A stretch of 64,000 bases of DNA, from positions 33-64,032 of the forward strand of contig JBBQVE010000005.1 in NCBI GenBank assembly GCA_038211855.1, given 5' to 3'. The position numbers were made by a program, and so were the translations under genes. The notes under the pieces were generated by a model. That model worked only from the letters and a program-made list of their open reading frames with translations. It did no database searches and was not told the DNA's origin. Shown here piece by piece: positions 1-64,000 of the stretch. Source of the stretch: Candidatus Saccharimonadales bacterium (GTDB lineage: Bacteria > Patescibacteriota > Saccharimonadia > Saccharimonadales > SZUA-47). The stretch's first letter is position 1; the number at the start of each line of letters is the position of its first letter.

Positions 1-67
1 TGGGCAAGGCAGATTGTGCAAAACTATTCGGAAGATTGCGTATACTGTTAAGCAGAAGAGGGAAGAA

Positions 68-1003
68 GTGAGAAAGCACCATTCATTTTTGTTTGCAGCT
101 GTTTTTGGCATCGTCGGTGCTGTGCTCATTCTGATCTCTCACGCAGCCACCCCTGTAAATAACGCCATCGAACCAGAATCAGGCGTGCTTACAGGGACGG
201 CGATCGCCAACATAGATACGACGGCCTCAAACAGTAAGTATGTCGCTTTTCAACCCCCAGCTAGCTGTTTGGTGGGTCAAGTGGGCACACCCCCCAACTG
301 TACGATCCCTCCAAGCACTACCACGTTGCCCCCAGGTAGCGTTTTACCCGACGATGCCACTTGTGCCGCCCGCGTCGTGAAAGCCCCTGAAATTCGCCCA
401 CAGAACGCCACACAGAATACCACTGCTGGCTCCAACAAGAATCTGACCGGCAGCGCCTTCCGGGCGAAGGTCGATGGCAATTTCACCGGCTCCACCGACG
501 AAATCCTGCAGTGGGTTGCCTGTAAGTGGGGAATCAACGGCGATGTCGTCCGTGCTCAAGCTGCCAAAGAATCGTACTGGACGATGAGCGCCAAAGGAGA
601 TTGGACGACTGTTGCGAGCTCGTGTCCGCCCGCGCATGGCCTCGGGGTCGATGGCACACCCGGCCAGTGTCCGGAAAGTTACAGCATTATTCAAGACAGA
701 TGGAATTACTTCGGTGGAGGGGCCAACCCGCCAATTAATAGCTGGCCAGAAGTAGAAACTTCAACCGCCTACGCACTTGATCTGGCCTATTCTTCGTGGC
801 GAGACTGTTATGAAGGTAATTACGGATGGCTCAACACCGTTGATCACACCGGTACCTATGCGGCGGGCGACCAGTGGGGCTGCGTCGGTGTTTGGTTTGC
901 TGGACGCTGGTTAACGACCGATGCTAACACCTACATCTCAGCCGTGCAGAATAACTACAACACCAAGATTTGGACGACGAGCAGCTTTATCAGCTATAGA
1001 TAA
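68..1003 (+). CDS. secreted or membrane-anchored protein with putative lysozyme-like (SLT-like) C-terminal domain
   Basis: ORF track 14..1003. GTG at 68 preceded by GAGGGA gives RKHH plus a hydrophobic signal-anchor. Short IEPESG...ASNSKYVAF...GTPPNC leader module. The C-terminal block ILQWVACKWGINGDVVRAQAAKESYW resembles the catalytic Glu-Ser region of lytic transglycosylases (by eye only). Confidence 0.55.
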   Translation: MRKHHSFLFAAVFGIVGAVLILISHAATPVNNAIEPESGVLTGTAIANIDTTASNSKYVAFQPPASCLVGQVGTPPNCTIPPSTTTLPPGSVLPDDATCAARVVKAPEIRPQNATQNTTAGSNKNLTGSAFRAKVDGNFTGSTDEILQWVACKWGINGDVVRAQAAKESYWTMSAKGDWTTVASSCPPAHGLGVDGTPGQCPESYSIIQDRWNYFGGGANPPINSWPEVETSTAYALDLAYSSWRDCYEGNYGWLNTVDHTGTYAAGDQWGCVGVWFAGRWLTTDANTYISAVQNNYNTKIWTTSSFISYR

Positions 1004-1260
1004 AAAGCGCATTAAGCTAGTACGATTTGGCTAGCTGTATAAGCGCACTATTGGGTCCGTTTTTAACATCCTCAGATATGCACATGAACAGAGACAAAAC
1101 AGAGAGAAAATGCTTTACCTTAACCACCGAGAGGCGTACACTGGTGGATAGGTCTAAAAAAACAAAAAGACCAAAACAAAAGTCTCGGACATCTACAAAA
1201 CACAAACAAAAACGTCTTAGCGGGTGATACCCAAGCTGCGAAGACTACAGGTACAACAAC

Positions 1261-4200
1261 ATGGTTCGTGCCTTCTTTGGGCATATTCTAAACAGTGTAA
1301 AGGCTGCGGTAAGGCAGCTTATTACTTTGTTTTCTGCAAAGACTACCCCTGTTGCGTATCTGAAGACGGCCACACTGATGGCCGTTTTTGTTATTCTGAC
1401 TACTGTTATTTCTGTCACAGGCGTGTTTTCTTATACGCGCGGGGGTGCGAGCGCAGCCGCGAACAGCAATCTCAACTTCCAGGCAAGACTGCTCAGTAAT
1501 ACCGGTAACCTCGTTGCTGATGGGTCGTACAATATCGAGTTTAAGATCTACAAGTCCGCTGCAGCTGGCACATCCGCCCAAAGCGTCTGTAGCTTGAACG
1601 CCAGCACCGACGACTGTTACTGGCTGGAAACCCGCAGCGGTGCCAATACCGTCACCGTGAAGAACGGCTACTTCAGCGTTAACCTTGGCTCAGTCACCGC
1701 CTTCGGCACAAGTATTCCATGGGACCAAGACCTCTGGATGAGTATGCGTATCGGCGGCATAGGCGCACCAAGCTGGGATACCGAAATGACGCCGCGCTTC
1801 AAACTCACAGCTGTGCCATACGCCTATCGCGCCGGCAAACTCCTCGACTCCACCAACACTAATGCATTCACTGCTGATGATCTGATCCAAAAAGCGCCGA
1901 CTGTCATCCAGACCCTCAACAGTACACTGGCCGCCATTCGCCTCAACCAACAAGGCACCGGCGGTCTTTTGCAGTTGCAGAAAAGTGGCAGCGACATCTT
2001 CACCATCGACAACGGTGGCTCGATTACTTCGGTCAGTACGGGGACGAACACGTTTAACCAGGGGGCGACGGGGCAGTTGAGTCTGGTGTCAGATTTGACT
2101 TCGGCCTCGCGCTCGACCTCGTCGTTTTCAATCACGCAGGCTGATAACGCGACAAATAGTCAGTCAGCACCCCTGTTGACGGTCACAAATAGTGATCTTA
2201 CTTCAACAGGCTCGCTTGCCACACTGACCCAGTCATCGACCGCTGCTGCCGACGCCCTGGTAATCTCGACGGCCAGCAATACTACGGCGATATCAGTCAC
2301 GACGCCGGCTGGCGGCACTGCCCTCACGACCGTTGGGTTAACTTCTGGTACGGCCATCAATGCGGACACGGTCACGACTGGTACGGCACTGTCAGATGCC
2401 GGCCTGACATCGGGCACGGGCCTGACGGTTGGCAGCGGCAACGCGATAACAACGGGGGTGGGCTTGCTCTACAATACTACGAGTAACGCCTTCACAACGG
2501 GGAAAGCCTTGAATGTAACAGGGTCCGCTGGTGCGATTACCGCCGATTTCAGCGGGGCTTATATCAACGTGAATCCAACCCGCACACTCACGGCGGCTGC
2601 GACTCGTACTGACTCGGGTAACTTCCTGAATCTGACGCGCGTAGATACGGTGAACAATGCGGGGGCCACGTACAACGTCATCGGTGCACTTGCCAATCTG
2701 CAAAGTACCTGTACGCAGACGGCAGGATCCTGCTCTGATAGCTCAAATATCCTGAACTTGAGCCAACAGTATGCCAATGCAACAGGGGCGGTGTTGAACG
2801 TGAGCGGAGCGGGTACAGGTAATCTTGCGGTGTTTAACGCGACAAATGCCGCAGCAAACGGCGTGTCAATCAATGTGCAATCAAACTCCAACACTAAGTA
2901 TGCCTTTAAGGTGACCAGTAACAACGGTGCCATCAATGGCTTGAATGTGCTTGCCGATGGTACGGTGCAGCTACCAATCCAAACCACTAATGGATTTGTG
3001 AAAACGAGTGGCGGCAATGGCTCGCTGACCGTCGCCACATCAATCGGGCTAGGCTCAACAGATGTCAGTGGCACGCTCGGCATTAGTAACGGCGGCACTA
3101 ATAGTACCGCGACGCCTACCGCCGGCGGCATTGCTTACGGTGCTGGCACCGCCTTTGCCTTCACGGGTGTAGGCATCGCGGGGCAGTGTTTGACCAGCAA
3201 TGCTGGCAGTGCGCCAACCTGGGCAAGTTGTGCTGGCACCGGTTCGGGTACAACTTTGCAGGCGGCCTTCAACAACGGCAATACGATTTTGACAACCGAC
3301 GCTCGGGACTTCAGCGTAACGCTTGCAAACACCACGACCAGTCCAAATGCCTTTATCAATATTGCAGCTGCATCAACCGGCCGCTTTGCTGTACAAAATA
3401 ACGGAGCCGACATATTTGGTGTGAACACAGCAAGTGGTGTGACGATCGGCGCCAACGCTGCCATCAATGGCAACACGATAATCGGCAGCGCTACTACCAA
3501 CCGTCTTACGCTTAACGCGCAGATCTTAGGCACAAACGCATTGGTCTTCCAGGGCGCCACCGATAATGCTTTTGCGACGACCTTTGCCATCACTGACCCA
3601 ACCGCCAACCGCACCATTACGGTGCCAGATGCCAGCGGCACGCTCGACTTTACAGACCTCGCACAAACCTTTAGTGCGTCCAAAACCTTCGGTGCCGGAC
3701 TGTCGATTACGAGCGGCCAAAGTTTGACGATAAATGCCAGTACCTTCACGAGTCTGACTGGCAATAACCTCACCAACACCGCTGGCGTCCTTGGCACCAC
3801 CAACAACCCAAGCTTTACGACGAGCGTCACGACACCGCTCCTCACCAGCTCGGCTGGCCTGACGATTAACAGCGGTAACAATACAATTTCAATCGGTGCC
3901 ACCAACACGGCCATCCAACGCATCGCGTCAGGTACCTTAACCTTCGACCTGAATGATGCTGGAGCTACGACCTTCGCCATCGACAACAGCGCAGCTGGCG
4001 CGGCAAGTATTAACTTGGTTGATGGTGGTCTTCAAACAGCTGGTACGAGCCGCCTGACAAATGCCGGCGTCTTGCAGAATATTACCGGGCTGACGATTGC
4101 TAGCGGCGGTGCAAGTGTCACAGGCGCTGCAACCTTCGTGAACGATGTTGCCATAAATGGCAATACCACTATCGGAAGCGCTACTACCAACCGTCTTACG

Positions 4201-5433
4201 CTTAAAGCGCAGATTCTTGGTGCCAATGCCGAAGTCTTCCAGGGTGCCACCGATAACGCCTTCACGACGACACTCAGCATCACCGACCCAACCGCCAATA
4301 ATACGATCATCGTGCCGGATGTCAGCGGTACGATTCTATTACTCGGCGCCTCGGCCATCCAGACAGATAGCTCAACTAATGTCTCAATCGGTATTAATAA
4401 GACGGGTGCGAGTGGAAATATTCTTACGTTGCAAAAGAATGGAACTAGCGTGTTTACTGTCGGGAACGACGGTGCAATAACTCATGCAGTCACTTCAACA
4501 GCGGCCTTAGTTGTTAACAATGGCACGGGTACTGATTACTTCACAATTAATACCAGCGGTGCACTTGTTCAAATTGGTTCAACCACTGCTGATGCAACGG
4601 GAGTTATGCTTGTGCTCGACACCAAAAATACAACTGGTGACCCTACAGGCCAAAACGGCGGAATGTACTACAACTCAGCTGTGCAATCATATCGTTGCTA
4701 CAGAGGTGTAAATGGTAATGCGAACGATGGTATATGGGAAAGCTGTGGCAAGAATCCAATTGACCACACCTGGAACCTAGAGGAAGACTTTATATCGGGC
4801 AACACGACTGCTTTTGCGATTGGCTCACTTGGCTGGAACCTGCAAACAATAACTACAGGTGTAACAGTGTCATATAATAATGCCGGAGTTCTGGCTCCGA
4901 CCTCTGATCGCCCGGGTATATTACGCTTACGAACAAACGGTAACGTAAGTCGCGGGTCGACTATGTCATTGGCTGGCTCAAGTCTCAGTCCGCTTCCTGT
5001 TGGAGCAGGCACAACAATACGAACAAGCGTCGCAAACTTCAAAAACGGAGGTGCAAATAGTCCAGTATTACGAATCGGTGAACATTCCGAAACAATATCA
5101 ACGACTGCGCCAACCGCAGGTGTATGGTGGGAAGCTGATACGGCTACAAATGCTAACTGGCGATACTGTTATGGGAGTGGTGCAGCGGCTTTGTGCGCAG
5201 TAAGTTCAGTCGCAATCGCCGACAACACGTGGTATCGACTAGAGATTCGTGTAGTAAGTACCACAGCCGTTGACTTCTTTATTAACGGTATAAAGACAAG
5301 TGTTACTGGTATAACACTTGATACCACAACGCAAACCGCTCCAGCATTGACTTGCTTTGCAGGTAGCGCTGTTCAACAAGATTGCTTTGAGGATTATTAT
5401 CAGATTTCAGGCGGCTCCGGTGCGGCTCGCTAA
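1261..5433 (+). CDS. giant (1390 aa) Thr/Ser/Ala/Gly/Asn-rich cell-surface protein with N-terminal TM anchor and C-terminal LamG/ConA-like domain
   Basis: Single uninterrupted 1390-codon ORF with an N-terminal hydrophobic helix (LMAVFVILTTVISVTGVF). The N-terminal module NLNFQARLLSNTGNLVADGSYNIEFKIY...YFSVNLGS...PRFKLTAVPYAYRA recurs in large bacterial fibre/surface proteins. The middle is beta-rich and low-complexity. The C-terminal part (WYRLEIRVVSTTAVDFFINGIK) looks like a jelly-roll lectin fold. Confidence 0.85.
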   Translation: MVRAFFGHILNSVKAAVRQLITLFSAKTTPVAYLKTATLMAVFVILTTVISVTGVFSYTRGGASAAANSNLNFQARLLSNTGNLVADGSYNIEFKIYKSAAAGTSAQSVCSLNASTDDCYWLETRSGANTVTVKNGYFSVNLGSVTAFGTSIPWDQDLWMSMRIGGIGAPSWDTEMTPRFKLTAVPYAYRAGKLLDSTNTNAFTADDLIQKAPTVIQTLNSTLAAIRLNQQGTGGLLQLQKSGSDIFTIDNGGSITSVSTGTNTFNQGATGQLSLVSDLTSASRSTSSFSITQADNATNSQSAPLLTVTNSDLTSTGSLATLTQSSTAAADALVISTASNTTAISVTTPAGGTALTTVGLTSGTAINADTVTTGTALSDAGLTSGTGLTVGSGNAITTGVGLLYNTTSNAFTTGKALNVTGSAGAITADFSGAYINVNPTRTLTAAATRTDSGNFLNLTRVDTVNNAGATYNVIGALANLQSTCTQTAGSCSDSSNILNLSQQYANATGAVLNVSGAGTGNLAVFNATNAAANGVSINVQSNSNTKYAFKVTSNNGAINGLNVLADGTVQLPIQTTNGFVKTSGGNGSLTVATSIGLGSTDVSGTLGISNGGTNSTATPTAGGIAYGAGTAFAFTGVGIAGQCLTSNAGSAPTWASCAGTGSGTTLQAAFNNGNTILTTDARDFSVTLANTTTSPNAFINIAAASTGRFAVQNNGADIFGVNTASGVTIGANAAINGNTIIGSATTNRLTLNAQILGTNALVFQGATDNAFATTFAITDPTANRTITVPDASGTLDFTDLAQTFSASKTFGAGLSITSGQSLTINASTFTSLTGNNLTNTAGVLGTTNNPSFTTSVTTPLLTSSAGLTINSGNNTISIGATNTAIQRIASGTLTFDLNDAGATTFAIDNSAAGAASINLVDGGLQTAGTSRLTNAGVLQNITGLTIASGGASVTGAATFVNDVAINGNTTIGSATTNRLTLKAQILGANAEVFQGATDNAFTTTLSITDPTANNTIIVPDVSGTILLLGASAIQTDSSTNVSIGINKTGASGNILTLQKNGTSVFTVGNDGAITHAVTSTAALVVNNGTGTDYFTINTSGALVQIGSTTADATGVMLVLDTKNTTGDPTGQNGGMYYNSAVQSYRCYRGVNGNANDGIWESCGKNPIDHTWNLEEDFISGNTTAFAIGSLGWNLQTITTGVTVSYNNAGVLAPTSDRPGILRLRTNGNVSRGSTMSLAGSSLSPLPVGAGTTIRTSVANFKNGGANSPVLRIGEHSETISTTAPTAGVWWEADTATNANWRYCYGSGAAALCAVSSVAIADNTWYRLEIRVVSTTAVDFFINGIKTSVTGITLDTTTQTAPALTCFAGSAVQQDCFEDYYQISGGSGAAR
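3460..3645 (+). repeat. internal direct repeat copy 1 (62 codons) inside the giant surface-protein gene
   Basis: AINGNTIIGSATTNRLTLNAQILGTNALVFQGATDNAFATTFAITDPTANRTITVPDASGTL. By hand alignment about 144/186 nt and 51/62 aa are identical to copy 2. A 29-nt run at 3487-3515 is identical to 4177-4205. Confidence 0.9.
4150..4335 (+). repeat. internal direct repeat copy 2, 690 nt (230 codons) downstream of copy 1
   Basis: AINGNTTIGSATTNRLTLKAQILGANAEVFQGATDNAFTTTLSITDPTANNTIIVPDVSGTI, in frame with copy 1. Confidence 0.9.
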
Positions 5434-5503
5434 ACGAAACTCTTCGTAGTCTAAAGCTGTCAGATTGTGTTACCCTTATATAAGCAAAAGAGGGTATCTA
5501 CAA

Positions 5504-6259
5504 GTGGCAGTGATTGCGGTAACAAATCAGAAGGGTGGCGTGGGCAAAACAACCACCACCATCAACCTAGGTGCTTATTTGGCACGCGCCGGCAAGACGG
5601 TGTTGATTGTTGATTTGGATCCGCAGGGCAACGCCAGTAGCGGACTTGCCATCAATAAAGCCGGACTTGAACACAAAACCATGTACGAACTATTGGGTGG
5701 CCAAGTGACTGCTGCTGACATTGTGTTACAGACTGCACAAAAAAACCTACACATCTTGCCGACTGGTGGCGAACTCGCGGCATCAGAAGTAGATTTGGTT
5801 GGCGTAGAGGCCAGGGAATTCGTCCTCAAAAAGGCACTTTCCGGACTGGCCTATGATTACATCCTCATTGACTGTCCACCGTCGTTATCTCTGCTTACGG
5901 TTAACGCATTAGTCGCTGCCGACAAAGTTCTGATTCCTGTACAAACTGAGTTCTATGCCCTAGAAGGGCTAGGGCAGTTAATCGACGTCGTGCAACGGGT
6001 GCGCGCGAGCATCAATCCGCACCTTGAATTACTCGGTATTGTCATGACGATGTATGATGCACGGACTTCGCTGTCTGGTAACGTACGTGATGAGCTGATC
6101 AAGCACTTCGGCGACAAGGTATTTACGACGCAAATACCACGGAATGTGCGTTTGGCAGAGGCACCAAGCTATGGTAAAACGATTGCCGAGCATGACAAAT
6201 GGAGTAAGGGTGCTAGAGCCTATAAAGGGTTGGCAAAGGAGGTGATGACACGTGCCTAA
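5504..6259 (+). CDS. parA: chromosome partitioning ATPase ParA/Soj
   Basis: Deviant Walker A KGGVGKTTTTINLG and ParA-family length. The start is probably GTG 5504 (VAVIAVTNQKGG); the ORF track start at TTG 5465 is the alternative. Confidence 0.93.
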   Translation: MAVIAVTNQKGGVGKTTTTINLGAYLARAGKTVLIVDLDPQGNASSGLAINKAGLEHKTMYELLGGQVTAADIVLQTAQKNLHILPTGGELAASEVDLVGVEAREFVLKKALSGLAYDYILIDCPPSLSLLTVNALVAADKVLIPVQTEFYALEGLGQLIDVVQRVRASINPHLELLGIVMTMYDARTSLSGNVRDELIKHFGDKVFTTQIPRNVRLAEAPSYGKTIAEHDKWSKGARAYKGLAKEVMTRA

Positions 6260-7121
6260 GAACACAGGACTCGGACGAGGCTTTGATGCGCTGATTCCAA
6301 CGAGCTTTGACGTTGGACTTCTAGAAGATGATTCAAATCGAATACAAAAATTATTCATAACCGAAATCACCCCTAATAGCGATCAGCCAAGAAAGTTGTT
6401 TGACGACGTTGCGCTTGAAGAACTTTCTGGGTCTATCCGTGAACATGGTGTATTGCAACCAATCATAGTTGTACAAAAAAGTGATAAGACCTTCCGCATT
6501 GTAGCCGGGGAACGCCGTTACCGAGCCAGCCAGTTGGCAGGGCTCGACAAGATCCCGGCAATTGTCCGTACGCTCGATGAACTGAAAGAGTTAGAACTGG
6601 CATTGGTTGAAAACGTTCAAAGGGTAGACCTGAGTGCGTTAGAACAGGCGGCTTCGATTGCGCGGCTGCAACAGCAGTTCAGTTTGGGGCTTTCGGATAT
6701 CGCCAAGAAACTCGGTAAGGCAGAGACCACGATTAGCAATATTGTGCGACTCTTACAATTGCCGCCCGATGCACAAGAAGCTTTGGCCCAAACTAAGATT
6801 TCTGAGGGCCATGCTCGTCAAGTTTTGGCTTTGAAGGATTCCCCGAAACAGCAGGCCGAGCTACTACGGCTGATTATTGCCAATGGGTGGTCGGTTCGCC
6901 AAGCCGAGCAATTTGTCACAGCCAGTAAAGCCGGTGCCAAAGATTCTGGCGAAGCCAAAAAACAGCTTGCCACCACCACGCCCGAAACTAAGAAACTTAG
7001 CACATACGTAGCTGCGCCCGTGCATATCAAACGGACAGCCAAGGGCGGTGAAATCCTCATCAAGTTTAAAGACGATGCCGATATGGCTCGAATTATAAAT
7101 ACAATTTCTGGAAGCAAGTAA
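6252..7121 (+). CDS. parB: chromosome partitioning protein ParB/Spo0J
   Basis: N-terminal GLGRGFDALIP, the ParB box IVAGERRYRA, and an HTH region. Overlaps the parA stop by 8 nt. Confidence 0.93.
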   Translation: MPKNTGLGRGFDALIPTSFDVGLLEDDSNRIQKLFITEITPNSDQPRKLFDDVALEELSGSIREHGVLQPIIVVQKSDKTFRIVAGERRYRASQLAGLDKIPAIVRTLDELKELELALVENVQRVDLSALEQAASIARLQQQFSLGLSDIAKKLGKAETTISNIVRLLQLPPDAQEALAQTKISEGHARQVLALKDSPKQQAELLRLIIANGWSVRQAEQFVTASKAGAKDSGEAKKQLATTTPETKKLSTYVAAPVHIKRTAKGGEILIKFKDDADMARIINTISGSK

Positions 7122-7558
7122 TGGACGGCGTTGATCCGCGGCTGAGCGATATTAATGACTGTTTGTATCGTGTCGCAGCGAAGGCGATTATCGTACATGA
7201 TCACAAAATCCTGACAGTCAAAGATAACGGTGATGCCCATTGGGGACTACCCGGTGGTGGTATTGATTATGGCGAGGAAGTGAAAAGTGCACTGTGTCGT
7301 GAACTGTTAGAAGAAATTTGTGTTGGCATGGAAGATATTCTCACTATAGAAGGGCCGGTGCTGATTTCGACAGATGGCATTGTGAATGGCGTGCCGCGTA
7401 TTAACATCTGTTACAAAATAGAAGTAAGGTTTGGAGCAGTAGCGCGGGGTAGTGATGTGGACGATATCCACTGGCAGACTGCAGATGAACTGGCTGATCT
7501 CCCTATGAGTCCGTCGATCACCGAGCACAAGACAGAACTTACGGCCTTTCTAAAGTAG
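7121..7558 (+). CDS. NUDIX hydrolase
   Basis: Nudix box GLPGGGIDYGEEVKSALCRELLEEICV (GX5EX7REUXEEXGU). The start overlaps the parB stop (TAATG). Confidence 0.85.
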   Translation: MDGVDPRLSDINDCLYRVAAKAIIVHDHKILTVKDNGDAHWGLPGGGIDYGEEVKSALCRELLEEICVGMEDILTIEGPVLISTDGIVNGVPRINICYKIEVRFGAVARGSDVDDIHWQTADELADLPMSPSITEHKTELTAFLK

Positions 7559-7614
7559 CAAAAAGTGGGGCGGGGATTTTACATATTTTGCTAGAAAATC
7601 TTAAAAAAGCAAAT

Positions 7615-7623
7615 TGTGGATAA
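7615..7623 (-). promoter_or_regulatory. perfect DnaA-box 9-mer (TGTGGATAA, the reverse complement of TTATCCACA)
   Basis: Exact match to the consensus, inside a visibly AT-rich 294-bp spacer between convergent genes. It is a single copy only; TTTTCCAAA nearby has 2 mismatches. Confidence 0.35.
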
Positions 7624-7852
7624 CTAAGTTTTTAAATCGGGGGACTCGTCTGTATTTTTTGAGATCTCACAATGTACGTATGTAAGTCTTAAATTATTCA
7701 AAAAATAAATTCTCAAATAGAAATATAAACCCCCTACTTCCCTTTTTTATTGCTTTTTCCAAAAGCTGAATTCCCTCTTAAAATTCATAAAATTTGGGAA
7801 AGGGAATACTTAAAAACACAATTTTATAATTAGCAAATATATGATGTTAAAT

Positions 7853-8542
7853 TTAAAAGTATAGAGGCAAGGCGTTGACACGCATAGCTTCATAGGTGGA
7901 TACAGCCTGAGCGGCCTCACTATTACCATCATCGGCTGCGAGCTGTGCAAAAGGATAAATATGCGCTTCAGCTATTGCTGCGATGCGGCCAAGGACTGCC
8001 GGTAAAACTTCAGCCTCATGTTGGTATGGATAAGGGTCGCCGAAATCATGATATTCCCTATGGCGGTTTATTGGCTGAGCCTCTCTCGGTTCAACTGAGT
8101 CCCCAGCATGACCTATATAAAGAAACCAGCCACGGATATACTTTTTGTCCCATCTGCATGGTCGACAGCCGTGAATAGCATAAGGCATTTCTCTAGTGTC
8201 TTCGATTTCACGAAGTCTATCAGGTTCAGGGCCATGAGCAGAGATAACCGGTAAAAGAAAATCAGTACGTTTCACCTGTGCCTCGACGGCATCTTCGCCG
8301 CAGAATTTCTCAGCATCTTCATCAGGTTTGTCGTTGGATCCCGCTACGGTTTCAATAGTTAAATCTAGATGATTTAACACGACACCAGCTATACCGACGC
8401 GAAAGCCGCTGTAATGGTTGCTGTTTCTCATCGCCTCACGCGAGGCGTTCGCAAGCCTTAGTCGAAGCACCTCAAAGTTGAGTGCAGCACTAAATGGTAT
8501 GGTTTCGCGAGAAAGATAACTTCCACTACCGGGTTGAGACAT
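7853..8542 (-). CDS. divergent cytidine-deaminase-fold protein (CDA-like zinc deaminase)
   Basis: HYSGFRVGIAGVVL, FCGEDAVEA and HGCRPCRW match by eye the tetrameric-CDA signature YSxFxVGAA / CAE / PCxxCRQ (three Cys zinc ligands plus a catalytic Glu). There is an insertion of about 20 aa between the motifs and a C-terminal extension of about 90 aa. Confidence 0.55.
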   Translation of the reverse strand: MSQPGSGSYLSRETIPFSAALNFEVLRLRLANASREAMRNSNHYSGFRVGIAGVVLNHLDLTIETVAGSNDKPDEDAEKFCGEDAVEAQVKRTDFLLPVISAHGPEPDRLREIEDTREMPYAIHGCRPCRWDKKYIRGWFLYIGHAGDSVEPREAQPINRHREYHDFGDPYPYQHEAEVLPAVLGRIAAIAEAHIYPFAQLAADDGNSEAAQAVSTYEAMRVNALPLYF

Positions 8543-8583
8543 TGGATAGTATTATAACATTTAAATTATAAAATTAATAATGC

Positions 8584-8952
8584 TTATATAGTTTTAATTA
8601 CGAGCGCTTGGACGAGCTTCTTGATTTGGTCACGCGGCGCACGAACACCTTTGAGTGGCACGTCAGCCAAATCCTGGATTTTCCAATATTCATATTTCGG
8701 ACTGCTCGTGAGCCAATCAGGCGTGTCAGCTGCGTTGGTTAGTCGCTTGGGATAATTATTGGAGATGTCTGTCCCATCTTCTTTCATGGCTTCGACGATA
8801 CCAATAGCACCCGGAAAATCACCAATGCGGGTGTTTGGATCTGAGGCTACCGTTCCAGCGGAATCGGTCTCATCATCTGACATGCTCTTAAAATATTCCA
8901 TCACTGACTGGCTACGATCAACGTTCCCATGACACACAAATAATACTTTCAT
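8584..8952 (-). CDS. low-molecular-weight phosphotyrosine phosphatase / ArsC-like
   Basis: N-terminal P-loop VCHGNVDRS (CX5R-S) at residues 7-14; size 122 aa. Confidence 0.8.
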   Translation of the reverse strand: MKVLFVCHGNVDRSQSVMEYFKSMSDDETDSAGTVASDPNTRIGDFPGAIGIVEAMKEDGTDISNNYPKRLTNAADTPDWLTSSPKYEYWKIQDLADVPLKGVRAPRDQIKKLVQALVIKTI

Positions 8953-8956
8953 GCAT

Positions 8957-9727
8957 TTATGATACCTTAAAGCGGGCGAGTAATGGTGCGTGGTCGGAAG
9001 GCGTGCTGTCTAATACTTTAAACTGAAGCAATTCCGTCGATGTTTCTTTGGTCCAAAAAATCTTGTCGAGGTTGCAGCGCATCCATTTTGACATGCCGCC
9101 ATTATGCGACCAGGTTGGATTTTTAAGTGTGCCACTACGGTGATGGAAGCGGTCTGCTTCACGGCTCGCAAAAGACATCGGCATCAGATTGAATTCGTTA
9201 AAATCACCCCCTAAAATTAATTGTTTGTAGCGGGGTTCGGCAACAACTTGGCGAAGGGCTCTTTGATTACGCCAGTGCTCGCGTAGGGCGACCGGCTTAA
9301 GTGCAAGTGGGTGCGCGACCATGACATTGAGAGATTTTTTAGCCGACAGATGTATGGTGGTGCCGATGGCCTTTACTGAGTGGCCGGGGTACCCGCGCCA
9401 ATTGGCGAATTTATCGTCCCCCATACTGATTTCTTGTGTGTTACTGACCGGCAATTTAGAAACAAATGCCGCACCGATGCCCCAAGTATCGTCAAGCGGG
9501 CTGGAGTAGGCAAAATGTTGGAAGGTGTAGCCACGGCTTTGAAGATGTCCGAGCACAAAGAGTCGCTTTTTGGTGTCTTGGAGTACCTCGTTGAGGCCAA
9601 TAAAATCCGGTGTATACGTGTCGATAATCTGGTCAAGTTTTTTGAGGAGTCGTTTAGCATGGGGACTTTCTTGGCCCTCGCGCTGGCTGTTGAGCCAGAT
9701 ATTCCAAAAAACAATCGTAAATTCCAT
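8957..9727 (-). CDS. endonuclease/exonuclease/phosphatase (EEP) family protein
   Basis: EEP motifs: N-terminal WNIW, LNEV, GGDFNEF, and C-terminal SDHAPLLARF. Confidence 0.8.
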   Translation of the reverse strand: MEFTIVFWNIWLNSQREGQESPHAKRLLKKLDQIIDTYTPDFIGLNEVLQDTKKRLFVLGHLQSRGYTFQHFAYSSPLDDTWGIGAAFVSKLPVSNTQEISMGDDKFANWRGYPGHSVKAIGTTIHLSAKKSLNVMVAHPLALKPVALREHWRNQRALRQVVAEPRYKQLILGGDFNEFNLMPMSFASREADRFHHRSGTLKNPTWSHNGGMSKWMRCNLDKIFWTKETSTELLQFKVLDSTPSDHAPLLARFKVS

Positions 9728-9748
9728 AAAGGGTATCTCAATTATCTG

Positions 9749-10411
9749 TTAAAAAGTGCGGGTTTGTTTGATTGGCAGAAAGCGGAAGGCAGCGGTGCCG
9801 ACGATGTCTTTGGTGTCGATTGGGCCGAATGTGCGGGAATCAAGTGAGTTGTCACGGTTGTCGCCGCAGACGAAGATCTGGCCTTTGCCGACGGTCCACT
9901 CGCCATCGATGCCGGTGTGTACAATCACGTTGCCGTAGGCGCCTTGTTTGTCGGGCTGAAAGCCTTCAGGGTGGGCATCGTTATACACGGTCAGAATGCT
10001 CTCTTTGACGACCACGCGCTCACCAGGCAAGGCAATGACGCGCTTGATGAGTTGCTTGCTGCCCTCGCTGTTATCAAGCAATAAATCGGCCTTCGTAAAG
10101 ATGACGATTTGGCCGCGCATTGGCATAAACGTCTTGTGCTCGATTTTGGCCCAGGTACGCGGTGCTTTGACGACAATCAGACGGTCACCGTTGTGTAAGG
10201 TGGTCTGCATGCTCGGACCGAACACTTCGTAGCTCTGAAACAAAAAACTCGTGATTAACAAGGCTACCAGCGGCGCAGCAATCAGGACGGCAATTGTAGC
10301 AACGATATTCTTAAAACCGTCGTTGTGTTTTGAAGCCTTTTTCTTGGGTGCCTCTGTTTCTGGCTCTGGAGCAGAAGAAACAGGGGTCATTTCGGTCACA
10401 TCTGGTTGCAT
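9749..10411 (-). CDS. lepB: signal peptidase I
   Basis: N-terminal TM helix, Ser box GPSMQTTL, and GDNRDNSLDSR box E. Confidence 0.92.
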   Translation of the reverse strand: MQPDVTEMTPVSSAPEPETEAPKKKASKHNDGFKNIVATIAVLIAAPLVALLITSFLFQSYEVFGPSMQTTLHNGDRLIVVKAPRTWAKIEHKTFMPMRGQIVIFTKADLLLDNSEGSKQLIKRVIALPGERVVVKESILTVYNDAHPEGFQPDKQGAYGNVIVHTGIDGEWTVGKGQIFVCGDNRDNSLDSRTFGPIDTKDIVGTAAFRFLPIKQTRTF

Positions 10412-10470
10412 ATACCTATAAGATTACAGGAAAAAAGTCGATTCGTACAGGGTTCCAAAAACGCATGTGT

Positions 10471-10498
10471 TTACGATTCGACGCAGAAAAGATATAAT
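10471..10498 (+). promoter_or_regulatory. putative sigma-70-type promoter for the LCP gene (TTACGA-16 nt-TATAAT)
   Basis: Hexamers at 10471-10476 and 10493-10498, with the ATG 13 nt after the -10. Confidence 0.45.
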
Positions 10499-10511
10499 AA
10501 ACATCTGATTC

Positions 10512-12125
10512 ATGGATAATTTTAGAACACCGAACCGATCCGCCAAACGATCGCACGCAGTTGACGGCTTTAGTTCCCCTAAGCCTCAAACTGCACCGGT
10601 ACGTCAGCAGTTCGCATCAAACTATCAGCCACAGAAGGCACCTTCTCTTGACAGTTTTCATCGGTCAGATGGGTTCTCGTCGTCTGCATTGCCATCGCCT
10701 GTAGACACCAAAGCGCCGCTCGATAACGAAGGTTTCAAGAGTAAACGCAAACAACGCGGCACCAAGCCAAGGCGATCCAAGTTCAAGAAAGTCATGCGTG
10801 GCGGTTTTGTTCTTTTAATGGTTGCTGCACTTTTATCCGGCGGTATCGCCGGCTACGGCTATCTCAAAGCCCGTCAAGTCTTCCAAGGAGGTGGTAATGC
10901 GGCTGCCCTCCAGAAAGATGTTGATCCCGTCAAGCTCAAAGGCGAAGGTGATGGCCGCATCAATATCGTCATGCTCGGTATCGGTGGCAAAGGCCACGAC
11001 GGCCCTTATTTAACAGATACGATTCTCATTGCTAGTATCGATCCAGTTCAGAACGAATCCTCGCTCCTCAGTATTCCGCGTGATCTTTGGGTGCGACCAG
11101 ATGGCAACAGTGCTTACAAGATTAATGCAGTCTTTGCTTTTGCCCATGACGCCGCTTTGGCGAAGGGATCGAGCGAGAATGATGCCGTTAAAGCGGGCGC
11201 GAGCGCCAGTGAGCGGATCCTGACGAGCGTGCTCGGTATCCCGATTCATTACTACGTCGTCGTTGATTTCAGTGGCTTTGAGCAAGCAGTCAACACAATC
11301 GGTGGTCTCGACATCAATGTGACGGCCGACACAGCGGTCGCCGAGACACTGTATGACGAATCAACCCATAAGACTTTTGTGCTGAATGAGCAGCCTGGTA
11401 TTCATCATATGGATGGACAGACAACATTGTTTTACTCACGCTCACGCCATACCAGTGCCCGGGGCGACTTTGCTCGCGCCGACCGACAACGTCAAGTGCT
11501 TGAAGCGTTCAAAGAAAAAGTAGAGGGGGCGGGTACCTACGCAAATCCGGTGAAAGTCACGCAGTTACTGAGCTCGTTCGGTGATCATGTTCGCACCGAC
11601 CTGACGATTAACGAAGTCAGCCGACTCTATGATATTGGTAAGGTGATTACGCCAGACAAAACAGCATCGATCAGTCTTGCCGACATAAAAGACCCACTCG
11701 TTACCACCGGGTCACAAGATGGCCAATCAATTGTTATGCCACGTGCTGGTTTGTATGATTACACCGATATCCAGAGTTTTGTGCGTAACTCACTTCGTGA
11801 TTCATTCCTAAAGAACGAAAACGCCTCGATTGCCATCTTAAATGGCACCAGTATATCTGGTCTTGCCGGCAAAGAATCTGCCTATCTAAAGGGCTACGGC
11901 TATAACGTGGGTACCGTCGGTGATGCGCCGACCAAGACCTACACCAAGTCGGTGCTGGTAGATATGCGCAGCGGTGCCAAGAAGTATACGCTCAGCTATA
12001 TCCAGAAACGTCTCGGCATTACGGCAGTGACCGCTTTGCCCGATCCGGCCATCAAAGCTGGCGCTGCCGACTTCGTCCTGATTCTTGGCACAGAAGCCAA
12101 AACTGCGGACACGACGACCCCCTAG
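10512..12125 (+). CDS. LytR-CpsA-Psr (LCP) family cell-envelope glycopolymer transferase
   Basis: N-terminal TM helix. LCP core INIVMLGIGGKGH...TDTILIASIDP...SIPRDLWV...INAVFA. C-terminal LytR_C-like domain. Confidence 0.85.
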   Translation: MDNFRTPNRSAKRSHAVDGFSSPKPQTAPVRQQFASNYQPQKAPSLDSFHRSDGFSSSALPSPVDTKAPLDNEGFKSKRKQRGTKPRRSKFKKVMRGGFVLLMVAALLSGGIAGYGYLKARQVFQGGGNAAALQKDVDPVKLKGEGDGRINIVMLGIGGKGHDGPYLTDTILIASIDPVQNESSLLSIPRDLWVRPDGNSAYKINAVFAFAHDAALAKGSSENDAVKAGASASERILTSVLGIPIHYYVVVDFSGFEQAVNTIGGLDINVTADTAVAETLYDESTHKTFVLNEQPGIHHMDGQTTLFYSRSRHTSARGDFARADRQRQVLEAFKEKVEGAGTYANPVKVTQLLSSFGDHVRTDLTINEVSRLYDIGKVITPDKTASISLADIKDPLVTTGSQDGQSIVMPRAGLYDYTDIQSFVRNSLRDSFLKNENASIAILNGTSISGLAGKESAYLKGYGYNVGTVGDAPTKTYTKSVLVDMRSGAKKYTLSYIQKRLGITAVTALPDPAIKAGAADFVLILGTEAKTADTTTP

Positions 12126-12140
12126 AGGTATGATAGGTAT

Positions 12141-12998
12141 ATGAAACTAAAGATGAAATTTCCGACCCGGCGAAAGCAGCGGCCGCTCAAGCCGACGCTC
12201 GACTTCGCTATGGAATCTGCTGGTGAACTCGGTGCCAAGCGTAAATTCCTTGGGAATAAGCTTGCCAAGATCAAGCCCAAGAGCGGCTATTCGCATATTT
12301 TCCATATTGTTCTGACCATTTCACTGCCGATTATTCTTTATATATTAGTCCGAATCGATTTTGCCCAGTTGGCAGTGGCGATTGTTCTGCTGGCCAAGTG
12401 GCGCATGTTCGCTGTCAAGGCTCGCCACTGGCCCGCTAATGTTCGAGCCAATGCGGTGGATATCATCGTCGGCATTAGTACCGTTTTGTTTATGGATAAA
12501 ACGTCGAGTGTTGGTATGCAAATCGCCTGGGCGGTGCTCTACATCGGCTGGCTATTGTTTATTAAGCCGAAGTCAACACCGCTTTGGGTGGGCATCCAGG
12601 CGATGATTGGGCAGGCATTTGGGCTTATGGCGCTATATGCCGTGTATGGGGTGGCTACGTCAGCACTACTCGTGTTGGCGACGGCACTGATTTGTTATGT
12701 GTCAGCCCGGCACTTCTTTTCAGCTTTTGACGAGCATCTTGGTCGCACTATCTCGCTTATTTGGGCCTATTTTGGCGCATCGTTGGCTTGGCTACTGAGC
12801 CATTGGCTGATTTACTACGGTAGTGTCGCCCAGCCGGTGTTAATCCTGACAATTGTCGGCTATACGATGGCAGCGCTCTACTATCTTCGGCATACTGATC
12901 GGCTGACACCCAATATTCAACGCCAGTTTCTGTTTGTACTCACCGCAATCCTCGTCATATTAATTGTTTTTTCAAAATGGAACGACAAAACTATCTAG
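12141..12998 (+). CDS. polytopic membrane protein, unknown function
   Basis: 285-aa ORF with a basic N-terminus followed by about 6-7 hydrophobic helices. No recognisable catalytic motif. Confidence 0.6.
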   Translation: MKLKMKFPTRRKQRPLKPTLDFAMESAGELGAKRKFLGNKLAKIKPKSGYSHIFHIVLTISLPIILYILVRIDFAQLAVAIVLLAKWRMFAVKARHWPANVRANAVDIIVGISTVLFMDKTSSVGMQIAWAVLYIGWLLFIKPKSTPLWVGIQAMIGQAFGLMALYAVYGVATSALLVLATALICYVSARHFFSAFDEHLGRTISLIWAYFGASLAWLLSHWLIYYGSVAQPVLILTIVGYTMAALYYLRHTDRLTPNIQRQFLFVLTAILVILIVFSKWNDKTI

Positions 12999-13075
12999 TC
13001 TCAGCAAATTCTTAAGTTCGGTCGGTTATAATAGATACAAGAAAATTAAACAATACATTCTTTCAGAGGGGACCT

Positions 13076-14227
13076 ATGACAGACAAGAAAAGCAAACTCT
13101 ACACCAGCATTTTTATGATACTCGTGGCAGTTGCAGCCGGATTTGCCGGCGGCTATTACTCACCAAGCCGGGGCAATGCCAGTGGCAATACTGAGGTACA
13201 GAAACAGGTAATTAGCAGTGAGGGCGATATCGTACGCGGCATTGCCAAAAACGTTGGAGCTGCGGTGGTGTCCGTCAATGTGACAGCACAAACAACGACG
13301 CAAGATTTCTTTGGCCAAACCCAGACCGGCCAACAGCAAGGTGCCGGTACGGGCATTATTATAAATACTGACGGCACGATTATTACCAACCGGCACGTGG
13401 TTCCCGCCGGTACAACGAAGGTCACGGTAACCCTGTCTGATGGCACTACTCTCGAGAACGTTGATGTCATCGGCCGTACTGCAGACAATGACGCGCTCGA
13501 TGTTGCTTTCCTTAAGATAAAAGACGCCAAAGGCGAAAAACTAACGGCCGCCAAACTCGGTGACAGTAGCAAAGTCCAAGTTGGCGATAAAGTGGTCGCC
13601 ATCGGCAATGCTCTTGGTCAGTTCCAAAACACTGTCACCAGCGGCATAATCTCAGGATACGGTCGCAGTATTCAGGCCGGTGATCAATCTGGTTCGACCA
13701 GCGAAACGTTGCAAAATCTCTTTCAGACCGACGCTGCCATAAATGAAGGTAACTCTGGTGGTCCACTTGTGAACTTATCCGGAGAAGTGATCGGTATCAA
13801 CACCGCGATTGCCGCTGGTAACAATGCTCAAAACGTTGGTTTTGCATTGCCAATCAATGACTTACAGGGGCTCGTCAACAGCGTGCTCAAAACGGGCAAA
13901 CTGCAGCGCCCATACCTTGGTGTCCGCTATGTAGCCATCACCGATGACGTCGCTTACGAATATAATCTATCGGTCAAGCGCGGTGCCTACATCTTTGCGC
14001 CAAACCGCAAAGAAACTTCCATTGTTACCGACAGCCCGGCCGACAAAGCTGGTGTGCACGATAAAGACATCATCACTCAGATCGACGACACGAAACTCGA
14101 CGAAAAAAACAGCCTCATCTCTGTACTTGGCCGTAAGACGGTTGGCGATAAAGCAGTGCTTCACGTGTTGCGCGACGGCAAAGAACTGACATTGACCGCT
14201 ACTTTGACCGCCGCTCCTGGACAGTAA
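13076..14227 (+). CDS. htrA: HtrA/DegP-family serine protease (S1C) with PDZ domain
   Basis: TM anchor, GTGIIINTDGTIITNRHVV (His), GNSGGPLVN (Ser), C-terminal PDZ-like region. SD AGAGGGGA lies before the ATG. Confidence 0.92.
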   Translation: MTDKKSKLYTSIFMILVAVAAGFAGGYYSPSRGNASGNTEVQKQVISSEGDIVRGIAKNVGAAVVSVNVTAQTTTQDFFGQTQTGQQQGAGTGIIINTDGTIITNRHVVPAGTTKVTVTLSDGTTLENVDVIGRTADNDALDVAFLKIKDAKGEKLTAAKLGDSSKVQVGDKVVAIGNALGQFQNTVTSGIISGYGRSIQAGDQSGSTSETLQNLFQTDAAINEGNSGGPLVNLSGEVIGINTAIAAGNNAQNVGFALPINDLQGLVNSVLKTGKLQRPYLGVRYVAITDDVAYEYNLSVKRGAYIFAPNRKETSIVTDSPADKAGVHDKDIITQIDDTKLDEKNSLISVLGRKTVGDKAVLHVLRDGKELTLTATLTAAPGQ

Positions 14228-15040
14228 TTAGCTGACGTTGCTTTTTGTGAAGAGTTGGATCAGACCTTCGGTTTTTGTAAGGCTATAACCGGCTTTTTTG
14301 GCAAGCGCCGTGACGGCTTTGTGCTGACTCATCAGCGATTCTGTCATCACAAAGCGGATGTGCTTGGGCGCAAGCTGCTGAAAGAAGAGGCGATAGTGGT
14401 CGAGGCCATCAAACCCGCTAAAAAGTGCTTCAACCGGTTCGTGGGCGATGCTGGGGTCCGGCTCGGGGCCAGTTGGCACATAGGGTAGATTCGCTAGAAC
14501 GACGTCGTAGCCTTCTTTATCGCCTTGCAGTACATTCTGATTTTTGAACGTCACGGCGGCCTTGTGTCGCAATGAGTTTTGGGCGGCAATTTTCAATGCA
14601 TCTTCGCTTGTGTCGGATGCAAAGACATACATGTCCGGAAACTCCAATTTAACAGTAATGGCTAGGTTACCCGATCCGGTGCCCATATCTAACAAATTAT
14701 GGACGCGTTCGGTTTTTCGTAACACTTTTAGAAGTTCCAAAAAATCCTCGCTTTCAGGGCGGGGAATTAGCACATATTTATTAACGATAAAATCACGACC
14801 GTAAAATTCTTTTTGTCCGGCAATATAGGCCATCGGCTCGCCAGACAATCGTCTATTTAACAGATTTTTTAGCTTGCCTTGGCGCATGACCGAAAGCTTG
14901 TCGCGCGTTTTTGTGAGCAATATGGCCTTATCATAGCCAGTCGCCCAAGAAAGTAACAATAGGGCGTCGAGGCGCGGTGTTTTACTGCCGATTTTCTCGA
15001 TGGCCTCAGTCGCTTCCAAAATCCATTCACCATATGTCAT
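14228..15040 (-). CDS. prmC: release-factor glutamine N5-methyltransferase PrmC/HemK
   Basis: SAM motif LDMGTGSGNLAI and NLPYV (an NPPY variant). The start at 15040 is preceded by AAGGGGA; the ORF track start at 15061 is less likely. Confidence 0.88.
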   Translation of the reverse strand: MTYGEWILEATEAIEKIGSKTPRLDALLLLSWATGYDKAILLTKTRDKLSVMRQGKLKNLLNRRLSGEPMAYIAGQKEFYGRDFIVNKYVLIPRPESEDFLELLKVLRKTERVHNLLDMGTGSGNLAITVKLEFPDMYVFASDTSEDALKIAAQNSLRHKAAVTFKNQNVLQGDKEGYDVVLANLPYVPTGPEPDPSIAHEPVEALFSGFDGLDHYRLFFQQLAPKHIRFVMTESLMSQHKAVTALAKKAGYSLTKTEGLIQLFTKSNVS

Positions 15041-15085
15041 TCCCCTTAGTGTAACAAACAAAGAACTTTACGTAGAAAAATAAAA

Positions 15086-15114
15086 TTGACAAATAACAAA
15101 GCTTATGTTAATAA
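15086..15114 (+). promoter_or_regulatory. consensus promoter cassette A (TTGACA-17 nt-TGT-TAATAA)
   Basis: TTGACA at 15086-15091 and the -10 at 15109-15114 with an upstream TGn. 25/30 nt are identical to the cassette at 52610-52639. Confidence 0.7.
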
Positions 15115-15140
15115 TATATATGTACTTAATAAAAACAAAC

Positions 15141-16484
15141 ATGCCAGAAACACTTGCACCACCACCTGTCGAAGTTGTTGCCTTACCACCTATGGTAGAG
15201 GCTTTTTCCGTTGTACCCCCAAGCAAAGAGCTAGAAACGCGTATCGAAACGCGAGGACTAGATCGGATTCTCACGGATGGCGGCACGATAGCAGGCTTAG
15301 CAGGTATCGAAATCGAGCCCGTGCTGGATGATGTAAAAACTCCGGCATTATTTCCATCGTCTCAGAGCCTGAAAAGCTTACTGGAAGACCCAGATTCACA
15401 TCTGGCACCAAGCCAGTTTATCGTTATAGAGGGAAGTAGTCATGAGCCGGCTGACGGTGTTATTAACACCAGCACGCCCACGAATGAGCTAACGCAAGAC
15501 GAATTAAAACAAAAATATATTACTGATACTTTGGGTGCAAACAAGGTATGGTGGGAACATCGCCGTTTTGGTGCCGCCGACCAACCGCTGAGTCGAGCCA
15601 AAACGGTGCAAGTTGAAGGCAATGCCCAAGAAGGTGCAGGCGCGCTAGACATCCTTGAATTCTTGCCTGAGGCCGAGCAGTTATCGCCATCTGAAATGTC
15701 CGCAGTCGTGAAAACGATTGAATTTATCGATCAAATGAGTGGTGGCGGCGTCTTTGTTGATCCTTCATCAAGACGACTGATATTTGGATCTGACAGCCAA
15801 CTGAAAACAGATACTTCTGATGTGTATGGCGCGGCTGGCAGCTCGGGCGTCGAAATCAATATGAATAAGATTCGCACAGAAGCCGCTAAATTTGGCGATG
15901 TCCCAGAGCATATCTTGGCGCAGGTATTAGTGCACGAGATTCTTGGTCATCAGATGGAACAATTTGTTGAAAATGGCCAAACTGGCAAACAGTTTGAACG
16001 TGCTTTTGACTACTCCACAGAAAAAGTAGATAGCATCGTGCACAAAGATCTACATGCCAATATTACACCAAAAGCCAGTGATGCGCCGGCCACAGCACCA
16101 GGCAATGTATACGGATCGAAGGACGCTGCCGAAGATTTGGCGGTTACTGCTGAAGGTACCACGCAGGTCATGACCGGCACCAGCGAAATGAATAATCCAA
16201 ACTTACAGGTGAATCGCGACACCTACCGTGAGGAGCTTCTCCTGAAATTCTTGAATGAAGTCGCCGCCAAAGCGCAGAGTGACGCTTTAGACGGACAAGG
16301 TGTTGGGACGCCACTAAAATATGAAGTTGATAAAAATGGTAAAGCTGTCGGTGTCGAATCTGCCCGTCCGGTCACGACTACAGAAATCGTTCCAATTGCT
16401 TACATGAAAAAGGAAGTCACTAAATTGCTCGAAAAAGGTAATAAAGAAACGTTCGTCTATAAAAAGAAAAGTTCGAGGGGTTAA
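15141..16484 (+). CDS. orphan acidic protein with HExxH zincin-like motif
   Basis: 447-aa ORF from ATG 15141 (ORF track 15105). No signal peptide or TM helix. VLVHEILGHQME contains HExxH. Pro/Ala/Glu-rich N-terminus. Confidence 0.6.
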   Translation: MPETLAPPPVEVVALPPMVEAFSVVPPSKELETRIETRGLDRILTDGGTIAGLAGIEIEPVLDDVKTPALFPSSQSLKSLLEDPDSHLAPSQFIVIEGSSHEPADGVINTSTPTNELTQDELKQKYITDTLGANKVWWEHRRFGAADQPLSRAKTVQVEGNAQEGAGALDILEFLPEAEQLSPSEMSAVVKTIEFIDQMSGGGVFVDPSSRRLIFGSDSQLKTDTSDVYGAAGSSGVEINMNKIRTEAAKFGDVPEHILAQVLVHEILGHQMEQFVENGQTGKQFERAFDYSTEKVDSIVHKDLHANITPKASDAPATAPGNVYGSKDAAEDLAVTAEGTTQVMTGTSEMNNPNLQVNRDTYREELLLKFLNEVAAKAQSDALDGQGVGTPLKYEVDKNGKAVGVESARPVTTTEIVPIAYMKKEVTKLLEKGNKETFVYKKKSSRG

Positions 16485-16490
16485 ATAAAA

Positions 16491-17540
16491 CTATTCACCA
16501 GCGGCGAGAATTTCGTGCTCGGCTTTTTGCAATTCTTCGATGAGGTCGTCAATCTGACCGGCCATGGCACCTGGAATATTGCTCCGCGAATAGCCAATGC
16601 GGTGATCGGTAATGCGGTCCTGTGGGAAGTTATAGGTACGGATTTTTTCGCTGCGGTCGCCCGAGCCAATCAGTTTCTGTCGTTGAGCACTCATTTTGGC
16701 TTGTTCTGATTCGATTTGGGCCTGCAACAGCCGGGAACGCAGTACACCCATGGCTTTGGCTTTGTTCTTGGTCTGTGATTTTTCATCCTGCTGCGTCACA
16801 ACCACTCCTGTTGGAATGTGCGTGATACGTACGGCGCTATCGGTGGTGTTGACTGACTGGCCGCCATGGCCACTGGCGTGATATACGTCAATGCGTAGGT
16901 CGGATGAGTTGATTTCGATGTCGGCTTCTTCGGCTTCGGGCAGCACCGCCACAGTAATCGTGCTGGTATGAATGCGGCCTTGGCTTTCGGTTGCAGGCAC
17001 GCGCTGGACGCGGTGGACGCCGGCTTCAAGGTGGAAGGTCTTGTAGGCATCAATGCCACGGACTTCAAAGACGATTTCTTTGAAGCCGCCGACTTCGCTG
17101 GGGCTTTCGCTGATCAGTTCAACTTTGAAGGAGTTCGTTTCAGCGTATTTGACGTAGGCCTTGTAAAGTTCGGCCACAAACAAGCTGGCCTCGTCGCCAC
17201 CAGCACCTGCCCGCATTTCGATGATACAGTTCTTGGCATCGTTGGGGTCCTTCGGCATCAGTGCATCCTGCAAGGCCTGCTGAGTAGTTTCAAGGGCGGC
17301 GCGGACTTCTTCAAGCTCCATCGCAGCAAGTTCGGCTAATTCGCCGCCGGCATTGACGAGCTCAATGGCTTCGGCTTCTTGCTTTTTGTATTTAGCGAGA
17401 TCATCAAAATGCTTGACGATATCTGTTAACTCGCTGGCGCGTTTGGCGGTCTGCGGGTAGTCTTTGCGGCTATAGACATCAGGATCCTGCAGTTTTACCT
17501 GCAGTTCGGCCAGTTCTTTTCTGTAGGTATCTGGATTCAT
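16491..17540 (-). CDS. prfA: peptide chain release factor 1
   Basis: PAT tripeptide (RVPATESQGRIHTS) and GGQ motif (SGHGGQSVNTTDSAVRITHIPTG). Confidence 0.97.
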   Translation of the reverse strand: MNPDTYRKELAELQVKLQDPDVYSRKDYPQTAKRASELTDIVKHFDDLAKYKKQEAEAIELVNAGGELAELAAMELEEVRAALETTQQALQDALMPKDPNDAKNCIIEMRAGAGGDEASLFVAELYKAYVKYAETNSFKVELISESPSEVGGFKEIVFEVRGIDAYKTFHLEAGVHRVQRVPATESQGRIHTSTITVAVLPEAEEADIEINSSDLRIDVYHASGHGGQSVNTTDSAVRITHIPTGVVVTQQDEKSQTKNKAKAMGVLRSRLLQAQIESEQAKMSAQRQKLIGSGDRSEKIRTYNFPQDRITDHRIGYSRSNIPGAMAGQIDDLIEELQKAEHEILAAGE

Positions 17541-17578
17541 AGTGGTATCCCTTTACTGATAGTGTAGCGCAAAAACAA

Positions 17579-17605
17579 AAACCGCCCGAAAAATCAGAGC
17601 GGTTT
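17579..17605 (-). terminator. possible intrinsic terminator after rpmE
   Basis: 7-bp stem (AAACCGC / GCGGTTT) with a 13-nt loop, followed on the minus strand by UUUUGUUUUUG. The large loop makes it weak. Confidence 0.4.
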
Positions 17606-17619
17606 ATGAGGCGGAGTAG

Positions 17620-17961
17620 CTAGTTCTGTTTGAGGTTGCCGATTTTGGCAGGGGCTTCTTTTTCGGTGCGTTCTGCTTTTGCGGGAGCTTTAACGTGCGC
17701 GGCTTTGGCAGCGGCAGCAGCCTTGCGGCGCTTTTCGAACTTATCAACGCGACCTTCAATGTCGACCAGTTTTTCTTGGCCGGTAAAGAACGGGTGGCTG
17801 GTGCTAGAAATGTGCACTTTTACGAGCGGATACTCGTTGCCGTCAGTCCATTTGGTGGTGTCTTCACTCATAACCGTTGAACGGGTGAGGAATTTTTCGT
17901 TGTTGTTGAGATCTTCAAAGACCACAAAACGATAGTTGTCGGGGTGAATAGCTGTTTTCAT
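17620..17961 (-). CDS. rpmE: 50S ribosomal protein L31, type B, with Lys/Ala-rich C-terminal extension
   Basis: [10 protein letters not shown]...[16 protein letters not shown]. No CxxC zinc motif. The 35-aa tail is [22 protein letters not shown]. Confidence 0.92.
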
Positions 17962-18004
17962 AATTCCGTTTATATTACCACATCTGTTAGCCGGTGGTCA
18001 ACTC

Positions 18005-19288
18005 CTATGGCCGCGTCGGTGGTGTCAGAATCTTCGAGCCGGTAAAACTATTATTCGGATCAGCAAACGGTTGTTTGAGAACCGTACCGTCGCCTAACTG
18101 GCCACCTTGGCAGTTCAACATCCCGTGTATACAGGTATTTGTCCACTTTGTCAAGATGGCCGGATCCCATGCACCCAACCAGTCGCTGTGAAAAGTCGAA
18201 CCATTCGGGTACACGGGCATACTCGGCATCCGATCGGACGATAAATACCAGCTGGATGAAGGCCCGTCGGCTGCGGCATCTGTGAACCAAATCCCCAGTT
18301 CGATCGTCGGTAGATTTACTGCCACTGTTCCGTCTGACTGCTTGACACCGAACCCAACGGGGCACTCCGGAAAATTGTGACCAACATAGGCAGCATAAGC
18401 AAGATGTGAGCGATGATCAGCACTATCTAAGTCGTGTCCATCCCAGCATGGCGGAAAAGCTACATGCACTCCTACGCGCTCACCGGCCGGGCACGTTGGG
18501 ATAGTATTTTGCTTTACCTGCGTCGTCTCGCAGTACCAATCAAAGTGGCGAGTGCTGTTATCAGCCCCGGCAGTGAGGTTGTAACCGGCAATCATACGAA
18601 GGCCCGCTGGAAGTTCTAAGACAGAATGAATCACCGATTGGGATAGGGTATTCTCACCCTTGTAATAGACGCTGATAAAGTCGGGAACTATGACATTGTT
18701 TGATTGATTAAAAACGGCAGGGAACCAATAGCCGGTGCGGTTGAGTGGACCACCCTGACAGGTGCCATCGCCCGAAGTGCGCAGAGATTGATACGTGCTA
18801 TTGGCATCAGTCAAGCTGTTTCCGAAAAACATATGCAAATGTGCCGATGCGCCAGACTGACCGGGGTACACGATCGGATCGTCGTAGCTTAAGTGCGAGT
18901 AGCCACAAATAAGCCGAAAATTACCGGTCGGTTCATTCGCAGTAGAGGCCGGAATGGTCCCGCCACTCACCAAATACTGGCTGGAATCAAAATTACTGGC
19001 GATAGCGGGAATAGAACCAGCCTGAGGGTACTCGCAGTTGGGCGGTGTGCCGACTTCAAAGATGGGGCAGGTGTTGGTGCTGGAATTCGCTGCGAAGCTT
19101 ATGTAGTGCCCATCAGAAGCAGAAGAATCGACGCCATCCACTGCGCCATTAGTTTTTGTACCCGTTTCTGGTTCGATAGAATTTGTGTTGGTAGCAGCAT
19201 GAGAAAAAGTCAGGATAAGCGTGCCGACAACTCCAAATACCAGAACAGCAACAAACCCAACAATGCTTCGTAGATGTACCTTTCGCAT
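18005..19288 (-). CDS. secreted DUF1996-like protein
   Basis: Start at MRKVHLRS plus a signal-anchor (ORF track start 19333 is a TTG). It carries the same IEPETG...ASDGHYISF...GTPPNC leader module as ORF 68..1003. The core DPIVYPGQSGASAHLHMFFGN resembles DUF1996 (by memory). Confidence 0.6.
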   Translation of the reverse strand: MRKVHLRSIVGFVAVLVFGVVGTLILTFSHAATNTNSIEPETGTKTNGAVDGVDSSASDGHYISFAANSSTNTCPIFEVGTPPNCEYPQAGSIPAIASNFDSSQYLVSGGTIPASTANEPTGNFRLICGYSHLSYDDPIVYPGQSGASAHLHMFFGNSLTDANSTYQSLRTSGDGTCQGGPLNRTGYWFPAVFNQSNNVIVPDFISVYYKGENTLSQSVIHSVLELPAGLRMIAGYNLTAGADNSTRHFDWYCETTQVKQNTIPTCPAGERVGVHVAFPPCWDGHDLDSADHRSHLAYAAYVGHNFPECPVGFGVKQSDGTVAVNLPTIELGIWFTDAAADGPSSSWYLSSDRMPSMPVYPNGSTFHSDWLGAWDPAILTKWTNTCIHGMLNCQGGQLGDGTVLKQPFADPNNSFTGSKILTPPTRP

Positions 19289-19343
19289 TTGTATGTACAT
19301 TACCATAATTGGTGACCGGATTGGATGTATCAAATGTACGTAG

Positions 19344-19372
19344 TTGCTACGAAGATTGATATCTGTTAGAAT
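19344..19372 (+). promoter_or_regulatory. rpsB promoter (TTGCTA-17 nt-TGT-TAGAAT)
   Basis: -35 at 19344-19349 and an extended -10 (TGT TAGAAT) at 19364-19372. This leaves a leader of about 100 nt before ATG 19478. Confidence 0.6.
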
Positions 19373-19477
19373 AATAGGGAAATTAATTAAGCAGTACGGG
19401 GCAAAATCCTCCTAACCAGCACCTTGTCAGGACTGGAAGGGCTAGCACCTGTACGAAGAAGAAGGATTTATGACACC

Positions 19478-20293
19478 ATGGCTACAGACGTAGACATCAA
19501 AGAACTATTAGCGGCCGGCGCGCACTTCGGTCACAAGACCAGTCGTTGGCACCCAAAAATGGCGCAATACATTCACTCCAAGCGGAATGGCAGCCATATT
19601 ATTGACCTGACAAAGACGGTTGAAGGCCTGGAAGACGCCATGGCGTTCCTCACCAAGACTGCTGCCGCTGGCAAACAGGTTTTGCTGGTATCAACAAAGC
19701 GCCAGGCTGCTGAGATGGTCCAAGAGACCGCCGAAGCCCTGAACATGCCATTTGTTGTAAACCGCTGGCTTGGTGGCATGATGACCAACCAGAAGACCAT
19801 TTCTGGCCGTATCAAGCACCTTAAAAGCCTTGAAGAGCGCATGGCCAACGGCGAACTGGCTGCTAAATACAACAAACTCGAAGTCCAACGCTTCCAAGAA
19901 GAAATCGAAGCGATGAACGTCCTCTACGGTGGCATCAAGAACATGGCAGCCAAAGTTGGCGCTGTTTTTGTCATCGACATTCTTAATGACAAGAACGCTG
20001 TTTCCGAATCCAAAGTCCTTGGTATTCCAGTCGTTGCTATTGTCGACACCAACGTTGATCCAAGCGACATCCAGTACCCGATTCCTGCCAACGATGACGC
20101 CGCGAAGGCCGTCAAACTCATTTTGAGCTACATCCAGAGCGCCATTGCTGAAGGCCAGGGAACCGCCACCAAGAATAATGAAGTTGCTGCTGCCGAATCC
20201 GAGAAAAAGGCCGTCGCCGAAGCAAAAGCAAAAGATCTCAAAGACATGACTAAAGCAGAAGATGTGGCTGCACCAGCAAAAGGAAACGGCTAG
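19478..20293 (+). CDS. rpsB: 30S ribosomal protein S2
   Basis: MATDVDIKELLAAGAHFGHKTSRWHPKM. SD AAGGA lies 11 nt upstream. The ORF track start 19424 is an upstream extension. Confidence 0.97.
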   Translation: MATDVDIKELLAAGAHFGHKTSRWHPKMAQYIHSKRNGSHIIDLTKTVEGLEDAMAFLTKTAAAGKQVLLVSTKRQAAEMVQETAEALNMPFVVNRWLGGMMTNQKTISGRIKHLKSLEERMANGELAAKYNKLEVQRFQEEIEAMNVLYGGIKNMAAKVGAVFVIDILNDKNAVSESKVLGIPVVAIVDTNVDPSDIQYPIPANDDAAKAVKLILSYIQSAIAEGQGTATKNNEVAAAESEKKAVAEAKAKDLKDMTKAEDVAAPAKGNG

Positions 20294-20307
20294 TCCGAAG
20301 ACCATAT

Positions 20308-20553
20308 ATGAGTGGTGATGAAAGATTACTAGGTGTTGCGCTCAGCAAGTTTAATGACCCGCGGTTCAGGCAGGAAAGAGCTACACAATTTCCAGGGACA
20401 CGACCTTTATTTGACGCACGTGCAGCAGCATATGAAGCTATGGTTGCGCTAGAGGCATTCGGACCTGAAATTGGAACGTGTAGTAATGAAGATCAAGTTA
20501 CATTAAAGTTTTTAGGAGATGCAGTCGTGCAACTCACTGGAAGTGGAGAATAA
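20308..20553 (+). CDS. hypothetical 81-aa protein inserted between rpsB and tsf
   Basis: ATG ORF filling the otherwise unexplained 260-bp rpsB-tsf spacer. Its stop TAA lies 1 nt before the tsf ATG, and the tsf SD (GGAGAA) is inside its 3' end. No SD of its own and no recognisable family. Confidence 0.4.
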   Translation: MSGDERLLGVALSKFNDPRFRQERATQFPGTRPLFDARAAAYEAMVALEAFGPEIGTCSNEDQVTLKFLGDAVVQLTGSGE

Positions 20554-20554
20554 T

Positions 20555-21154
20555 ATGGCAATCGATATTGATACAATCAAAAGACTTAAAGAATTAACAG
20601 GGGTTGGTTTGACCGACGCCAAGGCCGCATTAACGGATGCCGGTGGCGATTTTGACAAAGCCCTCCAAGCCATGCGTAAAAAAGGTCAGACCAAAGCCGA
20701 CAAGCGCGGCGAACGCGAAGCTCGTGCTGGCGTCATTGGCTCATATGTCCACGACAACCGTATCGGTGTTTTAGTCGAAGTAAACTGTGAGACCGATTTT
20801 GTTGCGCGCAACGAGAAGTTCACTGACCTCGTCAAAGACATAACTTTGCATATTGCTGCCAGCGCTCCAGAATACGTTAGCGAAGAAGACATTTCCCTCG
20901 AAGCAAAAGAGAAAATCGCGACTGAATTTACCGAAAAAGTCATCGCCGAAGGCAAGCCAGAAAAAATCGTTTCAAATATCGTCGAAGGCATGCTCAAGAA
21001 GTATTTTGCCGAGCGTTGTTTGCTCGATCAACCATTCGTGAAGAATCCCGATATGACCGTTGGCGACCTCGTCAAAGAGGCCAATGCCATCCTCGGTGAG
21101 AACATCGTTGTGAAACGCTTTAGCCGCCTGCAACTCGGCGAAGTAACCGCCTAA
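20555..21154 (+). CDS. tsf: translation elongation factor Ts (short form)
   Basis: UBA-like N-terminus IKRLKELTGVGLTDAKAALTDAGGDFDKALQAMRKKG. Start ATG 20555 (ORF track 20519). Confidence 0.95.
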   Translation: MAIDIDTIKRLKELTGVGLTDAKAALTDAGGDFDKALQAMRKKGQTKADKRGEREARAGVIGSYVHDNRIGVLVEVNCETDFVARNEKFTDLVKDITLHIAASAPEYVSEEDISLEAKEKIATEFTEKVIAEGKPEKIVSNIVEGMLKKYFAERCLLDQPFVKNPDMTVGDLVKEANAILGENIVVKRFSRLQLGEVTA

Positions 21155-21190
21155 GCTTGTTACAATACAATAAGTAACAAAGGAGCCAGC

Positions 21191-21754
21191 GTGAATCCAC
21201 AAGACAGCGTAGGACAAGCAGATGACAAGTTCAAAGAACAGGTAACCCACTTTGAAGGCGAGCTCAAGAAGCTCCGTACCGGCCGCGCTCACGCCAGTAT
21301 GCTTGATGGCCTGATGGTTATGGCGTACGGTGTTTCGACGCCAATTATTCAGGTTGGTAACGTCAGTGCTCCCGAACCGCAGCTCCTCCAAATTACTCCT
21401 TTTGATCCGAGTAACATTCAGGCGATAGCGTCAGCAATCCGCGATAATCCTTCACTCGGACTCAACCCAAGCGACGATGGTCGCGTGATTCGCATTCCAG
21501 TTCCTGCACTTACCACTGAACGTCGCCAACAGATTGTAAAACAGCTGAGCGAAAAAGTTGAAGATTGTATGATCGCCATGCGTCAGACCCGTCATGACGC
21601 GCTTGATAAGATTGAAAAAGCCAAAAAGGATAAAGAAATCGGCGAAGACGACGCCAAGCGTCTACAAAAAGTTCTCGATGATTCCATGTCCAAGGCCAAA
21701 ATGGACGTCGATGCCAAATCCAAGTCTAAAGAACAAGAGATAATGACGGTCTAA
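21191..21754 (+). CDS. frr: ribosome recycling factor
   Basis: FEGELKKLRTGRAHASMLDGLMV...LTTERRQQIVKQ. GTG start with AAGGAG upstream. Confidence 0.95.
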   Translation: MNPQDSVGQADDKFKEQVTHFEGELKKLRTGRAHASMLDGLMVMAYGVSTPIIQVGNVSAPEPQLLQITPFDPSNIQAIASAIRDNPSLGLNPSDDGRVIRIPVPALTTERRQQIVKQLSEKVEDCMIAMRQTRHDALDKIEKAKKDKEIGEDDAKRLQKVLDDSMSKAKMDVDAKSKSKEQEIMTV

Positions 21755-22444
21755 ATGAGTAGCGAGATACCGGCCCATGTCGGGCTCATTTTGGATGGCA
21801 ATCGTCGCTGGGCCAAGGCCAAAGGTCTGACCGTAGTCGAGGGTCACAAAGAAGGCGCTGAGACATTTAAAAAAATCTCTTTGGCCGCCTTTGACAGGGG
21901 GGTGAAGTACCTGACGGCGTTCATTTTTAGTACCGAAAACTGGTATCGTGCCAAAGAGGAAGTGTCGTTTTTGATGAAGTTGATGGTACGTGCCGTCGAG
22001 TTACATCTGGATGAGTTCCACAAAAAAAACATCAAGATTGTGATCGTTGGCAGCCGCGATAATGTGCCGGAAAGCGTGCAAAAAGCGATGGAACGAACTG
22101 AGTCAAAAACTGCCGGTAACACCGGTGGCGTGCTTGGTCTGTGCTTCAATTACGGCGGCAAACCAGAGTTGGTTGACGCGATTCGCAAAATTGCCGCTAG
22201 TGGCGTTAGCCTAACTGAAATTGATGATGAATTAGTCGATTCATATCTGTATCAACCAGAAATTCCTGGTATGGATCTGATGATTCGTACCAGTGGCGAA
22301 CGCCGTACGAGCGGGTTTATGATGTGGCGCGCAGATTATGCCGAACTGTATTTCGTCGAAAAAATGTGGCCGGACTTCACGGTCGAAGACCTAGACACCG
22401 CGCTTGCCGATTATGCCGAACGCCAACGACGCTTCGGCAAATAA
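21755..22444 (+). CDS. uppS: undecaprenyl (isoprenyl) diphosphate synthase
   Basis: HVGLILDGNRRWAK, FSTENW, and RTSGERRTSGFMMW motifs. Confidence 0.95.
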   Translation: MSSEIPAHVGLILDGNRRWAKAKGLTVVEGHKEGAETFKKISLAAFDRGVKYLTAFIFSTENWYRAKEEVSFLMKLMVRAVELHLDEFHKKNIKIVIVGSRDNVPESVQKAMERTESKTAGNTGGVLGLCFNYGGKPELVDAIRKIAASGVSLTEIDDELVDSYLYQPEIPGMDLMIRTSGERRTSGFMMWRADYAELYFVEKMWPDFTVEDLDTALADYAERQRRFGK

Positions 22445-22471
22445 CTCCCCAGTGCTGTATACTTAAGAGGA

Positions 22472-23629
22472 ATGTTTCTGTTTATACTTGGCGCGATCTT
22501 ATTTGTGAGTCTGGTGCTCGTTCACGAGTGGGGCCATGCCATCGCTGCACGCAAAAATGGCGTCGTGGTTGAGGAATTCGGTCTCGGCTTTCCACCCCGA
22601 GCGCGAAGTCTTGGCATCAAAAACGGCACCGAATACACCTTGAATTGGCTGCCGCTGGGCGGCTTCGTTAAGCTAATGGGCGAACATGATGCCGACAAAA
22701 GTAAAGGCAGCTTTGGCGCTGCCAGTATGAAGGCCAAAACAGTGATTATGTTGGCTGGTGTGGCCATGAATCTGGTCGTTGCGTATCTATTATTTACAGT
22801 TGTTGCGCTGATTGGTATGCCAAATGTGATTCCCAACCAATTTACCGTCAAAAGCGACACCAAAATAGTGCGTGATTACGATAACAAGGACGTCGTCAAC
22901 GTAGATACGGTTTTGCCGAACACGCCGGCTGAAAAAGCTGGCCTTAAGCCAGACGACAGAATCATCTCCCTGAACGGTACAAAAATCACCACAACGGAAG
23001 GCTTGAGTACTGCGACTAAACAGCATGCTGGTCAAACGGTGACGTTTACCATCAAACGAGGTGCTGAGACTGCAATCAAACAGGTGACTTTGAATCAAAC
23101 TAGCCCAAATCTTGGAGTGTCGTCTTATTCCGGTGAGACAGGTATTCAACTTCGTCGTAGTACCTGGAGCGCACCTATCGTTGCGGCCGGCGTCACCAAA
23201 GACTTTACGATGGCGACGCTCCAGGGTCTCGGCAGTGCGCTAAAGGGCCTTGGTGGCCTGATTGCTGGTAGCGTAACAGGCAATAAGCAAGCTCGACAGT
23301 CAGCACAAACGGCGGCCAGTTCACAAGTTGCCGGACCAATCGGCATCGTCCAAACGCTCTATCAAGGCAGTAAGCTTGGTATTGGCTTCATGCTCTTTAT
23401 CATTGCCGTTATTTCACTCACACTAGCTGTCATGAATGTTCTGCCGATTCCAGCGCTCGACGGTGGTCGTCTGTACACGATGCTGCTTTTCCGAGCTGCC
23501 CGCAAAAAGCTCACCCAGCACACCGAGGAACGCATACAGGCAACAGGGATGGGTGTATTGTTGGTGATTATATTACTCGTGACGATCGTCGATGTGACGC
23601 GCGTTATCCACACGCACCACTTATTCTAG
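22472..23629 (+). CDS. rseP: RIP site-2 metalloprotease RseP (M50) with PDZ
   Basis: HEWGHAIAARKNG (HExxH) in TM1, a central PDZ-like segment, and C-terminal NVLPIPALDGG. Confidence 0.93.
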   Translation: MFLFILGAILFVSLVLVHEWGHAIAARKNGVVVEEFGLGFPPRARSLGIKNGTEYTLNWLPLGGFVKLMGEHDADKSKGSFGAASMKAKTVIMLAGVAMNLVVAYLLFTVVALIGMPNVIPNQFTVKSDTKIVRDYDNKDVVNVDTVLPNTPAEKAGLKPDDRIISLNGTKITTTEGLSTATKQHAGQTVTFTIKRGAETAIKQVTLNQTSPNLGVSSYSGETGIQLRRSTWSAPIVAAGVTKDFTMATLQGLGSALKGLGGLIAGSVTGNKQARQSAQTAASSQVAGPIGIVQTLYQGSKLGIGFMLFIIAVISLTLAVMNVLPIPALDGGRLYTMLLFRAARKKLTQHTEERIQATGMGVLLVIILLVTIVDVTRVIHTHHLF

Positions 23630-24409
23630 ATGGCCATGCAGCAACTAACTTCGGTAGAAGAACCAACGCCTTCGTTACTCGAAGTGCTTGTCAATACAAT
23701 CACAACCGTGCTCAGCGCAGTCTTTGTATTTTTTGGAGCACAGTTAGTCGCCCCGTTTCTGCTCGCATTTGTAGTCCTCAGTTTTAATAGGCACGGCCAG
23801 ACACTGACCAAACTTTTTGAGTCCAATGTCTATATACATTTCTTACTTATTCTCCTCATAGAAGTAGTCACGATTTGGGGAGTCATGGTTCTTTTTAGAA
23901 TCCGCAAATGGAGCTGGGCAACCATCGGTTTAGGCCGTCGACCAGTCTGGGGTGATCTGGCGCGGGGCATACAAGTGTATGGTATCTACTTTCTTATCTT
24001 TATCGCCGTCTACGCTTTGGAGCGAGCGACACATCTTATTAACATTAACCAGAGCCAGCAATTAGGATTTGATAACACGCACGGGATCCAACTTATAGCG
24101 GTCTTTTTTTCGCTAGTTATTTTGCCGCCGATTGCCGAAGAAATTATTTTCCGCGGTTATATCTTTATGGGGCTGCGAAAAAAACTGCCCTTTATTTATT
24201 CCGCACTCATTACGAGTGCACTTTTTGGTATCGCTCATCTGGAATTCGGCAGTGGTCAGCCACTTAACTGGGCGGCAGCAATTGATACCTTTACGCTGTC
24301 GTGCGTGCTGACTTATGCAGTCGAAAAGAATCGCTCGCTATGGCCGAATATGGTCGTCCACGCCATGAAAAACCTGTTGGCTTTCATGCTGGTTTTTGTT
24401 ATTAAGTAA
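23630..24409 (+). CDS. CPBP (CAAX) family intramembrane glutamic endopeptidase
   Basis: Polytopic, with EEIIFRGYIF, FGIAHL and HAMKNL motifs. Confidence 0.85.
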   Translation: MAMQQLTSVEEPTPSLLEVLVNTITTVLSAVFVFFGAQLVAPFLLAFVVLSFNRHGQTLTKLFESNVYIHFLLILLIEVVTIWGVMVLFRIRKWSWATIGLGRRPVWGDLARGIQVYGIYFLIFIAVYALERATHLININQSQQLGFDNTHGIQLIAVFFSLVILPPIAEEIIFRGYIFMGLRKKLPFIYSALITSALFGIAHLEFGSGQPLNWAAAIDTFTLSCVLTYAVEKNRSLWPNMVVHAMKNLLAFMLVFVIK

Positions 24410-24452
24410 ATCACATCTGTTAACAGGGAGCGTTTTCCTGTAAACTAAGCGT

Positions 24453-25880
24453 ATGAGTAGTAAAAAATTATTGCCTCCAAAAACGGGGGATTTGTCCGAT
24501 TGGTATACTGGCGTCATTGCTTTGGCTGAACTTGCTGATTATGGCCCCGCAAAAGGGACGATGATTATTCGACCTTATGGCTATGCGATCTGGGAAAACA
24601 TAGTTGCTGCGCTCGATGCCGAAATCAAAGCGAAAGGCGTCGGTAATGCTTATTTCCCATTGTTTATTCCAATGAGCTTACTGCAAAAAGAGGCCGACCA
24701 CGTACAGGGTTTTGCACCAGAACTGGCTGTCGTGACGCATGGCGGCGGGGAAGAGCTCGAAGAAAAACTCGTCGTTCGTCCAACCAGCGAAACCATCATG
24801 TACCAGAGTTACTCCAAGTGGGTACAGTCGTGGCGCGATTTGCCGATTCTGATTAACCAGTGGAACAACGTTGTTCGTTGGGAGAAACGCACCATACCGT
24901 TCCTACGTACTAGCGAATTTTTGTGGCAAGAAGGTCACACTGCTCACGCCACACACGAAGAAGCTTCGGCTATGCAACTGTGGGGCATGGAAGCCTATGC
25001 GCGCATCTACCGGGACTTCATGGCAATGGACGGCTATGAGGGCTACAAGAGCGAAAGCGAGAAATTCGCCGGTGCCGACAACACCTTGACGTACGAGTCT
25101 TTGATGCCCAGCGGCAAGGCATTACAGGCCTGTACATCGCATGATTTAGGGCAGAACTTCAGCAGAGTATTTGATATCTCTTTTCAGGATAAAGACGGAG
25201 TCAATCAGTTTGTCTGGCAGACCAGCTGGGGCTTTAGTACACGCAGTATCGGCGGCTTAATTCTGGCTCATGGTGACGACAACGGCCTACGACTACCTCC
25301 GAAGATCGCACCGACGCAAGTTGTGATAGTCCCTGTTAAATCAGATGATAAGGTAGTCATGGATTATTGCGATAAACTGGTAGCCTCGCTCAAAGGCAAG
25401 GTCCGCGTGGTGCTTGATGATCGTGACGACGAAAGCTTCGGCTTCCGCTTGAATAAATGGGAAGTTAAAGGTGTGCCACTCATCTTAAAAATCGGTGGCA
25501 AAGAAGCCGAAGCAGGTACGGTAAGCGCTAAACGCCGCTATGATGGTGCCGAGCTGACATTCTCGCCGGATACGCTCGCAGAAGAGGTCGCCGTTGAACT
25601 CGATACTATCCAGGCGATGATGCTGAAAGCGAGCCAGGAGTATCTCAAAAACGAAACCCGTGAAGCCAAAGACTACGATGAGTTCAAACAGATTCTCAAA
25701 GACCATAAAGGTTTTGTTAAGGTGTATTGGAATGACAACGCCGAAATTGAGAAGAAGATCAAAGACGAGACCAAGGCTACCAGCCGTTGTAAGCCGCTCC
25801 ATTTGCGGGGCGGTGAAGGCAAAGACTTCTTTACGGGCAAACCGGCCAAGGATGTTTGGATTTTTGCCCAATCCTATTAA
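24453..25880 (+). CDS. proS: prolyl-tRNA synthetase, archaeal/eukaryote-like type
   Basis: 475 aa. The N-terminus SDWYTGVIALAELADYGPAKGTMIIRPYGYAIWE is present. There is no INS editing domain, and the C-terminal zinc-type domain ends in ...FAQSY. Confidence 0.95.
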   Translation: MSSKKLLPPKTGDLSDWYTGVIALAELADYGPAKGTMIIRPYGYAIWENIVAALDAEIKAKGVGNAYFPLFIPMSLLQKEADHVQGFAPELAVVTHGGGEELEEKLVVRPTSETIMYQSYSKWVQSWRDLPILINQWNNVVRWEKRTIPFLRTSEFLWQEGHTAHATHEEASAMQLWGMEAYARIYRDFMAMDGYEGYKSESEKFAGADNTLTYESLMPSGKALQACTSHDLGQNFSRVFDISFQDKDGVNQFVWQTSWGFSTRSIGGLILAHGDDNGLRLPPKIAPTQVVIVPVKSDDKVVMDYCDKLVASLKGKVRVVLDDRDDESFGFRLNKWEVKGVPLILKIGGKEAEAGTVSAKRRYDGAELTFSPDTLAEEVAVELDTIQAMMLKASQEYLKNETREAKDYDEFKQILKDHKGFVKVYWNDNAEIEKKIKDETKATSRCKPLHLRGGEGKDFFTGKPAKDVWIFAQSY

Positions 25881-26095
25881 ACAGAGTGTGATAAAACGCA
25901 CATTGCATGGCGTACAGGCCATTTGCTACACTTCAATCTTCAAGGCTACCTTCAGATAAGCATATACGCTAGCCTTAGGGTCAAAAAGTGAAAAATATGC
26001 TAGTAATAGCGTCCTCTGTCTGTTAAGATGGTGCAAAGCAGACGGTGGTAAACAAATCGGGTGCTTTATTTTTTTAGCTTAAAGGTATTGAGAGT

Positions 26096-26557
26096 ATGAA
26101 AAAACAATTTAAACTCACACAAACTGGTATTACGGAACTTGAAATTGAACTGAAGGCGCTCATTGCTGATCGGAGTGCAATTGCTGATCGTATCAAAACC
26201 GCCCGTGAATTTGGCGATTTGAGTGAGAATGCAGAGTATAGTTCGGCCCGCCAAGATCAAGATCGCGCCGAAAGCCGCATCGCCGAAATTGAAAAGATTC
26301 TCCAGAATGTTGAAGTCATTAAAGCGCCGAAAGGCGATAGTAAAGTCGCACTTGGCTCAAATGTCTCCCTAAAGAGCCCTGACGGCAAGACTAAACAGTT
26401 CCAAGTCGTCGGTACGGTCGAAGCAGATCCGCTCAATGGTAAGATCAGCGACGAGTCACCTATCGGCAAACAGCTCATCGGCAAAAAAGTCGGCGAAGAA
26501 GTCGAAATCAAGACGCCTGCTGAAACGGTCAGCTATACGATTGTTTCAATCGCTTAA
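26096..26557 (+). CDS. greA: transcription elongation factor GreA
   Basis: Coiled-coil N-terminus with REFGDLSENAEYSSARQDQ, plus a C-terminal FKBP-like domain. Confidence 0.95.
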   Translation: MKKQFKLTQTGITELEIELKALIADRSAIADRIKTAREFGDLSENAEYSSARQDQDRAESRIAEIEKILQNVEVIKAPKGDSKVALGSNVSLKSPDGKTKQFQVVGTVEADPLNGKISDESPIGKQLIGKKVGEEVEIKTPAETVSYTIVSIA

Positions 26558-26559
26558 TT

Positions 26560-26587
26560 TTGACACAGAAAACAATAATGATACAAT
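26560..26587 (+). promoter_or_regulatory. consensus promoter (TTGACA-16 nt, extended -10 TGA-TACAAT) immediately after the greA stop
   Basis: TTGACA at 26560-26565 and TGATACAAT at 26579-26587. Confidence 0.6.
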
Positions 26588-26593
26588 AATTCA

Positions 26594-26717
26594 TGGTTAT
26601 GAAATACATGGACGCAACAGATAATAAGAATACCGATACCAAGGCTGCTGCCTAGCGTTCTTCTTATTCCCAAAAAGAAAATCAGAACCCTCGGCAAACA
26701 GCCGAGGGTTTTTCTTT
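26594..26717 (+). ncRNA. promoter/terminator-bounded transcript of about 120 nt: candidate sRNA or leaderless micro-ORF mRNA
   Basis: It lies between the promoter at 26560-26587 and the strong terminator at 26686-26717. It contains a 20-codon ORF (26593..26655, MVMKYMDATDNKNTDTKAAA) with no SD, and an internal stem AATAAGAA / TTCTTATT. Confidence 0.35.
26686..26717 (+). terminator. rho-independent terminator
   Basis: Perfect 10-bp stem AACCCTCGGC / GCCGAGGGTT, 5-nt loop AAACA, followed by TTTCTTT. Confidence 0.85.
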
Positions 26718-26798
26718 GGGTCGATAGCAAGGCCACCCGAAGAGGAAAGACTTATCTAGGACGACCGAACATACTAAATCTGAACATGGAGAAAAGAG

Positions 26799-27005
26799 AT
26801 GAGAACGTTTTACAAAGCACAATTGTATGAAGTATACGGGGAACCGACTCCACAAATGGTGCGTGAATTCCTAGAAAGTGGTCTTGGCATCATGGAAGAT
26901 TATACAGGCGAAGTGAGCGGGCTCATGCGAGCCAACGGTCAAGAGGCTCCGCAATTGCCCGTGTTTGTTGGCGGGACAGCCTTAGCGCTTTCTCAAGAAG
27001 CGTAA
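26799..27005 (+). CDS. hypothetical small acidic protein (68 aa)
   Basis: ATG preceded by GGAGAAAAGAG (a good SD), directly upstream of lysS. No recognisable family. Confidence 0.5.
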   Translation: MRTFYKAQLYEVYGEPTPQMVREFLESGLGIMEDYTGEVSGLMRANGQEAPQLPVFVGGTALALSQEA

Positions 27006-27027
27006 CTACTGTAAAATAAGAGGTACT

Positions 27028-28986
27028 ATGGCAACACTCAAAGACTTCCGTGACGAACGGCTACGCAAAATCGAAGAACTCAAAAAACTTGGCGTAAATC
27101 CGTATCCTGCCAAAGCCTCGCGGACCAACAAAAATGCCGAGATTACCGAGAAGTTTACCAAGCTTGAAAATAAGCAGGTGACTGTCGTCGGGCGCATTAA
27201 ATCTATCCGTAAGTTCGGCAAAATTGCCTTCGTAGTCATCAAAGATGATTCCGGCTCGATACAGTTATTCTGGCGCACGAGCGATGCTGAGGTAAATTAC
27301 GCAAATAGCGAAGTTTCGATGAAAGATATAGCACTGCTAGACAGCGGCGACTTCGTGGAGTGTGTTGGCAAAGTCATCAAAACTCAAACGGGCGAAATAT
27401 CCGTAGAAGTAGAAAAACTGCGCCTGCTCACGAAGGCGCTGCGACCGATGCCAAGCGATCAAGAAGGCTTTACCGACAAAGAAGAGCGCTTCCGCCGCCG
27501 CTACGTCGATATGAACGTCAATCAGGACGTCCATGATCGATTCATCCGTCGCAGCAATTTCTGGCAGGCAACGCGCCAATTTATGCTCGACAACAGCTTT
27601 CTAGAGATTAATATTCCAGTCCTAGAGCATACCACCGGCGGTGCTGATGCCAACCCGTTCGTCACCCATATGGACGCCTTGAACGAAGATTTTTATCTGC
27701 GAATTAGCCATGAGTTGCCACTGAAGCGACTCATTGGGGCCGGCTACGAAAAAGTTTTTGATATTGGCCCACGTTTCCGCAATGAAAACTATTCCGATGA
27801 GCATTTGCCGGAGCATATCGCCATGGAATGGTACTGGGCTTATGCCGATTGGCAGGATGGTATGCAGCTGATGGAAGATATGTTCGCCTCTATTCTGCAA
27901 AAGACTTTTGGTACGCTCCAGTTCAAGGTAAACGGCAAAGACGTCGATATGAGCAAAGCGTGGGAGCGATGGGACTATGCCGAGACGATCAAAAAGCACT
28001 ACGGTATAGACATTTTCAACTGCACGATTGCTGATGTACAAACACAGTTAAAAAAGTTCAAATTAGAAGTTGAAAAAGCCGAAAATATTCCGCGTGGCAT
28101 CGATAAGTTATGGAAGAATATCCGTAAAGACGTCGCCGGACCTGTGTGGCTCATAAACACGCCGGCTTTTATTTCGCCACTCTCAAAATCTGATGATCAG
28201 AATCCTGATTTCACACAGCGCGCTCAGGCGGTGATCGGTGGTTCGGAACTCTGTAATTTATTCTCAGAACTTAACGATCCAGTCGATCAGCTCAATCGCT
28301 TTTTGGAACAACAACAGATGCGCGACGCCGGTGACGACGAAGCCATGATGCTTGATATAGATTTCGTCGAAATGCTCGAATACGGCATGCCACCAACCTG
28401 CGGTCTCGGCTTTTCGGAGCGCGTTTTCTGGATTTTTGAAGGTGTTACGGCGCGTGAAGGCGTACCGTTCCCCCAGCTTCGCCAAGAAATAGACGGTGTC
28501 ACCAAAGCTATCTATTCCGAAGTATTCGCAGACACGAAGCGTGGCAAAAAATCTATTGACCGGCCGCAGGACTTTAGCAAACGGATTGTGTCAGTAGTTC
28601 GAAAGGATCTTGAGCCATGGCGTGTTGCCAATGCAGTTGCGCATATGGAAACAATCATCGGAAGCAAAGTACCAAATAAAGTCCTGACAAGCGGCGAAAA
28701 TTTCACCGGCACAGACAGCGTGAGTGTACCGCGAAATAGTCAGTTTCCAATTATTATCATGCGGGCCGACGAAAAGGAACTGCACAAACTATACGAAAAA
28801 GTAGCCAAAGCTAACCTTGTGCACCACGTTTTCATAAAAGAGATGCAAGACACCACCAGCGATCAAGAAATTATTGATACTTTGTCACAACAACCCATGA
28901 AAGATACTGAATTCTACGGTGTCAGCTTTTTTGCGTCCAATGAAAAAGCTGACGAGCTCACCAAGGGCTTGCAACTCTGGTCTTAA
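27028..28986 (+). CDS. lysS: lysyl-tRNA synthetase (class II) fused to a C-terminal DUF2000/PTH2-like domain
   Basis: N-terminal OB anticodon-binding domain and a class II core (FYLRISHELPLKRL, motif 3 GLGFSERVF). It is 652 aa, so residues after about 510 are an extra domain. Confidence 0.93.
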   Translation: MATLKDFRDERLRKIEELKKLGVNPYPAKASRTNKNAEITEKFTKLENKQVTVVGRIKSIRKFGKIAFVVIKDDSGSIQLFWRTSDAEVNYANSEVSMKDIALLDSGDFVECVGKVIKTQTGEISVEVEKLRLLTKALRPMPSDQEGFTDKEERFRRRYVDMNVNQDVHDRFIRRSNFWQATRQFMLDNSFLEINIPVLEHTTGGADANPFVTHMDALNEDFYLRISHELPLKRLIGAGYEKVFDIGPRFRNENYSDEHLPEHIAMEWYWAYADWQDGMQLMEDMFASILQKTFGTLQFKVNGKDVDMSKAWERWDYAETIKKHYGIDIFNCTIADVQTQLKKFKLEVEKAENIPRGIDKLWKNIRKDVAGPVWLINTPAFISPLSKSDDQNPDFTQRAQAVIGGSELCNLFSELNDPVDQLNRFLEQQQMRDAGDDEAMMLDIDFVEMLEYGMPPTCGLGFSERVFWIFEGVTAREGVPFPQLRQEIDGVTKAIYSEVFADTKRGKKSIDRPQDFSKRIVSVVRKDLEPWRVANAVAHMETIIGSKVPNKVLTSGENFTGTDSVSVPRNSQFPIIIMRADEKELHKLYEKVAKANLVHHVFIKEMQDTTSDQEIIDTLSQQPMKDTEFYGVSFFASNEKADELTKGLQLWS

Positions 28987-28991
28987 AAAAA

Positions 28992-29549
28992 TTATTTCTG
29001 CTTGGAGGCGTGGGCGAGATTGGCAATCATAGTACCAAAGATTATAAATACAGCACTATAGAAAAATATTTCACCGTAGAGTTGCACACGGTAACCTTCA
29101 TTAAAGAAATCATAGAAATACTTAGTCGAGCTTACCATATACATTGCTGAGGCAAGCAAGGAAACAGCGATAGTAAAAGTACGACTCTTCCATAGTGCCA
29201 TACTGATAATCGGTAATAAATACAGCAGCGTTGACGTGCTTGCCATACCGCGCTCCCAGTACGTCATAAAGCCTGCCAAAGCCAGTTCAGCTACCACACA
29301 ACCCACTAAGGCCGTAAAAATAACGGCGCTGGAATGGACCTTATTAATTACTACCCAAAAAACGGTAAAAACAAAGAAGAGCAGTCCTTCGAACATCCAA
29401 CGGTGGTACGTACTCTCGCGCGTAATGACATTACTACTGTCAAAAATAATGATAAATGCAGCATACACCGCCAAAAAAGCAAAATTCAATCTTGAGAGCA
29501 TCGGCAATAGCCGACTTGGAGCGGAGAGGTTTTTATTGTTTGTTGCCAT
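28992..29549 (-). CDS. polytopic membrane protein, unknown function
   Basis: 185 aa with about 5-6 hydrophobic helices. Convergent with lysS. Confidence 0.6.
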   Translation of the reverse strand: MATNNKNLSAPSRLLPMLSRLNFAFLAVYAAFIIIFDSSNVITRESTYHRWMFEGLLFFVFTVFWVVINKVHSSAVIFTALVGCVVAELALAGFMTYWERGMASTSTLLYLLPIISMALWKSRTFTIAVSLLASAMYMVSSTKYFYDFFNEGYRVQLYGEIFFYSAVFIIFGTMIANLAHASKQK

Positions 29550-29577
29550 ATAGTAGAGATATCATAGCATAAGTGTT

Positions 29578-31239
29578 TTAAGCAGCGGACACCTTAAGTT
29601 CGCGACCGCCAATGTTGCGGGCAAAGTAGCTATCGTGGCTAATAAAGATAATGGCGCCGTGGTAGGCTTTCAGGGCATTCTCTAATTCTTCGATACTTGG
29701 CAAGTCGAGGTGGTTCGTTGGTTCATCTAAAATGAGGAGGTTTGGTTTATTGATGAGCATGCGAATCAGCTGCAAGCGAGCTTTTTGGCCGCCGCTTAAA
29801 TTGCGGACCAAGATATTTGAGTCGGTCGCCGGATCAAATAAATAATTGCCCATCTCGCGCATGATGATCTCTTGGTTAATCGGAATATCAAACTCGCGGT
29901 GAATTGCTTCGATGGCTTCATACAGCGTATGATCCATTAAAGCATCGCCGATTTCTTGCTCATATTTATTCAGCCTGAGCAGGTGTCCGGGCTCAATGAT
30001 ACCGTTTATAAGCGTGGCTGGCTTTTTGTTGTTTACAGCATCGGCAATCGCTCGGACAATCGTGGTCTTACCGGCGCCGTTGCGGCCGATAATGTGCAAT
30101 CGTTCACCGTGCGAGAGGCTGAAGCTGACCGGTTTGAAAAGCGGCTTTTTGTCGTAGCCAAGCACCAACGTGCTGACACTCAGCAAGTCAGTGATACGCT
30201 CTTTTTGATCATGTCGCCCAAGTTTGATGTTCTTTTCTTTGTGCCTGTCATAGCTGGCTGTCACGCGTGGGTTGAGCAGGGCAACCGATTCTTGGTCGAT
30301 CCAGAAACTCGGCTTGGGTGTTTCGGCTTCTAACTTCTTAAGTTGTTTGGTAAGGCGAATTTCAATCACTACAAATGGGTTTTTCTGGTCGGCGGTACCA
30401 CCCCAGAGTGGTTTCTTAGCCCGCGCTGATTCAATCTGTTTCTTAATGTTTACCATGGTGCGCTGGGCGATTTCATAAGCCTGCAGTTTATTCGTTGTAC
30501 TAACGCTATTCTGACGCAAGTAATCGGTGTAATTGCCTTTGTACACATGAGCAGTCTTGTCTTTAATCTCGATAATGCGGTCGACAGTATCCAGAACATC
30601 GCGGTCGTGGGTAATCACCAGACAGCCGTGCTTAGCCATTTTGAGCCACTCAATGAAGGCGGCTTTGGCAACATAGTCCATGTGGTTGGTCGGCTCATCA
30701 ATCAAGGCTAAATCAGGGTCTGAGAACTGGACGCGCACCAACTCCACAAACCGCTTTTGACCACCACTCAGGCTCTGCATCGGTAGCAGCGCCTTTTCTT
30801 TTGGCAGTTGATATTTTTCGAGCGTCATCAGAATCTGATCATCAATATCGTAATAGCCTTTTTCGCTGAAAGTCGCCAAAGCTTCGGAATACTCAGTGAT
30901 CTTTTTCATGTTGTCGCTCATGTGGTCGGGGTAGGTATCAATGATGTGTTTCAGTCGGGCGTAATCGGGTAGGTTTTGCAGAATGTAATCCAGTGCAGTA
31001 ATATCGCCCAAATCATGATGTTCTTGGCGGGTTGCCAACATGCGCGCATCACGAATCCTCACCACTTCGCCTTCAAATTCTGTATCTTCCCCCGATAAAA
31101 CGTTAAAAAGAGTGGTTTTGCCGACGCCATTGCGCCCCACGACGCCGATTTTCTCGCCGTCTTCCACAAAGAAATGCAAATCGTGCAACAAATGCTTGTT
31201 GCCAATAATTTTATCGTCAATATCTACGGTGAGGAGCAT
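29578..31239 (-). CDS. ABC-F family ATPase (tandem ABC domains, no TM domain)
   Basis: Two Walker A motifs (GRNGVGKTT, GRNGAGKTT) and two signature motifs (LSGGQKRF, LSGGQKARL), separated by a charged linker. Confidence 0.9.
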   Translation of the reverse strand: MLLTVDIDDKIIGNKHLLHDLHFFVEDGEKIGVVGRNGVGKTTLFNVLSGEDTEFEGEVVRIRDARMLATRQEHHDLGDITALDYILQNLPDYARLKHIIDTYPDHMSDNMKKITEYSEALATFSEKGYYDIDDQILMTLEKYQLPKEKALLPMQSLSGGQKRFVELVRVQFSDPDLALIDEPTNHMDYVAKAAFIEWLKMAKHGCLVITHDRDVLDTVDRIIEIKDKTAHVYKGNYTDYLRQNSVSTTNKLQAYEIAQRTMVNIKKQIESARAKKPLWGGTADQKNPFVVIEIRLTKQLKKLEAETPKPSFWIDQESVALLNPRVTASYDRHKEKNIKLGRHDQKERITDLLSVSTLVLGYDKKPLFKPVSFSLSHGERLHIIGRNGAGKTTIVRAIADAVNNKKPATLINGIIEPGHLLRLNKYEQEIGDALMDHTLYEAIEAIHREFDIPINQEIIMREMGNYLFDPATDSNILVRNLSGGQKARLQLIRMLINKPNLLILDEPTNHLDLPSIEELENALKAYHGAIIFISHDSYFARNIGGRELKVSAA

Positions 31240-31257
31240 CCTCTAAGCGTACCATTT

Positions 31258-31318
31258 TTCTCGTCTAACACCTATGGAGACTTTCAATTTGACGAGAACA
31301 GGCCGGTGGAACTAAAGT
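31258..31318 (+). promoter_or_regulatory. putative promoter (TTGACG-18 nt-TAAAGT) overlapped by an 8-bp inverted repeat (candidate operator)
   Basis: TTCTCGTC at 31258-31265 and GACGAGAA at 31291-31298. The right arm overlaps the -35 (31289-31294); the -10 is at 31313-31318. Confidence 0.4.
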
Positions 31319-31354
31319 ATGATTAGTAAGAAAAGTATAACTGTGCTATCAAAC

Positions 31355-31585
31355 ATGAAACTATGGGGTACCGCCACAGTCGGTGCCAAAGGTCAAGTGG
31401 TTATCCCAGCTGAAGCACGTGAAGTACTCGGCATTAGTGAAGGCGATAAACTTGTCGTTATGAGCGCGCCGCACAACAAAGGTGCTGTATTATTAAAAGC
31501 AGAAGTATTTGAGCAGACAATGCGTGAGATGAGTGATCATATTTCGGCAATGACACAACACATGAAAGGTGGGAACAAAAAGTGA
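31355..31585 (+). CDS. AbrB/MazE/SpoVT-family DNA-binding protein
   Basis: [36 protein letters not shown] is a SpoVT-AbrB swapped-hairpin motif. The alternative start at 31319 (ORF track) would sit on the predicted -10. Confidence 0.8.
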
Positions 31586-32262
31586 TAGAACTCAAAGATG
31601 TGGGGAAGGTCTACGGCAAGAAAGATGCTACTTTTGTGGCGCTCAAAGATATAAACTTAAAAATTGCAGACGGAGCCAGCGTGGCGATTGTTGGCAAAAG
31701 CGGCTCGGGCAAAAGCACCATGATGCACGTGATGAGCGGCCTTGACCACGCCTCGGCAGGCAGTATAAAGATTAACGGTACCAGTCTGCTCACCATGAAG
31801 CAGAAGGCCGTTGATCGCTTCCGAGCGACCGACATGAGCTTTATTTTCCAATCATTCTTTGTTGAACCAAATCAAACCTGCTTTCAGAACGTCGCTTTAC
31901 CGCTCGAAATCGCCGAAGTACCGCGCCGAAAACGTCGCGCACTCGTCGAAAAGGCATTAGAAGAAGTCGAGTTGTTCGACAAGATAAATTCGCCGGCCCG
32001 AAATCTGTCTGGCGGCCAAAAACAGCGCTTAGCAATAGCTCGGGCGATTGTGAACAAACCAAAGCTGATTTTTGCGGATGAGCCAACCGGAAACCTTGAT
32101 AGTACAACTGGTGAAAAAATTATGGACCTGCTTTTTGACCTCAATAAGACCCTCGGTAGTACGCTAATTATCGTGACACATGATCATGAGTTGGCCGCTC
32201 GCTGTCAGGTCCAAGTCATCATTAAAGATGGCAAAATTGAATCAGTGAAAGGCGGCAAATAA
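31582..32262 (+). CDS. ABC transporter ATP-binding protein (MacB/LolD-like)
   Basis: Walker [10 protein letters not shown], signature [14 protein letters not shown], Walker B LIFADEPT. Overlaps the upstream gene by 4 nt. Confidence 0.92.
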
Positions 32263-33647
32263 TGTACTTTTCTGACATCGTGAAGCGCAGTGGCCGCTCG
32301 CTCAAATCTTCCAAATTACGCACGATTCTTACCGCACTAGCCATCTCGGTGGGCGCTTTTACGCTCAGCATTACACTTGCCGCCAGCAATGGCCTGCACG
32401 ATTACACCAGTAAACTTATCAACAATAACTTTGACCAATCGGAGTTGATCGTTGGCCGTGACAAAGCCGTCGGTGGTCCAAATTCAGTGTCAGGTACGCC
32501 ACAAGAATACGACAGCTCAGTCTCTTCGATTTCTGTCGGCGCCAAAAACACCGTGCAAATCAAGAAAATCAGTGAAGACGATGCTAACGCGTTGCGCGCC
32601 AAAAGCTTTATCAGCCAGGTTCGTGAAAACTATCAAATTACGATTAATTATGTGACTCGTGACGGACAACGAAAATATACCGGTGGGGCTCAGGCCTACA
32701 ATCCATCTCAGAAGCCTGAACTCAAGGCCGGTTTAACCCCAGCCAGTGGCGATATTCCGAGCGGTACGATTTTGCTGCCAGACAGCTATATCTCATTGCT
32801 AGGATTCGGGAGTGCGGAGGCGGCAATTGGTCAGACAATCAACGTTGATGTTGCCCAGCCATTCTCGACCGCGTCTTTGCAATCACTTCTCAGCAGTAAA
32901 CAGTCAATCGCGCAGATTGCAGCCACGACGACATCTTTGAAGGCCAAGGAGCAAGTTTTTACCTTTAAGATAGGTGCGGTCTCCAAGAAGACAGCAACGA
33001 CGCTGAGCGTTGGTGTTGAGCCGATTCGACTTGCAAGTACTGACGCTCGTACTGTCTATGATTTTAGCGCCAAAGGGACGAGTGATTACAATAAGTTCAT
33101 CTATGTGTCAGCCAGTGTAAAAGACGGCACGAATGCTGCAAAACTAGCGGCCGCGCAGAACGAACTCAACAGCGAAGGTTATTTTACGCAGAGCAGCAAA
33201 GACCTCGAAAAAACCATCACCCAGTTTGTGAACATTCTCACGATCATGGTAGGTGTCTTTGGCCTCATCACCGTCATAGCGTCAGTCTTTGGTATAGTAA
33301 ATACGCAATATATTAGTGTGCTTGAGCGCACCCGTGAAATCGGTCTGATGAAGGCGCTTGGAATGAGCGGTGGCGAAATTAGCCAGCTGTTTATGCTGGA
33401 AGCGACCTGGATCGGCTTCTTGGGCGGCGCAATCGGTGCGATTACGGGCACGCTCCTCGGTATCGCCATCAATCCGACTTTAACGACAAAACTTGACCTT
33501 GGAGCCGGAAACTCTCTGCTTATTTTCCGTCCCCTGCAAATGGGTTCACTGATAGTGGCGTTGATGCTGGTGGCGACCATCGCTGGACTCTTGCCATCGC
33601 GCAAAGCTGCCAAACTTGATCCAATCGAAGCACTTCGTACTGAATAG
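32262..33647 (+). CDS. ABC transporter permease, FtsX/MacB-type
   Basis: N-terminal TM helix, a large extracytoplasmic domain, and a C-terminal FtsX 3-TM bundle ending LPSRKAAKLDPIEALR. Confidence 0.9.
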   Translation: MYFSDIVKRSGRSLKSSKLRTILTALAISVGAFTLSITLAASNGLHDYTSKLINNNFDQSELIVGRDKAVGGPNSVSGTPQEYDSSVSSISVGAKNTVQIKKISEDDANALRAKSFISQVRENYQITINYVTRDGQRKYTGGAQAYNPSQKPELKAGLTPASGDIPSGTILLPDSYISLLGFGSAEAAIGQTINVDVAQPFSTASLQSLLSSKQSIAQIAATTTSLKAKEQVFTFKIGAVSKKTATTLSVGVEPIRLASTDARTVYDFSAKGTSDYNKFIYVSASVKDGTNAAKLAAAQNELNSEGYFTQSSKDLEKTITQFVNILTIMVGVFGLITVIASVFGIVNTQYISVLERTREIGLMKALGMSGGEISQLFMLEATWIGFLGGAIGAITGTLLGIAINPTLTTKLDLGAGNSLLIFRPLQMGSLIVALMLVATIAGLLPSRKAAKLDPIEALRTE

Positions 33648-33685
33648 CTAGGCAGGGTATACTAAGTAGAGAAAGAAGGAGCACT

Positions 33686-33988
33686 ATGAAAGCACTATGG
33701 AACGATAAAGTGATTGCCGAAGCAGCTAAAGAAGACCTTATATATATTGAAGGTAACTGGTACTTTCCACCTTCAAGCATCAAGATGGAATTTCTCGAGA
33801 AAAGCCCGACGCCATACACCTGCCCATGGAAGGGTGTCTGTCAGTACTTTAATGTGGTAGATGGCGACACAAAAAGCGAAGACAATGCTTTTAGCTACCC
33901 CGAACCAAAAGCGAGCGCTATTGATACGGTGAAAAAGGACTTTTCAAATTACGTCGCGTTTTACCGTGATGTCCGTGTTGAGGAATAG
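33686..33988 (+). CDS. DUF427 domain protein
   Basis: 100 aa. NWYFPPSSI...CPWKGVCQYFNV...AFY is typical of DUF427. AAGGAG SD. Confidence 0.8.
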   Translation: MKALWNDKVIAEAAKEDLIYIEGNWYFPPSSIKMEFLEKSPTPYTCPWKGVCQYFNVVDGDTKSEDNAFSYPEPKASAIDTVKKDFSNYVAFYRDVRVEE

Positions 33989-34547
33989 AGCTGTTTTCGT
34001 CGGACTTGTAGTGCTGTTGGTAGTATCCTTCAGCTATATGAACCATCGATACAATCAACTTTCTAATGTGCAAAATGATGTATCGGCCATAGACTTTCAT
34101 GACCAGTTTTATGAAGGCAAGGCCTGCGGATTGTTGACGACCGTGGAAGCGGCAAAGTGGCTCGATACACCGGTTGGCACCAGCGGCAGCGTATCGCCAG
34201 CCGACAGCCCGACGGCCGGCACACGCTTCGGCAGCCCGCGCATCGACAGTTGCTCGCATACTGCCATAAAAAGCTCAGATGGCTACATAGATCTTGTTTT
34301 AAAAACTTACAGTAGCCAAAAAGTTGCCGACTCCGCGTATAGCCAGGAAATCGCCAAACTTTTTACGGTGACAGCACGAGATGCCAGCGGGCTAGGGCAA
34401 AAACTTAGCTATGGTGATGGTGCGTTTTATGTAGAAAAGCAGTGCATGGTCATCGAAATCAGTGCTTCAAAAACTCCCCGTATTGGTGACGCCAGCACTG
34501 AAAGATTCGCGCGCGCGATAGTAGAATCAATCCTGGTGAAACTATGA
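33966..34547 (+). CDS. hypothetical membrane-anchored/secreted protein
   Basis: N-terminal helix AVFVGLVVLLVVSF. 193 aa. Overlaps DUF427 by 23 nt and the next ORF by 4 nt. Confidence 0.5.
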   Translation: MMSVLRNRAVFVGLVVLLVVSFSYMNHRYNQLSNVQNDVSAIDFHDQFYEGKACGLLTTVEAAKWLDTPVGTSGSVSPADSPTAGTRFGSPRIDSCSHTAIKSSDGYIDLVLKTYSSQKVADSAYSQEIAKLFTVTARDASGLGQKLSYGDGAFYVEKQCMVIEISASKTPRIGDASTERFARAIVESILVKL

Positions 34548-35056
34548 AAAAAACAGCTATCGCAATTGTTGTTTTGCTGGCCGCGAGCGTCAGTGCAGGC
34601 TTGCTCGTGTATGAGCATTCAGTAAAGCCGAAAGCGCTTCAGAAAGCGCCACCTGTAGTTGTCAAGACGCTGCCCATTCCCATCAAACAGACGCCTGTTG
34701 CTGCGCCACAACCCGTCGTCGAAAGTGGCTATGTGATAGGTGTAGTCGCGATTAGCAAGTCAGTCAACGGCGAGCTGATTTCGCTAAAGATTTATAATGA
34801 TGGCGATACAACGCTGACGTCGGATCCTGATACCCAGTTCAAGCTGGTCGGCGTGGATGATCATGTCAGCCGATCGCCGATACCACGTACGACATCATCT
34901 AGTTTGATTGGTCAGCTACCAACGAATACTTCTCGATCGGGGATTATTAAATTTGATAGCTTTGTAAATGAAGCCAGTCAACTGCGTTTTTATCCCGATT
35001 CTGCGCAGCCAAATTTCATTGTAGTTCCGCTGATTCCATTGCCAGAGAGTCAGTAA
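34544..35056 (+). CDS. hypothetical secreted protein, possible Ig-like (DUF4352-like) fold
   Basis: Signal-like N-terminus MKKTAIAIVVLLAASVSAG. The C-terminal beta-rich segment ISLKIYNDGDTTLTSDPDTQFKLVG is only weakly suggestive. Confidence 0.5.
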   Translation: MKKTAIAIVVLLAASVSAGLLVYEHSVKPKALQKAPPVVVKTLPIPIKQTPVAAPQPVVESGYVIGVVAISKSVNGELISLKIYNDGDTTLTSDPDTQFKLVGVDDHVSRSPIPRTTSSSLIGQLPTNTSRSGIIKFDSFVNEASQLRFYPDSAQPNFIVVPLIPLPESQ

Positions 35057-35117
35057 TAGCGTTGTAATAGTTTGTCATTGCTTGTAACGCTTACCTATAA
35101 CCGGTACACTGTTTGCT

Positions 35118-36104
35118 ATGGCTACAACTTCTAAAAAATCATCCAGCAAAAAGACCAAAACGACTCGTAAGGTAAGTACCGCACCCATTAAGAAAACTAC
35201 CGCCAAAAAAGTATCACCAAAGAAAAGTACGACTCAAGGCACGACTTCAAAGGCAGCAGCGACCAAAACAACTGAAGTATCAGCAAAGGTCCAAAAGCCT
35301 GTATTAAATAAAGCAGTGAGTGTTTCTACGCCGCTGCAAAAACTGCGATCGCTGAACTTTTTTGTAGCGTTTGCTAGCGTTCTGCAAGCAGGCCTGATTC
35401 TTTTCTTGAGCAAAGCTTTTGGTGGCATACATTCCGTGTTTGCAAGCTTCCCAACGAATGATTCTCTGGCAACTGCTAGCAGTGGTCAGGCACAAATAGT
35501 GACTGGTGCACATCGCTTATTTGATGTTCATCTTTCTTGGCTTATCGCAGCCTTTCTTATTGTCACTGCAGTGATGCACCTTGCGCTTGCGACCATTCTG
35601 CGTAAGCGCTATGAGCGAGAGGTAGCTGTTCGTGTGAACCGCGTACGATGGGCAACGTACGCAATTTCGGGTAGCTTGCTACTCGTCACGATTGCCCTCG
35701 CTGCCGGCGTGAGTGACCTTGTTACTTTGCTTGCCATTGTTGGCTTCAACGTTATAGCTGCTCTCGTCGCTTTGAGCCGCGAACACTATACGCAAAACGG
35801 TGAGCGCACACGTTTGGTCTACGGCATCGGCGCAATAGCAGCTGGCGCACCATTCGTAATCTTTCTACTGAATATTTTAGGTACGCATCAGTACGGTGAA
35901 GGTGGAACGCCTAAGTATGTGTATTGGCTTTACTTTACTGGTTTTGTCATAGTGAGTGCATTGGCACGTAACCTCATTCAGCAGACTCGTGTTCGTGGCC
36001 GTTGGATTGATTATATCTATGCAGAACGTGTCTACATTTGGCTTAGTCTTATCGGTAGTAGTGCTGTTGCATGGGAAATTTACTCCGCCGTCCTAAAGAA
36101 GTAA
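35118..36104 (+). CDS. heliorhodopsin-like 7-TM protein lacking the retinal-binding lysine, with Lys/Thr/Ser-rich N-terminal tail
   Basis: Conserved blocks match heliorhodopsin 48C12 from memory: LRSLNFF, NRVRWATYAISGS, DLVTLLAIVGFN, EHYTQ, AERVYIWLSLIGSSAVAWEIY. Ser314 sits at the Schiff-base Lys position and Thr180 at the counterion Glu position. Confidence 0.65.
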   Translation: MATTSKKSSSKKTKTTRKVSTAPIKKTTAKKVSPKKSTTQGTTSKAAATKTTEVSAKVQKPVLNKAVSVSTPLQKLRSLNFFVAFASVLQAGLILFLSKAFGGIHSVFASFPTNDSLATASSGQAQIVTGAHRLFDVHLSWLIAAFLIVTAVMHLALATILRKRYEREVAVRVNRVRWATYAISGSLLLVTIALAAGVSDLVTLLAIVGFNVIAALVALSREHYTQNGERTRLVYGIGAIAAGAPFVIFLLNILGTHQYGEGGTPKYVYWLYFTGFVIVSALARNLIQQTRVRGRWIDYIYAERVYIWLSLIGSSAVAWEIYSAVLKK

Positions 36105-36111
36105 ATTCGTT

Positions 36112-37356
36112 TTGGAAGAAGTAACGATTGAAAAATTGGTGCATGGCGGGCAAGGTCTTGGAACCTTGCCCGATGGACGTCGTGTGTTCGTCTGGAATGC
36201 ATTGCCTGGCGAGACCGTCAAGGTTGATCTTCTAAAAAGCAAAAAAGGCTTCGCGGAAGCCATTGCCAATGAAGTTATAAGGGCCAGTCCTGATCGTATT
36301 CCACCTCTCGAACCAGACAGTTATCTAGCAACCAGCCCTTGGCAAATGATGCAATGGGAAACCGAGAATAGGTCAAAAAAAGAAATTATCGAAGAGACTT
36401 TTGCGCGTGAAAAAGTTGGGCTGCCAGCGTTTGAATTTGTGCATGGAAAAAAAGAATTTGGCTATCGCAGTAAAATGGAATTTGGCCTATGGGGCGACGA
36501 CGACGGTATTCACTTGGCGCACTTTGTGCGTGGAAGTCATGGTAAAACCAAGGTCAAAGGCAGCGCGTTGGCCAGTGATGAGCTGAACGCCGCCGCAGCC
36601 GCTGTGCTCGCCGAAATTACCTCGCACACTATGCGCGCTGGTGATATTAAATCGATCATGATCCGTAATGATCAAAAAGGTAATTCTGTCGTTGCGCTAT
36701 TCGTAAAGCGCGAGGACTTCACAAAAATAAAAAAGCCAAACAATGTGCAGGGACTGGTCGTGTATTATAGCAATCCAAAGAGCCCAGCCTCGGTGCCCAC
36801 AAAGCTTTTGTATGAGCTTGGTGTGCGAAGCCTGAAAGACACTATTCTTGGTGTGAATTTCTCATATGATGTTCTTTCATTCTTCCAAGTAAATCTGCCA
36901 GTTTTTGAAATGGCAGCAGCGCGCATTCAGAAGTTCGTTAAAGGTGCCAAAAACATCGTTGATCTTTATAGTGGTGTTGGTTCGATAGGGATTCCAGTCG
37001 GTGCCAAAACCCTTGTTGAAATTGATGCCACAAATGTGGCGATGGCCAAAGAAAATATCGGTGATTTGCCAATCGAAGTCGTGCGCGCCAGTGCCGAAGG
37101 TGCTCTTGACTACATTACTGCAGACGCAACGATTATCGTTGACCCTCCGCGCGCTGGATTGCACGCCGATGTGACACAAAAAATTATCGAGGTCAGGCCA
37201 AAAAAAGTCGTCTATTTATCATGCAATCCAAGTACGCAGGCTCGCGACATAAAGCTGCTGACTGACGGCGGCTACAACCTCACCCACTTTGAGGGGTATA
37301 ACTTTTTCCCTCGTACACCTCACATCGAATCACTCGCCGTGTTAGAGTTAAAGTAA
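36112..37356 (+). CDS. RNA (uracil-5)-methyltransferase, TrmA/RlmD family
   Basis: TRAM-like N-terminus (GQGLGTLPDGRRVFVWNALPGETV), SAM motif DLYSGVGSIG, YLSCNPSTQARD, and the C-terminal HIESLAVLE. TTG start. The RumA-type Fe-S cysteine cluster is not evident. Confidence 0.85.
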   Translation: MEEVTIEKLVHGGQGLGTLPDGRRVFVWNALPGETVKVDLLKSKKGFAEAIANEVIRASPDRIPPLEPDSYLATSPWQMMQWETENRSKKEIIEETFAREKVGLPAFEFVHGKKEFGYRSKMEFGLWGDDDGIHLAHFVRGSHGKTKVKGSALASDELNAAAAAVLAEITSHTMRAGDIKSIMIRNDQKGNSVVALFVKREDFTKIKKPNNVQGLVVYYSNPKSPASVPTKLLYELGVRSLKDTILGVNFSYDVLSFFQVNLPVFEMAAARIQKFVKGAKNIVDLYSGVGSIGIPVGAKTLVEIDATNVAMAKENIGDLPIEVVRASAEGALDYITADATIIVDPPRAGLHADVTQKIIEVRPKKVVYLSCNPSTQARDIKLLTDGGYNLTHFEGYNFFPRTPHIESLAVLELK

Positions 37357-38064
37357 ATGAAACTTCACAGATTTTTCGCCGGCGATTTACACGACAAATA
37401 TGGACCGACTGAACTGCGTCAGCACATTTGGGTCAGTGATGCGGAACTATTTAATCAGTGGAGTCGGGTGCTCCGCTACAAAGTAGGTGACGAGCTGGTG
37501 CTCTTCAATGGCCAAGGAGAAGATCGCCTCTATAAAATCCACAAGATTGAAGATTTGAGCATCGGTCTCGATCTTGTGACTGAACTTGAGCCAAGCTATC
37601 CACGACGCGAAGTCTATTTGTTTTGGAGCATGCTCAAAAAAGATAAAAATGAGTGGGTGCTGCAGAAGTGTACCGAAATCGGCGTCACGCACTTCGTGCC
37701 GATCGTATCTGACCGTACCGAAAAGACCGGTTTTGATGAAGAGCGTGCCAAGAAAATTGTGATAGAAGCTAGTGAACAGTGTGGCCGCAGCGATATTCCG
37801 CGCGTCCGTGAAGCCATGAACCTCGATTCGGCGGTCGAAGAATTTAAAGACAAGATTGATCTGTATTTTGCTGAGCAAACTGAGGCCAGTGATGAGCTGG
37901 GTGATGCCGAAAAGCCGGTCGGCGTATTTGTGGGTCCAGAAGGTGGTTGGACCGACACCGAAAAAGAGCTTCTCGCCAAAACCTGCAAAAAAATTAACAT
38001 CGCTCAGTTCACGTTGCGAGCCGAAACCGCCTGCGTCACTGCTGCCTCATTACTGCTGCAATAA
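37357..38064 (+). CDS. rsmE: 16S rRNA (uracil1498-N3)-methyltransferase RsmE
   Basis: MKLHRFF start, a PUA-like N-terminus, and the SPOUT C-terminus VGPEGGWTDTE...LRAETA. Confidence 0.9.
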   Translation: MKLHRFFAGDLHDKYGPTELRQHIWVSDAELFNQWSRVLRYKVGDELVLFNGQGEDRLYKIHKIEDLSIGLDLVTELEPSYPRREVYLFWSMLKKDKNEWVLQKCTEIGVTHFVPIVSDRTEKTGFDEERAKKIVIEASEQCGRSDIPRVREAMNLDSAVEEFKDKIDLYFAEQTEASDELGDAEKPVGVFVGPEGGWTDTEKELLAKTCKKINIAQFTLRAETACVTAASLLLQ

Positions 38065-38123
38065 TACTTGTACTACTCATTAGAGTCGCTTATGCTTCAC
38101 TCAGGTATATTTAAGGAGACTTT

Positions 38124-38654
38124 ATGGATCCGCAACAACAGCCAGCTCCAAACGTACATCCGATGCCGCCAGTGCCGCCAGAGCTTCCTGGCTCACTGCC
38201 AGCTGCACCACCAGTTGGAATCTACCCACAAGCAGCACCGATCGGTGGGCCATTACAGCCAGTGAACTTTGGTGAGCAAAAGGTGCCGCTTTCCGTCCAG
38301 ATCTTCTACGTACTGGCTGTCATCGGTCTCGTAGTCGGTGTTTTGGCGCTCTTAGTTATTCTATTTTTGGGTACACAAGCTGCACACAGCTCATTTTCTG
38401 GATTTGGCGGCCTCATCTTCGTTATCGCACTCGCCTTAGTCGCTTTGGTTGGGTTCATGTTCTTTCTGGCTGTTAAAATTCGCGCCGGAAGAAAGTGGGC
38501 ACTCATCGTGTATTCCGTAATTCTTGGTATCAGCTTACTTAGTAATCTTATTGGACACAATTCAAGATCCATAGGCACGAGCATCAGCGGAGAGCTCGTC
38601 ACCACTGTACTCGTCGTTCTGATGTGGACCAGAGACCGCCACTACTTCCGCTAA
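38124..38654 (+). CDS. membrane protein with Pro-rich N-terminus, unknown function
   Basis: AAGGAG SD. The first 45 aa are Pro-rich, followed by 4 hydrophobic helices. Confidence 0.6.
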   Translation: MDPQQQPAPNVHPMPPVPPELPGSLPAAPPVGIYPQAAPIGGPLQPVNFGEQKVPLSVQIFYVLAVIGLVVGVLALLVILFLGTQAAHSSFSGFGGLIFVIALALVALVGFMFFLAVKIRAGRKWALIVYSVILGISLLSNLIGHNSRSIGTSISGELVTTVLVVLMWTRDRHYFR

Positions 38655-38687
38655 AAAGCGTCGCCAGACTGTTACAATTAAAGCCAT

Positions 38688-39479
38688 ATGGTAAATAATT
38701 ACTGGCGGGAGCGCTCACAACCGTACCTGCCCGGGCAGACCAAACCTTTTAAAGTCAGTCGCAGTAAGATTGAGTTGTTTATGCAGTGTCCGCGCTGCTT
38801 CTGGCTGGATGTGCGGCTCAAAATTACGCGTCCCAACAGTCCACCGTTCAACATCAATAAAACGATTGATGAGCTCTTCAAAAAAGAGTTCGATCTGTAC
38901 CGCGCCAAAGGTGAGCCGCACCCACTAATCACTGAGTATAAGATTGACGCGATCCCATTTGCGCATAAAGATTTGGATCAGTGGCGTGAGACATTTGTCG
39001 GTGTTTATACCGTCCACGAACCAACAAATTTGCATGTTTTTGGTGGCATCGACGATGTCTGGGTGCGCCCGAACGGGGAACTGGCTGTCGTCGATTATAA
39101 AGCGACTTCAAAAAATAAAGAAGTCGATATTAATTCCGATTGGCAAGTCTCATATAAACGACAACTCGAAGTCTATCAATGGTTGCTGCGTCAAAATGGC
39201 CAGGTCGTATCTGACACAGGCTACTTTGTTTATACGAATGGCCGGATGGATGTTGATGGCTTTAATGATCGTGTTGAATTCCGCACAAAAGTGATTCCAT
39301 ATACGGGCAACGCTAGCTGGGTCGAACCGACACTCGTAAAAATGAAAAAATGCATGGAAAGTGACGCGATGCCGCCGGTCGGCATGGCCGCAATGGGCGG
39401 AGAATGTGATTTCTGCATGTATGCCCGAAGTCGCACGCAACTCACCTTGGATGCAATCAAAAAAAAGATTAAAAAATAA
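38688..39479 (+). CDS. PD-(D/E)XK nuclease, Cas4/AddB-like with Cys cluster
   Basis: N-terminal CPRCFW. Core GGIDDVW...AVVDYKATS (D...D-x-K). QLEVYQWLL. C-terminal GGECDFCMY completes a Cas4-type four-Cys arrangement. Confidence 0.75.
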   Translation: MVNNYWRERSQPYLPGQTKPFKVSRSKIELFMQCPRCFWLDVRLKITRPNSPPFNINKTIDELFKKEFDLYRAKGEPHPLITEYKIDAIPFAHKDLDQWRETFVGVYTVHEPTNLHVFGGIDDVWVRPNGELAVVDYKATSKNKEVDINSDWQVSYKRQLEVYQWLLRQNGQVVSDTGYFVYTNGRMDVDGFNDRVEFRTKVIPYTGNASWVEPTLVKMKKCMESDAMPPVGMAAMGGECDFCMYARSRTQLTLDAIKKKIKK

Positions 39480-39503
39480 CTTCTTTCAGGCTATAATGGA
39501 AGC

Positions 39504-40805
39504 ATGATTGACATTGAGTTTATTCGTCAGCACCCCGACGAAGTGAGGGAAAAGTCAGCTCAAAAGAGCTACCCAGTGGATGTCGAGGCGATTCTGAAAC
39601 TCGATACCGAGTACCGCGAACTACTAGGCACGGTTGAGGCCTTGCGCGCTAAGCGCAATGAGATCGCCGGCCGTATGAAGGGTGGCAAACCGTCCAAAGA
39701 TGATATAAACGAGGGTAAGCAGGTCAAGGTTGAACTGGCCGAGCGCGAAGGCTATCTTGCCGAAAGCGAAACGGCCCTCGCAGCACAGCTCAAAAAAGTC
39801 CCAAATATGCCGCTTGCCGAAGTACCAGTCGGTGCCAGTGAGGACGAAAATAAGGTCGTTAAAACAGTTGGCGAGCCGACGAAATTTGATTTCGAACCGA
39901 AGAACCATGCCCAAATCGGCGAACAAAATGACTGGATCGACAAAGAGCGAGCCACCAAAGTTGCGGGCGCCCGCTTTACCTATCTTAAAGGTCCAATCGT
40001 CCTCCTGCAATTCGCGATTATGCAGTGGGTGATGAGCGTCTTAACAAGCGAAACGACGCTGCAAAAAATCATCGATGACAACGACCTCAAAGTCAGTGCC
40101 AAGCCGTTTATCCCCGTTATTCCTCCTGCAATTGTGAAAACCGATGCATATAAAGCCACCGGCCGATTGAACGAAGAAGAAGTCACTTATAAGCTCGTCG
40201 GTGACGAAGAACAGTGGCTTAACGCCAGCGCCGAACACACGCTCTGCAATATATATATGGGTGAGACGTTACTGGCCGATACATTGCCTCGGCGATTTAT
40301 CGGCTACTCTACCAGCTTTCGGAAAGAGGCCGGCACATATGGTAAAGACATGGAAGGCATCATCCGTTTGCACCAGTTCGACAAGCTCGAGATGGAATCT
40401 TTCACGACCCCAGAAGATGGTGCCAATGAACACGCTTTCATGATAGCCATTCAGGAATACCTCGTCACACAGTTGGGGTTGCCGTATCGCATGCTTCAGA
40501 AATGTACGTTCGATATTGGTTTCCCGAATGCCAGTGGTTGGGATCTTGAAGTTTGGGTGCCGACTCAAAACAAGTATCGCGAGACGCATTCCGCCGATTT
40601 TATGGCCGACTTCCAAGCCCGCGGCCTCAACACGCGCGTCAAAAGTAAAGACGGCAAAATCGTCTTCGCCAACACCAATGATGCCACCGCTTTTGCACTC
40701 GGCAGAATCATGGCCTTCATTATTGAGAATTATCAAACTGCCGATGGACAGGTGCGTATCCCAGAGGTCTTAAGGCAATTTATGGGAGGGGTAGAACAGA
40801 TATGA
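39504..40805 (+). CDS. serS: seryl-tRNA synthetase
   Basis: MIDIEFIRQHPDEV, an N-terminal coiled-coil arm, and the class II motifs FRKEAG and TSNC-type core. Confidence 0.96.
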   Translation: MIDIEFIRQHPDEVREKSAQKSYPVDVEAILKLDTEYRELLGTVEALRAKRNEIAGRMKGGKPSKDDINEGKQVKVELAEREGYLAESETALAAQLKKVPNMPLAEVPVGASEDENKVVKTVGEPTKFDFEPKNHAQIGEQNDWIDKERATKVAGARFTYLKGPIVLLQFAIMQWVMSVLTSETTLQKIIDDNDLKVSAKPFIPVIPPAIVKTDAYKATGRLNEEEVTYKLVGDEEQWLNASAEHTLCNIYMGETLLADTLPRRFIGYSTSFRKEAGTYGKDMEGIIRLHQFDKLEMESFTTPEDGANEHAFMIAIQEYLVTQLGLPYRMLQKCTFDIGFPNASGWDLEVWVPTQNKYRETHSADFMADFQARGLNTRVKSKDGKIVFANTNDATAFALGRIMAFIIENYQTADGQVRIPEVLRQFMGGVEQI

Positions 40806-41176
40806 AATTAGAAATTGCCGGCGTTCATTTAGAACTCGAAGAAGACCTCAAAAAATACGTCACCAAAAATATTGAAAAGCTCGAGCACTTCATTCCGCGA
40901 CTTGCTCGTCGTTCGGCCCATGTCGAAGTCAAACTCAAAGAGTCACATGCTAAAAACAAACGTCAGTTTACCTGCGAAATCATGCTGACACTCCCAGGTG
41001 AGAAAATCATGGTCACCGAAAGCACGCTGAACATATTTGCAGCCGTCGATATTGCCGAAGAAACTCTCAAAAACCGTCTCAAAAAGTACAAAGAAAAACG
41101 AGTGAGTGAAAAATCTGCTCACAAAGACCGCAAAGTCCGTAAATTACTCGGGAAGATATTAGCCAAAAATAGGTGA
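40802..41176 (+). CDS. hpf: ribosome hibernation promoting factor / RaiA family (short)
   Basis: MKLEIAGVHLELEEDLKKYVTKNIEKLEHF...VEVKL is an S30AE-type fold. Overlaps serS by 4 nt. Confidence 0.85.
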   Translation: MKLEIAGVHLELEEDLKKYVTKNIEKLEHFIPRLARRSAHVEVKLKESHAKNKRQFTCEIMLTLPGEKIMVTESTLNIFAAVDIAEETLKNRLKKYKEKRVSEKSAHKDRKVRKLLGKILAKNR

Positions 41177-41302
41177 AAAAACACCCCTTGTAAGGTATAA
41201 TCAAAGGTGAATGACATGCTAGTAGGTGGGCCAAAGTGCTTTTTCGCTTTGTGCAGCCTGTTCGGCAACTTATAACACCCGAAGGATAGTGCTAAAAAGC
41301 GT

Positions 41303-43909
41303 ATGAAAAAAACCGTCAAACGATTACTCGGCGACCCACAGGCAAAAACGCTCAAGCGCATGCGTAAGCGCGTTGTAGTTATTAATAAGCTTGAACCAAA
41401 GTACAAAAAGATGTCTGACAAGGATTTGGCAGCGCAGACCGATATTCTCAGAAAGCGCCTCAAGGGCAAGGATACGCTCGATACAATTTTACCGGATGCT
41501 TTTGCGGTAGTTCGCGAAGCCTCGAGCCGCGCGCTTGGTATGCGCCACTTTGATGTCCAGCTCGTGGGTGGCCAAGTATTGCACGAAGGCAAAGTTGCCG
41601 AAATGAAGACTGGTGAAGGTAAGACGCTCGTTGCGACCTTACCGATTTATCTGAACGCTATTCAAGGCAAAGGTGCCCATCTCGTCACGGTCAACGAATA
41701 CCTTGTGCAGCGTGATGCTGGCTGGATGGCTCAAGTGTACAGTTTCTTAGGTCTCACGACTGGTGTTATTATCCCTGATCAATCGTTCATTTATGACAAA
41801 GATTTCCTTAACAAAGATCACGAAGATCCTCGCTTCCAACACCTCAAGCCATGCACGCGTCAAGACGCGTACCGCGCCGATATCACCTATGGTACCAACA
41901 ACGAATATGGCTTCGATTACCTCCGCGACAATATGGTGCGCGAAGTCGAGCAGCTGCGCCAACGTGAGCTAAACTTTGCCATCGTCGACGAAGTTGACTC
42001 CATCCTGATTGATGAAGCTCGTACGCCGCTCATTATCAGTGCCAGTGCGACTGCCAGTGGCAGCGCCTACGCCCAGTTTGCCAAACTGACTCGTAACCTG
42101 AAGCTTGATGAACACTTTGAGGTCGACGAAAAGCGCCGTACGGTTGTTTTAACAGACGAAGGTATCAGTTACATCGAGAAAGCCCTCGGTCTCAATAATC
42201 TATACGACACCACCAATATTCGTACGATTTATCACCTCGATCAAGCCTTGAAGGCCCATGGCCTATTCAAGCGTGACAAAGATTACGTCGTCACCACTGA
42301 TGGCGAAGTCGTGATCGTCGATGAATTCACTGGTCGTCTGCTGAAGGGTCGCCGCTATAACGAAGGCCTCCATCAGGCCATCGAAGCCAAAGAAAACGTG
42401 ACTGTCCAAGAAGAATCCATGACCCTGGCAACCATCAGCTTCCAGAACTACTTTCGCCTGTACACCAAACTATCTGGTATGACCGGTACCGCCGAAACCG
42501 AAGCCGAAGAATTCCACATGATCTACAAGCTCGACGTCGTGCAGATTCCACCGAACCGCAAAGTGTCGCGTAATGACCGTCCCGACCGCATTTACCGGAC
42601 AGAAGCCGGCAAGTTTAAAGCCATCGCCAAAGAAGTAAAACGTCTCCATACCAAGGGCCAGCCGGTGCTACTTGGTACTGTTTCAATCGAAAAGAACGAG
42701 CTGTTAAGCGAACTTCTCAACAAAGAGAAGGTTCCGCACCAGATTTTGAACGCCAAGAACAACGAACGTGAGGCCAAGATCGTGGCCGAGGCCGGTAACA
42801 AAGGTGCTGTCACATTGGCCACTAACATTGCTGGTCGCGGTACCGACATCGTACTTGGCGAAGGCGTCAAAGAAGTCGGTGGACTCTTTGTGCTTGGTAG
42901 CGAACGTCACGAATCACGTCGTATCGACAACCAGCTACGTGGTCGTTCCGGTCGGCAAGGTGACCCGGGTGAAAGTCAGTTCTTTGTATCTACGGAAGAC
43001 GATCTGATGCGTATCTTTGGTGGCGAGCGTATTGCTGGCATCATGTCTCGCCTAAAAATTGAAGACGAAATCCCAATCGAGAACCGCATTATCAGCAAAT
43101 CACTCGAATCAGCCCAAAAGAAGGTCGAAGGCTTCAACTTTGATATGCGTAAGAACGTCGTCGAGTATGACGATGTCATGAACCGTCACCGTAAGGCGAC
43201 GTATGTGATGCGCCGCGAAATCCTGCATCAGGCGGAAATTTCTGGCCGCATTAAAGAATTTACGAAAGACGAAGCCCGAACTTTGGTGGCTTCTCCAGAA
43301 TCAATTCAGGCCGGATTCGACAAACTGATCGCCGAAGTCTTCCCGCTATCTGATGCAGAACTCGATCGTCTATTCAACGCCGAAGCCAGCAAGTTCGAGA
43401 AGTCACTCGCCGAAGCCGGTGCCGAACTCTATAAAGACAAAGAAGAGCAGTTTGGTAAAGTCGTTCTGCAAAAAGTAGAGCGTGACATCTACCTGCAGGT
43501 GCTCGATAACCTCTGGATGCAACACCTCGAAAACATGGACCACCTGCGCGAAGGCATTCACTGGATAAGTGTCGGCCAGCGCGATCCGCTCGTTGAATAC
43601 CGCCGTCAAGGACAACATCTCTTCGAAAAAATGCAGCAGGACTTGCGCCGCGAAACATTGAAGGCACTGTTCAGTGCTGAGCCAAGTTCGATTGAAGATC
43701 TCGATGAGCCAATCGAAACCGAGCTGACGCGTGCTGCCCGCCAATCTGTTGATAATGCCGACAAAATACTTGACGCCGATGAGTTTGAAGAAATAGATTT
43801 CACAACCGAAAAGAGCGACAAGAGCGCACTCGCCAAGAAGCACAACGTCAAAAAGAAGACTCGCAAAGCGGAGCGAACCCGTAAAAAAACCGGCCGAAAA
43901 CGAAAATAG
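41303..43909 (+). CDS. secA: preprotein translocase ATPase SecA
   Basis: DEAD motor motifs MKTGEGKTLVATLP, DEVDSILIDEARTPLIIS, TNIAGRGTDI, and a basic C-terminal tail. Confidence 0.98.
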   Translation: MKKTVKRLLGDPQAKTLKRMRKRVVVINKLEPKYKKMSDKDLAAQTDILRKRLKGKDTLDTILPDAFAVVREASSRALGMRHFDVQLVGGQVLHEGKVAEMKTGEGKTLVATLPIYLNAIQGKGAHLVTVNEYLVQRDAGWMAQVYSFLGLTTGVIIPDQSFIYDKDFLNKDHEDPRFQHLKPCTRQDAYRADITYGTNNEYGFDYLRDNMVREVEQLRQRELNFAIVDEVDSILIDEARTPLIISASATASGSAYAQFAKLTRNLKLDEHFEVDEKRRTVVLTDEGISYIEKALGLNNLYDTTNIRTIYHLDQALKAHGLFKRDKDYVVTTDGEVVIVDEFTGRLLKGRRYNEGLHQAIEAKENVTVQEESMTLATISFQNYFRLYTKLSGMTGTAETEAEEFHMIYKLDVVQIPPNRKVSRNDRPDRIYRTEAGKFKAIAKEVKRLHTKGQPVLLGTVSIEKNELLSELLNKEKVPHQILNAKNNEREAKIVAEAGNKGAVTLATNIAGRGTDIVLGEGVKEVGGLFVLGSERHESRRIDNQLRGRSGRQGDPGESQFFVSTEDDLMRIFGGERIAGIMSRLKIEDEIPIENRIISKSLESAQKKVEGFNFDMRKNVVEYDDVMNRHRKATYVMRREILHQAEISGRIKEFTKDEARTLVASPESIQAGFDKLIAEVFPLSDAELDRLFNAEASKFEKSLAEAGAELYKDKEEQFGKVVLQKVERDIYLQVLDNLWMQHLENMDHLREGIHWISVGQRDPLVEYRRQGQHLFEKMQQDLRRETLKALFSAEPSSIEDLDEPIETELTRAARQSVDNADKILDADEFEEIDFTTEKSDKSALAKKHNVKKKTRKAERTRKKTGRKRK

Positions 43910-43933
43910 TCGCCACAACGATAAGGAATCAAA

Positions 43934-45208
43934 TTGAAACACACTGTCGAAGAAGTTACTCTTAAAAACGGCCTCCAAGGGCTGGTAATACGTACCCCAG
44001 GAGCATCGGTGGTCAGTGTTGAAGTCAGTATGCGCGCCGGCGAGTTCTTACTCGAAAAAGAGAAGTGGGAAACAGCTCATCTCATGGAACACCTCATGTT
44101 GGGCGCGAATACCAACTTCAAAACCGCCCGCGCTTTTCAATCTGAACTTGAGAAAAACGGTGCATATAGTAATGCCAGCACCAGTGTGTATGACGTCACC
44201 TATGAGCTTGAATGTGCCGCCTTTGAGGCCGACCGAGTCATCGAACTTTTAGTGCGCGGTCTCGAAAAGCCGGTTTTTAAAAAGAGCGAATTTAAGGCCG
44301 AATTCGGGAACGTTTCCGAAGAACTGGTTGGACGCTCCAACAATCATTTCAGGGCACTAAACCTTGGGCTGCGTCAGGCACTGGGTCTCTTTGGCTTGAC
44401 CGACGCCGAGCGAATCGAACTGATAAAAAACGTCCACGTTGAAGATGTTCGTGAGCACTACATGAAGACGCACAGCATCAAGAATACCCGATTTATTATT
44501 GCCGGTGACATACAGGATTCACAACTGGCGATTCTGGAATCAATGCAGCTGCCGGGTACGGCTGAGCGTATTGATCTGCCAGATGAGTTACCAAAACAGA
44601 ACGCAGCACCACTCGTGATTGTGCGTGGCGATGTCCCTAACATGTATTTTTATATTGATACGTATGCTGGTCGATCGTTGACTCGTGCCGAGCGCGATGC
44701 GCTGAGTCTCGCCAGCACATTACTCACCGATACGCTTCATTCGAAATTACTTGGTACGGCGCGTGAACTTGGATTAGTTTATGCAATGGGCTCGGGGTTG
44801 CAGCATCTTAAAACCAACAGTAGTTTTTGGTTGGGTGCGCAGGTCAGCAAAAAGAATAGTAAAAAATTGTTTGCACTCATTACGACCGTATTATCGGATC
44901 TCGCCCGCAATGGCGTTTCAGATGTTGAACTCGAAGCCGCCAAGCAATACATGCGCGGCAAATACGAACGTTCCGCGCAGACTGTGTCTGGTACCTTACA
45001 GCGCTACGCCGGTGAATATTATCATGATGGTGTCGTCGAAGACGAGGCACACTACAATGAGCATCTTTCGGCGGTTACAAATCAACAATTGATCGATGCT
45101 ATACGCACTGTTACTGGTGGCGGTGCTTGGGCGCTTGGCATTTTAGGTTCTGTAAGTGAAGCAGAAGCGGCAGGGCTACACGAGTCGCTCGCGCCGTTAT
45201 TCGTTTGA
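43934..45208 (+). CDS. M16 (pitrilysin) family zinc peptidase
   Basis: Inverted zinc motif HLMEHLM (HxxEH) near the N-terminus. 424 aa. TTG start preceded by AAGGAA. Confidence 0.85.
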   Translation: MKHTVEEVTLKNGLQGLVIRTPGASVVSVEVSMRAGEFLLEKEKWETAHLMEHLMLGANTNFKTARAFQSELEKNGAYSNASTSVYDVTYELECAAFEADRVIELLVRGLEKPVFKKSEFKAEFGNVSEELVGRSNNHFRALNLGLRQALGLFGLTDAERIELIKNVHVEDVREHYMKTHSIKNTRFIIAGDIQDSQLAILESMQLPGTAERIDLPDELPKQNAAPLVIVRGDVPNMYFYIDTYAGRSLTRAERDALSLASTLLTDTLHSKLLGTARELGLVYAMGSGLQHLKTNSSFWLGAQVSKKNSKKLFALITTVLSDLARNGVSDVELEAAKQYMRGKYERSAQTVSGTLQRYAGEYYHDGVVEDEAHYNEHLSAVTNQQLIDAIRTVTGGGAWALGILGSVSEAEAAGLHESLAPLFV

Positions 45209-45235
45209 ACCTAGGCAAGGTATACTGAGTAATGT

Positions 45236-46321
45236 ATGGAAGACCTCAAAAAGCAGATCGCAGAGACCCTTGCAGCGGTACATAAGGCGCGTGAAAAAGT
45301 GCCGCTTCTAGAGCTTATGCAAAGCATCGCTGGCTATAAAAAAGAGATGGATGACGTAGCAGGTTTTTGGACTAACCGTCAGCGCGCAGAGGTTGTTACC
45401 AAAGAACGCGCGGCAGCCGAGCAGACGGTCAAGTTGTGGGACGGATTTGTTCTTGAACTGCTAGATATGTCAGAACTTGCTGACCTAAATGACGATTCGC
45501 TCATCGATGATTTGACTGAGCAACTGCACATTTTACAAAAATCGTTTACCGTAGCCAAGCGCGAGCTGGAATTCGACGGTCCGTACGATAATCATAATGT
45601 TATATTGCGAATATTGGCCGGGGCAGGTGGCACCGATGCACAAGACTGGGCTGGCATGTTGCTGCGCATGTATACGCGTTGGGCGGAAGCGCACAAAGTT
45701 AAAGCAGTCGTTTTGGAAGAATCAACTGGTGAAGAAGCTGGTCTCAAAAGCGTCACGGTTGAACTGACCGGCGGCAGTTTTTTGTATGGTAAATTCCGCG
45801 GCGAACATGGCGTGCACCGCCTCGTGCGATTGAGTCCTTTTAACGCTGATTCTTTGCGCCAAACTAGTTTTGCACGCGTCGAAATCATGCCAAAAGTAGA
45901 TCGGCCAAGCGAAGTTGAAATTGACGATAACGACCTGAAAATCGATGTCTACCGTAGCGGTGGCAAAGGTGGCCAATCAGTCAATACAACAGATTCGGCA
46001 GTTCGTATTACTCACCTGCCAACCGGAATTGTGGTGTCGATTCAGAATGAGCGCTCGCAGCTGCAAAATCGCGAAACCGCTATGACAATTCTAAGATCAA
46101 AACTAGTAGCCTTGCAGTTAGAGCAGCACAAAGAAAAAGCCAGCGAATTGCGCGGTCCGAGTGAGGAAGCGGCCTGGGGAAATCAGATTCGTAATTACGT
46201 CCTACATCCCTACAAAATGGTCAAAGACCTGCGCACCAATTATGAAACCAGCGACACCCAAGGAGTTCTCGACGGCGATCTTGATCCATTCATCTCAGCC
46301 TATTTAGAATCAGCTAAATAG
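45236..46321 (+). CDS. prfB: peptide chain release factor 2 (single ORF, no programmed frameshift)
   Basis: SPF tripeptide (RLSPFNADS) and GGQ motif (GGKGGQSVNTTDSAVRITHLPTG). The reading frame is continuous from the ATG. Confidence 0.96.
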   Translation: MEDLKKQIAETLAAVHKAREKVPLLELMQSIAGYKKEMDDVAGFWTNRQRAEVVTKERAAAEQTVKLWDGFVLELLDMSELADLNDDSLIDDLTEQLHILQKSFTVAKRELEFDGPYDNHNVILRILAGAGGTDAQDWAGMLLRMYTRWAEAHKVKAVVLEESTGEEAGLKSVTVELTGGSFLYGKFRGEHGVHRLVRLSPFNADSLRQTSFARVEIMPKVDRPSEVEIDDNDLKIDVYRSGGKGGQSVNTTDSAVRITHLPTGIVVSIQNERSQLQNRETAMTILRSKLVALQLEQHKEKASELRGPSEEAAWGNQIRNYVLHPYKMVKDLRTNYETSDTQGVLDGDLDPFISAYLESAK

Positions 46322-46356
46322 TCCTTTAAGTGAAGCGCTTTTGCTATACTGTTTAT

Positions 46357-47034
46357 GTGATATTACTGGACAGGGTAACCAAGACGTACAACCGCAAGGG
46401 AACAGCACTCGAGCGCATCTCGCTTCATGTCGAGCCAAAAGAGTTCGTGATCATCGTCGGCGCCAGCGGTGCTGGCAAAAGTACGCTTCTCAAACTGTTA
46501 ACTCGCGAAGAAAAGCCAACCAGCGGCAAGATTATTGTTGGCGGCATTGATTACGAGCGGCTCAAAGACCGTGATATCCCGTATTTACGTCGTAAGATTG
46601 GCGTGGTTTTTCAGGATTTCAAACTGCTACCAGCCAAAACTGTTTTTGAAAATGTTTCTTTTGCACTCGAGATTATCGGATTGTCTAATCGAGAAATCCG
46701 TCACACTGTGCCAAAAGTACTTGATCTGGTTGGCCTCAAAGGCAAAGAAGACGCCTATCCTGGTGAGCTTTCAGGTGGAGAGCGCCAGCGCGTAGCGATT
46801 GCCCGAGCTGTAGTTCGTCAGCCAAAAATCTTGATTGCCGATGAGCCAACAGGGAATCTCGATCCAAAACATGCTTGGGATGTGATTCGCGTACTTGAGA
46901 AAATTAACAGATACGGTACGACCGTTTTGCTCACCACGCATAACCAAGACATCGTCAATAAGCTCAAACGCCGCGTCGTCACCATCTCCGACGGTCACAT
47001 AGTGAACGACCAAGCCGGAGGCGGTTACAAGTAA
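46357..47034 (+). CDS. ftsE: cell-division ABC ATPase FtsE
   Basis: Walker A GASGAGKSTLLK, signature LSGGERQRVAIARA, Walker B ILIADEPT. The start is probably GTG 46357, 6 nt after TATACT; the ORF track start 46330 is the alternative. Confidence 0.93.
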   Translation: MILLDRVTKTYNRKGTALERISLHVEPKEFVIIVGASGAGKSTLLKLLTREEKPTSGKIIVGGIDYERLKDRDIPYLRRKIGVVFQDFKLLPAKTVFENVSFALEIIGLSNREIRHTVPKVLDLVGLKGKEDAYPGELSGGERQRVAIARAVVRQPKILIADEPTGNLDPKHAWDVIRVLEKINRYGTTVLLTTHNQDIVNKLKRRVVTISDGHIVNDQAGGGYK

Positions 47035-47981
47035 TGAACCATAAGATCATTACGTTCTGGCGGATTGTAAAAGCCGGCGGCAAGAACTTCCTGCGCAATA
47101 ACTGGCTGTCCGTTGCTGCTACTGCCGTCATGATGGTGGCGTTGACGATCATGTTGTCGGCTGTCGTTCTGAACGTCACGACGCGTAATGCCATCAAAGA
47201 ACTTTCTAAGCAAATCAAAGTCACGATTTATTTGAGAGAGGGCGCCAGCGACGACAAGCGCAACGGCCTGATTGCGCGCCTTAAGGCTGAGCCAAGTATT
47301 GCCGATGTGAATTATGTGAACCGCGCCGAAGCCACGCGACGGTTCAAAACAACCCAAAATCCTGACGATAAAGCTTTTATTGAGCAAGCCTTGGCATTGA
47401 CTGGGTCGAATACATTACCAGAGTCACTTGAAGTCTCACTGACGGATCTATCGCATAGCGGTACGGTCGTTTCTATCGCCAAAGAAAAAAACTATAAAGA
47501 TGTCGTCGATGATGTTTCAGTCGGCAAAAACGATGTCGCCAAAGAAACAATTGCGCGGGCGACGAGTGCCCAAAAATACATCGTGCGCGGTAGTGTTTTT
47601 GCGGCTATTTTGTTCGCTGCTGTCTCTGTCCTGATTATCTTTAACACCATCCGTATGGCCATCTTTACGCGTAGTGAAGAAATTAGAATTATGAAGCTAA
47701 TCGGTGCTACGCCGAGCTATATCCGCGGTCCGTTCCTGATCGAGTCATGTATCTACGGTGTCATCGCCGGAGTGCTAGCAAACACGGCGGTGTACGGCGC
47801 GGTTTTGAGCCTCGGACCAAAGGTACAGAATCAGGCTGAGTTTTCTGCAACTTACACGTTCTTCACGACAACTTGGGTGATGGCAGCTATGTTACTTGGA
47901 GCAATCGTCACTGGCATGATCGTCGGCATTGTTTCGAGCCTCCTCGCCATGAACAAATACTTGAAATTGAAGCACTGGTAA
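47034..47981 (+). CDS. ftsX: cell-division permease-like protein FtsX
   Basis: N-terminal TM helix, a periplasmic domain, and a C-terminal 3-TM FtsX fold (RSEEIRIMKLIGAT). Confidence 0.93.
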   Translation: MNHKIITFWRIVKAGGKNFLRNNWLSVAATAVMMVALTIMLSAVVLNVTTRNAIKELSKQIKVTIYLREGASDDKRNGLIARLKAEPSIADVNYVNRAEATRRFKTTQNPDDKAFIEQALALTGSNTLPESLEVSLTDLSHSGTVVSIAKEKNYKDVVDDVSVGKNDVAKETIARATSAQKYIVRGSVFAAILFAAVSVLIIFNTIRMAIFTRSEEIRIMKLIGATPSYIRGPFLIESCIYGVIAGVLANTAVYGAVLSLGPKVQNQAEFSATYTFFTTTWVMAAMLLGAIVTGMIVGIVSSLLAMNKYLKLKHW

Positions 47982-48012
47982 AGAGTCATTTCGCTAGTGG
48001 TATACTAGTTAA

Positions 48013-49125
48013 GTGAAGATAATTCGAAGCCTTCTCCGTACCAGCAGCTTTTTGATTTTGAGCGCTGTATTGGTCGTGATGAGTTTGCACCCGGTCAATG
48101 TGAAGGCGGCGACTTCTGCTGAAATCCGTGCGCAAGTAAGTGTTTTGCAGGATCAGATTAATGCTGGCAAGGCCCAAGCTGTAGCGCTTGCCGCACAGGC
48201 GGATTCATTACAGAAAGCTGTTAATGCACTCAACATCCAGATAAATGACGCCAACGCCCAGATTCAGCAGACGGCCCTTAAAATCGCCGACCTCGAAGCC
48301 AAACTCAAGCAAACCCAGATAGATTTGGATACCCAGACCGGTCTCCTCAAAGACAGCATGGTAGCGCTCTACAAGAAGGGCGGAGCATCAACCGTTGAAC
48401 TGCTGATCGGCAGTGACAGTTTTTCGCAGTTCGTTGACAGCCAAGAGTACTTTACGCGCCTGAAAACCGCCATTCAGGCCTCAACCGAAAAGATTATTAC
48501 CCTCAAACAGCAGCTCCAAGCTCAAGCAGACCAACAACAGGTACTGCTAGATCAAGAACAACAGCAAAAAGCCAGTGTTGAGGCCAATAAAACTGATCGG
48601 CAGAATCTGCTCGACCAAACACAAGGCGACGAAGCTCGATATAAAGCTTTAGTTGCCAATCTGACTGCTCAGCAAGCCGATGCCAACAAACGATTGTTTG
48701 CCCAAATCCAACTCGAAAGCGGCAACGGCAATAATGGCGGCTACCCCTATAATAATTATGCCTTCAGCATGACACCGGGCGGCTGTGGCCCCGGCGAAGG
48801 TCCAGACCGATGGGAATACTGTACTCGTCAATGCGTGAGTTATGCAGCTTGGGCCGTGGAGCGCTCTGGTCGCACCGCACCAGTGGGGTACGGCAATGCT
48901 AAGAACTGGGTCAATGAGGCGCCGGCTGCTTGGCAGCATAATAATCCGAAAGTTGGCGATGTTGGTGTGGCCACAGGTGGTGGTTTTGGTCATGTAGCGT
49001 ACATAGAAGCAATTTATGGTGACGGCACAATGCGTATCAGCCAATATAACGCGCAGCTTACCGGTCGCTATAGCGAAGCAACCGTCTCTACAGGGTTATT
49101 TGATAAGTACATCACGTTCCCCTAA
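48013..49125 (+). CDS. secreted coiled-coil + CHAP-domain peptidoglycan hydrolase (PcsB-like)
   Basis: Signal peptide, about 220 aa of Gln/Ala/Leu-rich coiled coil, and a C-terminal CHAP domain (CTRQCVSYAAWAV...GHVAYIE). It lies directly after ftsEX. Confidence 0.88.
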   Translation: MKIIRSLLRTSSFLILSAVLVVMSLHPVNVKAATSAEIRAQVSVLQDQINAGKAQAVALAAQADSLQKAVNALNIQINDANAQIQQTALKIADLEAKLKQTQIDLDTQTGLLKDSMVALYKKGGASTVELLIGSDSFSQFVDSQEYFTRLKTAIQASTEKIITLKQQLQAQADQQQVLLDQEQQQKASVEANKTDRQNLLDQTQGDEARYKALVANLTAQQADANKRLFAQIQLESGNGNNGGYPYNNYAFSMTPGGCGPGEGPDRWEYCTRQCVSYAAWAVERSGRTAPVGYGNAKNWVNEAPAAWQHNNPKVGDVGVATGGGFGHVAYIEAIYGDGTMRISQYNAQLTGRYSEATVSTGLFDKYITFP

Positions 49126-49191
49126 ATCTATTCTCAGATTTCGGCAAGGGAGGGTTCTATCATGTACAATGAAGCAAATGAGGGGTTTTAA

Positions 49192-50418
49192 GTGTCACAA
49201 AATTTAGAAGATTTTAGTCCAGTAAAATTAAAAAACAAAAAGCTTCAGAAGGGGGCTGCCGTCGCGTCAGTCGCTATTGTTATAGTCCTTATATTTGGGA
49301 GTGGGTGGGCATTTGGCAAGGGAAACATCACGCTTTCGGGCTTGAAGAATGGTAATCTCGCCGCCAACACATCAAGCAGCCTGAATTACGCCAGCGTAAA
49401 TGATCTCTATAATCAGCTAAAAGATAATTACGACGGCACACTCGACAACACAAAAGTCCTTGATGGCCTCAAATCAGGCTTATCAAGTTCCGCAGGCGAT
49501 CCCTATACCGAATATTTCAACGCCAAAGACAGTAAGGCATTTCAGGATCAACTTGATGGCAACTTTGAAGGCATAGGAGCCGAGCTCGGCACCGATTCCA
49601 ACAAGAACGTTCAGATTATCTCACCAATTGCCGGTAGTCCGGCCGAAAAAGCTGGACTGCAGCCAAAAGACATCATTGCCAAAATCGACGGAAAATCGAC
49701 AGAAGGCTTGACGGTTGATGCGGCAGTTGGACTGATTCGTGGCAAAGCTGGAACCGATGTAAAGCTGGAGCTGGTTCGAGCCGGAGCGTTAGTTGATGTC
49801 ACCATTACGCGTGCGCAAATCACCGTTCCAAGTGTCACCTGGAAAGAAGATGGCACGATTGGTATCCTGACGGTGAGCCGATTTGGTGAAGACACACCTT
49901 CACTTGTTGCGAAGGCCGCCACCGAATTTTCCGACAAGAAAGTGACTGGCATCGTGTTAGATCTGCGCAGTGACCCAGGTGGGTTGCTCGATGCTGCGGT
50001 AAAACTGAGTAGTCAGTGGCTTGATGAAGGCAAAACTGTCTTGCTTGAAAAACGCGGTGGCAAAGTGGAGCATACCTATACTGCACTCGGCAATCCGTCG
50101 TTCAAAGGCATCAAAACGGTAGCACTTATCAACGCCGGTAGTGCCAGCGCCAGCGAAATCACAGCCGGTGCATTGCACGACAACAAAGCGGCAACACTCA
50201 TGGGCGTGAAGTCTTATGGCAAGGGAAGCGTTCAGCAGGTACTCACTTTGGCTGGTGGCGGCACCCTCAAAGTCACGATTGCCCGCTGGTACACGCCGAA
50301 CGACATAAATATCGATAAACAAGGTATTAGCCCAGACAAAGAAGTCAAACAAGCCGACGAAGATGCAAAGAACGGCGTCGACACTCAGCTGCAAGCAGCT
50401 CTCAATAATCTCCGTTAA
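49192..50418 (+). CDS. S41 C-terminal processing peptidase (CtpA/Prc-like) with PDZ
   Basis: TM anchor, PDZ (SPAEKAGLQPKDII), DLRSDPGGLL, and GSASASEI (catalytic Ser). GTG start with GAGGGG SD. Confidence 0.9.
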   Translation: MSQNLEDFSPVKLKNKKLQKGAAVASVAIVIVLIFGSGWAFGKGNITLSGLKNGNLAANTSSSLNYASVNDLYNQLKDNYDGTLDNTKVLDGLKSGLSSSAGDPYTEYFNAKDSKAFQDQLDGNFEGIGAELGTDSNKNVQIISPIAGSPAEKAGLQPKDIIAKIDGKSTEGLTVDAAVGLIRGKAGTDVKLELVRAGALVDVTITRAQITVPSVTWKEDGTIGILTVSRFGEDTPSLVAKAATEFSDKKVTGIVLDLRSDPGGLLDAAVKLSSQWLDEGKTVLLEKRGGKVEHTYTALGNPSFKGIKTVALINAGSASASEITAGALHDNKAATLMGVKSYGKGSVQQVLTLAGGGTLKVTIARWYTPNDINIDKQGISPDKEVKQADEDAKNGVDTQLQAALNNLR

Positions 50419-50444
50419 ATGCGTCAGACAAGAGGAGATAAGGC

Positions 50445-50473
50445 TTGCGCTTAGGCACTTTCTGAGCTATGAT
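50445..50473 (+). promoter_or_regulatory. pyrG promoter (TTGCGC-17 nt-TATGAT)
   Basis: Hexamers at 50445-50450 and 50468-50473. SD AAGAGG lies before GTG 50498. Confidence 0.5.
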
Positions 50474-50497
50474 ATATGTTAATTAAGAGGTAACCAC

Positions 50498-52108
50498 GTG
50501 GCACAAGAGCGACGAGCTCCTAAATATGTGTTTGTCACTGGCGGCGTACTCTCAGGCGTCGGCAAGGGTATTACCGCCTCCTCAATTGGTAGAATTCTGA
50601 AAGCCCGTGGGCTCAAAGTCACCATCCAAAAATGTGATCCGTATCTGAACGTTGATGCCGGCACGCTCAATCCAGCCGAACATGGCGAATGTTTTGTGAC
50701 GTTCGATGGTGCCGAAACCGATCTTGATCTCGGTCACTACGAGCGCTTCCTCGACATCGAACTACCGCGCGAAGGCAGCCTCATGAGCGGTCGACTCTTT
50801 CTGAACGTTATCAACGATGAGCGGAACGGTAAGTATATTGGCAAAACGGTGCAGGTTATTCCTCACCTTACGAATGCCATCCAAGAACATATCATGGGGC
50901 TCGCCAATGATTCTGATGTGCACATCGTAGAAATTGGTGGCACTGTCGGTGATTACGAAAGCCCCGCGTTCATTGAAGCGATACGCGAACTCGGTATGAA
51001 AGTCGGCCGTGAAAATTGTGCATATATCCATGTCGTCTATATCCCATACTTAGGCGCCAGCGGAGAATTTAAGACGAAACCGGCCCAAAACGCTGTTCGT
51101 GACCTTCGATCAGTCGGGATCGTTCCAGATATTCTCGTCGCACGTAGCGAAGACATGCCACCACAGGCAGTCGTAAATAAACTGAGTTTATTCAGTGGTG
51201 TCGATCCGAAAGCGATCGTTCTGCTGCCGAACGCCAGCACGATTTATCAGGTGCCAATAACACTCGAGGAACAAGGTATAGGCACCGTGCTGACCGATAT
51301 ATTCGGCATGCCACAGAGTGATGGCGACCTAACAGAGTGGAAGGCAATGCTGGCACGTGCCATGGATAAAGATGCACCGCTCGTTCGCATCGGTATCGTA
51401 GCCAAATACATGAACAACCAGGATACCTACATGTCGGTGTTTGAGGCGCTGAAAAGCGCGGCATGGTCCCGTGGCAAACAGATAGATATCGTGTGGGTAG
51501 ATGCCGAAAAACTGGCAGAAGAAGCAGCAACTGCCGAAGCATTCCTCAAAGGCCTCGACGGCATCGTCGTACCTGGAGGCTTTGGCGCACGTGCCATCGA
51601 AGGTAAAATCAAAGCCGCTATGTATGCTCTGCAGAATAAACTTCCGTATCTTGGATTGTGCCTTGGGTTGCAGATTTCGGTGATTGCGGCCGCGCGACTC
51701 GCTGGTTTAACTGATGCCAATTCAACCGAATTTGATCCTGAAACGAAGAATCCGGTGATTGCCACAATGGATGAACAGGTTGGCAAAGAAAACACCGGAG
51801 GCACGATGCGCCTTGGTAACTACAGGTGTGACCTTGAGCCCGGTTCGCTGGCCGAAAAAGTCTACGGCACCAAAGAGATCGTGGAACGCCACCGTCATCG
51901 CTATGAGTGCAACAACGCCTACAAAGACCAATACGCCGCGTGGGGTCTCAAGGCGAGCGGCATGTCACCAGACGGCAAGCTTGTCGAAATGATTGAAGGC
52001 ACCGATCATCCATTCTTACTGGGCAGCCAGGCGCACCCGGAGTTTAAATCACGTCCCACTGTTCCACACCCAATGTTCGTCGGTCTCATTGACGCAATCA
52101 GCAAATAA
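50498..52108 (+). CDS. pyrG: CTP synthase
   Basis: KYVFVTGGVLSGVGKGI N-terminus, a C-terminal glutamine amidotransferase domain (GLCLGLQ, HRHRYE). Confidence 0.98.
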   Translation: MAQERRAPKYVFVTGGVLSGVGKGITASSIGRILKARGLKVTIQKCDPYLNVDAGTLNPAEHGECFVTFDGAETDLDLGHYERFLDIELPREGSLMSGRLFLNVINDERNGKYIGKTVQVIPHLTNAIQEHIMGLANDSDVHIVEIGGTVGDYESPAFIEAIRELGMKVGRENCAYIHVVYIPYLGASGEFKTKPAQNAVRDLRSVGIVPDILVARSEDMPPQAVVNKLSLFSGVDPKAIVLLPNASTIYQVPITLEEQGIGTVLTDIFGMPQSDGDLTEWKAMLARAMDKDAPLVRIGIVAKYMNNQDTYMSVFEALKSAAWSRGKQIDIVWVDAEKLAEEAATAEAFLKGLDGIVVPGGFGARAIEGKIKAAMYALQNKLPYLGLCLGLQISVIAAARLAGLTDANSTEFDPETKNPVIATMDEQVGKENTGGTMRLGNYRCDLEPGSLAEKVYGTKEIVERHRHRYECNNAYKDQYAAWGLKASGMSPDGKLVEMIEGTDHPFLLGSQAHPEFKSRPTVPHPMFVGLIDAISK

Positions 52109-52124
52109 CGTTAGGATAAGTATT

Positions 52125-52538
52125 ATGGATCCATCAGTTGTTCAACCAACCCCACCAGCCGCCAACGCTATGAAAAAGATTCTTCTTGTAGAGGACGATG
52201 ATGCACTCGCGAGTGTCTATACCACCCGTCTCGATGCTGAAGGTTTTAGTATTCGACGTGTCCCGAATGGCGAAGAAGCACTGCAGGCCACTCTTGAATA
52301 CAAACCAGATCTGATTTTGCTCGATGTTATGATGCCAAAAGTCAGCGGCTTCGATGTCCTCGACATCCTGCGCAACACGCCCGATACTGCTCACATAAAA
52401 GTGATCATGCTCACCGCTCTCAGTCAAGAAAGCGACAAACAGCGCGCCATGGATCTCGGTGTTGATGACTATTTAGTAAAATCCCAAGTTGTTATTGCTG
52501 ACGTCGTCGACAAAATCCGTCAGCACCTCGACATTTAA
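52125..52538 (+). CDS. single-domain response regulator (CheY-like receiver)
   Basis: KILLVEDDD, DLILLDVMMP (canonical phospho-Asp), VIMLTAL, and DDYLVKS. The ORF track start 51993 overlaps pyrG and is rejected. Confidence 0.88.
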   Translation: MDPSVVQPTPPAANAMKKILLVEDDDALASVYTTRLDAEGFSIRRVPNGEEALQATLEYKPDLILLDVMMPKVSGFDVLDILRNTPDTAHIKVIMLTALSQESDKQRAMDLGVDDYLVKSQVVIADVVDKIRQHLDI

Positions 52539-52562
52539 TTATTTTTTGCCCGACCGATTGTG

Positions 52563-52588
52563 GAGCGGCCCAAGAAGGCCGTTTTTTC
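52563..52588 (+). terminator. rho-independent terminator after the receiver gene
   Basis: Stem CGGCC / GGCCG (extendable with G-U and A-U pairs), loop CAAGAA, then TTTTTT. Confidence 0.6.
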
Positions 52589-52610
52589 TACTATAAACGC
52601 TAACACTATA

Positions 52611-52639
52611 TTGACAAATAATAAAACTTATGCTAATGT
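52611..52639 (+). promoter_or_regulatory. consensus promoter cassette B (TTGACA-17 nt-TGC-TAATGT)
   Basis: TTGACA at 52611-52616 and the -10 at 52634-52639 with an upstream TGn. It is a near copy of the cassette at 15085-15114, and the downstream 5'UTR is also similar. Confidence 0.7.
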
Positions 52640-52664
52640 TATATCTGTTAATTAAAAAGCTACT

Positions 52665-53723
52665 ATGTCAGCAGATATTCCCACACCAGCACCAATCGAA
52701 GCCCAGCAAACAGTAGCCCCAGTTGAGGCAACTTTTAACGATCCAAATGCAATTACCCAGCCTCGACTCACACCTGCAGAGCGTCTTGGGTTGGTCGACG
52801 GATTATTCGATGTCACCAGAGGAATTGGCGATAACGCGCGCACTGAACAGGGTTGGCACATCCAGCACGTCGGTATGGCTACAGACAATACTACAGGACA
52901 AGAACGTGAAGAAGTCGTAATTGCCAGAGCGCAGGTTAACGCTGATGGTAGTCCAATCCTAGACGATGATGGGAACGCTATAGATGATGTTAAGTTGATG
53001 TGGGCCGACGTTCTTCTAGATGCACAAGAAAATACAGCCGAAGCACCTAATACAGCCGAAGCACAGGCAATACAGGCCGTTGAAAACGTTGGCTCAGCAG
53101 TTACTTTTAACGAGGTACAGGTCGAACCAGTAAGCGTTGAAACACTCGTTGAACAGCAGGGTGCCGAAGCACCCGAAACACTTCAGGGCGAAGCGCTCAA
53201 AGAAGCCAAGGGACGTTTTGAAGATCTGTTTTCAATTATAAATGACATTGCAAGCAACCCAAATCGTCCAGACCGCGAGCAAATTATCACACAGGCAATA
53301 GAGCTGACTACTCGCATGCCCGCAGAGCTTAAACAAGCATACAATGGCGCGCTGATCGGTCTAATAAGAGAACCGGCACAATTAAGGCATTTGTATGACG
53401 GCCAAATCCGATCACAGCTCGCTGCAGTGCAAGGAATTGATACTCGAGTTTTGAATATGATTGATGGCATCGTTCAAAAAAGAATAGGCTTTCTTCACGC
53501 TGCAGAAAATGACGCCGATCCTGGCTACGCACAACAACTCATTAGACTAATTAATACTGATGCACTGGCTGCAGCCCAACTGACAGAATCGGGAGCAAGC
53601 GATAATGAACATGCAGCAAAAACAGCTGCTGTATTTTTGCGAGGTATTGCCGCTTCAACGTCTACGGGTCAAGGCAGGGCTCAAATAAGAGATCGCTTAC
53701 AAGCTGATTTATTTGGCAAATAG
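52665..53723 (+). CDS. orphan acidic protein (352 aa), unknown function
   Basis: No signal peptide or TM helix. Pro/Ala/Glu-rich N-terminus followed by an Ala/Gln/Leu-rich helical C-terminal half. No recognisable family. Confidence 0.6.
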   Translation: MSADIPTPAPIEAQQTVAPVEATFNDPNAITQPRLTPAERLGLVDGLFDVTRGIGDNARTEQGWHIQHVGMATDNTTGQEREEVVIARAQVNADGSPILDDDGNAIDDVKLMWADVLLDAQENTAEAPNTAEAQAIQAVENVGSAVTFNEVQVEPVSVETLVEQQGAEAPETLQGEALKEAKGRFEDLFSIINDIASNPNRPDREQIITQAIELTTRMPAELKQAYNGALIGLIREPAQLRHLYDGQIRSQLAAVQGIDTRVLNMIDGIVQKRIGFLHAAENDADPGYAQQLIRLINTDALAAAQLTESGASDNEHAAKTAAVFLRGIAASTSTGQGRAQIRDRLQADLFGK

Positions 53724-53726
53724 TTT

Positions 53727-53999
53727 TTAGATAACTTGGACTTCGGTGCGGCGAACGGTTTTGCCGGTGTAGGTCTTCTTGCGGCGAGGGATAAAAGCGA
53801 CGATACCGTCACGGGCGGCGTGGATCGTGTAGTTGCGGCTCATCATGGTGCCTTTGCCAGGAATCTTGGTCATGCCAACTTGGCGAAAAATAACTTGGCC
53901 AACAGAGACTTTTTGGCCGCCGCTCTTTTTGATACCAAGGCGCTGCCCAGGGGAGTCATGTATATTTTTACTGGTTCCGCCGGCTTTGACGTGTGACAT
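53727..53999 (-). CDS. rpmA: 50S ribosomal protein L27
   Basis: MSHVKAGGTSKNIHDSPGQRLGIKKSGGQKV... Confidence 0.96.
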   Translation of the reverse strand: MSHVKAGGTSKNIHDSPGQRLGIKKSGGQKVSVGQVIFRQVGMTKIPGKGTMMSRNYTIHAARDGIVAFIPRRKKTYTGKTVRRTEVQVI

Positions 54000-54002
54000 G
54001 GA

Positions 54003-55190
54003 TTATTCCTTCGTTATTACTACGAGTTCACGGGCGACAAGCTGATTTTCTCGATGGTAAATCATGTCGCTTTTACGAGCGTGAACAAACTTGAATTCAT
54101 TATAGCCTAACTCCTTGAGATGGTCAAGCACCGGTAAGCGTAAAAACGCACCTTTAACGACGCTCCACGCCGGTACTGCTAAACAGAGGCGAGTGCCGCT
54201 TTCTAGCTGCGGGGCGATATTCTCCAGAAACTTCTGGTGGATAGCGTTGGTATTCTCAATAATTTTACGTAGATTCTCAGGGTTTGGTAGGGTAGTTAGT
54301 GGTGCGCCAAGATAGGTTTCACCTGCGACGGCACCAATTGGCTGTTGCCACTTGTGGGTCGTAGCGTCGCCGATCTCGATTCGGACATTCGTATCGACAT
54401 CTTTCCATTTGTTGCGCAGCCAGTGCATGTTGCCAATGGAATATTCGACCATCCGCAGCTCGAGGTCGGTCCCAAAAGAGTCATAGTTCATGAGGCTTGC
54501 TTCTTGCAAGATTACGCCAGTCCCGCAGAAAGGATCTAAAACGGGGCCTTTGAGCTTTGTTGATCCAACGGCGAGGTTGACGATTGTCTGGGCGAGTTTT
54601 GGCGGCAGCATACCCACGCGCGCGTCGCGCATCGGGCGAGCCTGGTCGCGAGCTGCATATTTTTCGATATTCTGAATGTCGGTTGTCTGGCAGAGGTACG
54701 TTGTGCGACCATCGCTTATTACGATGAGTTCCCAATTGCCAGGTTCGGCCAGTTTATTATGTAAGACCTGCGCGCTATTGAGTTCCAGTTCCTTATTGGG
54801 GACGATACGCACTGGGCGACCAGATTTTTTGATCTGTTTCTTCATTTCAAGTAGGCCACGTTCAAGTTCTTTTATGTGCACTTTCACACCGAATAAGCTC
54901 AGACCGATGGTAATTTTTCCTTCGGGCAGGGCAGCAGCGTGGATAGGTGTTTTCTCGAGTAAATAATTACGGATGCCGGTCCAGTCATTCGGTACTTTCG
55001 TGAGCACCTTGCACAGTCGGGTGCTGCCGCCAATTTGATCGAACTTTATCTCTATAGTGGCAACATCCACAAAGACCGCGCCACGGCCATAGGGTTCGAT
55101 CTTATGGCTGCCGTAGAGGCTTTCGAGCTCAGCGAGCCCAAGCACTGGCTGGCGCCCCAAAATAAGCAGTGAAGGAAAAACTGTCTCCAT
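54003..55190 (-). CDS. putative RNA methyltransferase (UPF0020/Trm11-like class I SAM MTase)
   Basis: SAM motif LDPFCGTGVILQEA. Motif IV looks atypical (AGETYLG rather than DPPYG). The start at 55190 lies 9 nt after a minus-strand TATACT; the ORF track start 55271 is the alternative. Confidence 0.6.
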   Translation of the reverse strand: METVFPSLLILGRQPVLGLAELESLYGSHKIEPYGRGAVFVDVATIEIKFDQIGGSTRLCKVLTKVPNDWTGIRNYLLEKTPIHAAALPEGKITIGLSLFGVKVHIKELERGLLEMKKQIKKSGRPVRIVPNKELELNSAQVLHNKLAEPGNWELIVISDGRTTYLCQTTDIQNIEKYAARDQARPMRDARVGMLPPKLAQTIVNLAVGSTKLKGPVLDPFCGTGVILQEASLMNYDSFGTDLELRMVEYSIGNMHWLRNKWKDVDTNVRIEIGDATTHKWQQPIGAVAGETYLGAPLTTLPNPENLRKIIENTNAIHQKFLENIAPQLESGTRLCLAVPAWSVVKGAFLRLPVLDHLKELGYNEFKFVHARKSDMIYHRENQLVARELVVITKE

Positions 55191-55296
55191 ATTCAGTACA
55201 GTATACGGTGTTATCGCTTTCGGCGCATCCCCATAAACAATGCTTGTGTTTAGCTGGGGAGTGGAGTACACTTACACCATAAATAAGGAAACAAAT

Positions 55297-56898
55297 ATGC
55301 GACTTCTGTCAAAGCTAGCCACCCGTATCAATCGTGCGGTCCTGGCTACCGTGCTCATTGGTATTGCGCTTGTTCCACTCACTGGTCTTATAACCCCTGC
55401 AACTGCTTCTGCATCTGCTTGTGAATATACAGGTGGTGGTGGTGGTGGAGCGGGTGGTTCTCCACCACTCATTAATCTAGAAGGACATTCCGTTTCTTTA
55501 GACAGTACAGTGAACAAGGTGGGCTTCGAGTTTTCGCCGCAATCGAATTGGAATGCTAATAATTTATTAGATATTAGCGGCATTGGGCTGGCCGATTCCG
55601 GCTGTGCCTCACTAAGCTCAAGTGTACAGTTTTCATTAGACCACAGCGGCAAATTAACAATGTTCTACTACGACAACAATCGTAGCGCTGTTTTTGTTTC
55701 AAGCACTGATTATAATGTTATTGATGGCGGCGTTACGGCAACAGTTGATTCTAATATCAAAAGTATGTCAGCAACCTATACGTTTCCAACAATCCTTGCT
55801 TCTACTACTGACGTTATCTCGGTCGATCTAACTACGGATGCGGGTTTTGTTGATGTCTTTGCAAAATCAGGTTCAGGCACAGACACGAAGCTTATTAATT
55901 TCAAGTCTCCAACCGGCACAACTTCTTTCTACGGAAACAATGGTAAGGGTATAGCTTTCCAATATAGTGCCATCGATCAGACGCAAGCATCTTGTACGGC
56001 AATCACTGGTTCGAATGAGTTGTTGGTTCACGTACTCGCTGGCGGCGTCGGTGGAACCCCAGTAGTACTATCTGCCACCCCAGACATCTATGCCGCTTGT
56101 AACAACTTTGACAAGACTTCGTACGACTCAAGCACAAAAACAGCCTCACTTAAATATGATGTTGCTGGTGTTTCTCCAAACCACGTTATTAAGCTGACGA
56201 GTGACCAAAGTAGTCTAAAAGCTAAGACCACGGATTCGTATATAGATCGCTTCACTTCAATAGCAGTTTCCACCGATCACATGTATTTCACCGATTACTT
56301 TAATTCAGGTAGTAGTGCATCGCAGCCTCTTTACTTCACTACGAGCGAGTCACAGGACGGTAAATCCCTCCCTAAGAGCACACCTTGGCCTATTGCGGGT
56401 GGCGTATTTGACATGAGCTCTAAAGATGTAGATTTAGCCGCGGGTGGTGTCGTCTTTGATACCTCACTGTCGGGACATGCCGCTGTTGCCCATAATATGA
56501 ACAAAGTCACAAAAGACGGTACATTCACGCTCTTCATTCCTTATAAGGACAAAGACAACTACGTTGGTCTTTGTGCTGGTGCTGCTGATCTTTCAGCAGT
56601 CGGTAACAAGTGTAGTGGCATCTACTATCTTAAAGACGGTCAGACCAAAAAGAATAGCGACACCAAGTCAATACCTGTAGGGCACAGTGTCAAAGCGTCA
56701 ATTGTCACTGTCGGGGTTACGAAGTTCTGGCAGGTCGAAGGCCTGACGGGTACTGGTGGCTTCAGCACGACCCTCGTCAGCGATCCTGCAACCGGAATTT
56801 CCGTTAGCGCAACTAGCACTCCAGCGGTCGTTGCAGTTGTTTTCGCCACAATCGTACTCGCATTTGCTGCTCGTCGCTACGCAACCGTTAAGAAGTAA
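55297..56898 (+). CDS. cell-surface protein with C-terminal sorting-signal-like tail (candidate sortase substrate)
   Basis: AAGGAA SD and a signal peptide (...ATASASA). A Gly tract follows. The C-terminus is DPATG + ISVSATSTP + a hydrophobic stretch (AVVAVVFATIVLAFAA) + RRYATVKK. Confidence 0.75.
   Translation: MRLLSKLATRINRAVLATVLIGIALVPLTGLITPATASASACEYTGGGGGGAGGSPPLINLEGHSVSLDSTVNKVGFEFSPQSNWNANNLLDISGIGLADSGCASLSSSVQFSLDHSGKLTMFYYDNNRSAVFVSSTDYNVIDGGVTATVDSNIKSMSATYTFPTILASTTDVISVDLTTDAGFVDVFAKSGSGTDTKLINFKSPTGTTSFYGNNGKGIAFQYSAIDQTQASCTAITGSNELLVHVLAGGVGGTPVVLSATPDIYAACNNFDKTSYDSSTKTASLKYDVAGVSPNHVIKLTSDQSSLKAKTTDSYIDRFTSIAVSTDHMYFTDYFNSGSSASQPLYFTTSESQDGKSLPKSTPWPIAGGVFDMSSKDVDLAAGGVVFDTSLSGHAAVAHNMNKVTKDGTFTLFIPYKDKDNYVGLCAGAADLSAVGNKCSGIYYLKDGQTKKNSDTKSIPVGHSVKASIVTVGVTKFWQVEGLTGTGGFSTTLVSDPATGISVSATSTPAVVAVVFATIVLAFAARRYATVKK
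55432..55446 (+). repeat. (GGT)5 trinucleotide repeat encoding part of a Gly tract
   Basis: ggtggtggtggtggt followed by gga gcg ggt ggt, encoding G46-G54 (GGGGGGAGG). Confidence 0.95.
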
Positions 56899-56968
56899 TT
56901 AATCCCAAAAAGCCCGCTCCAAAACCCTAAAACGTTTCGCTCAAACAAAACCAAAAAGGCACTCAAAA

Positions 56969-57967
56969 ATGGACGCTCCAAAACCAAAACACAAGTTGTT
57001 ATCGGATGTGCAAACTGGCCCTCGGCAGGCGCATGTTCAACGCGTCCCGCAGTCCGTTGAACACAGGCTGGTTTTGACGGGGAAGCGACCGATACCAGCG
57101 GTCCATGGCTATGCTCGCTTTTACCGTGCACCAGCAGATGTCGCAACCGTAAAAGCGGTGACGCGGGAGCCGGTGCCACAGGAGAGACTATTGGCCCTTC
57201 AAGCAGTCACGCAGGCAAGGCCGGCAACTCCAGAGAGACACGACTTCACAGCGGTATCTTCTAAAAAGAAAAGAACTCGACGGTCAGGTAAGCTGGTTCA
57301 TCGGACGGCTAATGTACTTATTGCGCTCACAATCATCATGAGTGGCGTCATGGGCGTCATGGTCTACCGCTATCACCTTGCTTTGCAGAAAGTTGAAGCT
57401 TTACCGCTGCAGGCTGCCGTTGATGGTACTAGCGACGCGTCGCCACCTACTGCAGGTCCAGCATCGTCTGCCAACCTAAGCGAAGCAAAAACTGCCGGCT
57501 CGACGGTAAGCGCCAACCGACTTGCACCAGGAACGCCATACAAGATTTCGATTCCAAAATTGAAAGTTTCCGGACCGATTATCAGTGTTGGAGTCACAAA
57601 GAGCGGGGCGATGAATGTGCCTAGCAATATCTGGCAGGCCGGCTGGTATAAAACGAGCGCCAAGCCATCAGAAAACACTGGTGTCGTGGTGATAAACGGT
57701 CATGTCCATGGTCCGACACAGCCAGGTATATTTGCAAATCTGATTAAGCTGAAAGCAGGTGATGCAATCACCGTAACGGATGCCGGCGGTACCACCTATA
57801 ACTACAAGGTTGATTCATCACAGAGCTTCAAAGCCGGTGAGGCCAACGAGAGCCTGATGCAATCTGCCTCACCAACCAAGCAGGGGCTTAATCTCGTCAC
57901 GTGTACGGGCCAAATAAAAGATAGCGAATACCAGGACCGTTTAGTAGTGTTCGCCGAACGGGTGTAA
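56969..57967 (+). CDS. sortase (class F-like) with long N-terminal cytoplasmic extension
   Basis: TM helix at about residue 120. Catalytic-domain motifs VVINGHVHGP (His), LNLVTCTG (TLxTC Cys), and RLVVFAERV (Arg). Confidence 0.85.
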   Translation: MDAPKPKHKLLSDVQTGPRQAHVQRVPQSVEHRLVLTGKRPIPAVHGYARFYRAPADVATVKAVTREPVPQERLLALQAVTQARPATPERHDFTAVSSKKKRTRRSGKLVHRTANVLIALTIIMSGVMGVMVYRYHLALQKVEALPLQAAVDGTSDASPPTAGPASSANLSEAKTAGSTVSANRLAPGTPYKISIPKLKVSGPIISVGVTKSGAMNVPSNIWQAGWYKTSAKPSENTGVVVINGHVHGPTQPGIFANLIKLKAGDAITVTDAGGTTYNYKVDSSQSFKAGEANESLMQSASPTKQGLNLVTCTGQIKDSEYQDRLVVFAERV

Positions 57968-57977
57968 GATTAAAAGA

Positions 57978-59024
57978 ATGGCAGATAAAAAACAAAGCAA
58001 GCTCAAGACAGCGCTCAGTGTCATAACGATCATTGCGCTTATATTCTTTGTATACGCCTTGCGCCATCAAATAATCGATACCTTCCGAAATCTACGTAAT
58101 GTGAATCCTTGGGCGATTGCGCTGCTGCCGTTTATTCAGCTTATAAACTACCATGCCTATGCCAAGATGTATCAGAATATATACCGTACGCTCGGTGACG
58201 AGCTTGCATACAAGCAACTTTTCAAAGTGCAATTAGAACTTAACTTTGTGAATCATGTGTTGCCGAGTGGCGGTGTATCTGGAATTTCATATTTTAGCGT
58301 GCGAATGCGCAGCCTGGGTATTGGAGCGGGTAAGTCAACGCTCGTACAGTTTATTAAGTTTGGCCTCGTTTTTATATCGTTTCAAGTGCTTCTGGCATTT
58401 GGTTTAGTAGCCTTGGCGATTGTTGGACATGCCAGTCCACTGCTGATTTTAATTGCCGGTAGCCTTTCTACGCTGCTGTTTGTCGGTACATTCTTCGCTG
58501 CCTATATGCTCGGTAGCCGCGAGCGTATCAATAGCTTTTTCATTTTCTTTACGAGGGCATTAAACAAATTTATCTCGTTTTTCCGCCGCGGCCAACATGA
58601 AACAATCAAGATCGATAAGGTTCGTGATACCTTTAATGAGCTACATGATAATTATCTGCTGATTCGCCGAAACCTTGGTCAGATGAAGTTGCCGCTGGTG
58701 TGGGGCCTGGTCGCTAATCTTACAGAGGTACTGACTGTGTATGCAGTCTATATAGCCTTCGGTAAGTTTGTAAATATTGGCGCCGTGACGATTGCATACG
58801 CAGTGAGTAATTTTGCTGGTCTAGTGTCGGTCTTGCCTGGCGGTATCGGTATCTATGAGGCCCTCATGACCGGTACCCTCGTAGCGGCTGGAGTTCCTGC
58901 GGCTTTGTCATTACCGGTGACCGTCATGTACCGTATCTTGAGCGCGCTGATTCAGTTACCCCCGGGCTACTACTATTATCATAAGTTTCTCAACCGGACA
59001 GACAAAGCTGCACCACACGCTTAA
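57978..59024 (+). CDS. flippase-like / lysylphosphatidylglycerol-synthase-TM-region family membrane protein
   Basis: 348 aa, about 8 TM helices, with the basic N-terminus MADKKQSKLK. The overall pattern resembles the UPF0104/LPG_synthase_TM family (by eye). Confidence 0.55.
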   Translation: MADKKQSKLKTALSVITIIALIFFVYALRHQIIDTFRNLRNVNPWAIALLPFIQLINYHAYAKMYQNIYRTLGDELAYKQLFKVQLELNFVNHVLPSGGVSGISYFSVRMRSLGIGAGKSTLVQFIKFGLVFISFQVLLAFGLVALAIVGHASPLLILIAGSLSTLLFVGTFFAAYMLGSRERINSFFIFFTRALNKFISFFRRGQHETIKIDKVRDTFNELHDNYLLIRRNLGQMKLPLVWGLVANLTEVLTVYAVYIAFGKFVNIGAVTIAYAVSNFAGLVSVLPGGIGIYEALMTGTLVAAGVPAALSLPVTVMYRILSALIQLPPGYYYYHKFLNRTDKAAPHA

Positions 59025-59039
59025 GCTACAATAAGAGCA

Positions 59040-60143
59040 ATGGAAGACATTCAACTCGAGGTTTCTGATGCGGTGGCGCTGTTTAACCAGACGCTTGATT
59101 ATGCCTATCCGAGTGTGACGATTGTTGGGGAGCTCGCTAACTTCCGTGTGTCACGGGGCAAGTGGGTTTATTTTGATCTTAAGGACGAGTACGCCCTGAT
59201 GCGCTTCTTTGGCACGGTGTACAGCTTGCCGGGGCCGCTAGAAGACGGTATGAAACTGGCCGTCCGTGGCCGTCCGCATATCCATGAACAGTATGGATTC
59301 AGCATTCAAGTGTCTTCAGTGCAGCCGGTGGGCGAGGGCAGTATCAAAAAGGCCGCCAACTTATTGGCGACGAAGCTCGAAGCTGAAGGGTTGTTTGACC
59401 CAGAGCGCAAAAGACCGATTCCGTATCCGCCACGGACCATCGGATTGATTACATCCATGCAATCTGCGGCCTATGCTGATTTTATTAAAGTCACGGCTGC
59501 GCGTTTTGGTGGTCTGGATATTCAAGTCTATGACTCACAGGTACAGGGCGAACAGGCCATCGCCGACGTATTGGCGGGACTGAAATACTTTAACGAGACT
59601 GGTGATACACCTGACGTGATTGTAATGACACGTGGGGGCGGTAGTGCCGAAGATTTAGCCGTTTTCAGTAACGAGCTGGTAGTAAGGGCTGTAGCCGCGA
59701 GCCGAGTACCGATACTAGTCGCTATTGGTCACGAAGTTGATATTTCGCTCGCCGAACTGGCCGCCGACGCACGGGCCTCGACGCCTAGTAACGCCGCCGA
59801 ACTCCTCGTGCCCGACAAAAAGGACCTCCTCATGCAATTCGAAGACAAAAAATTATGGTTAGCGAAGGGTCTGAGCCAGCAGCTCGAATCACTCAAGAGC
59901 TGGTTAGAATCGAGCACTGAACAGCTCACCAGTACAATCAACTTAGAACTACAAAATCAGGAAGATGACTTACGCGCCAAAGCCCGCCTGCTGGAGGTTT
60001 TAAGCCCGCAAGCAGCCCTAAACAGGGGATATGCGCTCGTCCACACCAGTGGTAAACTCGTCAAAAGCGCCAAAATGCTCAAGTCCGCAGACATCATCGA
60101 CATAAATTTTAAAGACGGGAACGTCAAAGCGAGAGTACACTAA
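59040..60143 (+). CDS. xseA: exodeoxyribonuclease VII large subunit
   Basis: OB-fold N-terminus VTIVGELANFRVSRGKWVYFDLKDE, and catalytic core ITSMQSAAYADF...RGGGSAEDL. Confidence 0.93.
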   Translation: MEDIQLEVSDAVALFNQTLDYAYPSVTIVGELANFRVSRGKWVYFDLKDEYALMRFFGTVYSLPGPLEDGMKLAVRGRPHIHEQYGFSIQVSSVQPVGEGSIKKAANLLATKLEAEGLFDPERKRPIPYPPRTIGLITSMQSAAYADFIKVTAARFGGLDIQVYDSQVQGEQAIADVLAGLKYFNETGDTPDVIVMTRGGGSAEDLAVFSNELVVRAVAASRVPILVAIGHEVDISLAELAADARASTPSNAAELLVPDKKDLLMQFEDKKLWLAKGLSQQLESLKSWLESSTEQLTSTINLELQNQEDDLRAKARLLEVLSPQAALNRGYALVHTSGKLVKSAKMLKSADIIDINFKDGNVKARVH

Positions 60144-60147
60144 CCAT

Positions 60148-60339
60148 ATGGCAAGGTCACAAAAAACAACTTTCGAACTGCAAACTGAACTTGACGAACT
60201 TTTGCTCTGGTTTGAGTCCGATAAAGTCGATATTGACGAAGCAGTTGCAATGTATGAGCATGGCCTGCAGCTGATTGCCGAACTGCAGACTCGTTTGAAG
60301 ACGGCCGAAAACACGATTAAGAAAATATCCAAAGCCTGA
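60148..60339 (+). CDS. xseB: exodeoxyribonuclease VII small subunit
   Basis: 63 aa, FELQTELDELLLWFES...DEAVAMYEHGLQLIAELQTRL. Confidence 0.9.
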   Translation: MARSQKTTFELQTELDELLLWFESDKVDIDEAVAMYEHGLQLIAELQTRLKTAENTIKKISKA

Positions 60340-60827
60340 TGCTTATCGCCTGGGCTATTGGCATTGCGCTCATCTTATTGTTTGGGTTTACGGCTTTTTT
60401 TGGCGCACCGTTCCTGCCGACGCTTGCCAACCGGACGAAAGATGCGCTTGATTTACTCGATTTAAAACCCGGCGAGCGGTTACTGGAGCTAGGCAGCGGC
60501 GACGGGCGTTTATTGGCGGAAGCGGCCAAGCGGGGCATCGACTCGATTGGCTACGAGTTAAATCCACTACTCGTCTGGTATTCTCGCATAAAACTATTGC
60601 GCTATCGAAATCTCACCACTGTTAAATGTGTAAATTATTGGACACATAAGTTGCCTGAAGCCGAAGGTATTTACGTCTTTTTACTGAATCCGTACATGGA
60701 AAAACTGGACAAAAAAATCAAAAAAGAAGCCAAAAAACCAGTGAAACTCGTCAGTTTTGCCTTTGAAATCCCGGGCAAAACATCAACCAAAGAAATCAAA
60801 GGTATGCGCTTATACTTGTATAAGTAA
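60339..60827 (+). CDS. membrane-anchored class I SAM-dependent methyltransferase
   Basis: N-terminal TM helix, GAPFLPT, then SAM motif LLELGSGDGRLL. Confidence 0.75.
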   Translation: MLIAWAIGIALILLFGFTAFFGAPFLPTLANRTKDALDLLDLKPGERLLELGSGDGRLLAEAAKRGIDSIGYELNPLLVWYSRIKLLRYRNLTTVKCVNYWTHKLPEAEGIYVFLLNPYMEKLDKKIKKEAKKPVKLVSFAFEIPGKTSTKEIKGMRLYLYK

Positions 60828-60854
60828 CAGATTTTGTTTACCATAAGAACAATC

Positions 60855-61523
60855 ATGAAACGTTCGAACCAGTGGGGTGCAATCAGTATCGCGGTCATCG
60901 TGGCCGTCACCATGTCTATGCTTTTTATAGGCGCGGTGATTTTTGGAGTTATTACATATTCTGGGGAGCAGGATTACAAGAACAACACAAATCAAAAGAT
61001 TGATACTGCGATTGAGGTCACCAAGAAGCAAGAAGACACCACCAAAGATAATCAGTTTGCTGAAGATTCCAAAAAGCCAACCAAGAACTATCAAAGCTCG
61101 GCAACATTTGGCAGCGTGTCATTTGATTATCCTCGGACATACAGTGGCTACGTCGTGGAGACAAATACAGATAGTAGCAAACCGGTCGATGGCTACTTCC
61201 ATCCAAATATTGTCCCATCAATTACTGATGACTCTGTTTCCTACGCTTTACGCATCAACGTCGTTAGTACGACGTATGATTCGATACTTAAGACGTATGC
61301 GCAGAATATCAAAATTGGCACTGTAAAAGCGGCGCCATTTCGCGCTGCCAAAGTGCCACAGACTTTAGGAACGCGCCTTGATGGACAGATTTTTGTAAAG
61401 AAATCCGGAACGATGATCGTGTTGCCGCTGCGTGACAAGACAATAGAAATCTGGACAGAGTCGAGTCAGAACGCCGGTGACTTTAGTAAGTTCGTCATTC
61501 CAAGTATCAACTTCGTACCGTAG
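60855..61523 (+). CDS. hypothetical membrane-anchored exported protein
   Basis: MKRSNQWGAISIAVIVAVTMSMLFIGAVIFGVI anchor plus a soluble domain of about 180 aa. The ORF track start 60834 (TTG) is the alternative. Confidence 0.55.
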   Translation: MKRSNQWGAISIAVIVAVTMSMLFIGAVIFGVITYSGEQDYKNNTNQKIDTAIEVTKKQEDTTKDNQFAEDSKKPTKNYQSSATFGSVSFDYPRTYSGYVVETNTDSSKPVDGYFHPNIVPSITDDSVSYALRINVVSTTYDSILKTYAQNIKIGTVKAAPFRAAKVPQTLGTRLDGQIFVKKSGTMIVLPLRDKTIEIWTESSQNAGDFSKFVIPSINFVP

Positions 61524-61590
61524 TAAAAGAGACTGCAATTATAAAATCTTGTCGGTGCTATACTCAGTTATAGACATATAAGGGGTAACG

Positions 61591-62277
61591 ATGGCTGTAA
61601 ACGGGCACGATGCTTTGCAAGAAGATTCACTCTTCAGTGCGCTTGCTGAAGACCTAAAAACACCTTTCTTACGCATTGCGTATCAAGCCGAAGTTTCGGC
61701 AGCTGCGGATATTAAAATGACTGCCGTTGCTGCCCTCAGACTGATCGATGCTTATCTGTTAAGCACCAAATCGCAAGCTCAATTTGAACTCGAGCCAGTC
61801 AACCCAGATGCTGTACTTGTTGACGTGGCGCACGAACTCTCCGCCCATGCTCGGCGATTTGATTGCGAGCTACAACTCAGTCTGCCAACGCAGCACGGCG
61901 CGGCTTTGCTCCATCGTCAAGCCTTGACCTCGGCCCTGACGGCAATTGGCATGGTCTTCATTGAGGCGCAGGGCATTATGGGTGGTACACGTATCATTAA
62001 GATGGCTGCTTACCGCACTCCAAAAGGAATATCAGTTGGCCTGTTTCAAACCGAAGGTCTCAGCACGATTAACGCGCAACTGCTATCGCGCGCCCGAACG
62101 CACGTTGGCAGTGCGGCGCGACCTTTTGCGGGCCTGGCGAGCGGTGCTGCCGCTCAACTATTCGTGGCGGAGCGGTTGCTGACTGGTATGCAGTCATCAT
62201 TACGATCCGCCAAACGCGGTGGCCTCGTTGGCCTCGCCGCTGACTTATTGCCATCGAGCCAATTGCACTTAATATGA
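61591..62277 (+). CDS. soluble histidine-kinase-like protein with degenerate H-box (His replaced by Glu) and degenerate ATP-binding boxes
   Basis: LFSALAEDLKTPFLRI aligns to the HisKA H-box xxSHELRTPLxxI, with Glu20 at the His position. The C-terminal half has HATPase_c-like spacing, but no clear N or G1 box. No TM or sensor domain. Confidence 0.55.
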   Translation: MAVNGHDALQEDSLFSALAEDLKTPFLRIAYQAEVSAAADIKMTAVAALRLIDAYLLSTKSQAQFELEPVNPDAVLVDVAHELSAHARRFDCELQLSLPTQHGAALLHRQALTSALTAIGMVFIEAQGIMGGTRIIKMAAYRTPKGISVGLFQTEGLSTINAQLLSRARTHVGSAARPFAGLASGAAAQLFVAERLLTGMQSSLRSAKRGGLVGLAADLLPSSQLHLI

Positions 62278-62651
62278 AAACTACCTCCGTCAAACAAGTC
62301 TTGCTCATCGAACCTGATAGTGTGCAAGGACTGGCAATCACACGCCTGCTAAGCACAGCGTCACTGCAGCTGCATATTGCATCCAGCGCGCAGAGCGCCG
62401 TCTCAACTGCCGATGGTATCGTACCCAATGCGGTGATATTGGAACTTGCTTTACCAGAGCACAACGGCATCGAATTTCTGCATGAATTCCGTAGTTATCC
62501 GGAGTGGGCCGAGGTACCGATCATCATCTTTTCGCAACAGCGCGTAGATGACGTCACCGTATTTAAAGGCCTCGGCGATATCACGTATCTCTACAAACCG
62601 ACGACGAGCCTCGCAGCCTTAAAAAAGCAACTCGAGCATGTATTAGCGTGA
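62274..62651 (+). CDS. receiver-domain protein with Glu at the phospho-acceptor position (atypical/pseudo-receiver)
   Basis: VLLIEPD, AVILELALPEHNG (canonical DLxMP has Asp where Glu57 sits here), IIIFS and YLYKP are retained. Overlaps the upstream gene by 4 nt. Confidence 0.7.
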   Translation: MKTTSVKQVLLIEPDSVQGLAITRLLSTASLQLHIASSAQSAVSTADGIVPNAVILELALPEHNGIEFLHEFRSYPEWAEVPIIIFSQQRVDDVTVFKGLGDITYLYKPTTSLAALKKQLEHVLA

Positions 62652-63331
62652 AGCAGATCGCCACCGAAGCAATCGTTCTAGGCCGCATCGACTTCGGTGA
62701 AGCTGGTCGTATCCTGACGCTGCTTACCAAGGATCAAGGCAAAATCAGCGCCCTCGCCAAAGGCGTTCGGCGCCCCAAAAGCAAGCTTGCTGGCGGCGTA
62801 GAGCTGTTCACAATTTCAGACATAGTCTACATCGACGGCAAAGGCGACATCAAAACCCTCGTATCTGCCCAGCTCAAAACAAACTTCCAATACATTAACA
62901 GCGACATCACGCGTAGTATGTTGGCCTACGACGTACTCAAATACACTAATCTTTACACCGAAAGTGTGTGTGAAGACAGCTATTTTGAGCTCGTCATCAC
63001 CGTATTTGGTAACCTGCAAAATAGGGAATTAGATCCTGCAATTATCTGGCTGTGGTTTGGTGCTCAGTTGTTGGAACTATCAGGTCACGCCATCAACGTT
63101 GCGACCGATGCCGACGGCAATCAGCTGCTAGCCACTGACAAGTTTAGGTTTGATTACGAGAATATGGCATTCATGCCGGCTGCGCAGGGGAGTTTTACGG
63201 CAAAACACATCAAAGTCGTCCGTTTGTGCCAGCAGTTTGACGCAGCGCATATCTCATCTGTACAAGGCGTAACGGAGGCGGCAAAAGCCATGCATATCCT
63301 TATTCTAGAATGTATCAAGTACAACAACTAA
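62648..63331 (+). CDS. recO: DNA repair protein RecO
   Basis: EAIVLGRIDFGEAGRILTLLTKDQGKISALAKGVRRPKSKLAGGVELF is an OB-fold N-terminus. GTG start overlapping the upstream stop. Confidence 0.9.
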   Translation: MKQIATEAIVLGRIDFGEAGRILTLLTKDQGKISALAKGVRRPKSKLAGGVELFTISDIVYIDGKGDIKTLVSAQLKTNFQYINSDITRSMLAYDVLKYTNLYTESVCEDSYFELVITVFGNLQNRELDPAIIWLWFGAQLLELSGHAINVATDADGNQLLATDKFRFDYENMAFMPAAQGSFTAKHIKVVRLCQQFDAAHISSVQGVTEAAKAMHILILECIKYNN

Positions 63332-63334
63332 TTA

Positions 63335-63363
63335 TTGACATAAGCGCTATTATGCTGTATAGT
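63335..63363 (+). promoter_or_regulatory. consensus promoter (TTGACA-17 nt-TATAGT)
   Basis: TTGACA at 63335-63340 and TATAGT at 63358-63363, immediately after the recO stop. Confidence 0.6.
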
Positions 63364-63373
63364 CATAATCACT

Positions 63374-63496
63374 ATGAATAAAACAAAAATGTTCGAATTC
63401 ACCAACAACCCAAAAACTCCACAGGAATTCATGGCTGCCCGCATGGCCAGCTTCGTCTTGCCTCATACACTTGAAGTCGTCAGGGTAGAGGCTTAA
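63374..63496 (+). CDS. possible 40-aa micro-protein
   Basis: ATG 10 nt after the -10. MNKTKMFEFTNNPKTPQEFMAARMASFVLPHTLEVVRVEA. Its 3' end carries the SD (AGAGG) of the next ORF, and its stop lies 4 nt before ATG 63501. It is below the ORF-track size cutoff. Confidence 0.3.
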   Translation: MNKTKMFEFTNNPKTPQEFMAARMASFVLPHTLEVVRVEA

Positions 63497-63500
63497 AATA

Positions 63501-63860
63501 ATGAAACCAACACCCCTGCCACTAAGCGCTACGGTCGTAAACGCGCAACTCGATACTGCTTCAGAAACCGCATTTATGGAGCAAGGATTAAGCGATAAGC
63601 CATATGACTGGGCACATGAAAAGCCAACCGTAGAGCCTGCCGTCGATACAGCTCAGTTAGAGAGAGCAGATACACAACGATTCTTGAACGAACTCAAAGG
63701 TGAAACTGAAGCCCGCAACGGCGTACTAGGTGTCGGACGTTTTGCTATGAACTATAGTGGAGGTTTGGTAGAACCAGTCGGTAAGAGCGAACAGATTGAT
63801 TCCGATCCAACTCCTGCTCATGGTACAGAACGACCCGCCATCATTCCTGATGCTGCCTAG
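63501..63860 (+). CDS. orphan acidic protein (119 aa)
   Basis: SD AGAGG 10 nt upstream. No signal peptide and no recognisable family. Confidence 0.5.
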   Translation: MKPTPLPLSATVVNAQLDTASETAFMEQGLSDKPYDWAHEKPTVEPAVDTAQLERADTQRFLNELKGETEARNGVLGVGRFAMNYSGGLVEPVGKSEQIDSDPTPAHGTERPAIIPDAA

Positions 63861-63935
63861 TTACGACTAACATGACGAACACTACGATAGCTTAGCCCGT
63901 TTCTTATTTGCGCGACCTCAGTTATACTAGAGTCA

Positions 63936-64000
63936 ATGAGTGAAGTGACTTTAGAAGATATTGCATCATTGGCTAAGCGCCGCGGCTTTCTGTACCAAGG
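63936..64000 (+). CDS. glyQS: glycyl-tRNA synthetase (GlyQS type), 5' end only (runs off the window)
   Basis: MSEVTLEDIASLAKRRGFLYQ matches the conserved GlyRS N-terminus (..I..LAKRRGF.....EIYGG). TATACT lies 7 nt upstream of the ATG. Confidence 0.75.
   Translation, partial: MSEVTLEDIASLAKRRGFLYQ

Follow-up and report, generated by a model that had tools for sequence, protein, structure and literature searches.

A heliorhodopsin-family protein without the Schiff-base lysine, conserved at a syntenic locus in Saccharibacteria

Results

The stretch of DNA that we analysed (the window, 64 kb in length) comes from a Saccharibacterium, within the CPR, and carries on its forward strand, at 35118–36104, a gene for a 328-aa heliorhodopsin (HeR) family protein without the Schiff-base lysine, here called HeR-noK. 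The gene was recognised from its open reading frame, HMM and PDB matches, AF2 fold and selection. No start codon precedes the ATG at 35118 in its frame, and translation from there gives MATTSKK, an N-terminus common to homologs. The Pfam model PF18761 matched residues 76–326 over its full length (model positions 1–242 of 242; E=1.6e-50, 172.2 bits, cut-off 26.7 bits), the NCBIfam HeR model NF038020 scored 164.3 bits (cut-off 100 bits), and phmmer aligned the protein with TaHeR (PDB 6is6, 1e-29) and 48C12 (6su3, 2e-26). An AF2 model with a pLDDT of about 90 in the TM regions superposed in Foldseek on TaHeR with a TM-score of 0.92 (rmsd 1.7 Å) and on 48C12 with 0.88; type-1 rhodopsins reached about 0.5–0.7 at most. 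An earlier note, made from the letters alone, had proposed a heliorhodopsin-like protein here from block alignments to 48C12 and had named the Pfam Heliorhodopsin model and the HeR crystal structures as checks; every block was reproduced, and both checks returned a HeR. Profile matches and the predicted fold thus confirm HeR-noK as a full-length member of the heliorhodopsin family. Sub-threshold Pfam and NCBIfam matches, among them DENN and Wzz, were spurious and fell to low-complexity or TM sequence.

Residues 76–328 (35343–36101, forward strand) form the heliorhodopsin core in the AF2 model and in Foldseek comparison with HeR crystal structures, with seven TM segments (predicted helices 72–97, 139–158, 175–195, 201–227, 232–259, 266–290 and 299–326) and a beta hairpin between TM1 and TM2 (strands 104–114 and 127–138). 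Lysines and arginines number 14 in the BC, DE and FG loops and 5 in the AB, CD and EF loops plus the C-terminus, and residues 1–78 hold another 20. The predicted topology is therefore the inverted, positive-inside one expected of a HeR, with a cytoplasmic N-terminus.

Ahead of the core lies a cytoplasmic, polybasic and disordered tail rich in Lys, Thr, Ser and Ala (residues 1–75; 35118–35342, forward strand), delimited from composition, pLDDT and homologs. Its first 72 residues contain 18 Lys or Arg, a single Asp or Glu and 16 Thr, for a net charge of about +17; the length becomes 75 aa when counted up to the start of the HeR domain at residue 76. AF2 predicted residues 1–64 to be disordered (pLDDT <50), one SPKK motif occupies residues 33–36, and the motif MATTSKKxxSKKTKTTRK is kept among homologs. 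No other protein-coding gene of the window has such a tail. The earlier note had described a long, strongly basic tail, as found, and had seen it as part of a heliorhodopsin derivative; the cytoplasmic polybasic tail stands, and its tie to the loss of the lysine does not, given a MATT.KK.. tail in about 50% of the relatives in our set that retain the lysine (K+, as against K- for those without it), including the nearest canonical ones, P0010 and P0029. The tail is unconnected to the loss of the lysine and, because it predates that loss, says nothing specific about a new role.

Two small proteins, each with one N-terminal hydrophobic segment, are encoded directly upstream (33966–35056), as had been noted before. 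The first (33966–34547, forward strand; 193 aa) is a conserved neighbour with an N-terminal membrane anchor, a single TM segment, and has no family match in Pfam. The second (34544–35056, forward strand; 170 aa) has an N-terminal signal or anchor, again one TM segment, and a weak DUF4352-like beta-sandwich (E=0.022, and 6.8e-5 for its homolog in L008, both below the cut-off). Homologs of both lie upstream of the HeR gene in locus L003 (K-) and in L008 (K+), two of the loci fetched for comparison. More widely, the gene order ProRS-GreA-LysRS ... HeR ... (TRAM-MTase-RsmE) PDDEXK-SerRS-S30AE-SecA is common to the window, L003, L004–L007, L009, L011, L013 and L014. MsrA lies directly upstream of the HeR gene in L004/5, L006, L007, L009/10 and L011 and 2 kb away in L014, whereas the neighbourhoods fetched for the window, L003, L008 and L013 do not contain it. 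The whole region is one of stable housekeeping synteny, and as a functional partner MsrA is a weak lead only. An ABC/FtsX pair 1.5 kb upstream of HeR-noK belongs to the same stable synteny. Since the locus is very stable and the genes around HeR-noK have housekeeping roles, the adjacency of MsrA, ABC/FtsX and the small exported proteins may reflect synteny and not function.

The intergenic spacer before HeR-noK (35057–35117, forward strand) is unusually conserved DNA, with 95% identity to L003 against an average of 70% over the surrounding 7 kb. It contains a probable promoter (35082–35110, forward strand) made up of a -35 element, TTGTAA (35082–35087), a spacer of 17 nt and a -10 element, TACACT (35105–35110). 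This arrangement is conserved in orthologous loci, recurring in the window, L003, L006 and L004 (TAGACT in L004), and in L008, L007 and L011 a TACACT or TATAGT precedes the ATG by 6–7 nt. We infer that the HeR-noK mRNA is leaderless or near-leaderless, because only 7 nt separate the -10 element from the ATG; no Shine-Dalgarno sequence can be seen upstream of that codon. A different promoter, TTGTCA-18 nt-TATAAC, had been suggested for the spacer. The string exists (35072–77 and 35096–101), but as a promoter it is probably wrong: its -10 hexamer has no T at the last position and went uncalled in the scan, its -35 hexamer is different in L003, and L006 and L004 keep neither of the two. The window gave no Rfam match.

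Alignments with HeRs of known structure place Ser314 (AGT, 36057–36059, forward strand; phmmer to PDB chains and MAFFT) where those proteins have the retinal Schiff-base lysine (K241 of 48C12, K238 of TaHeR) and Thr180 (ACG, 35655–35657, forward strand) where the counterion, E107 of 48C12, would be; the 48C12 reference used is 100% identical to 6su3/9ljj. Both assignments agree with the earlier note, as does the absence of any lysine from the last helix (TM7, 299–326). The SxxxK motif reads SLIGS, with Ser310 (S237 of 48C12) kept and the lysine replaced by Ser314, so that neither the SxxxK lysine of TM7 nor the Glu/Asp counterion of TM3, features of functional HeRs, is present. At the Ser314 position orthologs have AGT (S), AAC (N), GTT (V) or GCC (A), with Asn in the relatives P0003–P0005 and P0008. 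None of the predicted TM helices contains an alternative Schiff-base lysine, the nearest candidates, K75 and K266, being at helix ends. With no lysine in any TM helix, HeR-noK is unable to form a retinal Schiff base, and canonical covalent binding of retinal is excluded.

Loss of the lysine and the counterion might suggest a slowly decaying pseudogene, a relic with no function. This reading is effectively refuted by the selection data. Compared with its ortholog in L003 (75% identical), HeR-noK has an intact reading frame, a pS of 0.82 and, in the TM core, a pN of 0.095. With pN so low at a distance where synonymous sites have reached saturation, the comparison indicates a gene that is under strong purifying selection and is not decaying. 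The gene also keeps its locus across proteins of no more than 28–50% identity, in highly reduced genomes, its promoter is conserved, and the region-wise conservation of K- members, measured as entropy, equals that of K+ members. The same entropy comparison showed no asymmetry between cytoplasmic and extracellular regions, and conservation concentrated on the cytoplasmic face was rejected on this basis. The lack of such a bias offers no specific support for a cytoplasmic binding platform.

HeR-noK is not a one-off but part of a large radiation: of the 169 usable sequences nearest to it, most of them representatives of 50%-identity clusters, 113 have no lysine at this position. K+ and K- proteins are interspersed in a star-like NJ tree, with a Fitch minimum of 33 changes, and in a tree-free test the nearest neighbour had the opposite state for 48 of the 169. 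Monophyly of the K- proteins is ruled out by this pattern. Because the two states intermingle in this way, loss of the lysine has been recurrent, occurring many times within the HeR radiation near HeR-noK. Across the set, counterion loss was strongly associated with lysine loss (odds ratio 27, p=2e-17), and the positions changing most with it were E107, Y108, S111, H80 and S76. L12, N16, Y92, N101, R104, W105, E149 and E230 are conserved in 87–98% of K- members and all kept in HeR-noK. These patterns indicate that the decay accompanying loss of the lysine is confined to the Schiff-base environment, with the cytoplasmic core of Arg, Trp, Glu, Asn and Tyr preserved. One relative, P0020 (29% identical to HeR-noK), is carried by L012, from a farmland-soil assembly. 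A scan of genome contigs yielded no HeRs other than the canonical L001 and L002, both actinobacterial.

Within the retinal pocket, ionone and polyene contacts are replaced in HeR-noK (M141A, I142A, F206V and Q213L), as is, in the window clade, a further pocket residue (I170G), and W105, Y108, N138, F72 and F203 (48C12 numbering) are kept. Side-chain volume in the pocket of the window clade is about 300–370 Å3 below that of 48C12 and of the K+ relatives P0010 and P0030. Because the lining residues have become smaller and not bulkier, a ligand cavity may persist; pocket filling by bulky residues in the style of FArhodopsins is the opposite of what the window clade shows. A pocket free of bulky residues, with those five residues in place, would suit a protein that is still a photoreceptor or other chromophore protein, holding retinal non-covalently, as a retinylidene amine, or a carotenoid instead. 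Lysine-less mutants of bacteriorhodopsin and rhodopsin have been reconstituted with retinylidene-alkylamines. A recent preprint proposes a carotenoid-binding site on HeRs (bioRxiv 2025.11.27.691015). We nonetheless consider such a protein quite improbable: with lysine and counterion both lost nothing would stabilise a protonated Schiff base, the residues around it decay along with the lysine, M141, I142, F206 and Q213 are gone, and the soil origin of L012 also speaks against it. So does retinal supply, as no blh, the gene for retinal synthesis, was present in the rhodopsin-encoding Saccharibacteria genomes examined by Jaffe et al. 2022 (PMC9296517). Those genomes are in line with the earlier suggestion that the host is likely unable to make retinal, although its own genome was seen over 64 kb of about 1 Mb only. 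Among the 30 window proteins scanned with Pfam (some 24 other window genes lay outside the scan), no retinal or carotenoid enzyme was found.

The same smaller hydrophobic residues could leave a cavity or fenestration suited to lipid, and HeR-noK could be a retinal-independent phospholipid scramblase or lipid-binding protein. CPR bacteria, Saccharibacteria among them, depend on host-derived lipids, for which such a protein would be useful, and the gene is retained in genomes of about 0.8–1 Mb. A proteorhodopsin reported to have scramblase activity in the dark offers a precedent (PMC10730872). This reading is unlikely, however: we found no HeR scramblase activity in the literature, and over the whole set pocket volume did not differ significantly between K- and K+ proteins (p=0.07).

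On the cytoplasmic side the polar core of HeRs is kept in HeR-noK (N16, H80, Y92, N101, R104, W105, E149, Q216, Y226 and E230 in 48C12 numbering), and its own polar cavity residues are R177, E303, E222, N80, N174, Y165 and H154. All cavity residues of 48C12 are retained except H23 (Ser87) and E107 (Thr180). Binding or transport of anions or other ions through this cavity would fit its conservation, as would the binding of acetate or chloride in the HeR cavity at low pH (PMC7049168); an enzymatic or anion-related role has been suggested for HeRs (PMC7049168, PMC9385722, PMC10434121), and viral HeRs are reported to transport protons. Against this, the two cavity-lining residues that changed are E107 and H23, the extracellular half is hydrophobic, as in non-transporting HeRs, and the cavity residues may be purely structural. 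We therefore rate an ion-binding or ion-transporting function very improbable.

Genomic context further constrains the interpretation. In related genomes the syntenic locus holds either canonical HeRs with both counterion and lysine or other lysine-less HeRs. The locus of the K+ relative P0029 has both small upstream proteins and TRAM-MTase, as in the window, that of P0037 (K+) shares the RsmE neighbour, and that of P0030 (K+) has a HAD hydrolase neighbour, as do the K- loci L007, L009 and L011. By gene order, HeR-noK is evidently the positional ortholog of canonical HeRs with lysine and counterion and not an added paralog. This bears on whether it serves as partner subunit to a canonical rhodopsin encoded elsewhere, tuning an active pigment as a heterodimer. 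Such tuning has been proposed for Rh-noK and FArhodopsins, which are always accompanied by a functional paralog; HeRs are dimeric (PMC7049168), and some freshwater Saccharimonadia encode type-1 rhodopsins and HeRs together. We nevertheless find a subunit role decidedly unlikely, since the K- gene occupies the place of the K+ gene, HeR-profile searches of open reading frames found no second HeR in the window or the fetched loci (up to about 10 kb on each side, less on short contigs), and phmmer with bacteriorhodopsin found no type-1 rhodopsin in the window or L001–L007. In the host these rhodopsin searches, like that for retinal genes, covered 64 kb of the genome, and a canonical rhodopsin paralog may lie elsewhere in it.

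Discussion

HeR-noK shares with 48C12 and TaHeR the full-length HMM match, the fold with its hairpin, the N-in topology and the cytoplasmic polar core, and differs from them in the replacement of K241 and H23 by Ser and E107 by Thr, in its ionone and polyene contacts and in a polybasic tail of 72–75 aa. In major surveys a protein counts as a bona fide HeR only if it has the SxxxK motif or a TM7 lysine (PMC8612252, PMC9601134, PMC9166423), and one major survey curates out sequences without the lysine; because the residue is required or curated for, lysine-less members drop from such datasets. In the literature we found lysine-less HeRs only in a passing remark of 2025 on Betachlorovirus HeR-like proteins with Asn at the lysine position (PMC12390592, Viruses), and the Chiriac supplements contained no motif matches. 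The Betachlorovirus proteins are likewise HeR homologs with the TM7 lysine replaced, but belong to eukaryotic giant viruses, have no described polybasic tail and probably lost the residue independently. The large lysine-less set in Saccharibacteria is apparently undescribed. The earlier expectation that a retinal-free HeR derivative would be new is only partly borne out, given these viral proteins and the well-known lysine-less type-1 opsins.

Those type-1 opsins (haloarchaeal, Becker et al. 2016; betaproteobacterial Rh-noK; Guillardia Rh-noKs; fungal ORPs such as Hsp30/Yro2) similarly have no retinal lysine in an otherwise intact rhodopsin fold; they are conserved or expressed, and their action is presumed not to need retinal. 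Rh-noK is reported to recover retinal binding when reverted to lysine. HeR-noK fits the broad description of Rh-noK, a lysine-less, intact and conserved opsin, a class that is descriptive and not monophyletic. It is not Rh-noK in the strict sense, nor a FArhodopsin: only the HeR model matches it, and no paired rhodopsin or flotillin was found. Rh-noK proteins are of type 1, from an N-out family, and are encoded as a tandem paralog beside a working pump, whereas the lysine-less HeR gene stands in for the canonical one at its own locus. FArhodopsins are also retinal-free rhodopsin-fold proteins of streamlined bacterial genomes, but are of type 1, in many cases keep the lysine in a filled pocket and are linked to flotillin and a proteorhodopsin paralog; HeR-noK has smaller pocket residues, neither companion was seen in the window and fetched loci, and flotillin was absent from the 30 Pfam-scanned window proteins and the called genes of those loci.

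Characterised HeRs act as regulators that bind partner proteins, among them glutamine synthetase, photolyase and the ABC transporter OmrDE (PMC11109279). No mode of action of bacterial HeRs has experimental support apart from this membrane-based protein-protein regulation, and by analogy it is the role that would most likely outlast the chromophore. The regulatory HeRs are light-gated and retinal-bound, with partners in their own operon, whereas HeR-noK has no evident partner gene in its locus context; it does have its own conserved promoter-like element. On balance we lean, by a little, towards HeR-noK being a retinal-free "pseudo-heliorhodopsin" with a surviving light-independent, partner-binding role. 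On this reading a heliorhodopsin gene, vertically inherited in the Saccharibacterium, has kept the complete seven-TM fold, N-in topology and cytoplasmic polar core and lost lysine and counterion, to Ser314 and Thr180. The protein would then work without light, probably as a partner-binding membrane platform of the HeR kind that is constitutive instead of light-gated, with the SPKK-containing tail probably providing an extra contact to a polyanionic partner such as nucleic acid, an acidic protein or an anionic lipid surface.

A broader proposal, possible though one that we would sooner doubt than believe, is that HeRs have a retinal-independent core function. The HeR gene would be an ancient, syntenic, near-core gene of Saccharibacteria, and many lineages, about two-thirds of the 50%-identity clusters nearest to HeR-noK, would have dispensed with the chromophore site and kept the fold, the cytoplasmic polar core and the polybasic SPKK-type tail. 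If that holds, the chromophore only gates a dark function, be it tethering or regulation of a polyanionic partner or lipid handling, and natural K+ and K- orthologs at one locus would give a direct handle on what HeRs do. Ever since HeRs were discovered in 2018, their physiological role has been a puzzle. Many lysine-less clusters, purifying selection, genomes of about 1 Mb and positional orthology argue for a useful retinal-free HeR scaffold, and the natural K+ and K- orthologs are matched pairs for experiments. The NCBI equivalog model names lysine-less proteins "heliorhodopsin HeR" (for example MBA3757600.1), so that rhodopsin-based estimates of how common phototrophy or photosensing is among CPR genomes may be too high.

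A heliorhodopsin fold without its retinal attachment site

The forward-strand gene at 35118-36104 encodes a 328-amino acid heliorhodopsin (HeR) family protein, as judged from its open reading frame (ORF) and from Pfam, NCBI equivalog, PDB and AlphaFold2 matches. The Pfam Heliorhodopsin model PF18761 aligned to residues 76-326 over its entire length (model positions 1-242 of 242; E=1.6e-50, 172 bits, cut-off 26.7 bits), the NCBI HeR equivalog model NF038020 scored 164 bits (cut-off 100), and PDB matches were to heliorhodopsins only (TaHeR, 1e-29; 48C12, 2e-26). An AlphaFold2 model computed from 26 homologs had seven helices and, between TM1 and TM2, the beta hairpin specific to HeRs, with pLDDT ~90 in the transmembrane (TM) region. 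It superposed on TaHeR with a TM-score of 0.92 (rmsd 1.7 A) and on 48C12 with 0.88, but on type-1 rhodopsins with only ~0.5-0.7. The HeR homology claimed in the earlier note, for which it had proposed a Pfam search and structural comparison, is thereby borne out, as is everything else in its observation of the protein. The distribution of Lys and Arg (20 in the N-terminal segment, residues 1-78; 14 in the BC, DE and FG loops; 5 on the opposite side) fits the N-in topology of heliorhodopsins.

Although a heliorhodopsin by sequence and structure, the protein lacks two defining features of functional members, the lysine of the SxxxK motif and the counterion. In alignment with a 48C12 reference that is 100% identical to 6su3/9ljj, Ser314 (AGT, 36057-36059, forward strand) occupies the position of the Schiff-base lysine K241 and Thr180 (ACG, 35655-35657, forward strand) that of the counterion E107, both as first read from the DNA. 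Lysine is absent not only from the last helix, as originally noticed, but from the interior of every predicted TM helix, with only K75 and K266 lying at helix ends, which excludes an alternative Schiff-base site. These results show that the protein is unable to form a retinal Schiff base. In NCBI nr, the name 'heliorhodopsin HeR' is given to a homolog with Ser at both positions (P0054, MBA3757600.1; locus L014, 6001-6822); NF038020 thus does not set pigment-less members apart.

The window's SecA shares 73-74% identity with proteins that bear the labels Candidatus Saccharibacteria, Saccharimonadales or Patescibacteria, and its relatives come from contigs as long as ~1 Mb; two lysine-less HeR relatives carry the NCBI labels Saccharimonadales and Saccharibacteria. 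Rhodopsin-encoding Saccharibacteria genomes examined by Jaffe et al. were without blh (PMC9296517). Pfam scans of 30 window proteins, from a 64-kb stretch with ~24 further genes, revealed no enzyme for retinal or carotenoids. Nor did the window ORFs show a second rhodopsin when searched with the HeR profile and with bacteriorhodopsin, although 64 kb of the genome carries little weight in either case; that the protein is the heterodimer partner of a canonical rhodopsin encoded elsewhere in the genome seems to us rather improbable.

Recurrent loss of the lysine

A HeR profile search of 1.84 billion cluster representatives yielded 3169 HeR-family clusters, with lysine-containing (K+) and lysine-less (K-) matches interleaved by score. 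We aligned the best 150 of these together with earlier matches and 48C12. Only 58 of the 175 aligned sequences had Lys in the K241 column, the others having A, S, V, T, Q, N and further residues; because the flanks (Y226, E230-R, A-W246-Q247) stay conserved, the missing lysine is not a misalignment. After removal of fragments and duplicates, this survey of lysine loss and retention, of the kind suggested with the first reading, comprised 56 K+ and 113 K- proteins (n=169; another count included one extra K- protein, n=114), a K- share that may be inflated by a query profile made mostly of lysine-less sequences. The nearest neighbour had the opposite state for 48 of the 169, at up to 55-61% identity, and a crude neighbour-joining tree needed at least 33 changes of state. 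On these sequences, lysine loss is recurrent in the HeR set.

In the window protein's own clade the site holds S (AGT), N (AAC) or V, and single-nucleotide changes suffice to go from K(AAR) through N(AAY) to S(AGY). Nested within this clade, one member (P0007/P0016; alignments A1, A3) has Lys at the Schiff-base site and Thr at the counterion, with W246 replaced by Ala, H23 by Phe and H80 by Tyr; its Lys is either a retention amid parallel losses or a single-nucleotide reversion from Asn. A second, larger lysine-less clade (P0012, P0014, P0017-P0028; A3), with one member from a farmland-soil assembly (L012 record name), carries a TM3 glycine run, RWVGFGLGGG, over 48C12 positions 107 and 111-113, and Leu at W246, which suggests that its retinal pocket was remodelled or collapsed in another way.

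Type-1 opsins without the lysine are well known (Rh-noK, haloarchaeal opsins, FArhodopsins and fungal ORPs), and the residue is missing from ~600 of 5558 catalogued microbial rhodopsins (PMC7714340). Among heliorhodopsins, the only mention found in a search that left most subscription papers aside concerns betachlorovirus HeR-like proteins, with Asn at this position (PMC12390592). Major surveys define bona fide HeRs by the SxxxK motif or the TM7 lysine (PMC9601134, PMC9166423, PMC8612252), and another curates out sequences without it. What appears undescribed in the mostly non-subscription literature searched is a large bacterial radiation of lysine-less HeRs with a polybasic tail, standing as positional orthologs to canonical HeRs.

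Constraint and possible function

Counterion loss was tightly associated with lysine loss (odds ratio 27, p=2e-17), and the other most-changed positions (Y108, S111, H80, S76) form the Schiff-base environment. By contrast, L12, N16, Y92, N101, R104, W105, E149 and E230 are 87-98% conserved in K- proteins and all retained in the window protein. In the window protein's clade, pocket-lining side chains became smaller and the pocket was not filled. Across the alignment, the conservation patterns show that chromophore-site residues, and no others, lose constraint along with the lysine. Region by region, lysine-less members are essentially as conserved as lysine-containing ones, a comparison that also ruled out a conservation bias towards the cytoplasmic face.

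The nearest ortholog, P0002 on locus L003, is 75% identical, with identical gene order. Synonymous sites between the two genes are saturated (pS 0.77-0.82) and non-synonymous divergence is low (0.095 in the TM core, 0.25 in the tail), indicating strong purifying selection. Codon comparison thus shows that the protein is selectively maintained and is no relic.

We infer that the protein acts without light. Only one mode of action has been demonstrated for bacterial HeRs: from the membrane they bind and modulate other proteins, namely glutamine synthetase, photolyase and the ABC transporter OmrDE (PMC11109279). By analogy, this is the most plausible activity to have been retained; modulation would be constitutive, and the polybasic tail would offer an additional contact to a polyanionic partner. 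Against this stand the lack of an identifiable partner, conservation without cytoplasmic-face bias, and a pocket that is smaller-sided yet unfilled. Such a pocket would also suit a lipid-handling protein or scramblase, or a chromophore bound non-covalently, both of which we consider unlikely.

The tail itself is long and strongly basic, as the first reading had it: residues 1-72, a predicted disordered region, contain 18 Lys and Arg, 16 Thr and a single acidic residue. A polybasic K/T/A/S tail, often beginning MATT.KK, occurs in 50% of K+ and 69% of K- members (n=169), and its presence in K+ members makes it older than the lysine loss. Residues 33-36 form an SPKK motif, with [S/T/A]PKK in close homologs. 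The tail type is unique among the window's protein-coding genes, the scan's other match being an 84-codon antisense ORF (54481-54735, reverse strand). Some homolog gene-call starts are wrong: P0022 (L009, 8001) is called from an internal GTG with Lys-rich coding sequence extending upstream, and P0005 has 13 surplus residues ahead of the conserved MATTSK.

A conserved locus and upstream region

The HeR gene is embedded in a highly stable run of housekeeping genes (ProRS-GreA-LysRS ... HeR ... TRAM-methyltransferase-RsmE-PDDEXK-SerRS-S30AE-SecA-M16) common to K- loci L003-L007, L009, L011, L013 and L014, whose HeRs are just 28-50% identical to the window protein. Canonical relatives with both lysine and counterion have the same neighbours: near P0029 (L008) are the TRAM-methyltransferase and homologs of the pair of small upstream proteins, P0037 has RsmE next downstream, and P0030 is followed by a HAD hydrolase, as in K- loci L007, L009 and L011. 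The ancestor of the lysine-less gene at this locus was therefore a canonical HeR, and the gene is no extra paralog.

The two small proteins noticed directly upstream (33966-35056) are indeed present, as N-terminally membrane-anchored proteins of 193 and 170 amino acids, the second weakly DUF4352-like; the pair recurs in L003 (K-, 8807-9939) and L008 (canonical K+, 1-1050). Other lineages have MsrA (peptide methionine sulfoxide reductase) in that place, which is absent there in the window. In five K- loci MsrA lies immediately upstream on the HeR strand (L004 5865-6341, L006 3756-4235, L007 7416-7955, L009 7308-7796, L011 2849-3337), with a gap of as little as 12 nt in L011; the gap is 2 kb in L014. 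This adjacency could echo a proposed link between HeRs and oxidative stress or be mere synteny. Since the whole region is syntenic housekeeping, both upstream adjacencies are leads and not functional evidence.

The 61-nt spacer upstream of the HeR gene is 95% identical to that of L003 (neighbourhood mean 70%). Its conserved core is a candidate forward-strand promoter, TTGTAA (35082-87), 17 nt, TACACT (35105-10), ending 7 nt before the ATG. The arrangement recurs in L003, L006 and L004, and L007, L008 and L011 also have a -10-like hexamer 6-7 nt ahead of the ATG, which suggests that the gene has its own promoter and a leaderless mRNA. The TTGTCA-18 nt-TATAAC promoter first proposed is conserved to a lesser extent, and its -10 hexamer does not end in the canonical T.

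The most conserved DNA of the 7-kb neighbourhood against L003 (up to 100% in 40-nt windows; average 70%) is 35048-35170, spanning the spacer and the first ~17 HeR codons. In the first 12 codons the sole difference is TCC/CCC at codon 9 (Ser to Pro); the absence of synonymous change there, despite saturation elsewhere, suggests that the 5' end of a leaderless, A-rich mRNA is under selection. Three TTGTNA hexamers with an exact 10-bp period (35062-35087; TTGTAA 35062, TTGTCA 35072, TTGTAA 35082) could form a regulator-binding array; of the three, only the third is retained throughout the four orthologous loci compared.

Further upstream, the GTG start of the 193-amino acid ORF overlaps the end of a DUF427 gene (33686-33988) by 23 nt (33966-33988), and the 193- and 170-amino acid ORFs overlap by 4 nt (34544-34547), suggesting translational coupling. 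Elsewhere in the window, a 1390-amino acid ORF (1261-5433) with an N-terminal TM segment and no Pfam match lies in the only region of raised GC (0.536 versus ~0.48).

Follow-up and report, generated by a model that had tools for sequence, protein, structure and literature searches.

The adjacent genes ORF1 and ORF2 probably encode a cognate two-component pair in which phosphotransfer has been lost on both sides and which now works as a phosphorylation-independent protein–protein module. The genes are located in the 64-kb stretch of DNA that was analysed as a whole (the window) and are followed by recO (Table 1). ORF1 encodes a pseudo-histidine kinase (pHK), and ORF2 encodes a single-domain pseudo-receiver (pRR). 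Since both phospho-accepting sites are occupied by Glu and the arrangement recurs in every related sequence examined, the pair looks phosphate-independent. Such a module had been proposed in the initial annotation, and the Glu residues at both sites, further catalytic losses and family-wide conservation support the proposal. Its suggested role as a switch or scaffold, possibly tied to recombination, is consistent with the data and may apply.

Table 1. Features of the pHK-pRR-recO region, in window positions
Feature	Position	Strand	Basis
xseA, xseB, small membrane-anchored SAM-methyltransferase-like gene, 229-aa single-pass membrane protein gene	59040..61523	+	Domain matches
Putative extended −10 element TGcTATACT in the 67-nt gap 5' of ORF1	61556..61564	+	Read from sequence
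Shine-Dalgarno-like AAGGGG, 5 nt 5' of the ORF1 ATG	61580..61585	+	Sequence
Pseudo-histidine kinase (pHK, ORF1), 228 aa, soluble	61591..62277	+	ORF; family profile; AF2 and Foldseek
DHp-like helical hairpin of pHK, residues 11–58, with H-box remnant LAEDLKTPFLRI	61621..61764	+	AF2 helices 11–35 and 38–58
Glu20 codon GAA, phospho-His position	61648..61650	+	hmmalign against CpxA and 7z8n H-boxes
Degenerate CA (HATPase_c-like) domain of pHK, residues 68–222	61792..62256	+	AF2; Foldseek; alignment
Single-domain pseudo-receiver (pRR, ORF2), 125 aa	62274..62651	+	Pfam; AF2; Foldseek
Glu13-Pro14 codons in place of the acidic DD pair	62310..62315	+	Aligned to KdpE 'VEDE'
Glu57 codon GAA, acceptor Asp position	62442..62444	+	Alignment
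Signature segment HNGIEFLHEFRSYPEW, pRR residues 63–78, end of the β3-α3 loop and helix α3	62460..62507	+	Conservation
recO, GTG start overlapping the pRR stop (GTGA)	62648..63331	+	RecO_N and TIGR00613
Near-consensus promoter TTGACA-17-TATAGT, just 3' of recO	63335..63363	+	11/12 matches

The boundaries of ORF1 and ORF2 given in the initial annotation are correct, and the stop/start overlaps that it reported, ATGA at 62274–62277 (ORF1/ORF2) and GTGA at 62648–62651 (ORF2/recO), are both found in the sequence. The recO product matches RecO_N (73.1 bits) and TIGR00613 (67.6 bits, cut-off 48.7). The −10 element upstream of ORF1 was missed by the consensus promoter scan because it has no −35 match. 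Judging from its sequence, the promoter behind recO is probably the start of the next transcription unit, so that pHK, pRR and recO would be bounded as a three-gene operon. The names xseA and xseB rest on Exonuc_VII domains in syntenic homologues, while the ORFs of the methyltransferase-like and membrane proteins were scanned directly.

Folds and active sites of pHK and pRR

ORF1 is a minimal soluble kinase core consisting of DHp and a degenerate CA domain, with neither a sensor domain nor a TM segment. As a single sequence it has no match in Pfam, NCBIfam or the PDB sequences. The profile of 136 family sequences, when compared with the PDB, gives CpxA as the best match (E 9.4e-10) and also matches ZraS, DivL (3.4e-8), ShkA, KdpD and HK853; about 15 solved kinases are found at E values from 9.4e-10 to 1e-4, and both DHp and CA are spanned. 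Weak HisKA matches are present in 6 of 20 family members. In the AF2 model (pLDDT 74, pTM 0.73), an α/β CA domain comes after the helical hairpin of the DHp. A Foldseek search matched this model to DHp+CA kinase cores, with 318 matches at E ≤ 1e-3. Each of the best 50 of the 318 is either a kinase core or a protein derived from a kinase, such as DivL, ChpT and the phytochrome HK-related domains; the EnvZ chimera, DivL, HK853, CusS, RetS and ChpT are the best matches. The profile and fold matches speak against a protein unrelated to histidine kinases, which the initial annotation had named as an objection to its own reading. The family comprises 635 representatives at 50% clustering; the 150 listed span 109–254 aa, mostly 220–250, with intact reading frames.

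The position of Glu20 should be noted. hmmalign sets this residue on the His of 'SHELRTPL', as had been claimed from the sequence. Among the 150 representatives listed, position 20 is Glu in 129, Gln in 9 and Asp in 7, and no His was seen among the residues counted, nor was a conserved His found anywhere in the DHp (residues 11–58) of these representatives. A non-acidic residue (Arg, Gly, Leu or Gln) occupies the position in about 11% of the metagenomic loci. The hairpin carrying Glu20 is the most conserved element within pHK. The CA domain was described in the initial annotation as having no clear N, G1 or G2 boxes, and the alignment agrees. The Asn positions of the N-box correspond to Ala118 and Val122, the Asp position of the G1-box corresponds to Gln153, and SGAAAQL stands where kinases have 'GGTGLGL' in the G2 box. 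In 77 family sequences, the first N-box position is Asn in 8, no Asn is seen at the second (Mg-binding) position 122, where Val, Ser, Ala or Thr is found instead, and Asp is present at position 153 in 2; the G2 box is a partial remnant only. The loss of phosphotransfer exceeds that claimed earlier, since pHK is also devoid of the ATP/Mg-binding Asn and Asp.

ORF2 matches Pfam Response_reg (PF00072) with 39.4 bits (cut-off 30.2). Its AF2 model (pLDDT 91.4) has the (βα)5 fold with five β-α units, and Foldseek superimposes it on RR468 with TM 0.84–0.87. The segment 'ILELALP' aligns with 'IILDLGLP' of KdpE and 'ILQDLVMP' of WspR, placing Glu57 at the position of the acceptor Asp, as annotated. Glu is found at this position in 118 of 120 receiver homologues; in 85 metagenomic loci, it is Glu in 76, Asp in 8 and Gln in 1. 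A His or Asp at the phospho-sites, the other objection raised at the outset, was not found in the pair, as the alignments give Glu at both. The segment 'LLIEPD' had been regarded as a landmark of the fold. This is correct, but the segment also has Pro14 in place of the second metal-binding Asp and thus carries a second lesion of the active site; the 120 homologues have Glu at position 13 in 118 and Pro at position 14 in 119. The remaining active-site residues are kept. Ser87 retains the Thr/Ser phosphoryl contact (Thr in 62 and Ser in 58 of 120 homologues), and Lys108 shows no variation either in the 45-sequence alignment or among the 85 metagenomic loci. A pseudo-receiver is defined as a PF00072 domain in which one or more of the five active-site residues are missing, with those having no acceptor Asp forming the aspartate-less subset (PMC12632262). 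By this definition ORF2 is an aspartate-less pseudo-receiver missing both the acceptor Asp and the second residue of the DD pair.

Conservation in the receiver is concentrated in helix α3. Phe68, Glu71, Phe72, Arg73, Ser74, Tyr75 and Trp78 are invariant in 45 sequences, and the frequency of the top residue in the α3 element is 0.89, versus 0.41–0.46 for α1, α4 and α5. This pattern makes the segment of residues 63–78 a likely candidate for an output or binding surface. Helix α1, which is the usual DHp-docking surface, is weakly conserved (0.46), whereas the H-box helix of the DHp is well conserved; the canonical docking mode is therefore not assured.

Conservation of the pair and its gene order

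Searching metagenomes for the receiver motif [YH]EFRSYx[ED]W gave 392 confirmed relatives, 80 of which were fetched, and a scan of a genome collection gave 3 loci. The counts cover 90 related loci, and the denominators given below for the adjacency of pHK and recO are the loci that could be scored. The homologues bear the names Saccharibacteria, Saccharimonadales and Saccharimonas. The gene order in the window holds throughout: pHK is directly upstream of pRR in 70 of 70 loci, and recO is directly downstream in 64 of 64. The pHK and pRR genes overlap or are at most 10 nt apart in 62 of 76 loci, and the 4-nt overlap of the pRR stop with the recO start is found in 66 of 80. Between two of the loci (L076 and L084), pHK and pRR have been exchanged as a unit, the breakpoint lying precisely at the start of recO. 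Judging from these sequences, pHK and pRR are a cognate, co-operonic and co-inherited pair. The dN/dS values are 0.04–0.23 for pHK, 0.03–0.15 for pRR and 0.03–0.14 for recO. Since the values of the pair (0.03–0.23) indicate purifying selection and are similar to those of recO, pHK and pRR are considered to be working proteins. In loci with enough flanking sequence, xseA is present upstream in 28 of 32, xseB in 38 of 43, the methyltransferase-like gene in 41 of 43 and the membrane protein gene in 45 of 49.

Comparison with known systems

DivL of Caulobacter (PMC4211667; PDB 4q20), the second-best Foldseek match of ORF1 (E 1.6e-8, TM 0.64), is likewise a kinase core without the phospho-His and serves as a binding and sensing platform for the stand-alone receiver DivK. 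However, DivL has Tyr at the site and PAS sensor domains, whereas ORF1 has no sensor domain, and DivK is a normal phosphorylatable receiver, unlike ORF2, whose active site is degenerate. In PsmA, a hybrid histidine pseudo-kinase of Streptomyces venezuelae, the H-box His is also replaced by Glu, key residues for ATP binding are likewise not conserved, and the protein showed no detectable autokinase activity (PMC12963549). The residue at this site differs among species in PsmA (E, D, Q, V, Y; PMC12963549), while it is Glu in about 86% of the pHK family. PsmA is a large hybrid that binds DivIVA and has a receiver keeping its Asp (PMC12963549), whereas the receiver here is a separate protein without the Asp. 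ChpT and Spo0B (PDB 4fpp) resemble ORF1 in having a minimal soluble architecture, with a DHp hairpin and a CA-like domain that has lost ATP binding, in about 225 aa, and ChpT is a Foldseek match of ORF1 (E 2.4e-7). Contrary to ORF1, they keep the His in the DHp and shuttle phosphate, and ORF1 has no match to Pfam HPTransfase (ChpT/Spo0B type).

On the receiver side, Glu is the commonest replacement of the acceptor Asp in pseudo-receivers such as plant PRRs, fungal Rim15p and bacterial aspartate-less receivers, and most pseudo-receivers lack the second metal-binding Asp (PMC12632262). ORF2 shares these features, but it has a dedicated pseudo-kinase partner, which is described for none of the aspartate-less receivers in that review. 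PhoB D10A/D53E (PDB 2jb9), which is among the structural matches of ORF2, combines the loss of a metal-binding Asp with the D-to-E replacement of the acceptor. PhoB is a DNA-binding regulator and the mutant was made in the laboratory, whereas the pRR family is natural, with Pro as the second residue of the acidic pair and without an output domain. FrzS of Myxococcus (PMC1974792; PMC9811614) is an Asp-less receiver that signals by binding proteins via an unusual face, α3β4α4, and α3 is the most conserved surface of pRR. FrzS differs from pRR in its coiled-coil fusion, its place in the Frz chemosensory system, its motif and the absence of a pseudo-kinase partner.

Pseudo-kinases and Asp-to-Glu pseudo-receivers are each already known; our literature searches turned up no account of a cognate pair that is dedicated, lineage-wide and degenerate on both sides. 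To our knowledge, nearly all characterised pseudo-receivers are orphans without a partner to study. pRR comes with a dedicated pseudo-kinase partner, with Glu fixed at both phospho-sites and recO always adjoining. The pair has been conserved in hundreds of lineages, probably Saccharibacteria, whose genomes are very small. Its retention in such genomes suggests a needed function. The on/off switching of bacterial pseudo-receivers has been called a mystery (PMC12632262), and the two soluble proteins, of 228 and 125 residues, form a small system for testing a kinase–receiver interface without phosphate. They are also a possible handle on the control of recombination and DNA processing in poorly understood bacteria that live attached to other bacteria.

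Proposed mechanism and alternative readings

In the phosphorylation-independent module, the carboxylate of Glu57 together with Ser87 and Lys108 may hold the receiver in an active-like state, by analogy with engineered D-to-E receivers. D-to-E substitution partly activates some receivers (PMC12632262), and PDB 2jb9, the PhoB D10A/D53E double mutant, has been described as a constitutively active receiver. The pHK dimer would bind pRR via the conserved H-box helix, as DivL reads DivK, but without phosphate. The invariant helix α3 (EFRSYxEW) would then offer an output surface to a third partner. RecO may be regarded as the leading candidate for this partner, because the recO start codon is coupled to the receiver stop codon; this is the least certain step, and the link of RecO to the pair is that of an unproven candidate.

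It is possible that the module is real and phosphorylation-independent and that its target is nevertheless unrelated to RecO, the adjacency being due only to strong general synteny and to the packing of genes in these small genomes. The upstream membrane protein, the envelope machinery or some other factor could then be the partner. The order of the upstream genes is also conserved, in 88–95% of loci, and the argument from recO adjacency is weakened because this wider order (xseA-xseB-methyltransferase-membrane protein) is conserved at about 90% too. Overlapping genes are common here, pHK and pRR themselves overlapping, and the breakpoint between L076 and L084 parts recO from the pair. In other bacteria, recO stands in functionally unrelated operons such as era-recO. 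Against a target other than RecO, however, the adjacency of recO is without exception and tighter than that of any upstream gene, the 4-nt overlap is kept in most loci, and in one locus (L009) the adjacency persists despite an entirely different upstream context. An unlikely alternative concerns the kinase side: ORF1 might be a kinase-dead phosphatase of, or binding competitor on, canonical receivers elsewhere, with ORF2 as an accessory. ORF1 keeps Asp21 and Thr24, which form an E/DxxT/N phosphatase motif beside the former His, and HisKA phosphatase activity does not require the His (PMC12632262). As noted in the initial annotation, a canonical receiver without a kinase, an example of such a target, is encoded at 52125–52538; it scores 89.4 bits and has DD, D, T and K all present, and no canonical H-box is found anywhere in the window. 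The motif is not a family feature, though, as only 17 of the 150 representatives listed have Thr at +4, where 73 have Leu, and the +1 residue is mostly Gln, and a conserved phosphatase role was rejected because of this lack of conservation. An accessory ORF2 also agrees poorly with a pRR that is highly constrained and co-inherited in all 70 loci.

The conservation of both Glu residues without drift and the retention of Ser87 and Lys108 would also fit a covalent switch by non-canonical chemistry, namely a glutamyl acyl-phosphate, another phospho-residue, or methyl-esterification of Glu by the methyltransferase-like gene two genes upstream. The gene, which is of the membrane-anchored class-I type and belongs to the cluster in 41 of 43 loci, faintly matches a protein-lysine methyltransferase (E 1.5e-6). 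This match, however, has 28 bits against a family cut-off of 200, and the protein is unrelated to CheR; moreover, the CA domain is without the ATP-binding Asn and Asp, the receiver is without the second metal-binding Asp, and the DHp has no conserved His, which makes such a switch quite improbable. That all the catalytic residues are lost on both sides could finally be taken as the mark of a decaying two-component relic without remaining function. This reading is hardly tenable and was rejected because of the low dN/dS values, which are comparable to those of recO; the 635 representatives with intact frames, the invariant signature motifs and the retention of the pair in very small genomes likewise argue against decay, so that selection and conservation effectively refute it.

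To return to the phosphorylation-independent module, the two carboxylates of Glu20 and Glu57, if they face each other, would repel unless bridged or protonated. A more far-reaching form of the module, which we regard as speculative and rather unlikely, is an obligate phosphate-free 'frozen phosphotransfer complex'. Glu20 and Glu57, with Glu13, Ser87 and Lys108, would form a shared site whose occupancy, with a divalent metal, a proton or a small ligand as the possible occupant, gates complex formation. Acting via α3, the complex would govern recombination dependent on RecO, or else how taken-up DNA is processed, in the lineage sampled (probably Saccharibacteria). If this were true, phosphorylation would have given way to another kind of reversible input on an unchanged scaffold. 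As a sign that the two proteins are a pair, though an anecdotal case of co-variation, since a single lineage is concerned, both sites have changed together in one subclade, to Asp/Asp as against the usual Glu/Glu.

Organization of the trio and its transcription signals

The genes of the pseudo-histidine kinase (ORF1, pHK), the single-domain pseudo-receiver (ORF2, pRR) and RecO follow one another directly. The initial annotation had described a kinase-like and receiver-like pair with Glu at both phospho-sites, co-operonic with recO. The three ORFs and their ATGA and GTGA stop/start overlaps were confirmed in the sequence, and the GAA codons for Glu20 of pHK and Glu57 of pRR were read at the positions it had assigned. 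Within the 67-nt gap 5' of ORF1 lie a ribosome-binding site, AAGGGG, and what may be an extended −10 element, TGcTATACT. Since these signals precede ORF1 and a near-consensus sigma-70-type promoter follows recO, the three genes look, judging from sequence signals, like one transcription unit. The downstream promoter precedes unannotated ORFs, and the 119-aa one gives no match in Pfam.

Positions of the trio, its sequence elements and other features of the window
Feature	Position	Strand	Remark
CTP synthase gene	50498-52108
Canonical single-domain receiver	52125-52538
Eight-gene order	57978-63331
Methyltransferase-like gene	60339-60827		162 aa
Membrane protein gene	60834-61523		229 aa
ORF1 (pHK)	61591-62277	+	228 aa
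Glu20 codon	61648-61650	+	GAA, sequence
pHK tail SxQLxLV	62254-62277		residues 222-228
ORF2 (pRR)	62274-62651	+	125 aa
Glu57 codon	62442-62444	+	GAA, sequence
recO	62648-63331	+
Sigma-70-type promoter	63335-63363	+	TTGACA-17-TATAGT, 11/12 matches, 4 nt past recO stop
Unannotated ORF	from ~63376
Unannotated ORF	63501-63860		119 aa
aminoacyl-tRNA synthetase-like ORF	from 63937

Folds and altered active sites of pHK and pRR

As a single sequence, ORF1 matches nothing in Pfam, NCBIfam or the PDB sequences. A word-based search gave 19 relatives, its own database entry not counted, and an exhaustive profile search gave 635 representatives (50% clustering); the lengths known for the 150 listed ones are 109-254 aa, mostly ~220-250. 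Weak HisKA matches are found in 6/20 close family members. A 136-sequence pHK profile matches solved kinases over both domains (CpxA, 9.4e-10; 7z8n, 1.5e-9; further ZraS, DivL, ShkA, KdpD and HK853). In the AF2 model of ORF1 (pLDDT 74, pTM 0.73), an α/β sandwich comes after a pair of long helices, and Foldseek returned 318 matches at E ≤ 1e-3, topped by the DHp + CA cores of kinases (EnvZ chimera 4kp4, DivL 4q20, HK853, CusS, RetS and ChpT). The claimed similarity to histidine-kinase domains is thus borne out by profile and fold, and ORF1 is a pseudo-histidine kinase. The best PDB match of the profile should be noted: CpxA chain 4biz (41.6 bits), with the H-box ISEELRTPL, carries Glu at a position that is His in other CpxA entries, and His-containing CpxA chains score 39.1 and 38.9 bits.

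Residue equivalences were assigned by hmmalign against two canonical kinases. Glu20 occupies the position of the H-box His, and Asp21 that of the following Glu. The two N-box Asn positions are Ala118 and Val122, the N-box Lys/Arg is Glu125, the G1 Asp is Gln153, and the G2 motif GGTGLGL reads SGAAAQL. The DHp and CA domains take up the whole chain and leave no room for a TM or sensor segment. The initial annotation was therefore correct about the Glu at the His position, the absence of clear N, G1 and G2 boxes and the missing TM and sensor domain. In its architecture ORF1 is akin to ChpT or Spo0B, except that the His is missing.

ORF2 scores 39.4 bits against Response_reg of Pfam (cut-off 30.2). 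In pairwise HMMER alignments, its ILELALP corresponds to IILDLGLP of KdpE and ILQDLVMP of WspR, which places Glu57 at the acceptor Asp position, as had been proposed; VLLIEPD corresponds to VLIVEDE of KdpE, so Pro14 replaces the second, metal-binding Asp. Ser87 and Lys108 of the active site are kept. The AF2 model (pLDDT 91.4) shows a regular (βα)5 fold, most similar to ordinary receivers (WspR, RR468 (TM 0.84-0.87), DivK and KdpE). The structural matches further include PhoB D10A/D53E, an engineered mutant that is constitutively active. The definitions of PMC12632262 place ORF2 among the pseudo-receivers, in their aspartate-less subset. The two proteins lack the residues needed to bind ATP, autophosphorylate, bind Mg2+ or accept phosphate.

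Both pseudo-histidine kinases (DivL, PsmA and others) and Asp-to-Glu pseudo-receivers are known from earlier work; the His is missing from ~0.9% of HisKA domains and the Asp from ~2% of receivers (PMC12632262). Though each half is of a known kind, pHK-pRR is a dedicated pair in which both partners are degenerate, and our literature search found no account of this family or of such a pair. Family proteins are named "hypothetical protein" in databases, one being a "signal transduction histidine kinase", and the names on the homologues are those of Saccharibacteria (Saccharimonadales).

pHK and pRR are co-inherited and constrained

Position 20 of the 150 listed pHK representatives is Glu in 129, Gln in 9 and Asp in 7, and the DHp domain has no conserved His at any position. 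Among 120 pRR homologues, Glu57 is kept in 118, Glu13 in 118 and Pro14 in 119, while Lys108 is invariant in a 45-sequence alignment and in all 85 unique metagenomic loci. In those loci the acceptor position is Glu in 76, Asp in 8 and Gln in 1, and a carboxylate occupies pHK position 20 in 58/65 scorable sequences. The paired states (pHK 20/pRR 57) are E/E in 51 loci, D/D in 4, G/D, D/E, R/E and L/E in 2 each, and D/Q and Q/E in 1 each. Glu20 and Glu57, whose conservation the initial annotation had left to be checked in relatives, are family traits and no accident of one genome. In Streptomyces PsmA, contrarily, the His-replacing residue varies freely between species (PMC12963549).

The Asp-bearing loci group together in the RecO tree, nested inside the Glu/Glu diversity. 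This suggests that both phospho-sites changed together in one lineage, a single event of little weight. In this subclade (loci L030, L039, L041, L059, L064/L089, L065, L066 and L072), the acceptor position of the receiver is Asp (Gln in one case) and its HNG is replaced by GRSG or GHGG, and the pseudo-kinase H-box LSDDL(A/S)LPL has Asp/Gly at the His position and has lost the next Lys; the changes are coordinated over both proteins.

Both proteins are under selection. For close locus pairs in which dS is not saturated, the values of dN/dS are 0.04-0.23 for pHK, 0.03-0.15 for pRR and 0.03-0.14 for recO. The most conserved pRR element is helix α3 with its preceding loop (HNGIEFLxEFRSYxEW), where 45 aligned sequences all share F68, E71, F72, R73, S74, Y75 and W78; the top-residue frequency is 0.89 here and 0.41-0.46 in α1, α4 and α5. 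Since 392 of the 407 metagenomic stretches matching [YH]EFRSYx[ED]W encode relatives, this motif is a family signature. In pHK, conservation is highest in the H-box helix and in the SxQLxLV tail at the C-terminus. The tail runs beyond the usual end of the CA domain, and its Gln224 (invariant) and Ser222 (~90% conserved) are two of the family's most conserved residues.

Gene order was examined in 90 related loci. The three-gene order, which the initial annotation had left to be checked in relatives, recurs: with enough flank, pHK lies directly upstream of pRR on the same strand in 70/70 loci, and recO directly downstream in 64/64; one more locus, known from called genes, has the same arrangement. 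In 66/80 loci the pRR stop shares 4 nt with the start of recO, and the pHK/pRR junction overlaps or spans ≤10 nt in 62/76. General synteny is high in this lineage, since the upstream neighbours are usually present as well: xseA (28/32), xseB (38/43), the methyltransferase-like gene two genes 5' of the pair (41/43) and the 229-aa membrane protein gene immediately 5' of the sensor-less pseudo-kinase (45/49). The trio is also kept in locus L009, whose upstream genes belong to purine biosynthesis. Between loci L076 (311-2086) and L084 (2247-4074), recO DNA is 87% identical, beginning exactly at the pRR stop/recO start, whereas pHK-pRR DNA is barely alignable (protein identity 55-62%). There is thus a recombination breakpoint at the pRR/recO junction, and pHK-pRR moved as a unit. 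Neither locus has Glu where the His formerly stood; the residues there are Leu and Asp.

Possible mode of action and neighbouring genes

Glu57, together with Ser87 and Lys108, may mimic the phosphorylated state; PhoB D10A/D53E (PDB 2jb9) is a precedent, and the literature on D-to-E receiver activation is summed up in PMC12632262. The pHK dimer would bind pRR by its H-box helix, and helix α3 of pRR would be the output face, much as the α3β4α4 face is used in FrzS. A weak point for docking is that α1, the canonical docking helix of receivers, is poorly conserved in pRR. RecO is a candidate partner because the translational coupling to recO is conserved. However, the adjacency could be general synteny, and a real module independent of RecO, though rather unlikely, deserves serious weight.

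Other functions of the pair seem less probable. We doubt that ORF1 targets canonical receivers, for example the intact orphan (52125-52538), as a phosphatase or competitor: ORF1 itself keeps a DxxT motif, but this is no family trait, since Thr is found at +4 in only 17/150 listed pHK representatives. Covalent chemistry of a non-canonical kind, with methylation of Glu by the product of the adjacent methyltransferase-like gene as one form, is more improbable still, and a functionless relic, contradicted by the dN/dS values, is scarcely credible.

The orphan receiver directly follows CTP synthase and is fully canonical (89.4 bits; DD, D, T and K intact). No histidine kinase or H-box motif was found across the 64-kb window, in line with its initial description as kinase-less.

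The 162-aa methyltransferase-like protein combines a hydrophobic helix at its N-terminus with the core of a class-I SAM-methyltransferase; it faintly matches a model of archaeal protein-lysine N-methyltransferases (E 1.5e-6, 28 bits, cut-off 200). The 229-aa membrane protein, with one N-terminal TM helix and a ~170-aa C-terminal domain, has no family match and could be a separately encoded sensor. The window shares with loci L004-L007 an eight-gene order conserved in ~90% of loci with enough flank: LPG_synthase_TM (MprF-like), xseA, xseB, methyltransferase-like, 229-aa membrane protein, pHK, pRR and recO. The next gene is usually that of a class II aminoacyl-tRNA synthetase, and the window ORF opening with MSEVTLEDIASLAKRRGFLYQ appears to be its 5' end.
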